Positions 1-64,000 of a stretch of DNA of 64,000 bases are shown here, in pieces. Below the pieces are notes generated by a model. It was not told the origin of the DNA. It worked only from the letters and a program-made list of their open reading frames with translations, and searched no databases. The DNA is from an uncultured Candidatus Binatia bacterium (GTDB lineage: Bacteria; Desulfobacterota; Binatia; UBA9968; JAJDTQ01). Positions within the stretch are counted from its first letter, which is position 1. Every line of letters starts with the position of its first letter. Made by a program: the position numbers and the translations under genes. The stretch covers positions 1,600,001-1,664,000 of the forward strand of contig OZ244070.1 in assembly GCA_965215605.1 (NCBI GenBank), given 5' to 3'.

Positions 1-437
1 TGGGGGTCTACGGCATCTACGATCTCCTCGACTGGTGGGAAGTGACCCAGGCGCGGCAGGACGACCCCGTGGGCGCGCTGATGGGCAGGACGCCGGCAGA
101 GGCGCCGGAGGACTACCGCCGGTTCTCGCCGCTGCAGGCAGTCGAGGCCGGGGGCGTGCCGCCGGGGGTCCCGTACCTCATCATCCACGGCGAGCAGGAC
201 CCCATCGTCCACCACAACCAGTCCGAGCGTTTCATCGCCGCGCTCCGGGCGGCCGGCGCCAAGGTGGAAACCCTCTTCGTCCCCAACGCCGGCCACTCGT
301 GGTTCACCTACCTTCCCAACGAGCCCGACCGCCGCCGCGTGGATCAGGAGCCCAACGTCACGGTGGCGCCGGTGCTGCTCGATTTCCTCGAGCGCAACCT
401 CTTGACCCGAGACAGGCTTTCAAAAGCGGCTACGTGA
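1..437 (+). CDS. alpha/beta hydrolase (esterase/S9-like), 5'-partial
   Basis: Frame is open from the window edge (GVYGIYDLLDWWEV...). C-terminal motifs LIIHGEQDPIV (catalytic Asp) and NAGHSW (catalytic His). Confidence 0.8.
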   Translation, partial: GVYGIYDLLDWWEVTQARQDDPVGALMGRTPAEAPEDYRRFSPLQAVEAGGVPPGVPYLIIHGEQDPIVHHNQSERFIAALRAAGAKVETLFVPNAGHSWFTYLPNEPDRRRVDQEPNVTVAPVLLDFLERNLLTRDRLSKAAT

Positions 438-514
438 AGCACGCCCTGCCCGTCATCCGGCACGCCGTGCAAGTAGCTCCAGGAAGTGTCCGAGCGGCGC
501 TGTGGCTGGCGATT

Positions 515-2689
515 TCAGGGGTTCTCTACGATCTCGAGGGCGGCGTCATCGAGGCCCAGCGATTCGAGCACGGGACCGAAGTACCCGGCGAAGGTGCCCG
601 TCACGGAACCTTCGACGATCAGACGCTGGTCGTCACCGCAACGGATAACGAGGGAATCCGCCAAGGGGCGCGACAAACGGTGGAAACGGACCTCGTGTTT
701 CAGGTAGGTGCTCGGCTCGCCGTCGTCTAGTGAAAGATCCATCCTCGGAACCTCCCCAACAACGACGCGGTCAGCGAACAGGAGCACCCAGCGCGCCCGC
801 GCGTTGCCGGACGACGCCTCGAACACCGCGACGGCCCGGGTCCGAACGTCCGACGTGACGACGCGGCCAGCCGGCGCAGGAAGTGCTCGTTCGCCGATCT
901 GCCGCAGGATAGCTGGCGCCGATCCTGGCGGGACAGTCGACAGCGTCCCGCACTTCAGGCGATCACGCAGCCGCGACTCCACCGCCTTGAGGTACTGCGC
1001 CCAGAGCGCGGCGACCTGCTTGCGCTCCGGGAGCAACACCGAAGCATTGAACAGCACCATATGGTCGTGTTCGACCGGCCAGTCCGCCGCAGCCTTCGTC
1101 GCCAGTAGATCGACGAAGGAGGCGATCAGTGGTTCGGCCAGGGGGTCTCCGACCAGATCGCGCGGGGGCTCGATCAAGTCTTGCTCACTCTCCGCGACGC
1201 GGTCGGATTCGAGGCCGCCATCGTCGAGGGCCACGGGCATCGCCTTCTCCAGCAGCACGCGGTTCACGCCGGCATCGCCGATACGCTTGCGCGCCGCCAC
1301 GGCGAACGCGCTGCCTTCGATCACCTGCTGCGCTTCTCCGATGTCGAGTCCACACCAATGGCGGGCAAGCATCGCGAGCAGAATGAATCCCTCCCCGATG
1401 CGTATCTCCTCGCGGCTGCCGCTGCCGATCAGATCAACCTGCAGACCGATAGACAGTTCCTTCTCCATTTCCTCTATCGCGTCGCTGGCCTTCGGCTCGT
1501 TCAATCCGCGCATGTCCCGCAGGGTCGCGCCGAGAGACTCGGCAATCGCCTGGCGTCGTGCGGGGGGCAGGGAGGTGAAGTCGACTGGCGGCGTCAGCGT
1601 GGAGTCCGGTTCACCATCGTCCGCAAGCGCGCGCAGCAGCGTCAACTTGGCGAACTCGTCCGGAATCTGGGCGCGCAGAATGCGGTCCAGCAGGACCTTG
1701 CGGTTGTGGTCGACGCCCGGAACCAGCTTGTGAATGCGAAGCGCCTCGACCAACCCCAGCCAGTCAGCGCTCCGATACGTGTGGCCCGGATCGTATGTGC
1801 GCGCCACCTGCAAATAGACCAGCGCTACGGAACCTTCCAGCAGTTCCTTCAGCCAGCCCTCGGCGTACGTCTTGATCACCTGTTTGCCGACCCGCGTCAA
1901 TGCCTCCCCGGCGAGAGTCGACGCTACCAGCGTGACCGGGTTCACACCGAGGGCAATGCGGCCGGCCAGCACCGCACCGCGCAGGTAATGCTGCCAAGGC
2001 GTGTACATCCGATAGAGGCGGCGAGCCTTCTGGACCCGTTCGAGCCACACCACGACTTCCCGAACCGTCCAACCGGTGACGTTGACGACCGGCACCTGCC
2101 GCGCCGCTTGCAGGAGCTCGCCGATGGCGGACCGGGCGGCGAGCGCGATGTCACCGATACGCGCATCCATCTCGGCCCTCTCGGCATCCTTCCCGTACAG
2201 GCGGGCGACTTCCTCCACGACATCGCGGACCTCGTCGAAAACGGCGCGGCCGTCGAGGCCCGCGATCTCCCCGTTTTCTTGCTTCACGTAGCGCCGGTCG
2301 CGGATGCCGTCCCAGACACGGTCGCAGCGGGCCTGGATCATCTTGCCGATCCGTTCGTCCAGTTCCGACGGCGGCCCGTCCGCTTCGGGGCCGTGCGACC
2401 GCTGGAGCGCGCTCCAGGCCAGCTCCGCCGGCGACACGCCCTCGGCCACCCAGCGTTCCTCGACCTCTTTCAAATCCTGCTCGCGCAGTTCGTTGATGTG
2501 CTGCTCCACCTCCGCGACGAGCCGTCGGTCCGCGGCAGCGGACCGCGCGAGACCCGCCGCGAAACCCAGCGCACCGATGCCGAGCAGGGTGACCGCTATC
2601 CCAACTTCTACCGAGAGCAGGATGAAGAGCGAAGCTCCGGAGATCAGGCTTCCGCATCCTGCGAGGAGCCAGCCGACGGACGCGTTCAT
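515..2689 (-). CDS. uncharacterised membrane-anchored protein (~724 aa)
   Basis: Real part of track ORF 515..3553, whose upstream portion overlaps the oxygenase gene. ATG at 2689 (TTG at 2698 possible). Two N-terminal hydrophobic helices, a long helical region and a beta-rich C-terminus. Family not recognised. Confidence 0.7.
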   Translation of the reverse strand: MNASVGWLLAGCGSLISGASLFILLSVEVGIAVTLLGIGALGFAAGLARSAAADRRLVAEVEQHINELREQDLKEVEERWVAEGVSPAELAWSALQRSHGPEADGPPSELDERIGKMIQARCDRVWDGIRDRRYVKQENGEIAGLDGRAVFDEVRDVVEEVARLYGKDAERAEMDARIGDIALAARSAIGELLQAARQVPVVNVTGWTVREVVVWLERVQKARRLYRMYTPWQHYLRGAVLAGRIALGVNPVTLVASTLAGEALTRVGKQVIKTYAEGWLKELLEGSVALVYLQVARTYDPGHTYRSADWLGLVEALRIHKLVPGVDHNRKVLLDRILRAQIPDEFAKLTLLRALADDGEPDSTLTPPVDFTSLPPARRQAIAESLGATLRDMRGLNEPKASDAIEEMEKELSIGLQVDLIGSGSREEIRIGEGFILLAMLARHWCGLDIGEAQQVIEGSAFAVAARKRIGDAGVNRVLLEKAMPVALDDGGLESDRVAESEQDLIEPPRDLVGDPLAEPLIASFVDLLATKAAADWPVEHDHMVLFNASVLLPERKQVAALWAQYLKAVESRLRDRLKCGTLSTVPPGSAPAILRQIGERALPAPAGRVVTSDVRTRAVAVFEASSGNARARWVLLFADRVVVGEVPRMDLSLDDGEPSTYLKHEVRFHRLSRPLADSLVIRCGDDQRLIVEGSVTGTFAGYFGPVLESLGLDDAALEIVENP

Positions 2690-2715
2690 TCGGAGCAATC
2701 GCGTGACGTCATCCT

Positions 2716-3642
2716 TCAGGGAGTGGTCCGCGAGTACTGGGAAGCGCGGCGCTGCCGGAGAAACTCTCCGGCCTCGATGGGCGGGAACTGCCGGGGACGG
2801 TGGTCGCCGCAACAGGAATCCATGCACCGGACCGTGATCTGGCTGTTGGGGTTGTAGAAGAAGACCGTGGAGTACCGCGACTGCTTGACTTCCGGGCCGG
2901 GTAAGGCCACGCGGTGCTTCGGCGACCGGTAGATGCCGTTGGTCCAGCGCGACAGCAGGTCCGCGACGTTGACCGTGACGGTGCCGGGTACCACCGGCAC
3001 CGTCAGCCAGCGGCCGTCCACAAAGGCCTCCAGTCCTTCCACCCCATCCTGAAAGACGAGGGTTACGGTGCCGTAGTCGGTGTGGCTCCCGGCCCGCAAC
3101 TGGCCGGCTCCGGGTTGATGCTCCACCGGCGGGTAGTGGAAGAAACGCGCCGTGCTGGCATGGGGCGCGTGCTTGTCCACGAAGAAATCCTCGGGCGCGT
3201 CCAGGGAGAGCGCCATGGCCTGGAGCAGCGCCGCGCACGCCCGCGCGCCGGCGTCGTGGAGGTCCAGGACCGTTTCGCGGAAACCGGGCACGGGGATGTG
3301 CCAGCGGTCCAGCAGCCCGAGGCTGGCCTGGTTCAGGCTGAAGGATTCCTTGAGGTCCCCCGGCTGTTGGGTGTCGAGGTGCTCGACGGCGACGCCGACG
3401 TAACCCGAGATCACGTCCAGGTCGGACCTGCCGATGGCTTCCTTGATCTCGCCGGGAAGGGCAAAGAATTCCCTGGCCCTGGCCGACACCCGTTCGAGCA
3501 ACCCTTCGGGCAACGGCAGGTTGGCGACGTTGAGGAAGCCGAACTCGGTGCACGCCGCGCGGACCTCCGCGGCCACGCGGCGGCGCGCAGCCGGAGCGCC
3601 ATTCATGAACGGTTCGAAGTCGATTTCGGGTATGATCGGCAC
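2716..3642 (-). CDS. 2-oxoglutarate/Fe(II)-dependent oxygenase, isopenicillin N synthase family
   Basis: N-terminal IPEIDF...ACTEFGF, HTDYG (HxD), distal His in KHRV, and RYS (RxS) 2OG-binding motif. The GTG start overlaps the upstream TAG. Confidence 0.9.
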   Translation of the reverse strand: MPIIPEIDFEPFMNGAPAARRRVAAEVRAACTEFGFLNVANLPLPEGLLERVSARAREFFALPGEIKEAIGRSDLDVISGYVGVAVEHLDTQQPGDLKESFSLNQASLGLLDRWHIPVPGFRETVLDLHDAGARACAALLQAMALSLDAPEDFFVDKHAPHASTARFFHYPPVEHQPGAGQLRAGSHTDYGTVTLVFQDGVEGLEAFVDGRWLTVPVVPGTVTVNVADLLSRWTNGIYRSPKHRVALPGPEVKQSRYSTVFFYNPNSQITVRCMDSCCGDHRPRQFPPIEAGEFLRQRRASQYSRTTP

Positions 3643-4238
3643 TACTCGGCAGCCGCGAGCCGCGAGCCCGCCTCGGTGACGAGCCGCTCCAGTTGTTCGT
3701 AGGGCTCGGCGCCGACGATGGCCAGGCCCTCCGACAGGTAGGTGGGCACGGCGGTCACGCCGAGGGAGTGGCAGCGCTGCCAGTCGTCGTTGACCGACTG
3801 CTCAAAGGTACGGTCCGCCAGCACCTGGCGCGCCTCCTCCACCGGCAGCCCCGCCTCATCCACCACTTGGAGCAGCAGTTCCGGCTTGGAGATGTTCGCC
3901 GCATCGACGAAGTACGCCCGGAACACCGCGTCGTTGAAGGCGTCTTCCCGGCCCTGGTCCTTGGCCCATTTCGCCAATTCCTGGGCCGACCGGCTGTTGT
4001 AGCTGAACTTCCGCTCGGTGAACGGCAGGCCCTCCCGGGCCAGCATGGTATCCACCCGGCTCGGGCCGTTCATGTTCCGCGGCTTGCCGTCCGGCGGGGT
4101 TTCGGGATGCAACGGGAACTGGGTGTAGACAACGTTCAGATCGTGGTTCTGCCGCAGTTTCTCAATACGCCCGGTACTGAGATAGCACCACGGTCAGACG
4201 AAATCCGAGAAAACCTCAAGGGTCACCCGATCGGCCAT
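3642..4238 (-). CDS. DsbA/FrnE-family thioredoxin-fold selenoprotein (UxxC)
   Basis: ATG at 4238 with AAGGAG RBS. Reads MADRVTLEVFSDFV-TGA(4196-4194)-PWCYLSTGRIEKL... in frame into track ORF 3642..4112, which has the cis-Pro motif GVTAVPTY. TGA occupies the first Cys of the family CPWC motif. Confidence 0.88.
4152..4193 (-). promoter_or_regulatory. bacterial SECIS-like hairpin
   Basis: Directly 3' of the UGA: upper stem UCUCAGUAC/GUAUUGAGA closing a CGGGC loop that starts 20 nt after the UGA, plus a possible lower stem CCGUGG/CUGCGG. Confidence 0.7.
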
Positions 4239-4359
4239 CAGCATCTCCTTCCTTCGCGTTGACAGGCGAGTCGCGAGGAGACGCATGTTATCAGATTTAC
4301 CTCGATAATTCCCACATAGGCCGGCGATTTTCACGTATAGTCGGTCCCAGGAAGGATCC

Positions 4360-5742
4360 ATGCCTGCCGAACCCCTGTCAGAGTTGATCGCGAAGTTCCT
4401 CCAGCGGGTGCGCAGCCGCGGAGTGCCCCGGGCCGTCCGGGAGAGGGCCAAGGAGCACCTGCTGGACGGGTTCGCCGTCATGTTGGGCGGGGTGCCGGAG
4501 GCGGCAAGCCGAAGGATACGGGCGCATGTGGCCTCCATCGGCGGCCGGGGCGAGGCCCGCGTGATCGGGACCGCATTGAAGGCCCCCTGCCAGATGGCGG
4601 CGCTGGCCAACGGGGCGCAGGGGCACGTGCTGGACTACGACGACGCCCAGCTCACCACCGCGGGCGGGCGGCCCTTCGGGCAGCAGGTCCATCCCACGGC
4701 GCCGGTGCTGGCGGCGGCCTTGGCGCTGGCGGAGAAGACCCGCGCGAGCGGCTCGGAACTGCTGGCGGCGTACGCAGTAGGCGTGGAGGTGGCCTGCCGG
4801 TTGGGCGATGCGGTGGAGCCGGACCACTACATGGACGGGTTCCACCCCACCGGCACCCTGGGCGTTTTCGGCGCCGCCGCGGCCTGCGGCGGCCTCCTGG
4901 GTCTCAACCGCGAGCGGACCGGCTGGGCGCTGGGCATTGCCGGCGGATTGAGCGCCGGGCTGCGCGCCAACCGGGGTACCATGGCCAAGGCGCTGAACGC
5001 GGGCCGGGCGGCGGAGAACGGCGTGTTGGCGGCCACCCTTGCGGCAAGAGGCTTCACCGCTTCCGCCGGCGCCTTCGAGGATCCCATGGGGTTTTTCAGC
5101 GCCGCCTGCGGCAACCGCTACGACCCGGAACTGCTGCGCTTCGGCAATCCCTGGTTCCTGAGGAAACCGGGCGTCGCCATCAAGCGCTACCCCTGCGCGG
5201 GCGTGATGCATCCGATGCTGGATGCGCTGCTGGCGTTGCTGGAGCGCCGCCGGGTGCGCGCGGACGCCGTCCATCGGGTGCGGGTCCGCCTGCACCCCGA
5301 CGCCGCGCGTCCGCTGGTCTACGACCGTCCCGGAAGCGGCATGGAAGGCAAGTTCAGCCTGCCCTACACGGCCGCGGCGGCGCTGCTGGACCGCCAGGTT
5401 ACCCCGGGACACTACACGGACGCCCGGGTGCGCGACCCGAGGGTCAAAGCGCTGATGTCTCGGGTGGAGCTGGCGCGGGACCCCGGATTGAGCCCGCCGG
5501 GCGGCTCCGGAGCGGCCGCCGGCGTGGAACTGGTTTTAACCGGCGGCCTTCGGTACTATGAAGCCGCGCCCGACCGGCCCGCCGCACGCCCGGGCCGGCC
5601 GGCACTGGAGGAGAAGTTTCAGCAGTGCGCCGAGCACGCGCGCATCGGGAGCGGGGGCAGCCTACGGAAGTTCGTGGACACGCTGTGGTCCCTGGAGAAC
5701 GTCGATTCCCTGGCCTCCTGGCTCCGTCTCTTGCGCGCCTGA
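4360..5742 (+). CDS. MmgE/PrpD family protein
   Basis: Motifs ALANG..HVLDYDD, VHPT, GFHPTGT, MAKALNAG and IKRYPC; 460 aa. Confidence 0.9.
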   Translation: MPAEPLSELIAKFLQRVRSRGVPRAVRERAKEHLLDGFAVMLGGVPEAASRRIRAHVASIGGRGEARVIGTALKAPCQMAALANGAQGHVLDYDDAQLTTAGGRPFGQQVHPTAPVLAAALALAEKTRASGSELLAAYAVGVEVACRLGDAVEPDHYMDGFHPTGTLGVFGAAAACGGLLGLNRERTGWALGIAGGLSAGLRANRGTMAKALNAGRAAENGVLAATLAARGFTASAGAFEDPMGFFSAACGNRYDPELLRFGNPWFLRKPGVAIKRYPCAGVMHPMLDALLALLERRRVRADAVHRVRVRLHPDAARPLVYDRPGSGMEGKFSLPYTAAAALLDRQVTPGHYTDARVRDPRVKALMSRVELARDPGLSPPGGSGAAAGVELVLTGGLRYYEAAPDRPAARPGRPALEEKFQQCAEHARIGSGGSLRKFVDTLWSLENVDSLASWLRLLRA

Positions 5743-5757
5743 AACGAACGGACGGAC

Positions 5758-7218
5758 ATGAGCGAGATACGTTTCATCGACACCACCCTCAGGGACGGAC
5801 ATTTGAGCCTTTGGGCCCTGCGTATGCGCATCGGCCACATGCTCGGCGCCGCCCGGCAGATGGACCGTTGCGGCTTCGAGTCCATGGAGTTCTTCGGCTT
5901 CGCCAGCATCATCAAGCAGGTGCGGGAGTTGAAGGAGAATCCCTGGGACTGGGTGCGGCTCGGGGTCAAGCAGTTTGTCAGGACCCGGCTGCGCTATCAC
6001 GGCGGCATCGGCTCCGGTTTCGAGGCCATTCCCCCGTGCGTTCTCCATCTCTTGCTGGAACGTGTCATCGCCCACGGCATCACCCTCACACGCTCGTCCA
6101 ACCCGTGGAACGACTACGACGTGCTCGCCAGGGAGATCAAGCGCCTGGGAGGAATGGGCATGGAGGTGGTGGCCAACGTCATCTACTCGGTTTCCCCCAA
6201 GCACACCAACGAGTACTACGAGCGGAAAGTCTGCGAGCTGGCGGCGCTGCGGCCCTACCGCATCTGCTTCAAGGACGTCGGCGGGCTGCTGACGCCGGAC
6301 CGCACGCGGGAGATGCTCCAGCTCGTCATGGCCAACGCCGGCGACATCCCGCTGGAGTTCCACGCCCACTGCAACAACAGCCTCGCGCCCTTCAACTATG
6401 TCGAGGCCATGAAGCTGGGGATCAAGACGCTGCATACCTCCATTCCGCCCCTGGCCAACGGTTCGGCCCAACCCTCCATCTTCAACGTGGCGGCAAACGC
6501 CAAGGCACTCGGGCTGACGCCGATGGTGGACCTGGATGCGGTCAGGCCCGTGGAGGAACATTTCACCCGGGTGGCCTTGCAGGAGAACTTTCCCATCGGG
6601 GCACCCAGGGAGTACGACTACGCCCAGTACCTGCACCAGGTGCCCGGCGGCATGATCTCCAACCTGCGCTTCCAACTCGAGGCCGTGGGCATGGGCGACC
6701 GGCTGGAGGAGACCTTGGAGGAGGCTGGGCGCGTGCGCGAGGAGTACGGTTATCCCATCATGGTGACGCCGCTGGCCCAGTTCGTGGGCACCCAGGCGGC
6801 CGTCAACGTCATGGCGGGGGGCCGCTACAAGGAGGTCACCGACCAGAGCATCCAGTACGCCCTGGGGCACTGGGGCGAGGAGGGCGCGCGGCTCATGGAC
6901 CCGGACGTCAAGGACAGGATCCTGAGCCGGCCGCGGGCCCGGGAGTGGGCGGGCTGGATCCGGCCGGAACCCTCCCTGGACGAAGTGCGGCAGAAGTTCG
7001 GCGGTCCCGGGGTCTCGGACGAAGAGCTGGTGCTCCGGGTCATCGCCAGCCCGGATTCGGTGAAGGCCATGCTGGCGGCCGGCGCGCCGGCGGAGTTCCT
7101 CGATGCGCGCCGTCCGGTTTCCGAGCTGATGAAGCAGCTCGCCAGTGTGCGCGAGCTGCGGCAGGTCCATATCCGGCGGGACGGCCTCTCGTTGAAGCTG
7201 GAGCATAGAGACGCTTGA
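5758..7218 (+). CDS. pyruvate carboxylase subunit B / oxaloacetate decarboxylase alpha-like carboxyltransferase (no biotinyl domain)
   Basis: Motifs DTTLRDG, KDVGGLL, HAHCN, HQVPGGMISN and GYPIMVTPLAQFVG. No EAMKM biotin-attachment domain at the C-terminus. Confidence 0.85.
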   Translation: MSEIRFIDTTLRDGHLSLWALRMRIGHMLGAARQMDRCGFESMEFFGFASIIKQVRELKENPWDWVRLGVKQFVRTRLRYHGGIGSGFEAIPPCVLHLLLERVIAHGITLTRSSNPWNDYDVLAREIKRLGGMGMEVVANVIYSVSPKHTNEYYERKVCELAALRPYRICFKDVGGLLTPDRTREMLQLVMANAGDIPLEFHAHCNNSLAPFNYVEAMKLGIKTLHTSIPPLANGSAQPSIFNVAANAKALGLTPMVDLDAVRPVEEHFTRVALQENFPIGAPREYDYAQYLHQVPGGMISNLRFQLEAVGMGDRLEETLEEAGRVREEYGYPIMVTPLAQFVGTQAAVNVMAGGRYKEVTDQSIQYALGHWGEEGARLMDPDVKDRILSRPRAREWAGWIRPEPSLDEVRQKFGGPGVSDEELVLRVIASPDSVKAMLAAGAPAEFLDARRPVSELMKQLASVRELRQVHIRRDGLSLKLEHRDA

Positions 7219-7258
7219 AGGCGGCCCCACCGCCGCCTCTCCGATTCGAGGTGCACCC

Positions 7259-7777
7259 GTGAAGCTGAACGACCGGACCCTGTTCACTCTCGGCGTCTTC
7301 GTTCTCGTGCTCGTCTTCCTGGTCCTGTCCCTGGGCTACCAGCCGAGGGCCCGCCTGGTGCCGCTCGTCATCGCCGTACCCACGCTGTTGCTCACGCTGT
7401 TCCAGCTATTGATCGACATGATTCCCGCGGTGGCCCGCCGCTTCAGCTTCTTCCAGGAATACGACCTCTTCGGCATCGAGACCAGCCGCGCCGCCGCACC
7501 CTCCGAGGAAAGCCGCCCTTCCGGCGCCGTCTTCCGCCGGGAGCTCAACTTCGCGGCCTGGCTGCTGCTGCTCGTGGCCCTGATCTACTTCATCGGCTAC
7601 CTCGTGGCCATCCCGCTCTTCATGGTCCTGTTCATGCGGCTCCGCTCCGCCGAGCGCTGGCTCACGACCCTGTCCATCACCGCCGTCACCTGGGCGTTCG
7701 TCTACATCGTCTTTATCGTGGTCATGGGCGCGCCACTCCACGAGGGGGTGGTGTGGAAGGGGTTGGGGCTGTATTGA
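7259..7777 (+). CDS. TctB-family tripartite tricarboxylate transporter small subunit
   Basis: Four to five hydrophobic segments with the ARLVP, IGYLVAIPLF and ..LHEGV pattern typical of TctB. Confidence 0.75.
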   Translation: MKLNDRTLFTLGVFVLVLVFLVLSLGYQPRARLVPLVIAVPTLLLTLFQLLIDMIPAVARRFSFFQEYDLFGIETSRAAAPSEESRPSGAVFRRELNFAAWLLLLVALIYFIGYLVAIPLFMVLFMRLRSAERWLTTLSITAVTWAFVYIVFIVVMGAPLHEGVVWKGLGLY

Positions 7778-7799
7778 GTTCACGAACGCTCCAAAAGGT

Positions 7800-8618
7800 T
7801 CACCCGTCGAGAAGAAACCCCTTGCGGTGGTCCAGCGCCGGCAGTCTGCGGCGTACCTCGTCCAGGTAGGCGAGGTCGACGGCGGCCAGCACCAGGCCCG
7901 GCTCGGCGCCGGCCTCGGCGATGACCTTGCCCCAAGGGTCGACGATCATGGAATGGCCGTAGGCTTCCATGCTGGCGGGGTGGCGGCCGCTCTGGTCCGG
8001 GGCGATGATGTACACTTGGTTCTCGATGGCCCGGGCGCGCAGCAGCGTCTCCCAGTGGGCGCGGCCCGTGGGCACGGTGAACACCGAGGGCACGAAGACC
8101 ACCCTGGCGCCGGCGGCGGCGAGACGGCGGTAGAGCTCCGGGAAACGCAGGTCGTAGCACACCGACAGCCCCATGGGGCACAGCGGCGTGTCCGCCACCA
8201 CCACGGCGTCGCCGGGCCGGCGGTACTCGGATTCGCGGATGGGGTCCTCGCCCTCGATGTCCACGTCGAACAGGTGGATCTTCCGGTACTTGGCGACGAT
8301 GCCGGTTCCCGGCCCGATGAGGACGCTGGTGTTGTAGGCGCGGCCGGCCGTGTCCGCGGCCTCCAGGACCGACCCGGCCAGAAGATACAAACCCAGCTCG
8401 CCAGCCACCGCGCTCATGCGTTCCGTGGAAGGCCCGGGCACCGGCTCGGCGTGGGCCGCCGTTTCCGCGCCGCGCCCACGCCAGTTGAAGACCTCCGGCA
8501 GCACCACGAGCCGTGCTCCCTCGGCATGGGCCCGGCGAATCCATCCCTCGGCTTCCCGAAGATTCGCCTCCTTGTCCGATGTGGCCAGCATCTGGACGGC
8601 TGCCGCGACAAATTGCAT
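7800..8618 (-). CDS. carbon-nitrogen hydrolase, Nit1/deaminated glutathione amidase-like
   Basis: Catalytic triad motifs LPE, YRKIHLFD and CYDLRFPE; also ARAIENQ and YGHSMIVDPWG. Confidence 0.92.
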   Translation of the reverse strand: MQFVAAAVQMLATSDKEANLREAEGWIRRAHAEGARLVVLPEVFNWRGRGAETAAHAEPVPGPSTERMSAVAGELGLYLLAGSVLEAADTAGRAYNTSVLIGPGTGIVAKYRKIHLFDVDIEGEDPIRESEYRRPGDAVVVADTPLCPMGLSVCYDLRFPELYRRLAAAGARVVFVPSVFTVPTGRAHWETLLRARAIENQVYIIAPDQSGRHPASMEAYGHSMIVDPWGKVIAEAGAEPGLVLAAVDLAYLDEVRRRLPALDHRKGFLLDG

Positions 8619-8675
8619 CTATCCTCACCAACACCATGCATGACAACCCGGCCGGAAGGGTGATAATATCAGGGG

Positions 8676-8963
8676 ATGGCTGGAAAGACTCCATCCAGGG
8701 ACAATCCGCAGGAGAAACTGTTCCGGGAACTTCGGAGCTATGCGGAGCAGCAGTGCGGGATCCAGGTCCGGTGCGAACGGCTGACGCGCGAGTTCGGCTA
8801 CAGCGTGCGCAGCGGCGCCTGCATGGTCAACGGGAAGAAGTGGGTGATCGTGGACCGGGCGCTCCCGGCCCGTGACCGGATGGATGTTCTGGCCGACGAG
8901 ATCAAACAGACCGTGGACGCCAACCGCGAGATACCGCCCAACATCCGGGCGCTCCTGCGCTAG
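8676..8963 (+). CDS. small hypothetical protein (95 aa)
   Basis: Transcribed divergently from the nitrilase gene, with a TGATAAT -10-like box just upstream and protein-like composition (SGACMVNGKKWVIVD). Confidence 0.65.
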   Translation: MAGKTPSRDNPQEKLFRELRSYAEQQCGIQVRCERLTREFGYSVRSGACMVNGKKWVIVDRALPARDRMDVLADEIKQTVDANREIPPNIRALLR

Positions 8964-9203
8964 TTCCTCTGGGTAACCCACTACTCCTTCGGTTTCCGAG
9001 ACGCCACGGGTCTGCCCACGACGCCTGCAAGCATCCCCGAATCACGGGCCTCATCACTCTTCCACGACACAGAACGTTGTCTTCCGGCGTCGCCACTGTC
9101 CATCGCGAAGAGAGCGGGCTGGGGAGCGGCCTTGTCGCCATGGGGAACACCATTGACGAGGCAATGACACCGAGGAACCGCAGGCCGGCAGGCAGGCATC
9201 TGC

Positions 9204-10688
9204 CTACTTCATGAAGAAGCCCAGCGAGCCGGTGGTGTAGTCGAGCAACGGCCCCCAGTACACCCCCAGCACCAGGGTCAGCACCACGAGGGCTCCGAGC
9301 AGCGGCAGCGCGCTCGGGGTGGCGGCCACCGGACCGTCCTCGGGAGTGGGAGCGTCCAGGAACATGGTGCGGACGATCCGCACGTAGTAGTACAGCGAGA
9401 TGACCGTGTTGAGGAGGGCCACCACCGCGAGCACGTAGAACCCGGCGTGGATGATGGCGGCGAAGAGCAGGAACTTGCCGATGAATCCCGCCAGGGGCGG
9501 CAGGCCGGTGAGGGAGAAGAGGAACACCCCCATGCAGATGGCCGGGAACGCGGCGCCGCGCCAAGCCAGCCCGCGGTAGGCCTCCATGTCCTCGCGTCCG
9601 GTGGCGTTGGCCACCACCATCACCACCAGGAATGCCCCCAGGTTCATGATCAGGTACACCACCACGTAGAACAGCATGGCGGTGAGCCCGTCGTTGTTCA
9701 GCACCACCAGACCCATCATGATGTAGCCCGCGTGGGCGATGCCGGAGTAGGCCAGCAGCCGCTTGACGTTGTTCTGGTTGAGGGCCGAGAGGTTGCCCCA
9801 GGTCATGGTGACGATGCTCAGGACCACCAGAAGGTCCGTCCACTGCAACGCGGGAAACGCCTGGAACGTCCAGATCCCTTCCTGTCCCAGGGTGGACACG
9901 GCCGGGTAGAAGAAGCGGATCAGGATGGCCAGACCGGCGGCGTTGGAGGCCACCGAAAGGAAACCGGTGAAGGGCGTCGGAGCCCCCTGGTACACGTCCG
10001 GCGACCACATGTGGAAGGGCGCGAAGGCCATCTTGTAGCCGAACCCGGCCAGGATGAACACGAAGGCGATGAAAAGGCCGGCCTGATTGCCGTCGCCCTG
10101 GGATATGGCCGCGTTGATGGCGGCGTAGTCCAGGCTGCCGGCCATGCCGAACACCCAACTCATGCCGTAGATCATGGTGCCGGAGGCCACCCCGCCGTAG
10201 ATCAGGTACTTGAGCGCCGCTTCCGCCGAGCGCCGGTTGTGCGGCAGCATACCGGTCAGGATGTAGGACGTCAGGCTCACCAGCTCCAGGCCGAGGTAGG
10301 CCATCAGCAGGTTGTTGCCCGAGGCCATGAAGAACATGCCGAAGCCGCAGGTCAGCAGCACGATGTAGTACTCGCCCAGGTGTACCTGCCGGACCTCGCC
10401 GGAACCGATGGACATCCAGATGGCGGCCACCAGCGCCACCAGGGTCAGCACCTTGAAGAACAGGGCGAAGTTGTCCAGCGCCACCATGCGGTGGAAGAGC
10501 AGCGTGGGCTCCGTGCCGTAAAGCTCCACGGTGGCGCCCAGGGCGGCCAGGCATCCGGCCGCGCCCACGTAGGCCAAGAGCCGCTTGTTGGCCACCACCA
10601 GGTCCAGGACCGTCAGCAGGATGATGGTTCCCGCGAGGACGATCTCCGGATGGAACAGCTTGAGGCTTGCGAGGTTACCGAGGTCCAT
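9204..10688 (-). CDS. nuoN: NADH-quinone oxidoreductase subunit N
   Basis: EAALKYLIYG, PFHMWSPDVYQGAP, KRLLAYSGIAHAG. Confidence 0.95.
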   Translation of the reverse strand: MDLGNLASLKLFHPEIVLAGTIILLTVLDLVVANKRLLAYVGAAGCLAALGATVELYGTEPTLLFHRMVALDNFALFFKVLTLVALVAAIWMSIGSGEVRQVHLGEYYIVLLTCGFGMFFMASGNNLLMAYLGLELVSLTSYILTGMLPHNRRSAEAALKYLIYGGVASGTMIYGMSWVFGMAGSLDYAAINAAISQGDGNQAGLFIAFVFILAGFGYKMAFAPFHMWSPDVYQGAPTPFTGFLSVASNAAGLAILIRFFYPAVSTLGQEGIWTFQAFPALQWTDLLVVLSIVTMTWGNLSALNQNNVKRLLAYSGIAHAGYIMMGLVVLNNDGLTAMLFYVVVYLIMNLGAFLVVMVVANATGREDMEAYRGLAWRGAAFPAICMGVFLFSLTGLPPLAGFIGKFLLFAAIIHAGFYVLAVVALLNTVISLYYYVRIVRTMFLDAPTPEDGPVAATPSALPLLGALVVLTLVLGVYWGPLLDYTTGSLGFFMK

Positions 10689-10694
10689 TTTGCG

Positions 10695-12215
10695 CTACGA
10701 CAGGTGCGAGATCACCATCTGGTTGATGTTGTTGAGCGAGGCCTGGAGCAGGTCGAGCACCACCCGCGGGTAGACGCCGACGATGACCACGATCACTCCC
10801 AGCGGGAACAGCGTGAAGATCTCGCGGCCGTTGATGTCCGGCAGCGAACGGTACTTCTCGTTGGGCGGGCCGAGATAGACGCGCTGCATCATCCACAGCA
10901 TGTAGCCCGCGGTGATGACGATGCCCAGGGCCGCGATGATGGTCAGCGCATGGTACCTGGGCCAGGCCCCCAGCAGCACCAGCACCTCGGAGACGAAGCC
11001 CGAGAGCCCCGGAAGCCCCATGGAGGCGAAGAACGCCAGTGCCGTGAAACCAGCGTACACCGGCATGATGCCCGCCAGCCCGCCGAAGCCGTCGATGTCG
11101 CGGTGATGCGCACGGTCGTAGATCACGCCCACGAGCAGGAAGAGCATGGCGGTGATGGTGCCGTGGTTGAACATCTGCAGCACCGCGCCGTTGATGCCCT
11201 GGGTGTTGAAGGCCGCCATCCCCAGCATGACGTAGCCCATGTGGCTGACGCTGGAGTAGGCCACCAGCTTCTTCATGTCCGTCTGCGCCATGGCGCAGAG
11301 GCCGCCGTAGACGATGTTCCAGGCGCCGAGGGCGGCCAGGAACCAGAACGCGAGGTCGGCGGTGGCCGCCGGCAGCATCGGGTAATTGATCCGCAGGATG
11401 CCGTAGGTGCCCATCTTCAGGAGGATGCCCGCCAGAATCACGGAGATGGCGGTGGGCGCTTCCACGTGGGCGTCGGGCAGCCAGGTGTGGAACGGGAAGG
11501 CCGGGATCTTGATGGCGAAGCCGATGAACAGCGCCATCCACACCACATGCTGGAAGCCCCAGCCCCACACGTTGAACGGCCACATGGCCAGCGGCGTGGT
11601 GCTGTAGAGGCTGCTCCGGTCCATGAGCTTGGTCATGTCGAAGGTGTTGGGCTCGGAGTAGAAGTAGAGCGCCAGGATCGCGACCAGCATGAGCACGCTG
11701 CCCAGCAGCGTGTAGAGGAAGAACTTGATGGCGGCGTATTCCTTCCGCGGGCCGCCCCAGATGCCGATGAGGAAGTACATGGGAAGCAGCATGACTTCCC
11801 AGAAGACGTAGAAGAGCACGAAATCCAGCGCCACGAACACACCTGTCATGCCGGTGTCCAGGAGCAGGAACAGCGCGAAATAACCCTTGACCCCCTTGTC
11901 GATGCCCCAGGAAGCGAAGATGCAGAGAAAGGAGAGCAACGCCGTCAGCAGCACCATGGAGACGCTGAGGCCGTCGACCCCGATGAAGTATTCGATGTTG
12001 AACGCGGGGATCCAGGCTGCCCGCTCGACGAACTGCATGCCGGCGGTGGTGGTGTCGAAATTGGCGTACAGCCAGACCCCCAGTATGAGCGGCGGCACCG
12101 TGGCCGCGGCCGAAACCCAGCGAATGAGATCATGGCGCCCGCTGGGCAGGATCAGCACCACCAGCATCCCGGCCAGGGGGAAGAAGACCATGTAGCTCAG
12201 CACATGTTCGGTCAT
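10695..12215 (-). CDS. nuoM: NADH-quinone oxidoreductase subunit M
   Basis: FYVFWEVMLLP, PFHTWLPDAHVEAP, KKLVAYSSVSHMG. Confidence 0.95.
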   Translation of the reverse strand: MTEHVLSYMVFFPLAGMLVVLILPSGRHDLIRWVSAAATVPPLILGVWLYANFDTTTAGMQFVERAAWIPAFNIEYFIGVDGLSVSMVLLTALLSFLCIFASWGIDKGVKGYFALFLLLDTGMTGVFVALDFVLFYVFWEVMLLPMYFLIGIWGGPRKEYAAIKFFLYTLLGSVLMLVAILALYFYSEPNTFDMTKLMDRSSLYSTTPLAMWPFNVWGWGFQHVVWMALFIGFAIKIPAFPFHTWLPDAHVEAPTAISVILAGILLKMGTYGILRINYPMLPAATADLAFWFLAALGAWNIVYGGLCAMAQTDMKKLVAYSSVSHMGYVMLGMAAFNTQGINGAVLQMFNHGTITAMLFLLVGVIYDRAHHRDIDGFGGLAGIMPVYAGFTALAFFASMGLPGLSGFVSEVLVLLGAWPRYHALTIIAALGIVITAGYMLWMMQRVYLGPPNEKYRSLPDINGREIFTLFPLGVIVVIVGVYPRVVLDLLQASLNNINQMVISHLS

Positions 12216-12252
12216 TTTCGCATCTCTCCTATCCGACTCTCTCCGATCTGAA

Positions 12253-14286
12253 TCAGCTCCAGTAGCGCAGCTTGACGATCAGGGCGACGACCACGGCTCC
12301 TACCACCACGTAGAGGTAGCTGTTGATGTTCCCGGTCTGGACCCTGCGGAAATTGTTGCCCACCGCGAAGGTCACGTTGGCCACCGCGTTGACCAGCATG
12401 TCGATGACGTACCTGTCGAACAGGCCGTTGAACCAGGAAATGACGATGGTGACCCTGGCCGTTCCATCCACGATGGTGTCGATGATGTAGCGGTCGAACG
12501 CCGCTCCGATCCGCGCCAGCAGCAAGGTGCCGCCGACGAAGACGAACTGGTAGACCTCGTCCACGTAGTACTTGTTGAACAATATGCGGTACGCGAATCC
12601 CTTGGCCTCCGGCGACTCATCCCGGGACGGGGTGCGGACGTAGTACAGGAACCACGCCAGCGCCACCCCCGCGGCGGCGGCGGCAATGGACACGCTCATG
12701 ACCCCGATCTCTTCCATCACCGCATGATGCTCGCCATGGGGGACGTGGATCACCGGATCGAGCCACTGGTCGAGCATGCTGCCGCCCATGAACGCCGGCA
12801 GCCCAAGGTAGCCCACGACGACCGAGCCGGCCGCGAGGATCCACAGCGGCCAGGTCATGATCTTCGGAGACTCGTGCAGGTGCTCCTGCACGTGGTGGTC
12901 GGCGCGGCATTCGCCGAAGAACACCATGAAGAACTGGCGGAACATGTAGAAGGCCGTGAGCCCCGCCACGAACACCGCCACGCCCCAGAGCAACTGGTTG
13001 TGAGTGGCCCAGGCCTGCCACAGGATCGCGTCCTTGGAGAAGAAGCCCGCCAGAAACGGCGTTCCGGCAATGGCCAGGACCGCGATGGCGAAGGTCCGGA
13101 AGGTCGCCGGCATCACCTTCCTCAAGCCGCCCATCTGCCGCATGTCCTGCTCCCCCTGCATGGCGTGGATGATGCTTCCGGAGCCGAGGAAGAGACAGGC
13201 CTTGAAGAACGCGTGGGTCAGCAGATGGAAGACGCCGGCGGAGTAGGCGGTCACCCCCATGGCCAGGAACATGTAGCCGAGCTGGCTGATGGTGGAGTAG
13301 GCCAGCACCCGCTTGATGTCGGTCTGGGTCACGGCGACGGTGGCGGCGAAAAAGGCCGTGGCGGCTCCCACCACCGCGATGATCTGCAGGGTCGCGGGGG
13401 CCGCCGAGAACAGCCCGTTGAGCCGCGCGATCATGTAGACCCCGGCCGTCACCATGGTGGCGGCGTGGATCAGCGCGCTCACGGGGGTCGGGCCCTGCAT
13501 GGCGTCCGGCAACCACACGTAGAGCGGGATCTGCGCCGACTTGCCGGTGGCGCCGATGAACAGCAGGATGGTCACGAGCGTCGCCACGCCGACGCCCCAG
13601 AGCTCCAGGTTGGCCAGGAGCCCCACGTGCTCCGCGATCTCGCGGAACACCAGCGTGCCCTGGCCTTGCCCGGACAACGTCCAGTAGAGCAGGAAGATGC
13701 CCAGCACGAAGCCGAAGTCGCCGATCCGGTTGACGATGAAGGCCTTGTTGCCGGCCCGGGTGTTGGTGTGGTCGGTGTACCAGAAGCCGATGAGCGCCCA
13801 GGAGCACAGCCCCACGCCCTCCCAGCCCACGAACATCACGAGCAGGTTGTCGCCGGTCACCAGCAGGAGCATGGAGAAGGTGAACAGGTTCAGGTAGGCG
13901 AAGTAGCGCCACATGGACCGGTCGTCGTGCATGTAGCCGATGGAGTAGAAGTGGATCAGTCCGCCGATGCCGCTCACCACCAGGATCATGATGGCCGACA
14001 GCGGGTCCACCCAGAACGCCACGTCCACGCTGAAGGAGCCCATGGGGATCCACGTGTAGAACGGGTCGATGAGGAAGCGTTCCTTTGCCGGCAGCGCCAG
14101 CAGCCGGCCGAAGGCCCACAGCGAGAGCAGGAAGGACAGGGTCACCGGGGCGCAGGCGATGAAGGCCACCATGCGCTTGCCCGCGCGTTCCTGTATGCGC
14201 GCCCCGAGCAGACCGTTCACCGCCGCGCCCAGCAGCGGGAACAGCACGATCCAGCGCAGAAAATCGGTTTGAACGGGGTGATCCAT
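12253..14286 (-). CDS. nuoL: NADH-quinone oxidoreductase subunit L
   Basis: GWEGVG, GKSAQIPLYVWLPDAMQGPTPVSALIHAATMV, long C-terminal lateral helix region. Confidence 0.95.
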   Translation of the reverse strand: MDHPVQTDFLRWIVLFPLLGAAVNGLLGARIQERAGKRMVAFIACAPVTLSFLLSLWAFGRLLALPAKERFLIDPFYTWIPMGSFSVDVAFWVDPLSAIMILVVSGIGGLIHFYSIGYMHDDRSMWRYFAYLNLFTFSMLLLVTGDNLLVMFVGWEGVGLCSWALIGFWYTDHTNTRAGNKAFIVNRIGDFGFVLGIFLLYWTLSGQGQGTLVFREIAEHVGLLANLELWGVGVATLVTILLFIGATGKSAQIPLYVWLPDAMQGPTPVSALIHAATMVTAGVYMIARLNGLFSAAPATLQIIAVVGAATAFFAATVAVTQTDIKRVLAYSTISQLGYMFLAMGVTAYSAGVFHLLTHAFFKACLFLGSGSIIHAMQGEQDMRQMGGLRKVMPATFRTFAIAVLAIAGTPFLAGFFSKDAILWQAWATHNQLLWGVAVFVAGLTAFYMFRQFFMVFFGECRADHHVQEHLHESPKIMTWPLWILAAGSVVVGYLGLPAFMGGSMLDQWLDPVIHVPHGEHHAVMEEIGVMSVSIAAAAAGVALAWFLYYVRTPSRDESPEAKGFAYRILFNKYYVDEVYQFVFVGGTLLLARIGAAFDRYIIDTIVDGTARVTIVISWFNGLFDRYVIDMLVNAVANVTFAVGNNFRRVQTGNINSYLYVVVGAVVVALIVKLRYWS

Positions 14287-14322
14287 GGCGAAGCTACTCG
14301 TGAAGGCTGACGAATCGGCCGG

Positions 14323-14655
14323 CTAATCCTTGAGCGTCTCGGTGGCCTCGACGTCGATGGTGGCAAAGAGCTGATAGATGGCGAGGACGATGGCCAAGCC
14401 GATGGCGGCCTCGGACGCCGCCAGCATGATGATGAAAACGGTGTAGATCTGCCCGTCGACGCTTCCGGTGCTGAAGTGCGAGAACGCGACGTAGTTCAGG
14501 CCGGCGGAGTTCAGGATCAGCTCGACTCCCAGAAGGATGCTGATGGCGTTGCGCCGGGTGAGAACGATGTAGATGCCCAGCGCGAACAGGATGCCCGCCA
14601 CCACCAGGTAGTGCTCCAGTCCGACCTTCGTCAACATTGCAACGTATGCAGCCAT
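14323..14655 (-). CDS. nuoK: NADH-quinone oxidoreductase subunit K
   Basis: RRNAISILLGVELILN, AASEAAIGLA; alternative ATG at 14637. Confidence 0.93.
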   Translation of the reverse strand: MAAYVAMLTKVGLEHYLVVAGILFALGIYIVLTRRNAISILLGVELILNSAGLNYVAFSHFSTGSVDGQIYTVFIIMLAASEAAIGLAIVLAIYQLFATIDVEATETLKD

Positions 14656-14666
14656 CTCGCGAAACT

Positions 14667-15173
14667 CTATTCCTTGATTTCCTTGCGCGACAGCGTGATG
14701 GCGCCGATGAGGGCCACCAGCAGCACCACCGCGGCGATCTGGAACGGCAGCAGGTAGTCGCGGAGGAAAAGGTTGCCGATCATCGCCGTGGTGGGCTCGT
14801 ACGCCACTTCCTTGACCTTCACCCAGTCGGTCCGGCCGATGGCGTAGATCAGGATGCCCAGGAACACCGCCACCGCCACGAGCCCGGGAATCCGGCCCAC
14901 CGTGCGGTTGGTGATGTCGATGTCACTGATCCGGTGGGTCAGCATCACCGCGAACAGGATCAGCACCAGAATGCCGCCGACGTAGATCAACACCTGCACC
15001 GCCGCCACGAAGTCCGCGCCCAGGAACACGTAGAGCCCGGCCACGCCGCCGAAGGTGCCCAGCAGCGAAAAGGCCGAATGCACGATGTTGCGCGAGAACG
15101 CCACGATGCAGGCAGACCCGACCACGACGAGCGAAACCAGATAGAAGATGAGGACGTCTAAGGAAATCTCCAT
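14667..15173 (-). CDS. nuoJ: NADH-quinone oxidoreductase subunit J
   Basis: NIVHSAF, QVLIYVGGILVLILFAVML, YLLPF. Confidence 0.93.
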   Translation of the reverse strand: MEISLDVLIFYLVSLVVVGSACIVAFSRNIVHSAFSLLGTFGGVAGLYVFLGADFVAAVQVLIYVGGILVLILFAVMLTHRISDIDITNRTVGRIPGLVAVAVFLGILIYAIGRTDWVKVKEVAYEPTTAMIGNLFLRDYLLPFQIAAVVLLVALIGAITLSRKEIKE

Positions 15174-15291
15174 GATCAAAACACCCTTTAACGGGGATAC
15201 TGGCGGCTCGCACAGGCCACGCGCCGTAGCGGCGGGGCCGGGAGCCTGTCCGACGAAGAGTCCTGCGAACCCCGAGATGGCCGGCGGACCG

Positions 15292-15831
15292 TCAGTTTTC
15301 CGGCTCGGCCACCTCGTCCATGTACCTCTTTCCGATTTCCACCTTCTGAATCATTCGGGGTTCCGTCTCCCCACCCTTCTGCGGCTTGTAAAGAGGCACT
15401 TTCTCGGTGATGAAATGCCGCACCAGACCGGCGGGATTGTTGCAGGCGCCCTCGAACTCCTGCGTGTGACGGATGGATCCCGTGGGGCAGGCCTCCATGC
15501 ACAGCCCACAATACATGCACTTGCATATGTCGATGTCAAATTGGCTGAAGTCGCGCTGCTTCGTCTCCTTGTTCATCTCGATGCCGATGGCGATGCAGTT
15601 GATCGGGCACACCCGCTCACACGCCAGGCAGCCGGTGCAGATGTCCATGTCGACCTCGAGGATGCCCCGGTAGCGCAACGGCAGGGTCGCCTGCACCTGC
15701 TGCGCGATGCGGTCGGGATACTGCACCGTCGACGGCTCGCGGACGAAGTGGGAGAAGGTGATGGTCATCCCCTCGAAGATGCTCACCACCGTGTCTTTGA
15801 CGTTCTGGAAGTATTCGATGACTCCGTTCAT
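15292..15831 (-). CDS. nuoI: NADH-quinone oxidoreductase subunit I
   Basis: 3' part of track ORF 15292..16923, ATG at 15831 (MNGVIEYF). TVQYP, RYRG and two 4Fe-4S motifs, CTGCLACERVCP and CMYCGLCMEACP. Confidence 0.93.
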   Translation of the reverse strand: MNGVIEYFQNVKDTVVSIFEGMTITFSHFVREPSTVQYPDRIAQQVQATLPLRYRGILEVDMDICTGCLACERVCPINCIAIGIEMNKETKQRDFSQFDIDICKCMYCGLCMEACPTGSIRHTQEFEGACNNPAGLVRHFITEKVPLYKPQKGGETEPRMIQKVEIGKRYMDEVAEPEN

Positions 15832-15857
15832 GGACGTTTCCCCGCCGATCCTGGATC

Positions 15858-17060
15858 CTACACGTACGGCTTGAAATAGAGGGTGGGGCGCGAGTGCATG
15901 ATCTGGAAGACCACCCGCCAAACGAAATAAAGCACGACGAGACACGACACCGCCAACGTGGCGAGCGTCAACGTCATGTTCCCCTCGGGCCAGATCACCA
16001 AGAACAGGATGGTGCCGAAGAGACAGATGAACGTGATGGGCACCATGTACTTCCAGCACATGGCCATGAGCTGGTCCACCCGCACCCGCGGCAGGGTGCC
16101 GCGCACCCACATGGCGACGAAGGCCCAGAGATACGCCTTGACGAAGAAAACCGCGAACTCCAGCACGCCCTTGAGCAGCGGGTGTTCGGCCATGGTCATC
16201 CCGAAGATCGTCGCCGGGATCTGCCAGCCGCCGAGGAACAGGGTCGCGGCAATGGCGCCGATGACATACAGGTTGCCCCACTCCGCGAAGAAGAAGAACA
16301 GGAAGCGCATGCCGCTGTACTCGGTGACGTAGCCGGCCACCAGCTCGGATTCGGCTTCGGGAATGTCGAACGGCGTGCGGTTGCCCTCGGCCAACGCGGA
16401 AATGAAGAACATGAAAAAGGCGACCAGCGTGAAGGGGTTGTAGAAGATGAACCACTCCCAGGGGGCCCAGCCCTGGGCCTGGATGATCCCCTGCATGCTG
16501 AGCGTGCCCGACAGGAAGATCACCGTGAGCACGGAAAGGCCGGCGGGGATCTCGTAGCTGACGATCTGCGCGGCCGAGCGCATGCCCCCAAGGAGCGACC
16601 ACTTGTTGTTGGAGGACCAGCCCGCCATCAGGATCCCCACCACCACCAGGGAGGTGATGGCCAACAGATAGAGGATGCCGATGTTGAGGTCCGCGGGGAT
16701 CAGCCAACTGCCGAAGGGGATCACCACGAAGGCGCCCAGGAACCCCGAGAAGACGATGTACGGCGCCAGCAGGAAGAGCTTCCTGTCGGCGGACGCCGGG
16801 ATGATGTCCTCTTTCTGGATGTTCTTGACGCCGTCCGCGAGCCACTGGAGCAAGCCCTGGGGCCCCACCCGGTTGGGGCCGACCCGGGACTGCATGCGCG
16901 CCCAGACGCGCCGTTCCAGCCAACTGGTCACGCCGGCCAGCGGCGCCACGAAGGCGGACAGAACGACGAAGGCCACCGCCACAGCCGCCAGGGCATAGGC
17001 CAGAGCCACCGGAACGGCGCCCGGCAACAACGTCGCGATCAGGTCTTGTACGGTATTCAT
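15858..17060 (-). CDS. nuoH: NADH-quinone oxidoreductase subunit H
   Basis: ERRVWARMQSRVGPNRVG, NRTPFDIPEAESELVAG, PRVRVDQLM. Confidence 0.95.
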   Translation of the reverse strand: MNTVQDLIATLLPGAVPVALAYALAAVAVAFVVLSAFVAPLAGVTSWLERRVWARMQSRVGPNRVGPQGLLQWLADGVKNIQKEDIIPASADRKLFLLAPYIVFSGFLGAFVVIPFGSWLIPADLNIGILYLLAITSLVVVGILMAGWSSNNKWSLLGGMRSAAQIVSYEIPAGLSVLTVIFLSGTLSMQGIIQAQGWAPWEWFIFYNPFTLVAFFMFFISALAEGNRTPFDIPEAESELVAGYVTEYSGMRFLFFFFAEWGNLYVIGAIAATLFLGGWQIPATIFGMTMAEHPLLKGVLEFAVFFVKAYLWAFVAMWVRGTLPRVRVDQLMAMCWKYMVPITFICLFGTILFLVIWPEGNMTLTLATLAVSCLVVLYFVWRVVFQIMHSRPTLYFKPYV

Positions 17061-17068
17061 CTCTCAGC

Positions 17069-18205
17069 CTAGCGGTCGATCTCGGGAGCGTCCACGTCCA
17101 GGCTCGCGATCAGCGCGATCAGGTCGGCCACCATGATCCCCGGACTGATCTTGTCGATGATGCTCATGGCCGTGAACGAGCCGGTGCGTATCCTCACGCG
17201 GTAGGGGTACTCGCTGCCGTCGCTGACCACGTAGTAGCCCATGTCCCCGCGCGGCGCCTCGATGCGCACGTAGGTCTCGCCCGCCGGCGGCTTGAACTTG
17301 CGCGCCACCTTGGCGATGGCCGGGCCGTCGGGCATCTTGTCGAAGCACTGGCGGAGAATCTTGCAGCTCTCCATCAACTCCCGTATCCGGACGTAGTAGC
17401 GGTCGTAGGAATCGCCCAAGGTGCCGCGCTCGCCGCGTCCCACCGGAACCTCGAAGTCCAGGTCCGGATAGGCCGAGTAGGGAATGTCCCGGCGGATGTC
17501 CCACCGGACCCCGGACGCCCGCAGGTTGGGGCCCACGAGGTTGTACTGGAGCGCGTCCTCCCTGGAGATCACCGCGACGTTGGCCAGCCGCTCGATGAAG
17601 ATCTTGTTGTAGGACAGCAGCCGGTTGTACTCGTCGACGATGGGTTCGAAGTGGTCCAGGAACGCGGTGATGCGCTTGCACGTCTCCGGCTTGATATCGT
17701 AGCCGACGCCGCCGATGCGCAGGTAGTTGTAGGTGAGGCGAGCGCCGCAGATCTCCTCCATGAGGTCATTGATGGTCTCCCGCTCCCGGAGCGCATGCAG
17801 GAAGGGGGTGATGGCGCCGATGTCCTGCCCGAAGGTGCCCACCGCGATGAGGTGACTGGCAATGCGGTTGAGCTCGCAGGCGATGACCCGGCAATACTCG
17901 CCGCGGGGCGGCACCTCGACGTTGGCCAGCCGCTCCGCCGCCATGCAGAAGCCCTGGTTGGCGAACATGGCGGCCAGATAGTCGGCCCGGTCGGTGTAGG
18001 GAACGTAGCCGTGCCAAGTGCACTTCTCGCCGATCTTCTCGATGGAGCGGTGCAGGTAGCCGACGTCCGGGATGGCTTCGTTGATGACCTCCCCGTCCGT
18101 CTTGACCACGAACCGCAGCACCCCGTGGGTGCTCGGATGCTGCGGACCCACGTTCAGGGTCATGTCTTCGGTGTGCAAGCCGGTGCGTTCGGCGACCTCA
18201 GCCAT
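17069..18205 (-). CDS. nuoD: NADH-quinone oxidoreductase subunit D
   Basis: [29 protein letters not shown]-terminal EIDR. No NiFe-binding CxxC pairs. Confidence 0.95.
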
Positions 18206-18220
18206 GAGTTCCTTCCTTCG

Positions 18221-18727
18221 TCAACGCATGTTCTCCGGAACCAGCGGCTCGCGCTCGGTGCTGATGCCGTCGTACTCTTCCTGCTCCACGAAGTCCTTGC
18301 GCAGGGGATAACCGACCCAGTCTTCCGGCAGCAGGATCCGGCGCAGGTCGGAATGCCCTTCGAAGACGACGCCGAAGAGGTCGAACACCTCCCGCTCGAA
18401 CCAGTTGGCGACCTTCCAGACGTCTTCCACCGTGGCGATCCGGGGCGCATCCCGGTCCACGTCCGCCTTGACCACGATCTCCTGCCGGGGCTCGTAGGAG
18501 TACAGATGGTAGACGACCCGGATGACGTTGTCCGTCGGGAGATCCACCGCGGTGAGGTCGGAGAGCACGCCGAGCTTCAGCGCGTCGTCGTCCCGCAACG
18601 CCAGACAGACCTCCTTGAGGCTGGCCGGTTTCACCTTGAAGAACGGCTCCAGGCCCTGCTCGTCGAGGTCCTCCACGCCGCCGGGGCAAAGCTGTCGGAC
18701 GCGCTCGTGTATCTCTTTTGCCGTCAT
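18221..18727 (-). CDS. nuoC: NADH-quinone oxidoreductase subunit C
   Basis: ANWFEREVFDLFG, DLRRILLPEDWVGYPLRKD. Confidence 0.93.
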   Translation of the reverse strand: MTAKEIHERVRQLCPGGVEDLDEQGLEPFFKVKPASLKEVCLALRDDDALKLGVLSDLTAVDLPTDNVIRVVYHLYSYEPRQEIVVKADVDRDAPRIATVEDVWKVANWFEREVFDLFGVVFEGHSDLRRILLPEDWVGYPLRKDFVEQEEYDGISTEREPLVPENMR

Positions 18728-18769
18728 GTCGTCGTTACCTGCCTGGTGGCCTGGCCGTCCGCGCCGCCG

Positions 18770-19147
18770 CTAGTTCTTCACCCACTCCAGGTCGCCCTTG
18801 CACCAGTCGTAGATGAGGCCCAGGAACACGATGAGGGTGAAGACGGCGATGGCGCCGAAGGCGAACAGACCGGCGTCGTTCTGAAGCCAGTCGCGGAAGA
18901 CGACGGCCACCGGGAAGATGAAGGCGATCTCCACCTCGAAGATGATGAAGATCAGGGCGATGAAGTAGAACCGGACGTTGAAGTTGACCCACGCGCTTCC
19001 GGACGCGGGCTCGCCGCACTCATAGGTGGAGAGTTTCCTGAGCTGGGGATTGTTGGGCCGCAGCAGGCGGCCGATCAACAGGTTCACCCAGACGAAGGCC
19101 GCACCCAACAAAGTGAAACACAGCACGCTGGCGAAGTCGAAAAGCAT
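18770..19147 (-). CDS. nuoA: NADH-quinone oxidoreductase subunit A
   Basis: KLSTYECG, FIIFEVEIAF, KGDLEW. Confidence 0.93.
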   Translation of the reverse strand: MLFDFASVLCFTLLGAAFVWVNLLIGRLLRPNNPQLRKLSTYECGEPASGSAWVNFNVRFYFIALIFIIFEVEIAFIFPVAVVFRDWLQNDAGLFAFGAIAVFTLIVFLGLIYDWCKGDLEWVKN

Positions 19148-19194
19148 TTTTCCTCGGGTAAGATAAAGAAATCAATAACCTTTTGCAGAGGGTC

Positions 19195-19224
19195 ACTATA
19201 TACACAAAAGCCATTCCCGGTCAA
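19195..19224 (-). promoter_or_regulatory. putative sigma70 promoter of nuo cluster
   Basis: Minus strand TTGACC (19224-19219), 18 nt, TATAGT (19200-19195), in an AT-rich stretch upstream of nuoA. Confidence 0.55.
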
Positions 19225-19353
19225 CAAACCGGCCCCTGCGCTCCGCCGGCCTCCTTACACTGCCCAACCATTCCTGTTACCTTGCTCCCGAGAGTCGCGG
19301 CCCCGGCAATCCACGGCCGCCGCCACCCCGCAAAATGGGAGAGATGAACCGCC

Positions 19354-20346
19354 ATGGGCAAAGTAAGCATCACCGTCGCCTGTTGGGATTATGACCGGAC
19401 ACGCCCCTTGCAGGAGGGCCGTGTCCCCGTGGAAGGGGTCGACCTGACCTACCTGCCGTTCCGCGTGGAGGAGACCTTCTGGCGCATGTTGCGCTACCAG
19501 GACTTCGACGCCGCCGAGATGTCCATGGGCTCCTACCTGATGTCCAAGGACAAGGGAAACCCGCGGTTCGTGGCGATTCCCGTGTTCCCCTCCCGCGCCT
19601 TCCGGCACTCCGGAATCTACATCCATACCGGCTCCGGCATCAAGGAAGCCGGCGATCTCACGGGCAAGCGGGTCGGCGTCCCCGAGTACCAGATGACCGC
19701 GGCCATCTGGCAGCGCGGCATCCTGCAGCACGAGTACGGTGTCGATCTCGAGAAGGTGAACTGGTTCACCGGCGGGGAAGAGACCCCCGGCCGGGAGGAA
19801 AAGCTCCGTCCGGACCTGCCCGACTCCCTTTCCATCACCCCGATCGGGCCGGGGCAGACGCTCTCTTCCATGCTGGAGACCGGCGAGCTCGACGCCCTGA
19901 TCTCGGCCCACATGCCGTCGCCGTTCGTGCGCCGCTCCCCCGGGGTGGCGCGGCTCTTCCCGGACTTCCGTCCGGTGGAAGAGGACTACTTCCGCAAGAC
20001 CGGCATCTTTCCCATCATGCACACCGTGGTGTTTCGGGAGGACGTCTACGAACGCCATCCCTGGGTGGCCCAGAACCTCTACAAGGCCTTCTGCGAGTCG
20101 AAGCGGCTCTGCGCCGAATCCGTCTACGAGTACTCCGCGCTGAAGTACATGCTGGCCTGGTCCATCGAGCAGATGGAAAAGGAGAAGGATCTCATGGGAC
20201 CCGACCCCTGGCCTTACGGGCTCGAAGCCAACCGCCACGTCCTGGAGACGCTGGTGGGCTACGCCCACGAGCAGGGCCTGATCAAGCAGCCGCTCGAGGT
20301 GGACAGCCTGTTCGCGCCGAGCACGCTGAACGAGTTCAAGGTGTAG
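19354..20346 (+). CDS. 4,5-dihydroxyphthalate decarboxylase-like / ABC-type substrate-binding fold protein
   Basis: YDRTRPL, FDAAEMSMGSY, PVFPSRAFRHS, GVPEYQMTA, TGIFPIMH, DPWPYG. Confidence 0.85.
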   Translation: MGKVSITVACWDYDRTRPLQEGRVPVEGVDLTYLPFRVEETFWRMLRYQDFDAAEMSMGSYLMSKDKGNPRFVAIPVFPSRAFRHSGIYIHTGSGIKEAGDLTGKRVGVPEYQMTAAIWQRGILQHEYGVDLEKVNWFTGGEETPGREEKLRPDLPDSLSITPIGPGQTLSSMLETGELDALISAHMPSPFVRRSPGVARLFPDFRPVEEDYFRKTGIFPIMHTVVFREDVYERHPWVAQNLYKAFCESKRLCAESVYEYSALKYMLAWSIEQMEKEKDLMGPDPWPYGLEANRHVLETLVGYAHEQGLIKQPLEVDSLFAPSTLNEFKV

Positions 20347-20371
20347 GGGCGCCGCCTGAACGGACGACGCC

Positions 20372-20953
20372 ATGTCCGACCCTGACAAACCCGACGTTGA
20401 AGCCCCCGCCTCTGAGGAAGCGGGCGCAGCCGGCGACCCCGCCGTCCAGGAGGTGAAGTGGTGGATCGACACCGGCACCAAGCTCCAGCCGGATAGGGGC
20501 GAGCGGGAGCCCATCGGTGTCATCGAGCGCTGGGCCTTCGAGCTCCTGAAGGACTACCGGCAGGAACAGGCGCTCAAGAACATCGTGGACATCAACGGCC
20601 AGGCCCTGCGCGAGCTCGACACCAACGAAGACCGCTGGGTATACCTCTCGCTGGGCGTCGGCGAGTTCCCCGCCAAGCGCCTCGACCACATCAAGGACTC
20701 CCTTCGAATCCCGCGCTACGCCCGGGCGCTGGCCATCGACGCGGGCTACTCGATCCGCGTCCTGCTCACCGGCGACCCTCCGGGCGATAAGGTGCTGGAA
20801 ATCAACTTCACCGACGCACCCTCGCTCGACTACTGGATCAACGGCGAGTTGATTGAAGAGCGGATGTTCCGCTCCATCGACGACGCCCTCAAGCGCCTGC
20901 GGAACTCGGTTCACAGGTACCTGCGGAAAACTTTGGTCCAGGCAGAACCATGA
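20372..20953 (+). CDS. hypothetical protein (193 aa)
   Basis: Genome-typical GC3-rich coding frame; no family recognised. Confidence 0.7.
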   Translation: MSDPDKPDVEAPASEEAGAAGDPAVQEVKWWIDTGTKLQPDRGEREPIGVIERWAFELLKDYRQEQALKNIVDINGQALRELDTNEDRWVYLSLGVGEFPAKRLDHIKDSLRIPRYARALAIDAGYSIRVLLTGDPPGDKVLEINFTDAPSLDYWINGELIEERMFRSIDDALKRLRNSVHRYLRKTLVQAEP

Positions 20954-20977
20954 GCTTCAGACGACAATCAACCGACG

Positions 20978-21436
20978 ATGGACATGACGACCGCCGGGGG
21001 CATGAATTCACTCGCATACGCCGCAGCAGCGATACTCGGAGGGCGAAGAGCCCTCGGCGTAGACGTGGACACTGATGCTGACATGACCCAAGCAGTGGAA
21101 CATGGGTTCTCTGTCATAGCCCTTGACGCCTTGAAGCAGCGAGGGGTCACGGATCAGGAAATTGGCGACTTGATCATAAAACCCCGCACTCTTTCCCACC
21201 GAAAGGCAGGGCCCGGGAGGTTGACGGTTGAGGAATCTGATCGTGCAGCACGCGCGGCTCGGGTCATCGCGCTGGCGGAAAAGACTTTCGCAAACCGGGT
21301 AAAGGCCGATCTCTGGCTTCGCAAGAGCCTCGCTTCCCTGGATGACCGACGCCCCATGGACCTGATCCAAACAGCGTCGGGTACCCGCCTCGTTGAAGAC
21401 ATCCTGGCGAAGATCGCCTGGGGCGCCGCAGCCTGA
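20978..21436 (+). CDS. Xre/MbcA/ParS-type antitoxin
   Basis: PRTLSHRK..RLTVEESDR..R, KADLWLR, PMDLIQTASG..LVE; TGATG-coupled to a RES gene. Confidence 0.85.
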   Translation: MDMTTAGGMNSLAYAAAAILGGRRALGVDVDTDADMTQAVEHGFSVIALDALKQRGVTDQEIGDLIIKPRTLSHRKAGPGRLTVEESDRAARAARVIALAEKTFANRVKADLWLRKSLASLDDRRPMDLIQTASGTRLVEDILAKIAWGAAA

Positions 21437-21666
21437 TGCGGCTGTGGCGGCTTTCGAACGCCGAGGATGCCGGCCGCTTCGGCTTGCACCACGATGGCCG
21501 CTGGAATACGCGCGGGCGCCCCGTAACCTATGGCGCCACCGGTCCGGCACTTTGTGTGCTGGAGAAGCTGGTCCACGTGGAGGATCCGGCACTGTTGCCG
21601 GATGGCACCGCGCTCACCTACGCCGAAACCTTCGAATACGATCCGCGCCTGCTGACCTTCCAGTAG
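21436..21666 (+). pseudogene. RES-domain toxin, internally deleted (76 aa)
   Basis: The RES N-terminus (MRLWRL, GRWN..G..VTY, LCVLEKLVH) is joined directly to a typical C-terminal FEYDPRL. About half the domain is missing. Confidence 0.75.
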
Positions 21667-21680
21667 TCGGCCAAGCGGCT

Positions 21681-22790
21681 TCACCCTTCGGCGGCGGGCC
21701 TGGGGATGGTGCCGGGGCGCATGGGGAAGGCGACGGAGCTGGTGACCTCCAGGCCGTAGCCGGACAGGCCCACGAGGTTTCTGGGGTTGTTGGTGACGAG
21801 CTTGAGCTTGCGGATGCCCAAGTCGCGCAGGATCTGGGCGCCGATGCCGAAGTCGCGGAAGTTCCTGGCCTCTCTGGCTTCCTCTGTGCGCAACCCCTTG
21901 CCTTCGGGCTGGAGGTAGAGCAGGACCCCCGCGCCTTCCCTGGCGATCAGTTCCATGGACTGCTTGATGACGGACCCGGTGTCGAAGAATTCGAAGCCGA
22001 ACACGTCGCCGGGGAGGAACTTGGTGCATACCCGCACCAAGGTTTCGCGGTCCTCCGAGATCTCGCCCTTGATCAGCGCCAGGTGCTCGGCGGAATCCAC
22101 GTGGGTGTTGTAGACCACCGCCCGGAAGTCGCCGCCGTATCGGGTGGGCAGGCGGGTGTCGGCGACGCGGTGGATCAGCGAGTCGTGCTTGAGGCGGTAC
22201 TGGATGAGGTCGGCGATGGTGCAGATCTTGAGGTCGTACTTCTCGCCGAACTCCTCGAGGTCCGCCAGCCGCGCCATGGTGCCGTCGTCCTTCATGATCT
22301 CGCAGATCACCCCGGCGGGCCTGAGCCCCGCCAGCCGGCACAGGTCCACGGAACCCTCGGTCTGACCCGTGCGCACCAGCACGCCGCCGTCCCTGGCCCG
22401 CAACGGGAAGATGTGCCCGGGGGTGCACAGGTCCTTGGGCCCGGCGTCGTCCGCGATGGCCGCCAGGATGGTCTCGGACCGATCGGAAGCCGAGATGCCG
22501 GTGGTGACGTTCCTGACCCCGTCGATGGAGACCGTGAACGCGGTCCCGAAGGGTGCGGTGTTGTCCCTGACCATCATCGTGAGGCCGAGCTGGTCGACCT
22601 TCTCCTCGGTCAGCGTCAGGCAGATCAGACCCCGTCCCCAGGTGGCCATGAAGTTGATGGCGTCCGGCGTCACCAGCTCCGCGGCCATGGTGAGGTCGCC
22701 CTCATTCTCGCGGTTCTGGTCATCCATCAGGATGACCATCCTGCCTTGCCTGATGTCTTCCAGGGATTCTTCGATAGTCGCTACGGGCAT
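21681..22790 (-). CDS. ribB: 3,4-dihydroxy-2-butanone 4-phosphate synthase fused to degenerate GTP cyclohydrolase II domain (RibBX-type)
   Basis: DHBP synthase motifs RENEGDL, GISASDR, PGHIFPL and GVICEI are intact. The RibA zinc motif is replaced by RVCTKFLPGDVFGFEFFDTG. Confidence 0.88.
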   Translation of the reverse strand: MPVATIEESLEDIRQGRMVILMDDQNRENEGDLTMAAELVTPDAINFMATWGRGLICLTLTEEKVDQLGLTMMVRDNTAPFGTAFTVSIDGVRNVTTGISASDRSETILAAIADDAGPKDLCTPGHIFPLRARDGGVLVRTGQTEGSVDLCRLAGLRPAGVICEIMKDDGTMARLADLEEFGEKYDLKICTIADLIQYRLKHDSLIHRVADTRLPTRYGGDFRAVVYNTHVDSAEHLALIKGEISEDRETLVRVCTKFLPGDVFGFEFFDTGSVIKQSMELIAREGAGVLLYLQPEGKGLRTEEAREARNFRDFGIGAQILRDLGIRKLKLVTNNPRNLVGLSGYGLEVTSSVAFPMRPGTIPRPAAEG

Positions 22791-22838
22791 GGGTTCCTAA
22801 CTTAACATTTCAATTGACGAGGTCCAAAGACCGCGTCA

Positions 22839-23560
22839 TCACGCCCCGCCGGCCATCTCGGCGACCACCGACCGGGCTGCCGCGGCCGGGTCGTCCGCGC
22901 CGGTGATGGGCCTTCCCACCACGATGTAGTCGATGCCGGCGCGCACCGCGTCGCCGGGGGTCATGACGCGCTTCTGGTCGCCGGCCTGCTGGCCCGCGGG
23001 CCGGATGCCGGGAGTCACCAAGAGGAAGGAGTCGCCGCAGGCGCGCCGGATGTCCCTGACCTCCTGGGCCGAACAGACGACGCCCGCAAGCCCCGCCTCC
23101 TGCGCCATCCCGGCCAGCCGCACGACCTGGGCGGGAACGGCCCCTTGAACCCCCATCGACTGGAGGTCCGATGCGTCCAGGCTGGTGAGGACCGTGACGC
23201 CCAGCACCGACGGCCTCCGCATGCCTTCCTTGCCGCACACCTCCTCCACCGCCGCCGCGGTCTGCCGCATCATCTCCCGGCCGCCGGAGACGTGAACATT
23301 GAACAGCTTGACCCCAAGCCGGGCGGCCTCCACCGCCGCCGCGGCCACGGTATTGGGAATGTCGTGGAACTTGAGGTCGAGGAAGACCTCTCCGCCCAGA
23401 TCGTGGATCATGCGGACGACGTCCGGCCCGGCGTTCACGAAGAGCTGCTTGCCGATCTTGAACATCCCCACTTCGGGCGCCAGCAGGGCCGCGAGGGTCT
23501 TCGCTCTCGCCGGGTCGGCCAGATCGAGGGCCACTATCAACCGCTGCCTGATCTCCGACG

Positions 23561-23564
<4 letters not shown>
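22839..23564 (-). CDS. pyrF: orotidine 5'-phosphate decarboxylase
   Basis: LIVALD, DLKFHDIPNT, VTPGIRP, DQKR, VGRPI. ATG at 23564 overlaps the proS stop (ATGA). Confidence 0.95.
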
Positions 23565-25276
<1,712 letters not shown>

Positions 25277-25308
25277 GCGATCACTTATAGGAAGCGCCTC
25301 GGACCCTG

Positions 25309-28300
25309 TCAAATTCCGGCGTCTTCCGGGGCCGCGACTCCGTCGGGCGTCGCCGCCCCGGAACGAAACAATTTCCTGACGATCCCCTTGGCGTCGTCGA
25401 GCATGGCGTAGAGACAGGGGGTGAGGATCAGCGTGAGAATCGTGGCGAAAGAGAGTCCCCAGACTACCGAGATGGCCATGGGCGAGAGGAATCTGGCCTG
25501 GCCGGTGGCGAAGAAGGCCAGCGGCACGAGCCCGCCCACGGTGGTGACGGTGGTTAGCAAGACGGGCCTCAGGCGCACGACGCCGGACTGGATGATGGAA
25601 TCGTGTGCCGGCGTGCCCCTTCTTCGGCTGCGGTTGATGAAGTCCACCAGGATGAGTGAATCGTTGACCACGACTCCCGCCAGGGCGATGAAGCCCAGCA
25701 GGGACATGAAGCTAAGGTTCTCGCCCATGACGAGATGGCCGATCACGACACCGCCCAGGGTGAAGGGAATCGCGGCCATGACGATGAACGGTTGGATGAA
25801 CGACTTGAACAGGGAGCCCAGCACGAAGTAGATGGCGAACAACGTGATCAGGGAGATTTGCGGCAGGGCGCCCAGAGACTCCTCCACCTCCTGCCGTTCG
25901 CCCTTGACCACCACCCGCTGCCCGGGGTAGCGCCGGCCGGCGTCGGCGAACTGCCGCTTCAAGGCGTCCGTGGCCTCCACCACGGTGGTCTTCCCCGTCT
26001 CCACCTCGGCAAAGACGCTCAGGGTCCGCTTGCGGTCGTCCCGGTTGATCTGGCTCGGGCTGACTCCGGTGCGAATGTCGGCGACGTCACGCAGGAAGAC
26101 GCGCTCGCCCGAGGGCAGCGTGAGCTTCATACGCGACACGGTGTCGACGTGGCTGCGCTGGTCCCGGGGAAACCGGATGAAGATGGGCACATCCTCGTCT
26201 CCGCGCTGGATGCTCGAGGCTTCGACCCCCTGGAAGCCCTGCTGCACCTGGCGCGCGATGCCCCTCACATCGAGACCCAGCGTGCGGCCCTCCGGCTTGA
26301 GGCTGATGCGGAGTTCCTCCTTGCCCGCCACGAGGTCATCGCGGATGTCCCGTACCCCGGGCAGGGTAGCCAGGAAGCCCTTGACCTCTTCGGTCAGCCG
26401 CCTGAGGCTTTCAAGGTCGTCGCCGATGACCCGGGCCTCGATGGCGGGTCCTCCGGGCCCGGCCTGGAGGCTCAGGAACTGGAGCTTGGTGATACCCGGT
26501 ATCCGCTCCATCTTGCCACGGAGATCGTCGATGATCTCCGCCGTGCTCCGGACGCGGTCGTCGCGGAGCTCCAGCGTGAGCTGGCCGACGTTGCTTCCCC
26601 TTGTCACCCTGTTGACGTCGAGGAAAGCGACGCCGACGGTGGTGGCCAGGGACTTGAGCTCACCGGGCGGCAAACCCAGGACAATCTCTTCGGCCTGAAC
26701 GAGCACGGCCTCGGTGTCCTCCAGCTTGGCGTTGGCCGAGGTCTCGAAGTTCACGAAGAACTGGCTCGACTCGAAATCGCGAAAGAGCACGAAGGGCACC
26801 CGGTACTGGGCCGCCACGGCCAGCAGCACGCTGGCCGCCACGATTAAGGTCACCGCCACGTAACGCCAGCGGACCGCGAGTCTCAGGACCCTTTCGTAGG
26901 CATGGCGCAGGCTGGTCAACCACAAGCGCTGGCCGCGCACGTGCAGACGGCGGAGACCGGTCAGCCGTTCACGACGGCGCAGCCGGGTCAGCCACAAACG
27001 CTCGCCGCGGCGCACCTTGTTGGCATAGGCGGGCGTGATGATGTCCGAGAGATGCGAGGGCAGGATGAACAACACCTCCAGCAGCGAGAGCAGCAGCGCG
27101 AAGGTCACCACGATGGGGAGCGGCTTCAGGAAGAAGCCCATGGTTCCCGGGAGCAGCAGGAACGGGACGAACGCGGCGACAGTGGTCAACACCGTGGTGA
27201 CCACCGGCCAGGCAACCTCGTAGGTGCCCTGGAGGGCCGCCTCCTTGGGAGACAGGCCCTGCTCGACGTAGCGGTACACGTTTTCGGTGACGATGACGGC
27301 GTCGTCCACCAGAAGGCCAAGGACCAGGATCAGGCCGAAGGCGGAGATCATGTTGAGGCTGACGCCGAAAACCGCCATCAGGACCAAACAACCCAGCACC
27401 GCGAACGGAATGCCGAGGGAGGTCATGAAGGCGATCCGTCCGCGGACGAAGATACAGAGCGTCGCCAGCACGATGGTCAGGCCGATGGCGCCGCTCTCGC
27501 CCAGGGTGCCCAAGCGGTTCCGGATGAACACCGAGAAGTCACTGAAGACACCTACGGAAACGGTCCCGGGCAAGATCTTGCGGATTTCCGCCACGGCGTC
27601 GCGGACGCCTTCCGCGACGCTGATGGTATCGCCGCTCCGCTCCTTGATGACCACGAGGTTGATGGACGGCTTCCCGTCGAAACGCGCCAGTAACGTCGGG
27701 TCCTCGAACGACTCGCGCACGCCGGCGACGTCCCCCACGGTGAGGGCGTGTCCGGTGTCGGTGGACCGAAGGATCATGCGTTCCACGTCGGCCACGCCTC
27801 CGGCCACCCCCAGGGTCCGCACCAGCACCTCGCCCCGGGCGGTCTTCAGCGCGCCGCCGGGCACGTTGCGGTTCTGATTGCTCACGGCGGCGCGGATCTC
27901 GTCCAGGCTCAGCCGGTACTGGTCCAGGCGTTCCGGCTCGATCTCGATGAGTATCCGGCTCTCGCGGACGCCGAAGACCGACACGGCGGCGACGCCGTCG
28001 ATGCGCCTGAGCCGATCCCGCACGTCCTTGCCGACCTCCCGCAGCTCCTCCTCGGGTATGTCGCCGCTCAATGCCACGGTGATCACCGGGATGGTGGACA
28101 GGACCTCGCTCACCTGGGGCTCTTCGGCCTCCTGCGGCAATCCGCCGACCCGGTCCAGGGCCGCGCGCACGTCCCCGAGAGCACGGCTCATCTCGGTGTC
28201 CGACTGCATCTGAAGGCGGATTTCGGATTGGCCCTCGCGCGAGGTGGAGAGCATCTCGTTGACGCCGTCCACGTTGCGGACCCGCTCCTCGATCCTGGCG

Positions 28301-28494
28301 GTGATGAGCTCCTCCACCTCCTCGGGCGAGGCGCCCGCGTAGGTCGTATCGATACGGACCACCCGGCGGGAAAAGTCGGGGAACAGCTCTCGTTTGAGCC
28401 GGAGAAACGACACCACGCCGGCGGTGATGATCAGGAGCACCAGCAGGTTGACGACGACGGGGTTGCCGATGGAGAACTGGATCAGCTTCTTCAT
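25309..28494 (-). CDS. RND efflux transporter permease (AcrB/AcrD/AcrF family)
   Basis: 1061 aa; GASPEEVE, GLLVDDAVIVTENV, RLRPVLLTT. Confidence 0.93.
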   Translation of the reverse strand: MKKLIQFSIGNPVVVNLLVLLIITAGVVSFLRLKRELFPDFSRRVVRIDTTYAGASPEEVEELITARIEERVRNVDGVNEMLSTSREGQSEIRLQMQSDTEMSRALGDVRAALDRVGGLPQEAEEPQVSEVLSTIPVITVALSGDIPEEELREVGKDVRDRLRRIDGVAAVSVFGVRESRILIEIEPERLDQYRLSLDEIRAAVSNQNRNVPGGALKTARGEVLVRTLGVAGGVADVERMILRSTDTGHALTVGDVAGVRESFEDPTLLARFDGKPSINLVVIKERSGDTISVAEGVRDAVAEIRKILPGTVSVGVFSDFSVFIRNRLGTLGESGAIGLTIVLATLCIFVRGRIAFMTSLGIPFAVLGCLVLMAVFGVSLNMISAFGLILVLGLLVDDAVIVTENVYRYVEQGLSPKEAALQGTYEVAWPVVTTVLTTVAAFVPFLLLPGTMGFFLKPLPIVVTFALLLSLLEVLFILPSHLSDIITPAYANKVRRGERLWLTRLRRRERLTGLRRLHVRGQRLWLTSLRHAYERVLRLAVRWRYVAVTLIVAASVLLAVAAQYRVPFVLFRDFESSQFFVNFETSANAKLEDTEAVLVQAEEIVLGLPPGELKSLATTVGVAFLDVNRVTRGSNVGQLTLELRDDRVRSTAEIIDDLRGKMERIPGITKLQFLSLQAGPGGPAIEARVIGDDLESLRRLTEEVKGFLATLPGVRDIRDDLVAGKEELRISLKPEGRTLGLDVRGIARQVQQGFQGVEASSIQRGDEDVPIFIRFPRDQRSHVDTVSRMKLTLPSGERVFLRDVADIRTGVSPSQINRDDRKRTLSVFAEVETGKTTVVEATDALKRQFADAGRRYPGQRVVVKGERQEVEESLGALPQISLITLFAIYFVLGSLFKSFIQPFIVMAAIPFTLGGVVIGHLVMGENLSFMSLLGFIALAGVVVNDSLILVDFINRSRRRGTPAHDSIIQSGVVRLRPVLLTTVTTVGGLVPLAFFATGQARFLSPMAISVVWGLSFATILTLILTPCLYAMLDDAKGIVRKLFRSGAATPDGVAAPEDAGI

Positions 28495-29744
28495 GAGGAC
28501 AGATCCCGGCGCGTGACCACCCGGATACGGGCGCCGTCCAGCAACAGGCGCTGTCCGGCGGTCACCAGGAGCTCATCGGGTTCAAGACCCGCGGCGATCA
28601 TGTAACGCGCCCCGAACCGGCGGGCGATGCGCACCTCACGGCGGGCCGCCACACCCCCCTCGGGGTCCGCCACGAAAACCGCCGCCTTGCCGTCCTCGAA
28701 AAGGACGCTTTCCCGCGGGACCATAATGGCCCCGGGATAGTCGCGGACCGGGATGACCGCCCGCGCGAACATCCCGGGAAGGAGCTTGCGTCCCGTGGAG
28801 TTGGACATGAGGATCTCCACCGGGAACGAACGGGTCTGCTGGTCCGCCCGCGGGCCGATGTTGACAACCCTTCCGGTAAACTCCTCCTCCAATCCGCGCA
28901 CCCGGACCCTGGCCACGATCCGCGAGCCGATCCGGTGGATGTCGGCGGCCGGAATGCGCACGTCGAGCTTCACCGTCTCGATGTCGGACAACTGGAAGAG
29001 CACCTGTCCCGGAGCGACACGCTCGCCCAGGGTCACGTTCTTGCGCGCGATGACGCCGGCGAAGGGCGCGCGGATCTCGGTATCGCCCAGCGTTTCCCGC
29101 GCCTGCTCCAGTTGAACATCGGCCAGGGCGAGATCCGCCTCGGCGATGGCGCGCAGCGCTTGCGTCTCCCGCTCTCCGCTCCGGGCCGACTCGAACTCTT
29201 CTTCGATCTGCCGCCAGGCCAGCTCCTGCCGCTCCGCCTCCTGGCTCGAAACCAACCCCTTCTTCAGAAGCTTCTTGAGCCGCTCGTGTTCGGCCCGCGC
29301 CAGCCGGAGCTGCTCGCGGTTGAGCCGCACCAGATTGCGCTGCCTTTCGATGTCCACCGCGGCCTTGCGGACCCTCGCCCTTGCGCTGGCCACCTGCGCC
29401 GCCGCTTTGCGCACGGCGATCTCGAAGTCCTTGGCGTCCACCCGCGCCAGCAGATCGTCCTTCCCGACCACGCTGCCCAAGCCGATCTCCGACGGTATCC
29501 CGACGATCCGGCCGCTTATCTCCGCGCTGACGGGACCTTCCCGCACGGCGGCGACGGTTCCCAGGGCCTCGATCCGGTGCACGAAATCCGCGGCGACCAC
29601 CGGGGCCACCTCCACCGGCACGGGCACGGGCGCCGGCTGGACCCGGGGCGGCTCCTCGACGTCGCTGATGACGTACACGCCCACCGCGGTGACGGCGCTT
29701 ACCAGGAGGATCAGCACTATCGACAGGGCGATGCGTATCTTCAT
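28491..29744 (-). CDS. RND efflux periplasmic adaptor (MFP)
   Basis: N-terminal TM, lipoyl halves (SAEISGRI / IRAPFAGVI), coiled coil, LLPGMFA. Confidence 0.92.
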   Translation of the reverse strand: MKIRIALSIVLILLVSAVTAVGVYVISDVEEPPRVQPAPVPVPVEVAPVVAADFVHRIEALGTVAAVREGPVSAEISGRIVGIPSEIGLGSVVGKDDLLARVDAKDFEIAVRKAAAQVASARARVRKAAVDIERQRNLVRLNREQLRLARAEHERLKKLLKKGLVSSQEAERQELAWRQIEEEFESARSGERETQALRAIAEADLALADVQLEQARETLGDTEIRAPFAGVIARKNVTLGERVAPGQVLFQLSDIETVKLDVRIPAADIHRIGSRIVARVRVRGLEEEFTGRVVNIGPRADQQTRSFPVEILMSNSTGRKLLPGMFARAVIPVRDYPGAIMVPRESVLFEDGKAAVFVADPEGGVAARREVRIARRFGARYMIAAGLEPDELLVTAGQRLLLDGARIRVVTRRDLSS

Positions 29745-30340
29745 TCCAGGCTCCTCATCACCGCCCGAGTGAGGGCCTCCGCCATCTCGTCGAGGTCGAA
29801 GGCATCGTCGTCGTACAGCCAGTGCAGCGCCAGCCCGTCGACGGAGGCGAGGATTTGCTGGGCCGCGAGCCTGGGGTGGTCGCAGTGGAAGAAGCCTCCG
29901 GCCACGCCCGCCTCCACCACCAGGACCAGGTCGTCGATGGACGACTGGTACGCATCACGCAACTGCATCCGCAGGAGACTCTGCTGCTCGGCCCGGCCCG
30001 CCTCGGCCCAGACGTCGCAAAATACGTAGAAGAAGGGCTCCCATTCGCGGAAACTGGCGAGGGCGGCGGCCAGGAAGCCGGCGATGATCCGGGGCGGCTC
30101 CTCGATGCCCTTCAGCTTCTCCGCGTAGTAGTCCTTGAGCTTGGCCAGCATGTAGCCGTGCAGCGCCTGAAGGAGCTGATGCTTACTCTCGAAGTACTCG
30201 TAGATGGTCCCTTTGCCGATCCCGGCGGCCGCCGCGACTTCTTCCATCCTGGAGCGATGAAAGCCCTTGCGCGCGAAGACCTTCATGGCGGCTTCGAGAA
30301 TCTCCGAACGCTTGCGTTCCTTGTCGACGACGATAGGCAT
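29741..30340 (-). CDS. TetR/AcrR family transcriptional regulator
   Basis: ILEAAMKVFARKGF..MEEVAAAAGIGKGTIYEYFESK HTH. Confidence 0.93.
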   Translation of the reverse strand: MPIVVDKERKRSEILEAAMKVFARKGFHRSRMEEVAAAAGIGKGTIYEYFESKHQLLQALHGYMLAKLKDYYAEKLKGIEEPPRIIAGFLAAALASFREWEPFFYVFCDVWAEAGRAEQQSLLRMQLRDAYQSSIDDLVLVVEAGVAGGFFHCDHPRLAAQQILASVDGLALHWLYDDDAFDLDEMAEALTRAVMRSLE

Positions 30341-30345
30341 CTTAG

Positions 30346-30399
30346 TATGACCGGTCAGCCGGTCAATATAAATACACTATGACCGACCCGCGGGTCAAT
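30346..30399. promoter_or_regulatory. two palindromic operators TGACC-N8-GGTCA (probable TetR sites)
   Basis: TATGACCGGTCAGCCGGTCAAT (core 30348-30365) and TATGACCGACCCGCGGGTCAAT (core 30380-30397), 32 bp apart, immediately upstream of tetR. Confidence 0.75.
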
Positions 30400-30424
30400 G
30401 TCCTTTCAACATAAAACCGGATTT

Positions 30425-31231
30425 TTACGGGTCGTCCCCGGCATGTTCCCCGGGGTCCTTCCGGTCCCCTTCCGGGATGATCAGGAGGCGGCGGTAGGCG
30501 CCCTGCCCGAGGCTCTTGGTGGTAAGCCAAGGGTCGTCCTTGAGGGCCAGATGCACGACGCGCCGGTCCCGGGCGCTAAGGTCGTCGATCCCCTCGGACT
30601 TGCGATTGCGCTTGGCTTTCTCGCCCAGCCGCAGCGCCATGTCCTCCAGGGTTTTCACACGCCGTCCGTGGTAGTCTTCCACATCGACGATGGGCTGGGG
30701 AGCGTCCGGCTCGACCTTCTCGGCCACGATCCGGGCGACGATATGCTGTAGCGCCTCCAAGGTCTGACCCCTCCGGCCGATGAGCAGGGCGCTGCTGTCT
30801 CCCTCGATGTCGAGGACGAACTCCGAAGAGCTCGCGCCCGGCTTGACCGCCACCTTCGCGGTGACGCCCATGAGCCTGAGTATCTGTTCGAGAACCTCGA
30901 CGCTGACCTTCCGGACCTCCGCGGAACGCGCTTCCGTGTGCGCCGGTTCCCCGGCAGCCTCACCGTCGCCGGGCTCTGCTTCCGCCGGAACCGCTTCCGC
31001 GGGCTCGTCCGGCGGCGGCGCCGCGTCCCCGGCATCTTCCTCATCCGGCGACGCCGCGGCTTCGCGCAGGGTGGCCCGCACGCGCGCGTTCTGGCGACCG
31101 GAGCCCGGCACGCCGGCCTTATCCTCCGCGAGGATGTCCAGAGATACCTTGTCCCGGTCGACGCCCAGCAGGCTCAGCGCCTTGGCGATGGCGTCGTCAA
31201 GAGTTTCTCCTTCCGTTTCGACTTGCTTCAT
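30425..31231 (-). CDS. jag: Jag/EloR (KhpB) RNA-binding protein
   Basis: Jag_N domain, KH motif LIGRRGQTLEALQ, R3H motif RDRRVVH; follows yidC. Confidence 0.9.
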   Translation of the reverse strand: MKQVETEGETLDDAIAKALSLLGVDRDKVSLDILAEDKAGVPGSGRQNARVRATLREAAASPDEEDAGDAAPPPDEPAEAVPAEAEPGDGEAAGEPAHTEARSAEVRKVSVEVLEQILRLMGVTAKVAVKPGASSSEFVLDIEGDSSALLIGRRGQTLEALQHIVARIVAEKVEPDAPQPIVDVEDYHGRRVKTLEDMALRLGEKAKRNRKSEGIDDLSARDRRVVHLALKDDPWLTTKSLGQGAYRRLLIIPEGDRKDPGEHAGDDP

Positions 31232-31277
31232 CACACGCCTCTCCTCCACCGGTCGCGACATGCCCCGGCGCGGGCCG

Positions 31278-32912
31278 TCAACGCTCTTTCCGGTTGATCA
31301 TGTATTGCTGGACGATGCTCAGGATGTTGTTCACGAACCAGTAGATCGTGAGTCCTGACGGGAAGCTTACGAATATCACGGTGAATACCAGCGGCATGAG
31401 CATCATCATGCGCCGCTGGTTGGGGTCGCCGATGGCGGGAGACATCCATTGCTGAATGAACATGCTGGCGCCCATGAGCAGCACCAGCACGGGAATGCCC
31501 ACGTCAAAGCCGAATGCCGAGAACGGGAGCGATTCCCAGTCCGGACGGGACAGATCCTTGATCCACAGAAAACTCGCGTGGCGCAGCTCGATGGGCGTCA
31601 GCAATGCGTTGTAAAAGCCGATGAAGAAGGGGAACTGAAGGAGCATCGGCAGGCAACCTCCAAGCGGGTTCGCCTTGTTCCGCTTGTAGAGGTCCATCAT
31701 CTCCTTGTTGAGCCGGGTCTTGTCGTCTCCGAACTTTTCCTTGAGACGCTGCATCTGCGGCTGGAGCTTTTGCATCCGTTTCATGGAGACGAAGCTCTTT
31801 TGCGTCAGCGGCCACAGCAGCAGCTTGATGATGAGCGTGAGCAGGATGATGTCCAGACCGTAGTTGCCGGTGTAGGTCTGGAAAAAATGCAACGCGTGCA
31901 GCATCGGCACCGAGATGAAGCCGAAGTAGCCGAAGTCGATGGACTGCTCGAGACCGCGGTCGAAGGACCTCAGCAGGTTCAACACCTTGGGCCCCATGAA
32001 GAGCTGGTAGCGGGCGGTGCGCTCTCCACTCGACAGCACCCGGCCGCGGGTTTCCAGGACGAATCCTGGATCCCGGCTGGCGCTCGGCGTCACGGCCGCG
32101 TCCGCCTCGATCCCTTCCACGGGGATGAGCGCGGAAAAGAAATAGGTGTAGCCGAAGCCGACCCATGAAAGCGGGCCGTTGAGGTTGACCCGGCCTTCGA
32201 TGTCGCCCGGCCATTCGCGCGTCACGTCACCCTCGCGCAGCGCGATCACCCCCTCGAAAATGCCATCGCCCTTGACGCCCTTGTTCTCGCCGCTGGTAGT
32301 GAAGAGCAGCGTTGCGCCCTGCGGCGACCCGGCGATCGATACGCCCGCGTCCACCATGTAGCTGGAGCCGCTGAAGGCGAATCGCTTGACCACGCGACGG
32401 CCCGACGGCGTCGAACCGACGAAGGCGAGGCTGCCGTTCCTGCCCTCATCGAGGGTCAGGTCCGTGCCCTGAACTTCGTAGACGATTCCCTGGTCGGTGC
32501 CGGCGGGCGTGTCATCGAGGCGGAGCCCGAGAGGATATTCCAGCCCCGGTCGGTGGGAGACCATATCGATCAACGGGCTGTCCGCCGCCACTCCGGCGCG
32601 GTACCGCTTCAGCAGAAAGCTCTTGAGCCGGGCTCCCTGGTTGGTGAACCGCGCGATGTAGTCGGGCGTCTCTACCGTCACTTCCCGGACCGGGACCGCC
32701 CGGACGCTTCCGGCAACCTCGGCGGCGGGTGCGGCGGAGGGCGCCGGAGCCTGTACCGGGGCCGGAGCGGCACGTTGCGCCGCCGGCGGCAGCGCGGTTT
32801 CCCGCGCAGGCGGCTGGGGCGGCGCCGGCGGATAGAAACGCCGCATGTACTCCTGGTAAAGGATGATGATCAGGATCGAGACGACGACCGCTATGAAGGC
32901 TCGCTTTTCCAT
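31278..32912 (-). CDS. yidC: membrane protein insertase YidC
   Basis: IDFGYF, NPLGGCLPMLLQFP, WIKDLS, PSGLTIYW; ATG at 32912. Confidence 0.95.
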   Translation of the reverse strand: MEKRAFIAVVVSILIIILYQEYMRRFYPPAPPQPPARETALPPAAQRAAPAPVQAPAPSAAPAAEVAGSVRAVPVREVTVETPDYIARFTNQGARLKSFLLKRYRAGVAADSPLIDMVSHRPGLEYPLGLRLDDTPAGTDQGIVYEVQGTDLTLDEGRNGSLAFVGSTPSGRRVVKRFAFSGSSYMVDAGVSIAGSPQGATLLFTTSGENKGVKGDGIFEGVIALREGDVTREWPGDIEGRVNLNGPLSWVGFGYTYFFSALIPVEGIEADAAVTPSASRDPGFVLETRGRVLSSGERTARYQLFMGPKVLNLLRSFDRGLEQSIDFGYFGFISVPMLHALHFFQTYTGNYGLDIILLTLIIKLLLWPLTQKSFVSMKRMQKLQPQMQRLKEKFGDDKTRLNKEMMDLYKRNKANPLGGCLPMLLQFPFFIGFYNALLTPIELRHASFLWIKDLSRPDWESLPFSAFGFDVGIPVLVLLMGASMFIQQWMSPAIGDPNQRRMMMLMPLVFTVIFVSFPSGLTIYWFVNNILSIVQQYMINRKER

Positions 32913-32919
32913 GGAACTT

Positions 32920-33141
32920 TCACGGAACCGGGTCAAATCCCCCGGCGTGGAGCGGATGACAGCGCAGAATCCTCAGGACACCGAGGCCAAGCCCCTTGAC
33001 GACGCCGTGACGGTCCACCGCCTGTAGCGCGTAGGCGGAGCAGGTCGGAAAGAACCGGCAGGAAGGCGGCAACAGCGGCGAAAGAAATCGCTGGTAGGCC
33101 CGGATGCAGACTCGCACGGCGGTGCGGGGAATCGAAGTCAT
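32920..33141 (-). CDS. yidD: membrane protein insertion efficiency factor YidD
   Basis: [24 protein letters not shown]. Confidence 0.93.
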
Positions 33142-33145
33142 GAGA

Positions 33146-33514
33146 TCACAGCGGCTGCGAACCCGCCTGGCGCTGGACGCCGACGAGTTTCCGGAGCTCC
33201 GCGGTCATGGCCGGGTAGCTCAACTGTCCCGCTCCTCTGCGGGCAATGATGACCGTATCCTGGCCGGGACGAAAGTGTTCCCGTCCACGACGGAAGAACT
33301 CGCGCAGCCCCCGCTTCACGCGGTTGCGCACCACCGCGTTTCCCACCTTGGAGCTGACCGTGACTCCCAGCCGTTTCCCCGGATGGTCGTTGTCGCTTCG
33401 GATGATGATGAAGTGCGGCGTGTAGAACTTCCTGCCTCTGCGCGACAGCAGCAGGAATTCGGAACGTCTGGTCAGGCGGGCTTCCTTTGGGAAACTCTCG
33501 CGGACACCGGACAA
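33146..33514 (-). CDS. rnpA: ribonuclease P protein component
   Basis: RNR motif [21 protein letters not shown]. Confidence 0.93.
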
Positions 33515-33523
33515 CGGCTTGTC

Positions 33524-33685
33524 CTAGGAACGAGGACCCTTCGGTGGGATGACGACGGTCAACCGTTTTCTTCCCTTGGCCCTCCGGCGCCTCAGCACAT
33601 TGCGCCCGCCCGGTGTCTCCATTCGTGCAAAAAAGCCGTGGGTTCTTTTGCGCTTCAGATTGCTTGGTTGATAAGTCCGTTTCAT
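33524..33685 (-). CDS. rpmH: 50S ribosomal protein L34
   Basis: [22 protein letters not shown]...[10 protein letters not shown]; ATG at 33685. Confidence 0.96.
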
Positions 33686-33807
33686 CGTCGCACCTTCATT
33701 TTCAGTTACATAACTCAAGCATACGGGTGAGCGCTTGTCAATTTGACATAGATCGGCCGGCAACTGCAAAGAAGGGCTTCAGGGTGAGTGCATCAAGGTT
33801 CTTGCGC

Positions 33808-34803
33808 TCAGTCCGCCTCGGCTCGCTGGGTCCTTCTCATGAGGTCGCGGACGGCCTGTATGGGGTCCTTGTCCTCGTAGAGGACACGGTACATCTGATC
33901 CACGATGGGCATCTCGACGCCGTGGCGTTGGGCCAGCAGGTGGACGGTGCGGGTGTTGCGGATGCCCTCGGCCACCATACGGCTTTCCGAGACGATGTCG
34001 GCCAAGCGGCGTCCCCGGCCAAGCTCGACGCCGACCTTGCGGTTGCGGCTCAGGTGGCCGGTACAGGTGAGCGCCAGGTCGCCGAGACCCGGGAGGCCGG
34101 CGAGTGTGACCGGGTCGGCGCCCGTCTTGGCGGCCAGGCGGGTCATTTCGGCCAGGCCTCGGGTGATAAGCGCGGCCCGGGCGTTGTGCCCGAGATCCAG
34201 GCCGTCGCTGACGCCGGCGGCGATGGCGATGACGTTCTTGATGACGCCACCCATCTGGACGCCGACGACATCGGTCGAGGTGTAGACCCGGAATTCGGGG
34301 GAGCCGAGGGTTGATTGTACCGTCCGCGCCACGCCGGGGTTGGAGCCGGCCGCGGTTATGGCAGTCGGCAATCCCTTGGCCACCTCCAACGCGAAAGTGG
34401 GTCCGGAAAGGAACACGTGCCGTTCGGAGTGGCCCAGCACCTCGGCCAACACATCGCCCATGGTCATCAGCGTCGACTCCTCGATTCCCTTGGAGCCGCA
34501 GGCGACGATGGTTTCGGGCGCCACGAACGGCGTCGCCTGGCCCATGACTTCGCGCAGGAAATGGGACGGGGTGACGCAGATGAGCAGGGTCCGGCCGGAT
34601 GCGGCGGATTCCAGCGAACGGGTGGTTCGGAGGCGGTCAGGCAGCCTCACGCCGGGCAGATAGGCGGTGTTTTCGCCGGTCTCTTGTATCCGCGCGAAGG
34701 TCTCCTCGGAGTGGCACCACAAGGCGACATCGTCGTGTTTCCTGCACAGCAGCACCGCAAGGGCCGTGCCCCAGCCGCCCGCGCCTATGATGCCGATGGA
34801 CAT
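33808..34803 (-). CDS. gpsA: NAD(P)H-dependent glycerol-3-phosphate dehydrogenase
   Basis: GAGGWGTA, SKGIE, SGPTFA, KNVIAIAAG, GLGDL..TC, SRN. Confidence 0.95.
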   Translation of the reverse strand: MSIGIIGAGGWGTALAVLLCRKHDDVALWCHSEETFARIQETGENTAYLPGVRLPDRLRTTRSLESAASGRTLLICVTPSHFLREVMGQATPFVAPETIVACGSKGIEESTLMTMGDVLAEVLGHSERHVFLSGPTFALEVAKGLPTAITAAGSNPGVARTVQSTLGSPEFRVYTSTDVVGVQMGGVIKNVIAIAAGVSDGLDLGHNARAALITRGLAEMTRLAAKTGADPVTLAGLPGLGDLALTCTGHLSRNRKVGVELGRGRRLADIVSESRMVAEGIRNTRTVHLLAQRHGVEMPIVDQMYRVLYEDKDPIQAVRDLMRRTQRAEAD

Positions 34804-34843
34804 TCAGGAGCACCCGAAAGGATAGGAACTGACACCACACAAA

Positions 34844-34871
34844 CGTCATCCCCGCGAAAGCGGGAATGACG
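34844..34871. repeat. REP-like palindrome, family A, copy 1
   Basis: CGTCATCCCCGC-GAAA-GCGGGAATGACG hairpin between gyrA and gpsA. Confidence 0.7.
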
Positions 34872-34926
34872 GATTCGGGGCTTTGCTACCATTTCGCACC
34901 GTGACGCGGGAATCGGAGGCGATGGT

Positions 34927-37362
34927 TTAGCTGTCGTCTTCCACCACCCGGGTGAGGGACACCACGCGTTCGCCGTTGTCGAGATCGATGAGATGCACGC
35001 CCTGGGTGTTTCGGCCTATAATGCGCAGGTCGCCGATGCGGAGCCGGATGATCTTGCCGCCGTCGGTGATGAGCATCAACTGGTCCTCGTCCACCACCTG
35101 CTGGACGCCCACCACGCGTCCGGTCCGCTCGGTGGTCTTCATGGTGATGAGACCCCGGCCTCCACGGCCTTGGGACCGGTACTCGCCGGTGCCGGTGCGC
35201 TTGCCCATGCCCTTGTCGGAGACCGTGAGGATGGACGCGCCGGGGTGCAGCACCTCCATGCTCACCACCTGGTCCTTCTCCTCGAGCCGGATGCCGATGA
35301 CCCCCATGGTATCGCGCCCGGTGGGGCGGACCTGCTCCTCCTTGAAGCGGATGGACTGCCCATCCATGGTGGACAGCAGGATGTCCTGGTCGCCGTCGGT
35401 GAGCCGGACCTCGATCAACGAGTCGTTCTCGTCCAGCGCGATGGCGCGGATGCCGGTGGCCCGGGGACTCGAATAGGCCATCAGGTCGGTCTTTTTGACC
35501 AGCCCGTTCTGGGTCGCGAAAATGATGTAGCGGCCCTCCTGAAATTCCCGCACCGGCAGAAACGCCGACACCTTCTCGCCTTCCTGAAGCTGCAGCAGGT
35601 TCACCACCGGCCGGCCCTTGGCGGAGCGGCCACCCTGGGGCAACTCATGCACCTTGATGCGGTAGACCTTGCCGATGGTGGTGAAGAACAGGATGTGGGA
35701 GTGGGTGGATGCCACGAACAGGGTCTCGACGAAGTCCTCGTCCCGGGTCGTGGTGCCCACCTTGCCTTTGCCGCCTCGGCGTTGCGCGCGGTACAGCGTG
35801 ATAGGGTTGCGCTTGATGTACCCCTCGTGGGACACGGTCACCACCATGTCCTCCTCCACGATGAGGTCCTCGATGGATATCTCCTCGGCCTTGTCGACGA
35901 TGGCAGTGCGGCGGCCGTCGCCGTAGACTTCCTTGATCTCCCGGAGCTCCGCGACGATGATCGCGTAAATCTTCTTCTCGTCCGCCAGAATCGCCCGAAG
36001 CTCCGCGATGTTGGCAGCCACCGCCCGGTGCTCCTCGACGATCTTGTCGCGCTCGAGCCCGGTGAGCCGCTGCAAGCGCATGTCCAGGATGGCCTGGGCC
36101 TGCGCCTCGGACAGGCCGAAGCTGGTCATGAGGCCTTCCCGCGCGGAGCGGGGGTCCCGCGACTCCCGGATCAGGGTGATGACGGCGTCGAGATTGTCCA
36201 GGGCGATCTTGAGCCCTTCGAGGATATGCAGCCGTTCCTCGGCCTTCCTCAGGTCGTAGGCGGTGCGCCGGGTGACGGTTTCCCGGCGGTGCTCGAGGAA
36301 CGCCTCCAGGATCTCCTTCAGGTTCAGCAGCTTCGGGCGGCCGTCGATGATGGCGAGCATGTTGACGCCGAAGGATTCCTGAAGGCTCGTGTGCTTGTAC
36401 AGGGCGTTGATGATGATCTGCGGCATCGCGTCGCGCTTGGGCTCGATGACGATGCGCATGCCGTCGCGGTCGGATTCGTCCCGCAGGTCGGAGATGCCCT
36501 CGATCTTCTTCTCGTTGACCAGGTTGGCGATCTGTTCCAGGAGCCGGGTCTTGTTCACCATGTACGGGATTTCGGAGACGATGATCTGCTCCTTGCCCGT
36601 ACGCTTGACGGTCTCGGTGGACACCCGCGCGCGCATCTGCACGCTGCCGCGTCCGGTCTTGTACCCCTGCTTGATGCCTTCGCGCCCGTGAATGAACCCC
36701 CCGGTGGGGAAGTCGGGGCCGGGGATGTACTCGATCAGCTCGTCGATGGTCAGCTCGGGCCGCTCCACCAGCGCGATGAGGCCGTCGATCACCTCGCTCA
36801 GGTTGTGCGGCGGAATGTTGGTGGCCATGCCCACGGCGATACCCGAGGCGCCGTTGATGAGCAGGTTGGGCAGCCGCGACGGCAGCACCGACGGCTCCTC
36901 CATGGAGTCGTCGTAGTTGGGCAGGAAGTCGACGGTCTCCTTGTCGATGTCGGCGAGCAACTCCTGGGTGATGCGCGCCATGCGGATTTCCGTGTAGCGC
37001 ATGGCGGCCGGCGGATCGCCGTCGATGGAGCCGAAGTTTCCCTGCCCGTCCACCAGGCAGTAGCGCATGGAAAAGTCCTGCGCGAGGCGGACGATGGCGT
37101 CGTAGGCCGCGGCGTCGCCGTGGGGGTGGTATTTGCCGATGACGTCACCCACGACCCGGGCGGACTTACGGTAGGCGTTGTTCCAGTGGTTGCCCATGTC
37201 GTGCATGGCGAACAGCACGCGCCGATGCACCGGCTTCAAACCATCCCGCACGTCCGGCAGCGCCCGCCCCACGATGACGCTCATGGCGTAGTCCACGTAG
37301 GACTGACGCATCTCGTCCTCGATGTAGACGGGGACCTTTTGTTGTCTCATTCCGGCTTCCAT
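34927..37362 (-). CDS. gyrA: DNA gyrase subunit A
   Basis: [23 protein letters not shown] (catalytic Tyr), GyrA box QRRGGKG. Confidence 0.97.
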
Positions 37363-37463
37363 GACACGGGGCTCAACTGGAGAAATGCGTCCGGCGCGCT
37401 GCCGGCGAGGAGGAAGGCGGTCGCGCCGGCGCTTGTCGTTTCATGCTTGACACGGATACGGGT

Positions 37464-39947
<2,484 letters not shown>

Positions 39948-40067
39948 TCAATCTTTGCGGGTTGGTGAAAGCAACAGGAAGAACTTCGGTCAACTATAAC
40001 ATCTGCCGTGGATGAATGCCAGCAGGCCGCCGGATCGCCCAGGTCCATTCAAGGCGCGGTGCTCCGT

Positions 40068-40101
40068 TTCCGTCATCCCCGTGAAAGCGGGAACGACGGA
40101 A
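40068..40101. repeat. REP-like palindrome, family A, copy 2
   Basis: TTCCGTCATCCCCGT-GAAA-GCGGGAACGACGGAA; the core matches 34844-34871 at 26 of 28 positions. Confidence 0.7.
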
Positions 40102-40182
40102 GAGGGAGGGGTGCAGGAATGCCTCAAGACACTCGCCCGGTTCGGCTACCGCATGACCTCACCGGCCGGTCCGTAAGTGCCT

Positions 40183-41379
40183 TCATGGCCGGCCGCTTTG
40201 GCCGGCCTCGGATACGAACACGGCGATGTTCACCGTCCCCAGGGCCAGCACGCATGCCAGCGCCTGCCATGCGATGGCGTAGGAGCCGGTGACGTCGACG
40301 ATGCCGCCGAACGTGGGAGTGCCCACCACGGTGCCCAGCGCATTGATGGTGATCATCAGGCCCAGGGCCATGCCGGCCCGGGACTGTCCCGCGATCTCGC
40401 TGATCAGCGAATAGGACACACCCTGATAACCGATCATGGTGAACCCGGCGAGGAATGTCAGCGGCACCAGGATGACCGGCGAGACGCCCTTGTCGAGAAC
40501 GCTCAACGCGACCGCCAGGAACACCGAGATGACGCCGATGACCACCAGCACGATCTTGCGTCTGCCGCCGAAGAGGCGGTCGCTGACCGTGCCCCAGCCG
40601 ACACGGCCCACCACCGCCCCGCCTTGGGTGATAGACAGCCACTGGCTGGCGTGTACCGTGGAGAACGCCAGCTTCTCCTTGAGGAACAACGGCAAATAGG
40701 TCAGCAGCGACATCTGCCCGATCAGCAAAAGGGCAGTGCCGCAACTCAGGGCCAGCAGGCTCCTGACCCGCAATCTCCCGCTGCCGGCGGCTCCGGAACG
40801 TTCCCGGCCGTTCCCTTCGGCTTCGGGGGGCTCGCGCCAGAGGAACCAGAAGGCCACGCCGAACAGCACGTTGACCACTCCCAGGCCCGCCAGCGTCGCG
40901 CGCCAGCCGAAGACCGCCGCCACGGGAGCGCCCACCAGCGCGGTCACCACGCCGCCGGCCGGCACCCCGGTCTGCTTGATTCCCATGGCGGTGGCGCGAT
41001 GGCGCCGGAACCACATCAGCACCCCTTTGGTGGAGGCGGGGTTGAGGAAGGCGTAGCCCAGGCCGGTGAGAAGAAAGCAGATGAAGGCCCGGACGAAGGA
41101 GCCCGCGGAAGAAGCGAGAATGACCGCGGCTCCGGCGAACACGTGGCCGATGCATGATGCCCTTCGCACGCCCAACCGGTCGCTCAACCATCCCGCGACG
41201 AACGAGAAACTCGCCATGCCGATGTAGAAGGCCGTGAAGAACAGCCCTACCTGGGCGCGGGTAAGACCCAACTCCTCCTGGTAGAACGGCGCGAAGGTAT
41301 TGATGCCGTACTGCGCCGACGCCCCGATGACGTGGGTGACGGTGACCAGGGCGAGGATGAACAGGGGGAAAGAGGCCAT
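40183..41379 (-). CDS. MFS transporter
   Basis: About 12 TM segments; motif A as GWLSDRLGVR and GTVSDRLFGGRR. Confidence 0.9.
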   Translation of the reverse strand: MASFPLFILALVTVTHVIGASAQYGINTFAPFYQEELGLTRAQVGLFFTAFYIGMASFSFVAGWLSDRLGVRRASCIGHVFAGAAVILASSAGSFVRAFICFLLTGLGYAFLNPASTKGVLMWFRRHRATAMGIKQTGVPAGGVVTALVGAPVAAVFGWRATLAGLGVVNVLFGVAFWFLWREPPEAEGNGRERSGAAGSGRLRVRSLLALSCGTALLLIGQMSLLTYLPLFLKEKLAFSTVHASQWLSITQGGAVVGRVGWGTVSDRLFGGRRKIVLVVIGVISVFLAVALSVLDKGVSPVILVPLTFLAGFTMIGYQGVSYSLISEIAGQSRAGMALGLMITINALGTVVGTPTFGGIVDVTGSYAIAWQALACVLALGTVNIAVFVSEAGQSGRP

Positions 41380-41424
41380 GACGTTCCGGGCCGATGGTCC
41401 ACCGCCTCTCGGCGGGCGGGCCGC

Positions 41425-41877
41425 CTACTTGTCCGCCGCTCCGGTCTCCGCCGCGGCCCGCAGCGCCAGCAGATAGCTCTGGGCGCCGAAGCCCGCTATC
41501 TGCCCCATCGCCACGCCGGAGATCAGGGACGTGTGCCGGAACGTTTCGCGCTTGTAGATGTTGGAGAGGTGGACCTCGATGACCGGAAGCTCGCACGCGG
41601 CCAGGGCATCGCGCAGCGCGATGCTGGTGTGGGTGTACGCGCCCGCGTTGACTATCACGGCGCGGAACCCCTCCGTGCCGGCCTGCTGGACCCAGGTGAC
41701 CAACTCACCCTCGTGATTGGACTGGCGCGCCTCCACCGCGACGCCCAACTCCCCGGCCAGCGCGGCCAGGCGGGCGTCGATGTCCGCCAGGGTGTCGTGG
41801 CCGTAGATCTCGGGCTCCCGGGAGCCGAGCAGGTTCAGGTTGGGTCCGTGGAGGACCAGGATCTTCGTGTCGGGCAT
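41425..41877 (-). CDS. aroQ: type II 3-dehydroquinate dehydratase
   Basis: [32 protein letters not shown]; ATG at 41877. Confidence 0.95.
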
Positions 41878-41899
41878 GGTGGTGGGCTCCCGTGCGATG

Positions 41900-42982
41900 T
41901 CAGCGGCCGGAAGCCAGCTCCCGGACGATCTCGGCTGCCGAGAACCATTGGAAGCGGGTCCCGCCGATGCCTTCGCACAGCACGAACTTGATCTTGCCGG
42001 CATGCGACTTCTTGTCCAGCGCCATGCCGGCGACAAGGTCCTCCAGGGCGATGTCGTCCGGGATCCGCCACGGCAGGCCGGCCCTGCGCACCAGCGCCTC
42101 GATGCGTCCCAGCTCGGCGGCGCTCAGCAGGCCCCGGCCCGCCGACAGGGCCGACGCCTGGATCATGCCGATGGCCACGGCCTCGCCGTGGAGGAAGCGC
42201 TCGTAGCCGGTGAACGCCTCCAGCGCGTGGCCGATGGTGTGACCGAAGTTGAGGATGGCGCGGCGGTCGTCCTCCCGCTCATCCTCCTCCACCACCGCCG
42301 CCTTGATCCGGCAGGAGCCGGCCACGGCGGTCTCGACGGCCGCCGGATCCAGGCGCATCAGCGCATCCATCTCATCTTCCAGGAACCCGAAGTAGCCGGC
42401 GTCCTGGATGACGCCGTGCTTGATCACCTCCGCCATTCCCGCCGCGAACTCTCGCGGCGGCAGGGTCCGCAACGTCTTCATGTCGATGACCACCAGCCGC
42501 GGCTGGTGGAAGGCGCCGATGAGGTTCTTGCCCTGCTCGTGGTTGACCGCGGTCTTCCCGCCCACGCTGGCGTCCACCTGCGCCAGCAGGGTCGTGGGGA
42601 TCTGGACGTAGCCGATGCCGCGCAGGAACGTGGCCGCGGCGAAGCCGGTGATGTCTCCGATGACCCCTCCGCCCAAGGCGATCAGCGTGGCGCTCCGGTC
42701 GAAGCGGTGTTCCACCAGCGCGTCGTAGATCAACCCCAGGGACGCCGTATCCTTGTGCCCCTCGCCCTCCGGAATCAGCACCAGCGCGGTCTCGTAGCCC
42801 GCGCCCTGGAGGGACTCCCGGACCTCCTGCGCGTAAAGGCCGGCCACCGGCGGATTCGACACGATGCCGACGCGGCCGGCGATTCCCTGGGCCTTCATGA
42901 GCTCGCCGACGCGGGGAAGGAGCCCCTCGCCCAACTCGATGGGATAGGAGCGCTGTCCCAGATTGACGGTTACGGTCTGCAT
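41900..42982 (-). CDS. aroB: 3-dehydroquinate synthase
   Basis: [38 protein letters not shown]. Confidence 0.96.
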
Positions 42983-43485
42983 AGCTGCTGCTGGATTTGC
43001 TGCACCACCCTGTCCACGGTGAGGTCGTCGGCATCCACGGTGACGTGGGCCTCGGAATAGATGCCTTCCCGCTGCGCCGAAAGCTCCTCGATGCGTTTGA
43101 GCCTGTCGGAGCCCTGCAGCAGCGGGCGGTCGTCGGTCTGTCCCACCCGGCGCAGAACGGTCTCGGGCGACACCCTGAGCCAGATCAGCAGGCTGCGCTC
43201 CTTGAGCAGCCGCAGGTTGTCCCGGTCCACTGCCGCGCCGCCTCCCAGCGCGATGACCTGATCGGACCCTTCCAGCACCTGTCGCAGCGCCGCCTTCTCG
43301 CGCTCCCGGAAATAACCCTCTCCGCGGCCGGCGAAAATCTCACGAATGCGGATGCCTTCTCCGGCCTCGATGACGGCGTCCAGATCCACGAACGACCAGC
43401 CCAGCGCCCGCGCCAGCCCGCGGCCCACCACGGTCTTGCCGGCGGCCATGAAACCGGTCAGAGCGATGTTCGCGTAATCGGTAAT
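42970..43485 (-). CDS. aroK: shikimate kinase (start uncertain; probable ATT at 43485)
   Basis: NIALTGFMAAGKT P-loop, GEGYFRE.E, GGG, RPLL. The first beta-strand lies upstream of the only ATG (43449). Confidence 0.9.
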   Translation of the reverse strand: MTDYANIALTGFMAAGKTVVGRGLARALGWSFVDLDAVIEAGEGIRIREIFAGRGEGYFREREKAALRQVLEGSDQVIALGGGAAVDRDNLRLLKERSLLIWLRVSPETVLRRVGQTDDRPLLQGSDRLKRIEELSAQREGIYSEAHVTVDADDLTVDRVVQQIQQQLCRP

Positions 43486-43494
43486 GACCCGGCC

Positions 43495-44691
43495 TCAGAG
43501 GCTCTTGATCTGGTCCAGGTAGCCGTCGTAGTTGCGAGTGATTTCTGCCAGCGAATCGCCGCCGAACTTCTCCAGGAACGCCCGCGCCAACTCGAAGGAG
43601 ACGATGGCCTCGCCGATAACGGCCGCCGCCGGCGCGGAGCAGACGTCCGAACGCTCCACCGAGGCGTCCTCGGGCTGCTTGGTGTCGAGATTCACCGACT
43701 GGAGCGGGCTCATGAGGGTGGAAATGGGCTTCATCGCCACCCGGACGACCAGCGGAGCGCCGGTGGTCATGCCGCCTTCCACCCCGCCCGAGTTGTTGCT
43801 GCCGCGATAGAAATCGGTGGGCTGCATGCGCGGCCTGGTATCGGAGACCATGTGCTGCGGGTCGAAGAAGATCTCGTCGTGCACCTCGGACCCGCGCCGC
43901 ATGGCCACGTCGAAACCGCGCCCGAACTCCACCCCCTTCATGGCCTGGATGCTCATGAGGCTCTGGGCCAGCCGCCCGTCGAGCTTGCGGTCCCAATGGA
44001 CGTGGCTTCCCAGGCCCGGCGGAACCCCGGTGGCCACCACTTCGAAGACGCCGCCCAGGGTGTTCCCTTCCTTCTTGCACGCGTCGATGAGCTCGATGGC
44101 CTTCTTCTCGGCCTCCGGATCCGCCATGCGCACGGGGGAGTTCTCCGCCAACTCGAAGATCTCGTCGTAGCTCTTCCCCTCCACGTCCGCCTCGATGCCG
44201 CCGAGAGAGCGAAGGTAGCCCCGCACCTTGACCGAGAACGGCTCGACGAGCTGCCTGCAGAAGGAGCCCACCGCCACCCGGGACACGGTCTCGCGGGCGC
44301 TGGCGCGCTCCAGGATGTTACGGATGTCCGAGTGGCCGTACTTCAAGATGCCGGTGAGGTCCGCGTGGCCCGGACGGGGCTTCTTGACCGGAATGGCCTG
44401 GCCGTCGTGCTCCGCGTACGGCGACATCTTCTTGGTCCAGTTCTTCCAGTCGCGGTTGTCGATGCCGAAGGTCACCGGCGAGCCCAGGGTCCTGCCCCAC
44501 CGGAGCCCGGACCGTACCTGCACCTCATCCTTCTCGATGAGCATCCGGCCGCCACGGCCGTAACCCTGCTGCCGCCGCCAGAGATCGTGGTTGACCTTTT
44601 CGATGTCGATGTCGAACCCCGCGGGCACGCCCTCGATGATGGTCGTGAGGCACGGGCCGTGGGATTCTCCTGCGGTGAAATAGCGCAACAT
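43495..44691 (-). CDS. aroC: chorismate synthase
   Basis: TAGESHG, RRQQGYGRG, PRPGHAD, ERASARET, MKPISTL, ERSD; ATG at 44691. Confidence 0.96.
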   Translation of the reverse strand: MLRYFTAGESHGPCLTTIIEGVPAGFDIDIEKVNHDLWRRQQGYGRGGRMLIEKDEVQVRSGLRWGRTLGSPVTFGIDNRDWKNWTKKMSPYAEHDGQAIPVKKPRPGHADLTGILKYGHSDIRNILERASARETVSRVAVGSFCRQLVEPFSVKVRGYLRSLGGIEADVEGKSYDEIFELAENSPVRMADPEAEKKAIELIDACKKEGNTLGGVFEVVATGVPPGLGSHVHWDRKLDGRLAQSLMSIQAMKGVEFGRGFDVAMRRGSEVHDEIFFDPQHMVSDTRPRMQPTDFYRGSNNSGGVEGGMTTGAPLVVRVAMKPISTLMSPLQSVNLDTKQPEDASVERSDVCSAPAAAVIGEAIVSFELARAFLEKFGGDSLAEITRNYDGYLDQIKSL

Positions 44692-44871
44692 GTTCCACAT
44701 CTTAGCCGAAATCCACGCCCCCGGCCAGCGTACCGGGTTCGGGCCGGATCGGATCCGTGTACTTGCGGTGTGAAGCGAGCAGGTCAGGACTTGACGCCGC
44801 ACGGGCGTGAAGGCGGCGCGCCCAGCTTCGAACGGCCGCCTGATTGTTCGATTTGACGACGAGCGCGGCGG

Positions 44872-45282
44872 TCAGCGCTGACCGGCCGTTTCGAGCCTGA
44901 GGAGTGCGCGCTCAAGGGCGGCTTCCGCCGCCGCCAGCGCCTCTTCGTCCGCGTTGTCGCGGTCTTCGAGGGTGCGTTCGGCTCTTGCCCGGGCGGTCTC
45001 GGCCCGGGCGGCATCGATCTCGGCGGGAAACTCGGCGGCGTTGGCCAGTACGGTGACCACGTTGTCGAGCACCTCGGCGTAGCCGCCGGTCAGCGTGATG
45101 ACGGAGTTGGAGCCGGACTTCTTGTAGCCGAGTTGGCCGATGTCCAGGGTGGTCATCAGCGCGGCGTGGTCGGGCAGGATACCGAGCTGGCCCAGGGGAC
45201 CGGGCGCGGTCAACTCGTCCACCTGCTCTTCGAGCACCAGACGCACCGGAGTGACGACTCTCAGTGAAATGCTGCCGGCCAT
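44872..45282 (-). CDS. atpC: ATP synthase epsilon subunit
   Basis: VVTP, GQLGILPDHA, GGYAEV. Confidence 0.93.
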   Translation of the reverse strand: MAGSISLRVVTPVRLVLEEQVDELTAPGPLGQLGILPDHAALMTTLDIGQLGYKKSGSNSVITLTGGYAEVLDNVVTVLANAAEFPAEIDAARAETARARAERTLEDRDNADEEALAAAEAALERALLRLETAGQR

Positions 45283-45285
45283 GAC

Positions 45286-47614
<2,329 letters not shown>

Positions 47615-49123
47615 TTACGCTTCAAACTGTTGGTTGAATTCCTTCAGCACCGTCTCCACCTGCCCCTTGATGTCATCGTCGATCTGGCGCTTCTCCGCGA
47701 TGGCCGGGAACAGGTCCGGGTGTTTCGCTTCCGCGAACTCGAACAGCTCGTTCTGGTATCGTTGCAGGTCCTCGGGGGCGACCTGGTCGACGAAGCCGTT
47801 GGTGCCGGCGTAGATGATGAACACCTGCTTCTCCACCGGCATGGGCTGATACTGCCCCTGCTTGAGGATCTCCACCAGCCGGCTGCCGCGGGCGATCTGC
47901 CGCTGGGTGGCCACGTCGAGGTCCGACCCGAACTGGGCGAAGGCCGCCATCTCGCGGTACTGGGCAAGGTCCAGCCGAAGCCCGCCGGCCACCTGCTTCA
48001 TGGCCCGGATCTGCGCATTGCCGCCGACACGGGACACCGACAGGCCGACGTTGATGGCCGGACGGACGCCCGAGTAGAAGAGGTCCGTCTCCAGATAGAT
48101 CTGGCCGTCGGTGATGGAGATGACGTTGGTGGGGACGTAGGCGGAGACGTCGCCCGCCTGGGTTTCGATGATCGGCAACGCCGTCAGCGAGCCGCCGCCG
48201 TTGTCGTCGCTCATCTTGGCCGCGCGCTCCAGCAGCCGTGAATGCAGGTAGAAGACGTCGCCCGGAAAGGCTTCGCGGCCCGGCGGGCGCCGCAGCAGCA
48301 GCGAGAGCTGGCGGTAGGCCACCGCGTGCTTCGAGAGGTCGTCGTAGATGACCAGCGCGTGGCCGCCGTTGTCCCGGATGTGCTCGCCCATGGTGCAGCC
48401 GCTGTAGGGAGCGATGTACTGGAGCGGAGCCGACTCCGAGGCGGTGGCCGCCACCACGATGGTGTACTCCATGGCGCCGTACTGCCTGAGCTGGTCCACC
48501 ACCTGGGCCACGGTGGAGCGCTTCTGGCCCACCGCCACGTAGATGCAGGTGACGTCGCCGCCCTTCTGGTTGATGATGGTGTCCAGGCAGACCGCGGTCT
48601 TGCCGGTCTGGCGGTCGCCGATGATGAGCTCCCGCTGGCCCCTCCCGATGGGGATCATGGAGTCGATGGCCTTGAGCCCGGTCTGGAGCGGCTGCGTCAC
48701 CGGCTGCCGCGCGACGATGCCCGGAGCCTTGAGCTCGATGCGGCGCCGTTCCGTGGTCTCGATGGGGCCCCGGCCGTCGAGGGGCTCTCCGAGCGGCGAA
48801 ACCACCCGGCCCTTGAGCGCGTCGCCGACGGGGACCTCGACGATGCGGCCGGTGCGGTTGACCCGGTCGCCCTCCTTGATGAGGTGCGACTCGCCGAACA
48901 GCGCCGCGCCGACGTTGTCCTCCTCCAGGTTCAGCGCCATGCCGAAGACGTTGTTGGGAAACTCCAGGAGTTCTCCGGCCGCGGCGTTGTCCAAGCCGAA
49001 GATGCGGGCGATGCCGTCGCCGGTGGACAAGACGGTGCCGACCTCCTCGACCTTGACGCCCTTGTCGTAGTCTTCGATCTGCTTCTTGATGATGCTGGTA
49101 ATTTCGGCGGTGCCGATTTCCAT
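47615..49123 (-). CDS. atpA: ATP synthase alpha subunit
   Basis: [31 protein letters not shown]. Confidence 0.97.
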
Positions 49124-49160
49124 GGCTCGCTCCTGAACTGGTGTACTGTCTCCGCGATAC

Positions 49161-49181
49161 GGGCGGGCTGGAAACCCGCCC
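49161..49181. repeat. REP-like palindrome, family B, copy in atpH-atpA spacer
   Basis: GGGCGGG-CTGGAAA-CCCGCCC; related to 55696-55716 and, more loosely, to 46729-46749. Confidence 0.6.
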
Positions 49182-49247
49182 CTCCATGCGTGCTCTCTCC
49201 GTCACGCGCGCTCGCTCGCTCGAACCCCGACCTCGCGGGTCCCCGCG

Positions 49248-49784
49248 CTAGTAGGTCCGTTCGATGTTCTTCCTGAGACTCGATAGCTGCGTCCGCACGC
49301 TCCCGTCGTAGACCTTGCCGCCCACCTCTACGATGATGCCGCCGATGATTCCCGAGTCCACTTCTTCCGTGAGAAGGGCGGTCTTGCCGGTCATTTCGCC
49401 GACCACCGCCGCCAGACTGATTCGCTGATCTTCGCCGAGGGCCTGCGGCACGACGACCGTGGCGTTCACCCGGCCCGCCGAATCGTCCAGCAACCTGTGG
49501 TAGTGGCGCGCGATGGAGGGCAGCCCGTCCAGGCGGTCCCGTGTGACCAACAGCGAAAGGAAGTTGGTGGTCAGGTCCGAGAGGCCCAAGCGTCCGGCCA
49601 ACTCCACCACGATATTCTTGCGGCGGTCCTGGTCGAAAGCAGGGTTGCCCAATACCTTCTTGAGGTCGGGGTCCCCGTACACGTCGAGAAACCCGTCGAG
49701 CTCGGCCCCGACGGCCTCCTCCCGGCCGGCGGCGAGCTCGAAAACGGCTCTTGCGTAACGGCGGCTCAGTTTTCCTTCGATCAT
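49248..49784 (-). CDS. atpH: ATP synthase delta subunit
   Basis: RRYARAVF, IIGGIIV..GGKVYDGSV. Confidence 0.93.
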   Translation of the reverse strand: MIEGKLSRRYARAVFELAAGREEAVGAELDGFLDVYGDPDLKKVLGNPAFDQDRRKNIVVELAGRLGLSDLTTNFLSLLVTRDRLDGLPSIARHYHRLLDDSAGRVNATVVVPQALGEDQRISLAAVVGEMTGKTALLTEEVDSGIIGGIIVEVGGKVYDGSVRTQLSSLRKNIERTY

Positions 49785-49854
49785 CGGTTATGAACCCGGT
49801 TTTCCTGGCCTGATCGGCACGGCTTCGCGTTCCCAACAGGGACCCGCACCGGCG

Positions 49855-50397
49855 TCAGAGTTCCTGTATCTGCCCCGAGAAACTCTCCACCATGCGCGCC
49901 TGGTCGGCCGCCGCCATGTGCTGCCGGATCACCCGTTCCGCGGCGGCCTCCGCCAGCAGCGCCATCTCTCCGCGAATCTGCTGCCGCGCCATTTTGACCT
50001 CCTGTTCGGCCAGGAAATCAGCGTCGGCCTTGAGCTTCGCGGCCGACTCTTCCGCGGCGGCGACGATCCGTTCCCGTTCACGCTCGCCCTCGGCCCTCAA
50101 CTCCATCCGGATCCGTTCGCATTCATCGTCGAGGACTTCCAGCAATTCCCGATACTTGCGGACGTAACCCTCAGCGTCGCCCTTGGCCTGCTGTGCCGTC
50201 GCCACGGATTCGACGAGTCCCTGGCGACGCTGCTCAAGGTGCTGCTTTATCAGCGGAAGGCCATAGCGCTTGACCAGGAAGGCAAAGATCAGGAAGTTGA
50301 CCAAGGGAAAGATCAACTCCGTGATGGAGGGGACGTGGCCCTCGCCAGCGGTTGCGGCCCATGCCGCAGGGACCAGCATGTCGGTCAAAAAGGTCAT
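49855..50397 (-). CDS. atpF: ATP synthase b subunit
   Basis: VNFLIF TM followed by a long coiled coil; upstream of atpH. Confidence 0.88.
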   Translation of the reverse strand: MTFLTDMLVPAAWAATAGEGHVPSITELIFPLVNFLIFAFLVKRYGLPLIKQHLEQRRQGLVESVATAQQAKGDAEGYVRKYRELLEVLDDECERIRMELRAEGERERERIVAAAEESAAKLKADADFLAEQEVKMARQQIRGEMALLAEAAAERVIRQHMAAADQARMVESFSGQIQEL

Positions 50398-50822
50398 GAC
50401 AGCTTCCGGCCCAGGACCTTCTCCGCCATTTCCTCCGCCAGCGCATCGGCGTTGGCCGAGGCGACGCGGCGCGCCGCGTCCAGTTCCTTCTGGACCTCTT
50501 CGCGAATCTCCTGGATCTTCTGGGCGGCGGCGTCACGCCCTTGGGAGAGAATAGCGTTGCGGGCTCTGAACGCCTCCTCCCGGATCTCGCCCTTGATGGC
50601 TTCTCCCTCGGCCCTCGCCTTGGCGATGGCGGCGTCGTACCGCTCCTGCAGCTCTTTCCCCTCCTCGACCAAGGAGCGGGCTTCCGCGTGGGCGCCGTCG
50701 GTCCTGCGCTCCCGTTCCGCCATCAAACGTCCCACGGGCCCGAACAGCACCCGGCGGAGAATGCTCCAGAGGATCAGGAACAGGACAACTTGGGCCACCA
50801 AGGAATAGTCTATGCTGATCAT
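50394..50822 (-). CDS. ATP synthase b' subunit
   Basis: MISIDYSLVAQVVLF..LFGPV..MAERE, ending KVLGR; the second b-type subunit. Confidence 0.88.
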   Translation of the reverse strand: MISIDYSLVAQVVLFLILWSILRRVLFGPVGRLMAERERRTDGAHAEARSLVEEGKELQERYDAAIAKARAEGEAIKGEIREEAFRARNAILSQGRDAAAQKIQEIREEVQKELDAARRVASANADALAEEMAEKVLGRKLS

Positions 50823-51106
50823 GCTTCGCGTTCGGTGTTGATGACGCCGGACTCGGACGGAGCCCCGGTCATCGAAGATTCGGAGATGGGGTGAACCGAG
50901 ATGTCGTCAGTTGGCTTCTATAAGTTTTTCCTTCCCGGTTTGGCCGGTTACGTCTCGCCGTGATCGCGCTTCGACGTCCCGACAAAGGAAAACTTTTGAA
51001 AATCTGCCCGGTTACACGGATTCGCGACCCTGTACGGCCACGCCTGAAGGGGCTCTGCTTGCAGTCCGAGGATAGGCAACCTCTTTCAACTGCAACCACG
51101 GACAGG

Positions 51107-51135
51107 TCTATAGCACTCACATCTGTGCTTGTCAA
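51107..51135 (-). promoter_or_regulatory. sigma70 promoter of the atp operon
   Basis: TTGACA (51135-51130), 17 nt, TATAGA (51112-51107), with an extended TG. Confidence 0.75.
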
Positions 51136-51155
51136 AGAGACAACCACCTTGTGGT

Positions 51156-52046
51156 TTACCGAGGGACACCCTGCGAGCCGCCGCTACCCTGTCCCATCAT
51201 CATGCTCGTAATCCGGTCCAGGTCGTCCTGCGAATAGTACTCGATTTCCAGCTTCCCCTTGTCGCCGCCGGCCCGCTGCGTGAGGCGGACCCGGGTGCCC
51301 AGGCGGCGCTGCAGTGTTTCGATAAGGTGGGCCAGATCGGGGTCCGGACGGCGGTCGCTGCTGGTCCGCCTGGGGGTGTTCAGCCGTTTCACGAGGGCCT
51401 CGGTGTCGCGGGTGGACAGCTCCCTGGCCATCACCTCGCGCGCGGCGGCCGCCATCATCGACCGGTCCTTCAGTCCGAGCAGCGCCCGGGCCTGCCCGGC
51501 AGCCAACTCGCCGCGGGAGACATGCTCCTTGATCGGGTCGGGCAGGGACAGGAGCCTCAGCGAGTTGGCCACCGCGGACCGGCTCCTGCCGACCCTTTCC
51601 GCCACCTGTTCCTGGGTCAGGTTGAACTGCTCCTGCAACTCGGCGAAGGCCGCCGCTTCCTCGACGGGATTCAGATCCTCACGCTGGAGGTTCTCGATCA
51701 GGGCCAGCAGCAGCGAGCTCGGATCTGCTGTTTCATGAATGATAATCGGCACTTCCGAAAGCCCCAGCCTTTGCGCGGCACGCAAGCGACGCTCGCCCGC
51801 GATGAGTTCGTAGCCGCCGGCCGTGGCCCGGACCACTAGCGGCTGCAGCATGCCGCTCGCCTCGATGGAACTCGCCAGCTCGTCTATCTTCGCGTCGTCG
51901 AAGATCCGCCGCGGCTGGTTCGGATTCGGGACGATCAACGATGGGGCGACCGCCGTCGGGGAAGCCTCCGGGTCGGTATCCTGGACGACCGGCTCCTTGC
52001 CCGGCAGGAGGGCATCGAGACCGCGTCCCAGTCTATTCTTCTGCAT
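51156..52046 (-). CDS. parB: chromosome partitioning protein ParB
   Basis: [49 protein letters not shown]. Confidence 0.96.
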
Positions 52047-52815
52047 GACTCCGCTCCTTTTGGCCCATCAATTCAGCGGCGAGGCTCAGGTAGCTCTGTG
52101 CCCCGGTCGAGCGGGCATCGTAGAGCAGTGCCGGCCTGCCATGGCTGGGACTCTCGCTAAGACGAACATTTCGCGGGATAACCGTGCGGAAGACACCGTC
52201 GGGGAAATGGTTGCGGACATCCTCCGCGACCTGGGCCGAGAGGTTGCTCCGGCCGTCGTACATGCAAAGAAGCACGCCCTCGAACTCCAGATGCTGGTTG
52301 TAGGATGCCTGGACTCGGTTCATGGTGTCGAGGACCGCGCTCAAGCCCTCAAGGGCGTAATACTCGCACTGCAGGGGGACCAGCAGCGAATCCGCCGCCG
52401 CCAGCGCATTGAGCGTGAGCAGGCCCAGGGACGGTGGACAATCCAGCAGAATGTAGTCGAAACGGTACTTGACGCTTTCCAGGGCTTGCCTCAACCGTCC
52501 AATGCGGTTCTCCATGTCAATCAACTGGAGTTCCGCGCTCACCAGGTCCCGGTTGGCGGGCAACAGGGACAGCGAAGGCATTTCCGTAGCGCAGAGCGCC
52601 TCGGTGACGAAGCAATTCTCAAGCATCACGTCGTAGACGCTCTTGTTGAGAGACCGGGGATCGACCCCGAAGCCCGTGGTGCTGTTTCCCTGCGGGTCCA
52701 GATCCACGAGCAGCGTCCTCTTCGTGGCGACAGCCAGGGATGCGCCGAGGTTCACCGCCGTGGTGGTCTTTCCGACGCCGCCCTTCTGATTGGCTATGGC
52801 GATTATCTTTCCCAA
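52033..52815 (-). CDS. parA: chromosome partitioning ATPase ParA/Soj
   Basis: [38 protein letters not shown]; TTG start. Confidence 0.96.
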
Positions 52816-52894
52816 AACTCGTTATATTTCAGTATGTTATTAACTTGACAGCATTCTGATTTGTAACACGCCAGGGCTCGAAAAGGAAGCGCGG

Positions 52895-52910
52895 TGTTTC
52901 ACGTGAAACA
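52895..52910. promoter_or_regulatory. parS centromere site
   Basis: Perfect consensus palindrome TGTTTCACGTGAAACA upstream of parA. Confidence 0.95.
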
Positions 52911-52945
52911 TCGACACGGCGCCGAATCAGGCGTAATCACTTCTC

Positions 52946-53629
52946 TCAACATTGCTCCGACGTGGAGGACTTTTGGAACGTGAGCACTGTCCGGCGCTCA
53001 CCACCGAAGGGCAACTCGAAACGGATGCTTCTCTCCGCCGAGAGGCCACAGTCGGGCAGGTGTGATCGGACCTCATCCAGGACCGCGTTCCCCTTGGGCC
53101 CTTGCATGAGAACGGCTATGCCTCCGGGGACAAGGAGGTCTCCGCTGACCCTGAGGAACCCGCGAAGGTCCGAGAATCCACGGGTAATGGTTTCCGTCAT
53201 TTCCGGCAGTTTCCGATCGCGCAGGTTCTCGATGCGGTTCTCGATCACGTGGACGCCCGTCAGCTTCAGTTCACGCGCGACTTGCCTCAGGAAGTTCGCC
53301 CGCTTCCGGCGCGGCTCCAGAAGATACACGGGTTTGTCCGGAAGCGCGAGCTTGATGGGAATGCCAGGGAAACCCGCCCCGCTGCCGACGTCCAACAGGT
53401 TGCCGGCAGGACTCAACAACCGGACGACGGAAAGGGAGTCTATGAAGTGGAGCCGTACTACGCTCTCTTCTTCACGGATGGCAGTGAGGTTGAGCCGCGC
53501 GCTCCAGAACGAAAGCAGGGAAAGGTAGCAAGCGAACGCCCCGGTTTGAAGCGGTGACAGTTCGACATCAAAAGACCTTGCGCCCGAGATCAGTAGTCGC
53601 TCGTTGTTTGCTGGGTCTGTGACGGGCAC
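52946..53629 (-). CDS. rsmG: 16S rRNA m7G527 methyltransferase
   Basis: NLTAI, HFIDSL, DVGSGAGFPGIP. Confidence 0.93.
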   Translation of the reverse strand: MPVTDPANNERLLISGARSFDVELSPLQTGAFACYLSLLSFWSARLNLTAIREEESVVRLHFIDSLSVVRLLSPAGNLLDVGSGAGFPGIPIKLALPDKPVYLLEPRRKRANFLRQVARELKLTGVHVIENRIENLRDRKLPEMTETITRGFSDLRGFLRVSGDLLVPGGIAVLMQGPKGNAVLDEVRSHLPDCGLSAERSIRFELPFGGERRTVLTFQKSSTSEQC

Positions 53630-53653
53630 GAGTCCTGGGCCAGCCTCTCGCCG

Positions 53654-55552
53654 TCAGCCGGCCTTCTGCTTGTACAGGTAGAGCGAGAGCACGGAGATGG
53701 CCGCAGGCGTCACGCCGGAGATCCGGTAGGCCTGTCCCAGGGAACGGGGGCGAACGTGAGACAGCTTTTCCTTGATCTCGCGGGAGAGTCCGTTGACTTG
53801 CCCGTAGTCCAGGTCATCCGGAAGGGTGACGTTTTCCATCTTCTGGAACCGCTTGAGACCCTGAGCCTGCCGATCCACGTAACCGCTGTACTTTATTGAT
53901 ACTTCCACCTGAAGCGCCACATCCGAGGGCACCCCTTCGAGCTCAGGACCGAAGGACGTCAGGTCCGCGAAGGTAATCTCCGGACGGCGAAGCAGTTGCG
54001 CCAAGGTCGTGATGTTTCGGATGGGCGCCGTTTCGAGCGCTTGGAGCTGGGCCTGGACCGGCCGGGACGGATGGATACGGGCGGTCTCGAGTCGATGCGT
54101 CAATTCGGTGATCTGTTCCTGTTTCCGTGCGGTTCGCCCATGGGACTCCGGAGTGGCGAGCCCGATACGGTGGCCCAGCTCGGTAAGGCGCAGGTCGGCG
54201 TTGTCCTCACGCAGCAGCAACCGGTACTCGGCGCGGGAAGTGAACATCCGGTAGGGCTCGCCGTCGGTACCCTTGGTGACCAGGTCGTCGATGAGCACGC
54301 CGATGTAGGCTTGGTCACGGGAAAGAATCAACGGCTCCTGGCCCCGGAGGCTGAGACAGGCGTTGACGGCCGCCATCAAGCCTTGGCTGGCTGCCTCCTC
54401 GTATCCAGTGGTCCCGTTGATCTGCCCCGCAAGGTAGAGACCCCTGATAGCCTTGGTCTCCAGGGACGGTTTCAGTTGGGTGGGCTCCACGTAGTCGTAC
54501 TCGATGGCATAGCCCGGCCGCATGATCTCGGCCTCCTCCAGACCTTCGATGCTGTGGACCATGTCCACCTGCACGTCGAGCGGAAGGCTCGTGGAGATGC
54601 CGTTGGGGTAGACCTCCACCGTGTCGTAACCCTCGGGCTCGAGAAAGATCTGGTGCCTCTCTTTTTCGGCGAAACGCACCACCTTGTCTTCGATGGAGGG
54701 GCAGTAACGGGGTCCGCGACTCTTGATGACCCCGGAATACATGGGCGAGCGGTGGATGGCCGCCCGGATGATGTCGTGAGTGTTGGGGTTCGTGTACGTG
54801 ATGTGACAGGGAATCTGCGGCTGCTCGATCCTCTCCGTTCCGAAGGAGAACGGCGCCGGCGTCTCATCGCCGTACTGGACGGAAAGTCTCGAATAATCAA
54901 TGGTATGGGCGTTCAACCGCGGACACGTCCCGGTCTTCAGCCGTCCCAGCCGCAGGCCCAGCGCACTCAACGACCCGCTCAGGCCCTGGGCGGCGAAGTC
55001 CCCGGCGCGGCCGGCCGAGTAATTGCGGTCGCCTACGTGGATCAAACCCTGAAGGAAGGTCCCGGTGGTCAAGATGGTCCTTCTTGCTTCGAAGACCTCG
55101 CCCATCTGCGATTCGACGCCCGTGACGTGGCCATCCCGGCACAAGAGTGTCTCGACACTGGCCTGTTTGAGAGTCAGATTCTCGCAGTTCTCCACCACGC
55201 GCTTCATGCGCTGGCGGTAAAGAGCCTTGTCGGCCTGCGCCCGCGAGGCCCTGACGGCCGGCCCCTTCTTGGTATTCAGCATGCGAATCTGGATGCCGGT
55301 TTCGTCAATGGCCCGGGCCATTTCACCCCCGAGGGCATCGATCTCCTTGACGAGGTGACCTTTACCGATGCCGCCGATGGCGGGATTGCACGACATCTGC
55401 CCGATATGGTCGAGGTTGAGAGTCAACATCAAAGTGTCGAAGCCCATGCGAGCGGCCGCCAGAGAAGCTTCGATGCCCGCATGTCCGGCGCCGACCACAA
55501 TGACGTCGTAAACCTTGCCCTTTGCCTTATCCGATTGTTTCACGTGAAACAT
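53654..55552 (-). CDS. mnmG: tRNA uridine 5-carboxymethylaminomethyl modification enzyme (start ATG 55552 or GTG 55543)
   Basis: [39 protein letters not shown]. Confidence 0.97.
55536..55551. promoter_or_regulatory. parS centromere site overlapping mnmG start
   Basis: Perfect TGTTTCACGTGAAACA. Confidence 0.95.
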
Positions 55553-55695
55553 CCTTCGCGGACTTCCCGATCATCACTCCAATACTGCCAAACGATTGTG
55601 CCAAATTTCCTGACGAACTTCCACGCGACGTAGCACAAAGACTGTCCCCGGGCGCCTGGTTGACTCCATACCGGACCAACGCGCCGCCCGGGCGC

Positions 55696-55716
55696 GGGCG
55701 GGTTTGAAGCCCACCC
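55696..55716. repeat. REP-like palindrome, family B, copy in mnmE-mnmG spacer
   Basis: GGGCGGG-TTTGAAG-CCCACCC. Confidence 0.55.
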
Positions 55717-55749
55717 GGGCACCTTTGTCTTCTACAGAACAGCCGCGTT

Positions 55750-57117
55750 CTACTTGCCGATGCAAAACTGCGAGAAGATACGGTCGAGAACGTCGTCATT
55801 GGTGACGGTGCCAATGATCTCTTCGAGACTGTCACGAGCCTCCTGCAAATCCACCGCGACAATATCGGGCGGCAACCCGTCGTCCATCGCTCGATGGACC
55901 TCCACCAGGCTGTCCCGTGCACGGTCCAGCGCTGCCTTGTGTCGAACATTGGTTATGACGATTTCAGGCTCTTCCGCGGAATCCAGAAAACAATCATGCA
56001 AGGCGGTCCGCAACTCATCGAGCCCCTGGTTGGTAAGCGCCGACACCTCCATCTGCCGCAGACGTGGTAACAACCCCGACACCGCCGCCCGGTCGATCCT
56101 CTGCTGCAGGTCGATCTTGTTGATGACGACAAGGCCCGGACTCTCGCGCAACCTCTCCATTACCTTCCTGTCTTCGCCGGTAAGCGGCGACGATCCGTCC
56201 AGCACCAGCAGACATCCCTGGCTCTCCGCAAGCCTTCGGAGGGTCACATCAATGCCGATCTGCTCGACACCTTCGGTGTTCTCCCTGAGACCCGCGGTGT
56301 CCCACAGGACCACCGGAAGCCCCTTGAGATTCACCGTCTCCTCGATGAAATCCCGAGTCGTTCCGGGGGTGTCGGTGACAATGGCCCGATCTACCCCAAG
56401 CAGCGCATTCATCAGACTCGACTTGCCGACATTCGGCCGTCCGACGATGCACACCCGGACGCCTTCGCGAATCAGTCGACCCCACTCGTAGCTGTCGATG
56501 AGAGCCGACATCCTGTCCACGACTCCGGTCACCTTCCGGACCAGCTCCGCGCGCTGGAGCAACTCGATCTCTTCCTCCGGGAAGTCGATGGCAGCCTCCA
56601 CTTGCACCAACGTGTCCACCAGTCGTTCCCTGAGGTCCTGGACCTCCTGCGAAAGGCCACCCTCCATCTGATCCAAGGCGACATCCGCGGCCTTGTCCGT
56701 GCGTGAGCGGATGAGGTCCAAGACCGCCTCGGCCTGGGTTAAATCCAAACGTCCGTTCAAAAATGCCCTTTTGGTAAATTCTCCTGGTTCCGCATGCCGT
56801 GCCCCTTGCGCCAGCACCAAACCCAGCACCTGGCGGACCACATGGGGGCCCCCATGGCAATGGATCTCGACGGTGTCTTCACCCGTGTAGCTCTTCGGCT
56901 GCTGAAGGAATACAAACATGACCTCGTCCACGACAGACCCGCGAGCCGGATCACGCACCCTCCCGTAATACAATCGGTGCGACTCCCAGCCATCATCCTT
57001 GCGTCCGAGGATCCCGCTGCCGATGCGTCGTGCATCCGGGCCGCTCAGGCGTACCACGGCCACGCCTCCCTCGCCGGGAGGCGTGGCCACCGCCGCTATG
57101 GTATCTGACTGGTACAT
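55750..57117 (-). CDS. mnmE: tRNA modification GTPase
   Basis: DTIAAVATP, GRPNVGKSS, GTTRD, DTAG, NKID, C-terminal FCIGK. Confidence 0.97.
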   Translation of the reverse strand: MYQSDTIAAVATPPGEGGVAVVRLSGPDARRIGSGILGRKDDGWESHRLYYGRVRDPARGSVVDEVMFVFLQQPKSYTGEDTVEIHCHGGPHVVRQVLGLVLAQGARHAEPGEFTKRAFLNGRLDLTQAEAVLDLIRSRTDKAADVALDQMEGGLSQEVQDLRERLVDTLVQVEAAIDFPEEEIELLQRAELVRKVTGVVDRMSALIDSYEWGRLIREGVRVCIVGRPNVGKSSLMNALLGVDRAIVTDTPGTTRDFIEETVNLKGLPVVLWDTAGLRENTEGVEQIGIDVTLRRLAESQGCLLVLDGSSPLTGEDRKVMERLRESPGLVVINKIDLQQRIDRAAVSGLLPRLRQMEVSALTNQGLDELRTALHDCFLDSAEEPEIVITNVRHKAALDRARDSLVEVHRAMDDGLPPDIVAVDLQEARDSLEEIIGTVTNDDVLDRIFSQFCIGK

Positions 57118-57284
57118 GATCGGTTCTTCAGTTTCTCCATGCCCGCAACATTATACCCCATCCGTCGCCGACCTGCGTGCCGATGGAGCGTTGGGCCACC
57201 GCCCGTCCAGAACGCCGTCCCACCACCCCCGCCCGTTATTCGCCTCTCCTGAAAAACTGTGTTAGATACCATCGTTGGAACGTC

Positions 57285-58343
57285 ATGATCCAAACTACCG
57301 ACGACCTCAGAATCGAGAATCTCCGTCCCTTGGTCCCTCCGATGATTGTCGTGGACGAAGAACTGCCGATTACCGAACAGGCCACGTCGACGGTGACTGC
57401 CGCCCGTCGCGCCATAACCGATATCATCAACGGCCGGGACCAACGACTCCTGGTCATCGCCGGCCCGTGCTCCATTCACGACCCGAAAGCCGCGCTTGAG
57501 TACGCCGGCCGGTTGAAGCGGGAGTCCGACCGCCTCGCCGACGACCTGCTCGTCATCATGCGTGTCTACTTCGAGAAACCCCGCACGACCGTGGGGTGGA
57601 AGGGCCTCATCAACGACCCGGACCTCGACGGCAGCTTCAACATCCACCAGGGGCTGCGGATCGCCCGGGGCCTGCTGCTCGATCTGGCGAACATGGGACT
57701 GGCGACGGGTTCGGAGTTCCTCGACACCATCACGCCGCAATTCACCGCCGACCTGATATCATGGGGCGCCATCGGCGCGCGCACGGCGGAAAGCCAAGTG
57801 CACCGCGAACTCGCTTCCGGGTTGTCCATGCCGGTGGGCTTCAAGAACGGCACCGGCGGTTCCATACAGATCGCCATCGATGGAGTGCGCGCCGCGTGCC
57901 ACCCGCACCACTTCCTCGGGGTTACCAGCCAGGGAATCGCCGCCATCATCTCCACGTCGGGGAACGAGAGCTGCCACGTCATCCTGCGAGGCTCCAACAA
58001 CGGCGCCAACTTCGACCAGGGCGTGGTTGACGACACCGCCCAAAAGCTGCGCGACGCCGAACTTCCACACCGCGTGCTCATCGACTGCAGCCACGGCAAC
58101 AGCCAAAAGGACTACCTGCGGCAGCCCCAGGTCTGCGCCGATGTATGCGAGCAGGTTGCCGCCGGTTCCGACAGCATCTGCGGCGTCATGATGGAGAGCC
58201 ACCTCGTGGCCGGCCGCCAGGACATCAAGCCCGACACCCCGCTCACCTACGGCCAGAGCGTCACCGACGCCTGCATCGACTGGGAAACCACCGTGCCGAT
58301 GCTCGAGGACCTGGCCCGGGCCGCGGCCATGCGGCGGTCCTGA
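57285..58343 (+). CDS. 3-deoxy-7-phosphoheptulonate (DAHP) synthase, class I-alpha (AroF/G/H type)
   Basis: GPCSIHD, KPRTTVGWKG, IGART.ESQVHRE, DCSHGNS, SVTDACI; ATG at 57285. Confidence 0.95.
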   Translation: MIQTTDDLRIENLRPLVPPMIVVDEELPITEQATSTVTAARRAITDIINGRDQRLLVIAGPCSIHDPKAALEYAGRLKRESDRLADDLLVIMRVYFEKPRTTVGWKGLINDPDLDGSFNIHQGLRIARGLLLDLANMGLATGSEFLDTITPQFTADLISWGAIGARTAESQVHRELASGLSMPVGFKNGTGGSIQIAIDGVRAACHPHHFLGVTSQGIAAIISTSGNESCHVILRGSNNGANFDQGVVDDTAQKLRDAELPHRVLIDCSHGNSQKDYLRQPQVCADVCEQVAAGSDSICGVMMESHLVAGRQDIKPDTPLTYGQSVTDACIDWETTVPMLEDLARAAAMRRS

Positions 58344-58368
58344 ACGGTCCGACCCGGGCGTTGCGCCC

Positions 58369-58570
58369 TAGTGTCCTGTCCCACGTAGTTCTTTACCAAT
58401 CTGCCGGTCTGTCTTGTGGCCGGCTCATTGCTCCTGCCCGCGCGTTTCCGGACGACGCCTCGAACACCGCGACGGCCCGGGTCCGAACGTCCGAGGTGCC
58501 GACGCGACCTGCCGGCGCAGGGAGTTCCTGGGCGCCGACCTGCCGCAAAATTACGTGGGACAGGACACTA
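58369..58570. mobile_element. MITE-like non-autonomous element with captured gene fragment
   Basis: Perfect 19-bp inverted ends TAGTGTCCTGTCCCACGTA at 58369-58387 and 58552-58570 (17-bp TIR plus duplicated TA). No transposase. Interior 58436-58547 matches 795-906. Confidence 0.8.
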
Positions 58571-59662
58571 TAGCTCCACGGCGCGCCCTTGCGCCGACGA
58601 CGCCGCGATGGCGTCGATGAGCCGGTGCAAGTCCACGGCGGTGTTGAAATCGGGTTCGCAGCCGGTGCCGTTGCGGATGGCGCCGGCAAATCTCACGTAC
58701 ATTTCGCCGACGTTCCTGGGCTCCTTCTCCGGCGTTTCCGCCGGCGCGGTCACGTACTCGGCCGGCACCTCCAGCTCCTCGAGGCCGGACCCGCCGGCCT
58801 TGACTCCCTGAAGACGTACGGCCAGGAGTTGCGGGGTGTTGCCGGAGGAGGCCACCAGCGTGCCCTCCCGGCCGTAGATCTCCATGCGGTAGCCGGCCGC
58901 GCTCCAGGGTACGGCGGCCACGTAGACCGAGGCCACGGCACCGTTGGCCAACCGCCCGCTCACGAGCACGTTGTCCGGGGCGTCGACGTCGACGTAGCGC
59001 TGCGTGTCGGTCTCGAACCACTGGCGCGCCTGGGTGCTCACCACGGCGGAAACGGAGCTGAAATCGCCCACGATGAAGCGCAGCGCATCGATGGTATGAC
59101 CGCCCGGGATATTCAAGGTGCTGGCGCCCAAGGAACCGTCCCTCTGCCAAGTCCGGTCCGAGGGCCGTTCCAGCACGCCGCCCCGCGCCACGCTCACGTG
59201 GCACGCCATGACCTCGCCCACGTAGCCGTCCGCCACCAGGTCCCTGGCATACCGGATCGAGGGGTTCGCCCGGGCCTGCAAGCCAACCATGTGCCGGAGC
59301 CCCTTGGCCTCGGCGAGATCACGCATCGCCACGGCCTCCGCGCCGGTCTTTCCCAGAGGCCACTCCGTGAACACGTGCTTGCCGGCGTTGAGCGCGTCCA
59401 TCGTCACGTGATAGTGGTTCGGCACCACCAACACCACCGCCACCGCCTCGATATCGGGACAGGCCAGCAGTTCGCGGTAGTCATGGAACGCCATCCTTGC
59501 ACCGTACTTCTCAGCCGACGCCTCGGCGCTCTCCTTGCGCGTGGTGCACACCGCCGTCAACTCCACGTCGCGGCTTGCGACAATGGCGGGAAGGTGCGCC
59601 CTGGGACCCCATCCACGGGTAGGATTCGCGCCGATGACGCCCAACCTTATCTTTTCGGCCAT
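58568..59662 (-). CDS. Gfo/Idh/MocA family oxidoreductase
   Basis: LGVIGA Rossmann start, GKHVFTEWPLG, GHTID. Confidence 0.92.
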   Translation of the reverse strand: MAEKIRLGVIGANPTRGWGPRAHLPAIVASRDVELTAVCTTRKESAEASAEKYGARMAFHDYRELLACPDIEAVAVVLVVPNHYHVTMDALNAGKHVFTEWPLGKTGAEAVAMRDLAEAKGLRHMVGLQARANPSIRYARDLVADGYVGEVMACHVSVARGGVLERPSDRTWQRDGSLGASTLNIPGGHTIDALRFIVGDFSSVSAVVSTQARQWFETDTQRYVDVDAPDNVLVSGRLANGAVASVYVAAVPWSAAGYRMEIYGREGTLVASSGNTPQLLAVRLQGVKAGGSGLEELEVPAEYVTAPAETPEKEPRNVGEMYVRFAGAIRNGTGCEPDFNTAVDLHRLIDAIAASSAQGRAVEL

Positions 59663-59725
59663 TATTTTCCTTTCAGCGTTAAAACAAGGAGTTATGAACT
59701 ATTACCATAGTCCAAGAACCGGCCC

Positions 59726-61768
59726 CTAAGGTTCCAGAAGGGGCCCCAGCCCCTCCCAGTCGGTCACCGGCGCCGCACAGGTGAAATTGCGGCAGACGTA
59801 GACCGTCGCCTTGCCGTCGATCTGCGATTTCCCCTCCAGCAGCGGGGAGATCTCGGCCAGGCGGGCATCCGGGCTGACCCACCGGAGCGTCTTGTTGGGC
59901 AGATAGCTGTCCTGTACCTGCCGCGCGATCACGTGCGCATCCGGGTCGTCCCTTCCCGCCACCATGACGATCTCCGCCGGCATCGAAAGATGGAAGTCCA
60001 GGGCCGCCAGCATGTGGGCCAGGCCGAACGGCTCCTTGGCCATGGCGTCATAGTGAAGACGCAGGGTCTTCTCCGCGCGCTCCACCAGATCCTGCTCTCC
60101 GGTGTAGTGGTGGAGCCGTAGCAACACCAGCGCCGCCACCGCGTTGCCCGACGGAATGGAGCTGTCGAACCCAGGCTTGGTGCGGCTGATGAGCTGCTCG
60201 TGGGACTTGCCCGTATAGAAGAACCCGCCGTTCTCTTCGTCCCAGAACTCCTCCACCATGGTCCGGGCCAGGGCCTTGGACCGGTCCAGCAACCCATCCT
60301 CGAAGGTCGCTTCGAACAGGTCCAGCAGCCCCGCGATGAGAAACGCATAGTCGTCGAGATAGCCCAACAGTTTGGCCTGCCCGTCTTTGTAGGTGTGGAG
60401 CAGCAGACCGTTTTCGAACATGCGGGTGAAGATGAAATCGACGGTCCTCGTACCCGCCTCCCGGATCCGCGCATCGCCGGTGATGGCATATCCCGCGGCA
60501 ACGCCCGACAGCATCAGACCGTTCCAGGACGTGATGACCTTTTCGTCCCGGAAGGGCTTGACCCGCTTCTCCCGCTCCGTGAAAAGACGCGCCCGGGACT
60601 CGGCCAGAACGGCCTCGATCTGCTGCTCGTCCTTGTTGAAATACCTGGCGGCCTGCTCGACGGTGAGGATGGGATGCAGGATGTTGTTTCCCTCGAAGTT
60701 GCCCAGGTCCGTGACGTCGTAGAACCGGCAGAAGATGTCACCGCGCTCCTTGCCGAGCACGTTGTGAACTTCCTCGGGCGTCCACACGAAGAACTTGCCT
60801 TCCTCGCCCTCGCTGTCCGCGTCCTGGGCGGAGTAGAACCCGCCCTCGGGCTGGATCATCTCCCGCAACACGTATTCCAGGGTCTCCTCGACGATGCGCT
60901 TGAAGAAGCCGTCCTTGGTGATCCGGTACGCCTCGGCGTAGACCTGCGCGAGCTGGCCGTTGTCGTAGAGCATCTTCTCGAAGTGGGGCACGAGCCACTT
61001 CTCATCCACGGAGTACCGGTGGAAGCCGCCGCCGAGTTGGTCGTACATCCCCCCCTCGGCGATTTTCCGGAGCGTCTCGGCGATCATCTCCAGGTACCGC
61101 CCGTTTCCCGACAGCCGGTACGACCGCAGGAAGAGGTTGTAGACCCCGGCGTTGGGGAACTTGGGCGCCCGGCCGAAGCCGCCGTGGGCGGCGTCGTAGG
61201 CCGGGGTCAGGCCTTCGGCCCCACGGGTGACGACCTCCACGGCCAACTCGTTGCCGGTCTCGCTCAGCACGCTCATGCGATCCAGCGCCGCCACGATCTG
61301 GTCGACGTTCTTGGCCACGTCCTGCGGCTTGTTCCGGTAGGCCTCCAGCACCGCCTGCAGCACCCGGGGGAAGCCCGGCATGCCCTGCCGGTCCTCGGGC
61401 GGGTAGTAGGTGCCGCCGAAGAACGGCTTGCCCTCGGGGGTGAGGAACACGGTCATGGGCCAGCCGCCCCTCCGGGTCAGCATCTGCACGGCGTTCATGT
61501 AGATCTCGTCCAGATCCGGACGCTCCTCCCGGTCCACCTTGATGCTCACGTAGTTCTCGTTCATCAGCGCGGCGATGGCCTCGTTCTCGAACGACTCGTG
61601 TTCCATCACGTGGCACCAGTGGCAGGCCGAGTAGCCGATGCTCAGGAGGATAGGCTTGTCCTCGGCCCGGGCCTTGGCAAAGGCATCCTCCCCCCAGGGA
61701 AACCAGTCCACCGGATTGCCGGCGTGCTGCAGCAGATACGGGCTTGTCTCGTTGGCCAGGCGGTTCAT
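59726..61768 (-). CDS. thioredoxin domain-containing YyaL/SSP411 family protein
   Basis: [40 protein letters not shown]. Confidence 0.93.
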
Positions 61769-61799
61769 CGACAGATTCTCCTGTTGCGCTGCTCCGAGT

Positions 61800-62159
61800 T
61801 CAGTATTTCCGGATCACGGCCACCACCACCCCCCGGATCTCCACGTCTTCCTCCGCGGCCACCGTGGGGACGAGCCGCTCGTCGGCGGGCTGCAGCAGCA
61901 CGCTCCCACCCTGGTGGTGGAGCCGCTTGACCGTGGCGTCGCCCCGGACCAAAGCCACCACCGTGTCGCCCTCCCGCGCCACGGGCGCCGCCTGGACCAG
62001 GATGACGTCGCCGTCGCCGATCTGCTCCCCGATCAGGGTTTCCCCCCGGACGCGCAGCGCGAATATGCCCGGGCTCCGCGCCAGATCCCTGGGCGCGCCG
62101 GGGATGTCTGCCACCTCCACCGGCTCGAAGACCTGTCCCTGCCGCCTCCCGACGGTCAT
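61800..62159 (-). CDS. LexA/UmuD-like peptidase S24 C-terminal domain only
   Basis: [52 protein letters not shown]. No HTH domain. Confidence 0.75.
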
Positions 62160-62168
62160 CAAACCAGC

Positions 62169-62474
62169 TTAGCAGCCCTGGGAATCCATGGCACCTTTGG
62201 CGGCGTCGACCATGCCCTGGGCCTTCACGGCGTTGGCGTCCCCGGCACCGTAGAACTTCCCGAGGTAGGCCGCCACCTTGCGCAACACCTCGTAATGGGC
62301 CTCGGCGCACGCGCTTCGGGCCTCCGCTGAAAGCTCGTCGAACTCCCGCTCGATATTGCCCAGCCAGCCCGGCAGATACTCGGTCTCGATGTCCGTGCCG
62401 GTATAGAGGTATCCCTCCAGAGAGCCCGCCCTGGCCGCCAGGCCGTAGACTCGCTTGACGTCGGATGCATCCAT
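62169..62474 (-). CDS. hypothetical protein (101 aa)
   Basis: Strong GGGAGG RBS and a GC3-rich frame; no family recognised. Confidence 0.7.
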   Translation of the reverse strand: MDASDVKRVYGLAARAGSLEGYLYTGTDIETEYLPGWLGNIEREFDELSAEARSACAEAHYEVLRKVAAYLGKFYGAGDANAVKAQGMVDAAKGAMDSQGC

Positions 62475-62528
62475 GATCGCGTCCTCCCTTTCGTCGCCCG
62501 TCCGTGAGCGACTTTAACGCACCTGCGT

Positions 62529-63554
62529 TTACGGCGTCTCCGGGGGACGGTTCTTCTGATATTTCCTGACCGCCGCGTTGTGCTCCCGGAGGCTCTCGGA
62601 GAAGTAGTGGCTGCCGTCGTTCCTGGACACGAAATACAGGTAGTCGACTTCCGCCGGATGGAGCGCCGCCTTCAACGCGACCAGACCGGGGTTGGCGATG
62701 GGACCCGGGGGCAACCCCCGGATCCTGTAGGTGTTGTAGGGACCCGGGCTCCGGAGATCCCCGCGCGTCAGGTTGCCGTTGAAGTCTTCCAAGCCGTAGA
62801 TCACCGTCGGATCGCTCTGAAGCCGCATGCCCCGCTTCAAGCGGTTGTGGAACACCGCGGACACCAGCGGCATCTCCGCGCCCGGGCCGCCTTCCTTCTC
62901 GATGATGGACGCCAGCGTCACCAGTTGGTGGCGGGTCAGGCCCAGCTCCTTCGCCCGCGCTTCCAGTTCGGGGGTGAACCTGTCCCTGAACTCGGCGAAC
63001 ATCGTCCTGACGATCTCTTCTTCCATGGCCAGCGCGCGGAAGAAATAGGTGGTGGGGAAAAGATAGCCTTCCATGCTGCCCGCCCCCAGGGAGTCGAGAA
63101 GGGACGGATCGGCGATGGCCGCCGCGAACTTCTCCGGCGTCACCAGCCCCTTGCTCTCGAGCAACCGGCCGATCTGGCGCAGCGTGAAGCCCTCGGGAAT
63201 CGTGACCTTGTGGATGACGGTCCTGCCACGGACGAGTCCGTCGAGCACCGACCGGGGCGAGACGGCCCCCTCGAAGCGGTAGAGGCCGCGATGCACTCTG
63301 GTATCGAGTCCGCGCAACCGAGCCCACAACGCGAAGAGCCGGGGCTGCGAGACAACCCCTTTCTCACCGAGTTGGCGGGCCGCCGCCGCAAACGTGTCGC
63401 CGCGCCGAATCTCGATCTCCGCAACCGACGAATGGCCGTGGTAGGGGGTCAGGAGGAAGGCGGCCATGTACCCGAGGGCGGTGAGGGCGGCGAGCAGGAA
63501 CAAAGCGCCGGCAACCAGAAGGCCTCGACGACCGGAAAGCAGGGACTCGATCAC
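62529..63554 (-). CDS. mltG: endolytic transglycosylase MltG
   Basis: TIPEGF, EGYLFP.TY, LASIIEKE, LQSDPT, YNTY..GLPPGPIANPG. GTG at 63554 preferred to ATG at 63587, which overlaps the upstream gene. Confidence 0.93.
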   Translation of the reverse strand: MIESLLSGRRGLLVAGALFLLAALTALGYMAAFLLTPYHGHSSVAEIEIRRGDTFAAAARQLGEKGVVSQPRLFALWARLRGLDTRVHRGLYRFEGAVSPRSVLDGLVRGRTVIHKVTIPEGFTLRQIGRLLESKGLVTPEKFAAAIADPSLLDSLGAGSMEGYLFPTTYFFRALAMEEEIVRTMFAEFRDRFTPELEARAKELGLTRHQLVTLASIIEKEGGPGAEMPLVSAVFHNRLKRGMRLQSDPTVIYGLEDFNGNLTRGDLRSPGPYNTYRIRGLPPGPIANPGLVALKAALHPAEVDYLYFVSRNDGSHYFSESLREHNAAVRKYQKNRPPETP

Positions 63555-63556
63555 CT

Positions 63557-64000
63557 TCAGTTGTCGGTTACGTTCACCTTCATCCATCCTTCAATCTGCT
63601 TCAGAAAGCCTGCGAATGGATCCTTCTTGGGCGAATCCGCAAAGTAGGCCTTGTGCATGTAATCCAGCGCCCCGGACAGGTACTCGAACTTTTCCGAGAG
63701 TTCCTGGTAGAGCAGGAATCCGGTGCGGTAGAGGGACAGGTCCACCTCGGACACCTTCCAGTAGGATCGGCTGCCCTCCTGAAGGTAGTAGTCCAGGTAG
63801 CCTCCCCGCTCCACGTGGGACCTGAAGACCCCGCTCATGAACAACGTATAGTCTCCCAAGTACTTCCGCATCCGCCGCTCCTGCATGAGCGGGTTCTCAC
63901 CGGAAACCGTCGTTTCGTCCGCCGCCAGCATCTCCACCACGCTGTCGAGTCTCTGGTTCCTGCGGGAGCGGACGCGATACAGCCGGTCGCTGCGGGCGAA
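63557..64000 (-). CDS. hypothetical protein, 5'-partial
   Basis: Frame open to the window end (FARSDRLYRVR...RKYLGDYTLFMSGVF); protein-like composition. Confidence 0.7.
   Translation of the reverse strand, partial: FARSDRLYRVRSRRNQRLDSVVEMLAADETTVSGENPLMQERRMRKYLGDYTLFMSGVFRSHVERGGYLDYYLQEGSRSYWKVSEVDLSLYRTGFLLYQELSEKFEYLSGALDYMHKAYFADSPKKDPFAGFLKQIEGWMKVNVTDN

Follow-up and report, generated by a model that had tools for sequence, protein, structure and literature searches.

The intergenic region between a DAHP synthase gene and a GFO/IDH/MocA-type oxidoreductase gene of an uncultured Binatia bacterium harbors a 202-bp unit, in which a piece of a protein-coding gene is enclosed by transposon-like ends. 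This raises the question whether the unit is a small mobile element that captured a passenger from another locus, as an earlier note based on the sequence had proposed, or whether the gene piece is a remnant of a gene that once stood at this very site. In the following, the window is the whole analyzed stretch of DNA (64,000 nt), and positions refer to it unless they are preceded by a contig name. The features of relevance are:

57177-58343, plus strand: DAHP synthase gene (Pfam DAHP_synth_1, E = 2.5e-92), left neighbour, convergent with the unit
58369-58387, plus strand: left MITE end, consisting of the TA target dinucleotide (58369-58370) and a 17-nt terminal inverted repeat
58388-58443, plus strand: left MITE arm, which contains a hairpin at 58403-58424
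58436-58547, minus strand: gene remnant, an internal piece of 112 bp (37 codons) corresponding to gene coordinates 1784-1895 of the 724-aa gene
58549-58570, plus strand: right MITE end, 20 nt plus TA, identical to canonical copies at 22/22 positions
58568-59662, minus strand: GFO/IDH/MocA-type oxidoreductase gene (Pfam PF01408, PF22725 and PF02894), right neighbour
515-2689, minus strand: intact 724-aa gene, the second copy; the inserted segment corresponds approximately to window 415-2736

The positions 58369-58387 and 58552-58570 form a perfect inverted repeat (19/19), which reaches 22 nt if one mismatch is allowed; a 19-nt inverted repeat was found in none of 100 dinucleotide-preserving shuffles of the window. 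With its 202 bp the unit is too short for a transposase. Thus, size, ends and lack of a transposase are as the earlier note had described them. The hairpin GCCGGTC/GGCCGGC at 58403-58424 is also present in the sequence, its pairing being predicted. The last approximately 8 nt of the left arm (CCCGCGCG) are a microhomology that overlaps the gene remnant. At the other side, the C at 58568 together with the TA is the stop codon of the oxidoreductase gene (TAG on the minus strand), which is preserved by the first base of the MITE end. The remnant (58436-58547) can be aligned to window 795-906 in the same orientation and without gaps at 100/112 positions (89.3%), including a perfect run of 47 nt, and these two sites are the only copies of the 112-bp segment in the 4.06-Mb genome. 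Among the 12 differences to the local gene, five are located in three adjacent codons, while five of the other seven are synonymous changes at third positions. Both the match and this codon pattern, which we re-read from the sequences, had been reported before and were reproduced.

The genome is a MAG with an estimated contamination of 5.7%, and the earlier note had named a chimeric assembly as one way in which such a unit could arise. However, a short-read contig of 2720 nt (X1, public runs) spans 58265-59100 with 0 differences over the unit, and in a second sample of the same study (X2) three tiling contigs cover the same region, again with 0 differences over the unit. Since the short-read contigs cover the unit without a single difference, and the flanks are syntenic with those of relatives, we consider the probability of an assembly chimera to be negligible. 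The unit is a real structure. X1 may be the sample from which the genome was obtained. Two further contigs from one sample (X4 record 21, 2932 nt, and X2 record 13, 1320 nt) end on 58436-58494 with one difference. They may stem from a full gene with a relic-like allele in a co-occurring strain; this match says little, because no other part of the gene is as conserved as 58436-58494.

The genome contains 12 occurrences of the 19-mer end if up to two mismatches are allowed, seven of them being perfect, and complete 163-bp units with such ends are located at C1:1361374-1361536 and C1:3664652-3664814. A 14-nt core of the end has 95 matches in the genome at up to two mismatches, compared to 17 for the reversed control. 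These matches always adjoin a TA and represent several subfamilies of approximately 163 bp. At least four MITE subfamilies of this length exist in the genome under study (G000; examples are C1:2246675-2246837, C1:2628971-2629133, C1:3282111-3282273, C1:3454501-3454663 and C1:1813865-1814028). They have the outermost nucleotides, TA followed by GTGTCCTGTCC, in common and differ in the inner sequence. When 28 genomes of the genus were searched for perfect-ended copies with gaps of 105-165 nt, 29 canonical copies with perfect 17-nt ends, a length of 158-160 bp (approximately 163 bp including the TAs) and one common interior were detected in 9 of the 28 genomes, two of the 29 copies being in G000. 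All copies of the family are flanked by TA. The arm of the unit can be aligned to the canonical left half over approximately 75-80 nt (84% identity over unit positions 1-74) and its right end over 22 nt, whereas 112 bp stand in for the remainder of the canonical copy. The unit is a copy of this IS630/Tc1-mariner-type MITE family, inserted at the TA that forms part of the oxidoreductase stop codon, and the earlier assumption of an IS-derived MITE holds. The family is a new sequence family of the IS630 type, and together with its subfamilies it represents a new MITE superfamily in an uncultured lineage; a narrow literature search for MITEs of Binatia yielded one unrelated match only.

A family of elements with constant ends and variable gene-derived inserts, as envisaged in the earlier note, is not what we found. 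The 29 canonical copies have one interior, and the larger-spaced copies (180-198 bp) are five in number: the unit itself and four copies in G018 and G019, which contain a small palindromic insert of approximately 20 nt. Foreign DNA was detected neither in the other perfect-ended copies with gaps of 105-165 nt in the 28 genomes nor at the solo ends in G000. The latter are common in this genome and correspond to truncated or internally deleted MITE copies, among them internally deleted mini-copies of, for example, 46 nt and 65 nt. A short GC-rich palindrome of the GGGGCGACC..GGTCGCCCC type is nested in the MITE copies L033, L034, L036 and L037 of G018 and G019, which are the 180-184-bp variants. 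It is also present in intergenic sequences near the in-place gene in several genomes (L053, L094, L070 and L073) and looks like a separate, REP-like small repeat.

G000 also contains three IS630-family elements with an identical block of 1155 bp, a DDE_3 domain, a 370-aa frame and TA flanks (C1:3383740-3384898, L102; near C1:2216294, L101; near C1:1260847 on the minus strand, L100). The identity of the copies suggests recent activity. Their ends start with GTATCCTGTCC, in comparison to GTGTCCTGTCC in the MITE; 10 of the first 11 nt are common, and the sequences diverge further in. A transposase-bearing partner with the full MITE end was not found in G000. For the autonomous IS with the same terminal inverted repeats, for which the earlier note had suggested to search, the TA-flanked IS630-family elements are candidates, the similarity of which to the ends of the unit is limited to the outer 11 nt.

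Most informative for the origin of the gene piece is the same locus in related genomes. Using window 57900-59000 as query against 27 other genomes of the genus, a homologue of the 112 bp was found between the matches of the DAHP synthase and the oxidoreductase gene, in the same orientation, in 11 of them (G014, G022, G024, G004, G016, G007, G018, G008, G020, G009 and G043). In G014, the stretch from the equivalent of 58369 to that of 58558 is occupied by the equivalent of window 503-2733, which comprises the whole 724-aa gene. In the relatives, the oxidoreductase gene immediately precedes the 724-aa gene in the same orientation, and a contig of run X5 from another study has the same layout, with 338 nt between the equivalents of 58369 and 58436. 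At the identical TA position, worn left MITE ends are present in G019 (approximately 110 nt), G024 (63 nt), and, with intermediate length, in G016 and G043. Only an inner part of the left end is found in G008, G020 and G042, and only its first 5-8 nt in G022 and G004. These worn ends follow the stop codon of the DAHP synthase gene at its 3' side and directly adjoin the 724-aa gene at its stop codon. On the opposite side of the gene, directly before the oxidoreductase stop codon, a worn right end can be recognized in relatives by 12/19 matches anchored at the TA (binomial p ~0.001).

An empty site, for which the earlier note had suggested to look in sister strains, exists in G013, in which both flanks meet at a single TA. 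In the DAHP synthase tree this genome forms the outgroup on a long branch, and with the query used a homologue of the 724-aa gene was not found in it. The ancestral state of the locus was polarized as far as G013 only; in another family of the order, seven loci contain an oxidoreductase homologue with 45-49% identity, and none of them has a DAHP synthase gene within 1.5 kb on either side. In G042 and G019, the locus contains 3'-truncated copies of the gene, with deletions starting in the MITE remnant, and these genomes have no other copy. Decay at the DAHP synthase/oxidoreductase locus recurs across the genus.

Based on this comparison, the 112 bp are very probably an in-place relic of a resident gene which was deleted between the MITE ends, and not a captured passenger. 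The presence of the whole gene in this very interval and in this orientation in sister genomes contradicts the proposed capture, in which a Pack-MITE or mobile cassette would have acquired the gene piece elsewhere, possibly to serve as a template for an antisense or guide function. Perfect ends, TA flanks and a piece of a diverged allele between them do agree with such a capture. However, the piece is located at the ancestral locus of its own gene, in the ancestral orientation and order, the unit is single-copy in its own genome as well as in the 28 genomes of the genus and the 41 genomes searched, and foreign DNA is present in no other member of the family. A full-length match to the 202 bp was absent from the 40 other genomes searched, and a junction-specific 24-mer was found at up to three mismatches in one of the 28 genus genomes. 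A capture from elsewhere is in our opinion highly improbable, and the outcome which the earlier note itself had opposed to it, a one-off deletion scar between IS-type ends, is the one supported here. The reading as a bacterial Pack-MITE or guide cassette is tempting but very probably wrong, and it can be tested by inspecting the same locus in sister genomes. What the locus offers instead is a clean example of a gene relic kept between transposon ends.

The antisense or guide role was considered since, by orientation, read-through from the DAHP synthase gene would yield RNA antisense to the 724-aa gene. This also would suit a capture, which is however disfavoured by the lack of a promoter, a terminator and an RNA family: a simple promoter and terminator scan, which does not cover promoters of this lineage, gave 0 sites, and the search in Rfam revealed no family, its sole match being a snoRNA model outside the unit (E = 0.12, far below the threshold). 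The predicted RNA fold has a z-score of -3.1. This value is driven by the stem of the inverted ends, and we do not take it as evidence of a functional RNA. Most likely, the unit has no function of its own.

How could the in-place relic have arisen? We propose that the two ends of an old MITE once enclosed the whole 724-aa gene, as is the case in most species of the genus. Given a second complete copy at a distance of 55.6 kb, the enclosed copy would have become redundant and would then have been deleted. In total, approximately 2.1 kb of the resident copy would have been lost; measured against G014, approximately 0.27 kb (272 nt) would be missing on the side of the relic that faces the arm, and approximately 1.86 kb (1861 nt) on the side that faces the right end. 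The left junction is located in a CGCGCG-type stretch that is common to arm and gene, while one to three bases are shared at the right junction. Based on these short homologies at both junctions, we infer that the deletion could have occurred by two slippage or microhomology-mediated events, or by one template-switching event. Two deletions that spare exactly both ends and an island of 112 bp need a coincidence or a single complex event, and in this respect the unit does not fit simple decay within the lineage.

The second copy is located at a new site. The intact gene lies 55.6 kb from the unit in an inserted segment of approximately 2.3 kb, the flanks of which (window 1-409 and 2735 onward) are only 3-126 bp apart in G022, G024, G004 and G007, and 3.5 kb apart in G014. 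No inverted ends were detected at the borders of this copy, and for window 396-484, a stretch of approximately 85 nt that borders the relocated gene on its 3' side, no homologue was found in the 28 genus genomes. Since the intact copy retains its own 795-906 region, the relic cannot be the leftover of a cut-and-paste move, and two copies of the gene must have co-existed. The insertion also lengthens the frame of the neighbouring gene, which ends at a new stop at 437.

The suggestion that the source of the gene piece was a diverged coding allele rather than a decaying local copy was confirmed. The allele nearest to the relic is the ortholog in G004 (105/112 identical positions, 94%; seven of 112 sites differ), while 11 of 112 sites differ from G014, G022 and G007, and 12 of 112 from the local copy. 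The latter differs from G014 at four of 112 sites. In the tree, the local intact copy forms a clade with G014, G022 and G024 (100/98), outside of which the relic is placed. An AU test rejected the relic and the local copy as sisters (p = 0.004), and did not reject a grouping of the relic with the whole clade of the local copy (p = 0.18). The flanks of the unit, in turn, are G014/G022-like, with 93-100% identity in 100-nt windows, and in the DAHP synthase tree G000 belongs to a 100/100 clade with G014, G022, G016 and G024, each of which retains the complete gene at this locus. An allele from outside the local clade between flanks of the local type does not fit simple decay within the lineage.

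Exchange of the segment between the flanking genes may resolve this mismatch. That this segment is exchanged between lineages is shown by G016, the DAHP synthase gene of which groups with G000, whereas its 724-aa allele groups with G008, G018 and G012. Further, one junction between MITE remnant and stop codon is common to G016, G020 and G008. Because the segment was exchanged in G016, it is plausible, as an addition to the deletion account, that homologous recombination imported the relic or replaced the resident allele. In its most explicit form, the unit would have been formed at the same locus in an unsampled relative with good ends and a G004-like allele, and would then have replaced the resident gene through recombination in the flanking genes, which is compatible with a deletion between MITE ends. 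Such an origin would explain a relic allele foreign to the local clade and ends unlike the worn ones of the closest relatives, and the exchange in G016 and the common junction are in line with it. However, no foreign patch is seen in the adjoining 100-nt windows, with 93% identity to G014/G022 on both sides, and no donor was found in the 27 genus genomes or in two metagenome scans (one with flank plus left end, the other with a relic-specific 29-mer; no match in either). Therefore, we regard an imported deletion allele as possible, but rather doubtful.

A second observation that does not fit simple in-lineage decay is the age structure of the MITE portion itself. The ends of the unit have 1 mismatch to the family consensus in 54 positions, the arm interior (unit positions 35-76, compared with the consensus of eight canonical copies) 11 in 42 (Fisher p = 0.0004). 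In the closest relatives, the ends at this site are worn. A 24-mer from the interior had no match elsewhere in the genus at up to three mismatches. As candidate explanations for young-looking ends around an old interior, a MITE may have inserted later at the flanking TA, with the tandem arms recombining thereafter, the unit may have been imported from a lineage with good ends, or transposase-linked selection may have continued to act on the ends. The pristine state of the ends around an old interior bears on the question how MITE ends are maintained. We also considered the arm of the unit and the remnant in G019 as orthologs based on shared derived characters; this was dropped, since the number of states which the arm shares with remnants, read from the sequences, is approximately five for each pair and the pattern is thus star-like. 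Four of the 11 differences of the arm from the consensus perfect the GCCGGTC/GGCCGGC hairpin. This could be due to chance, or a structure behind the DAHP synthase gene could be under selection.

Intact ends around a lost interior are known from eukaryotic transposons. In Ac/Ds and P elements, interrupted gap repair leads to internal deletions with filler DNA; to our knowledge, this process is known from eukaryotes and not from bacterial IS630-type elements. The unit resembles such derivatives in that its ends are kept, its interior is lost, its junctions have short homology and an island of nearby sequence is retained, and by analogy a gap-repair-type origin may be considered. In this scenario, a 2.4-kb unit comprising the ends and the gene would have been cut by an IS630-type transposase and the gap refilled from the sister chromosome, until synthesis broke off and two template switches left both ends, an arm of 80 nt and the 112-nt island. 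It is a variant of the deletion account that differs in mechanism alone. Both ends being intact to the last base, the homologies at the junctions, the three identical and probably recently active IS630-family copies and the existence of the 46-nt and 65-nt mini-copies are in agreement with abortive gap repair. At the other hand, the intact gene at the new site has no inverted ends and so did not move as such a unit, the transposase-bearing element matches the subfamily ends of the unit only in the first 11 nt, and the worn ends of the relatives should be hardly usable by a transposase. Taken together, abortive gap repair appears unlikely.

In a more far-reaching reading, the gene perhaps was an end-bounded cassette, since the worn ends sit at TAs that are adjacent in G013, in which the gene was not found. 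It could have entered the locus as such a cassette or become one there, and the unit would then be a still mobilizable chimeric MITE, an unspread Pack-MITE at its birthplace, the pristine ends of which would have been kept or renewed by transposase-linked processes. We judge this to be quite improbable.

The in-place deletion scar can be compared to several known systems. Bacterial MITEs moved by IS630-family transposases include RUP of Streptococcus pneumoniae with IS630-Spn1, and Correia/NEMIS of Neisseria (PMC2229807). The unit and its family are similar to them in having inverted ends with TA termini, a TA target duplication, a length of approximately 100-200 bp and no coding capacity, in being present in many, mostly intergenic copies, and in transcripts predicted to fold into a long stem; a candidate IS630-family partner exists in the same genome. 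What sets the unit apart from RUP and Correia/NEMIS is that it belongs to a new sequence family, that its middle is replaced by a gene remnant and that the candidate partner shares only the outer 11 nt.

Mobile insertion cassettes (MICs), of which MIC231 of Bacillus cereus reportedly is one, are the second system of comparison. They consist of IS ends around passenger genes without a transposase, as exemplified by a qnrS2 cassette on an Aeromonas plasmid (PMC5444012). The unit is MIC-like in that two IS-type ends surround non-transposon DNA, and in the sister genomes even a whole gene is located between worn ends. However, mobility is a defining property of MICs and their passenger genes are intact, while the unit retains 37 of 724 codons, is present in one copy and resides at the ancestral locus. 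Also unlike a MIC, the intact 724-aa gene at the new site is devoid of such ends. In plants, Pack-MULEs and Pack-MITE-like elements take up gene fragments from other loci and amplify them. The unit shares with Pack-MULEs the gene fragment between transposon ends, whereas acquisition elsewhere and amplification fail. Thus, for each tested defining feature of a cargo-carrying element (origin of the cargo, spread, varying inserts) the unit fails.

The 724-aa protein had no match in Pfam, NCBIfam or PADLOC, and in the protein atlas it resembles only clusters of hypothetical proteins. According to its sequence, the first approximately 50 residues look like a membrane segment. The gene is found in at least four genomic contexts in the genus (L050 in G011, L058 in G006, L059 in G012 and L054 in G001). 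In G012 it adjoins a frame that, by eye, we read as a putative IS3-like transposase. The borders of homology vary between the contexts and are without inverted ends. The gene behaves as an often moved and eroded accessory gene, and at the MITE-marked site described here it was repeatedly moved, exchanged and eroded. An extra relic of 55 C-terminal codons is present in G015 (C118:25620-25781), elsewhere than at this locus. Finally, in window 515-1300 (5' third of the gene, minus strand, gene coordinates 1-800), identity between the local intact copy and each of the other alleles is as low as 79-90%, while G014 and G022 are 94-98% identical to each other over the same gene coordinates. The divergence of the local copy in these first 800 nt could reflect fast change after relocation or a mosaic origin.
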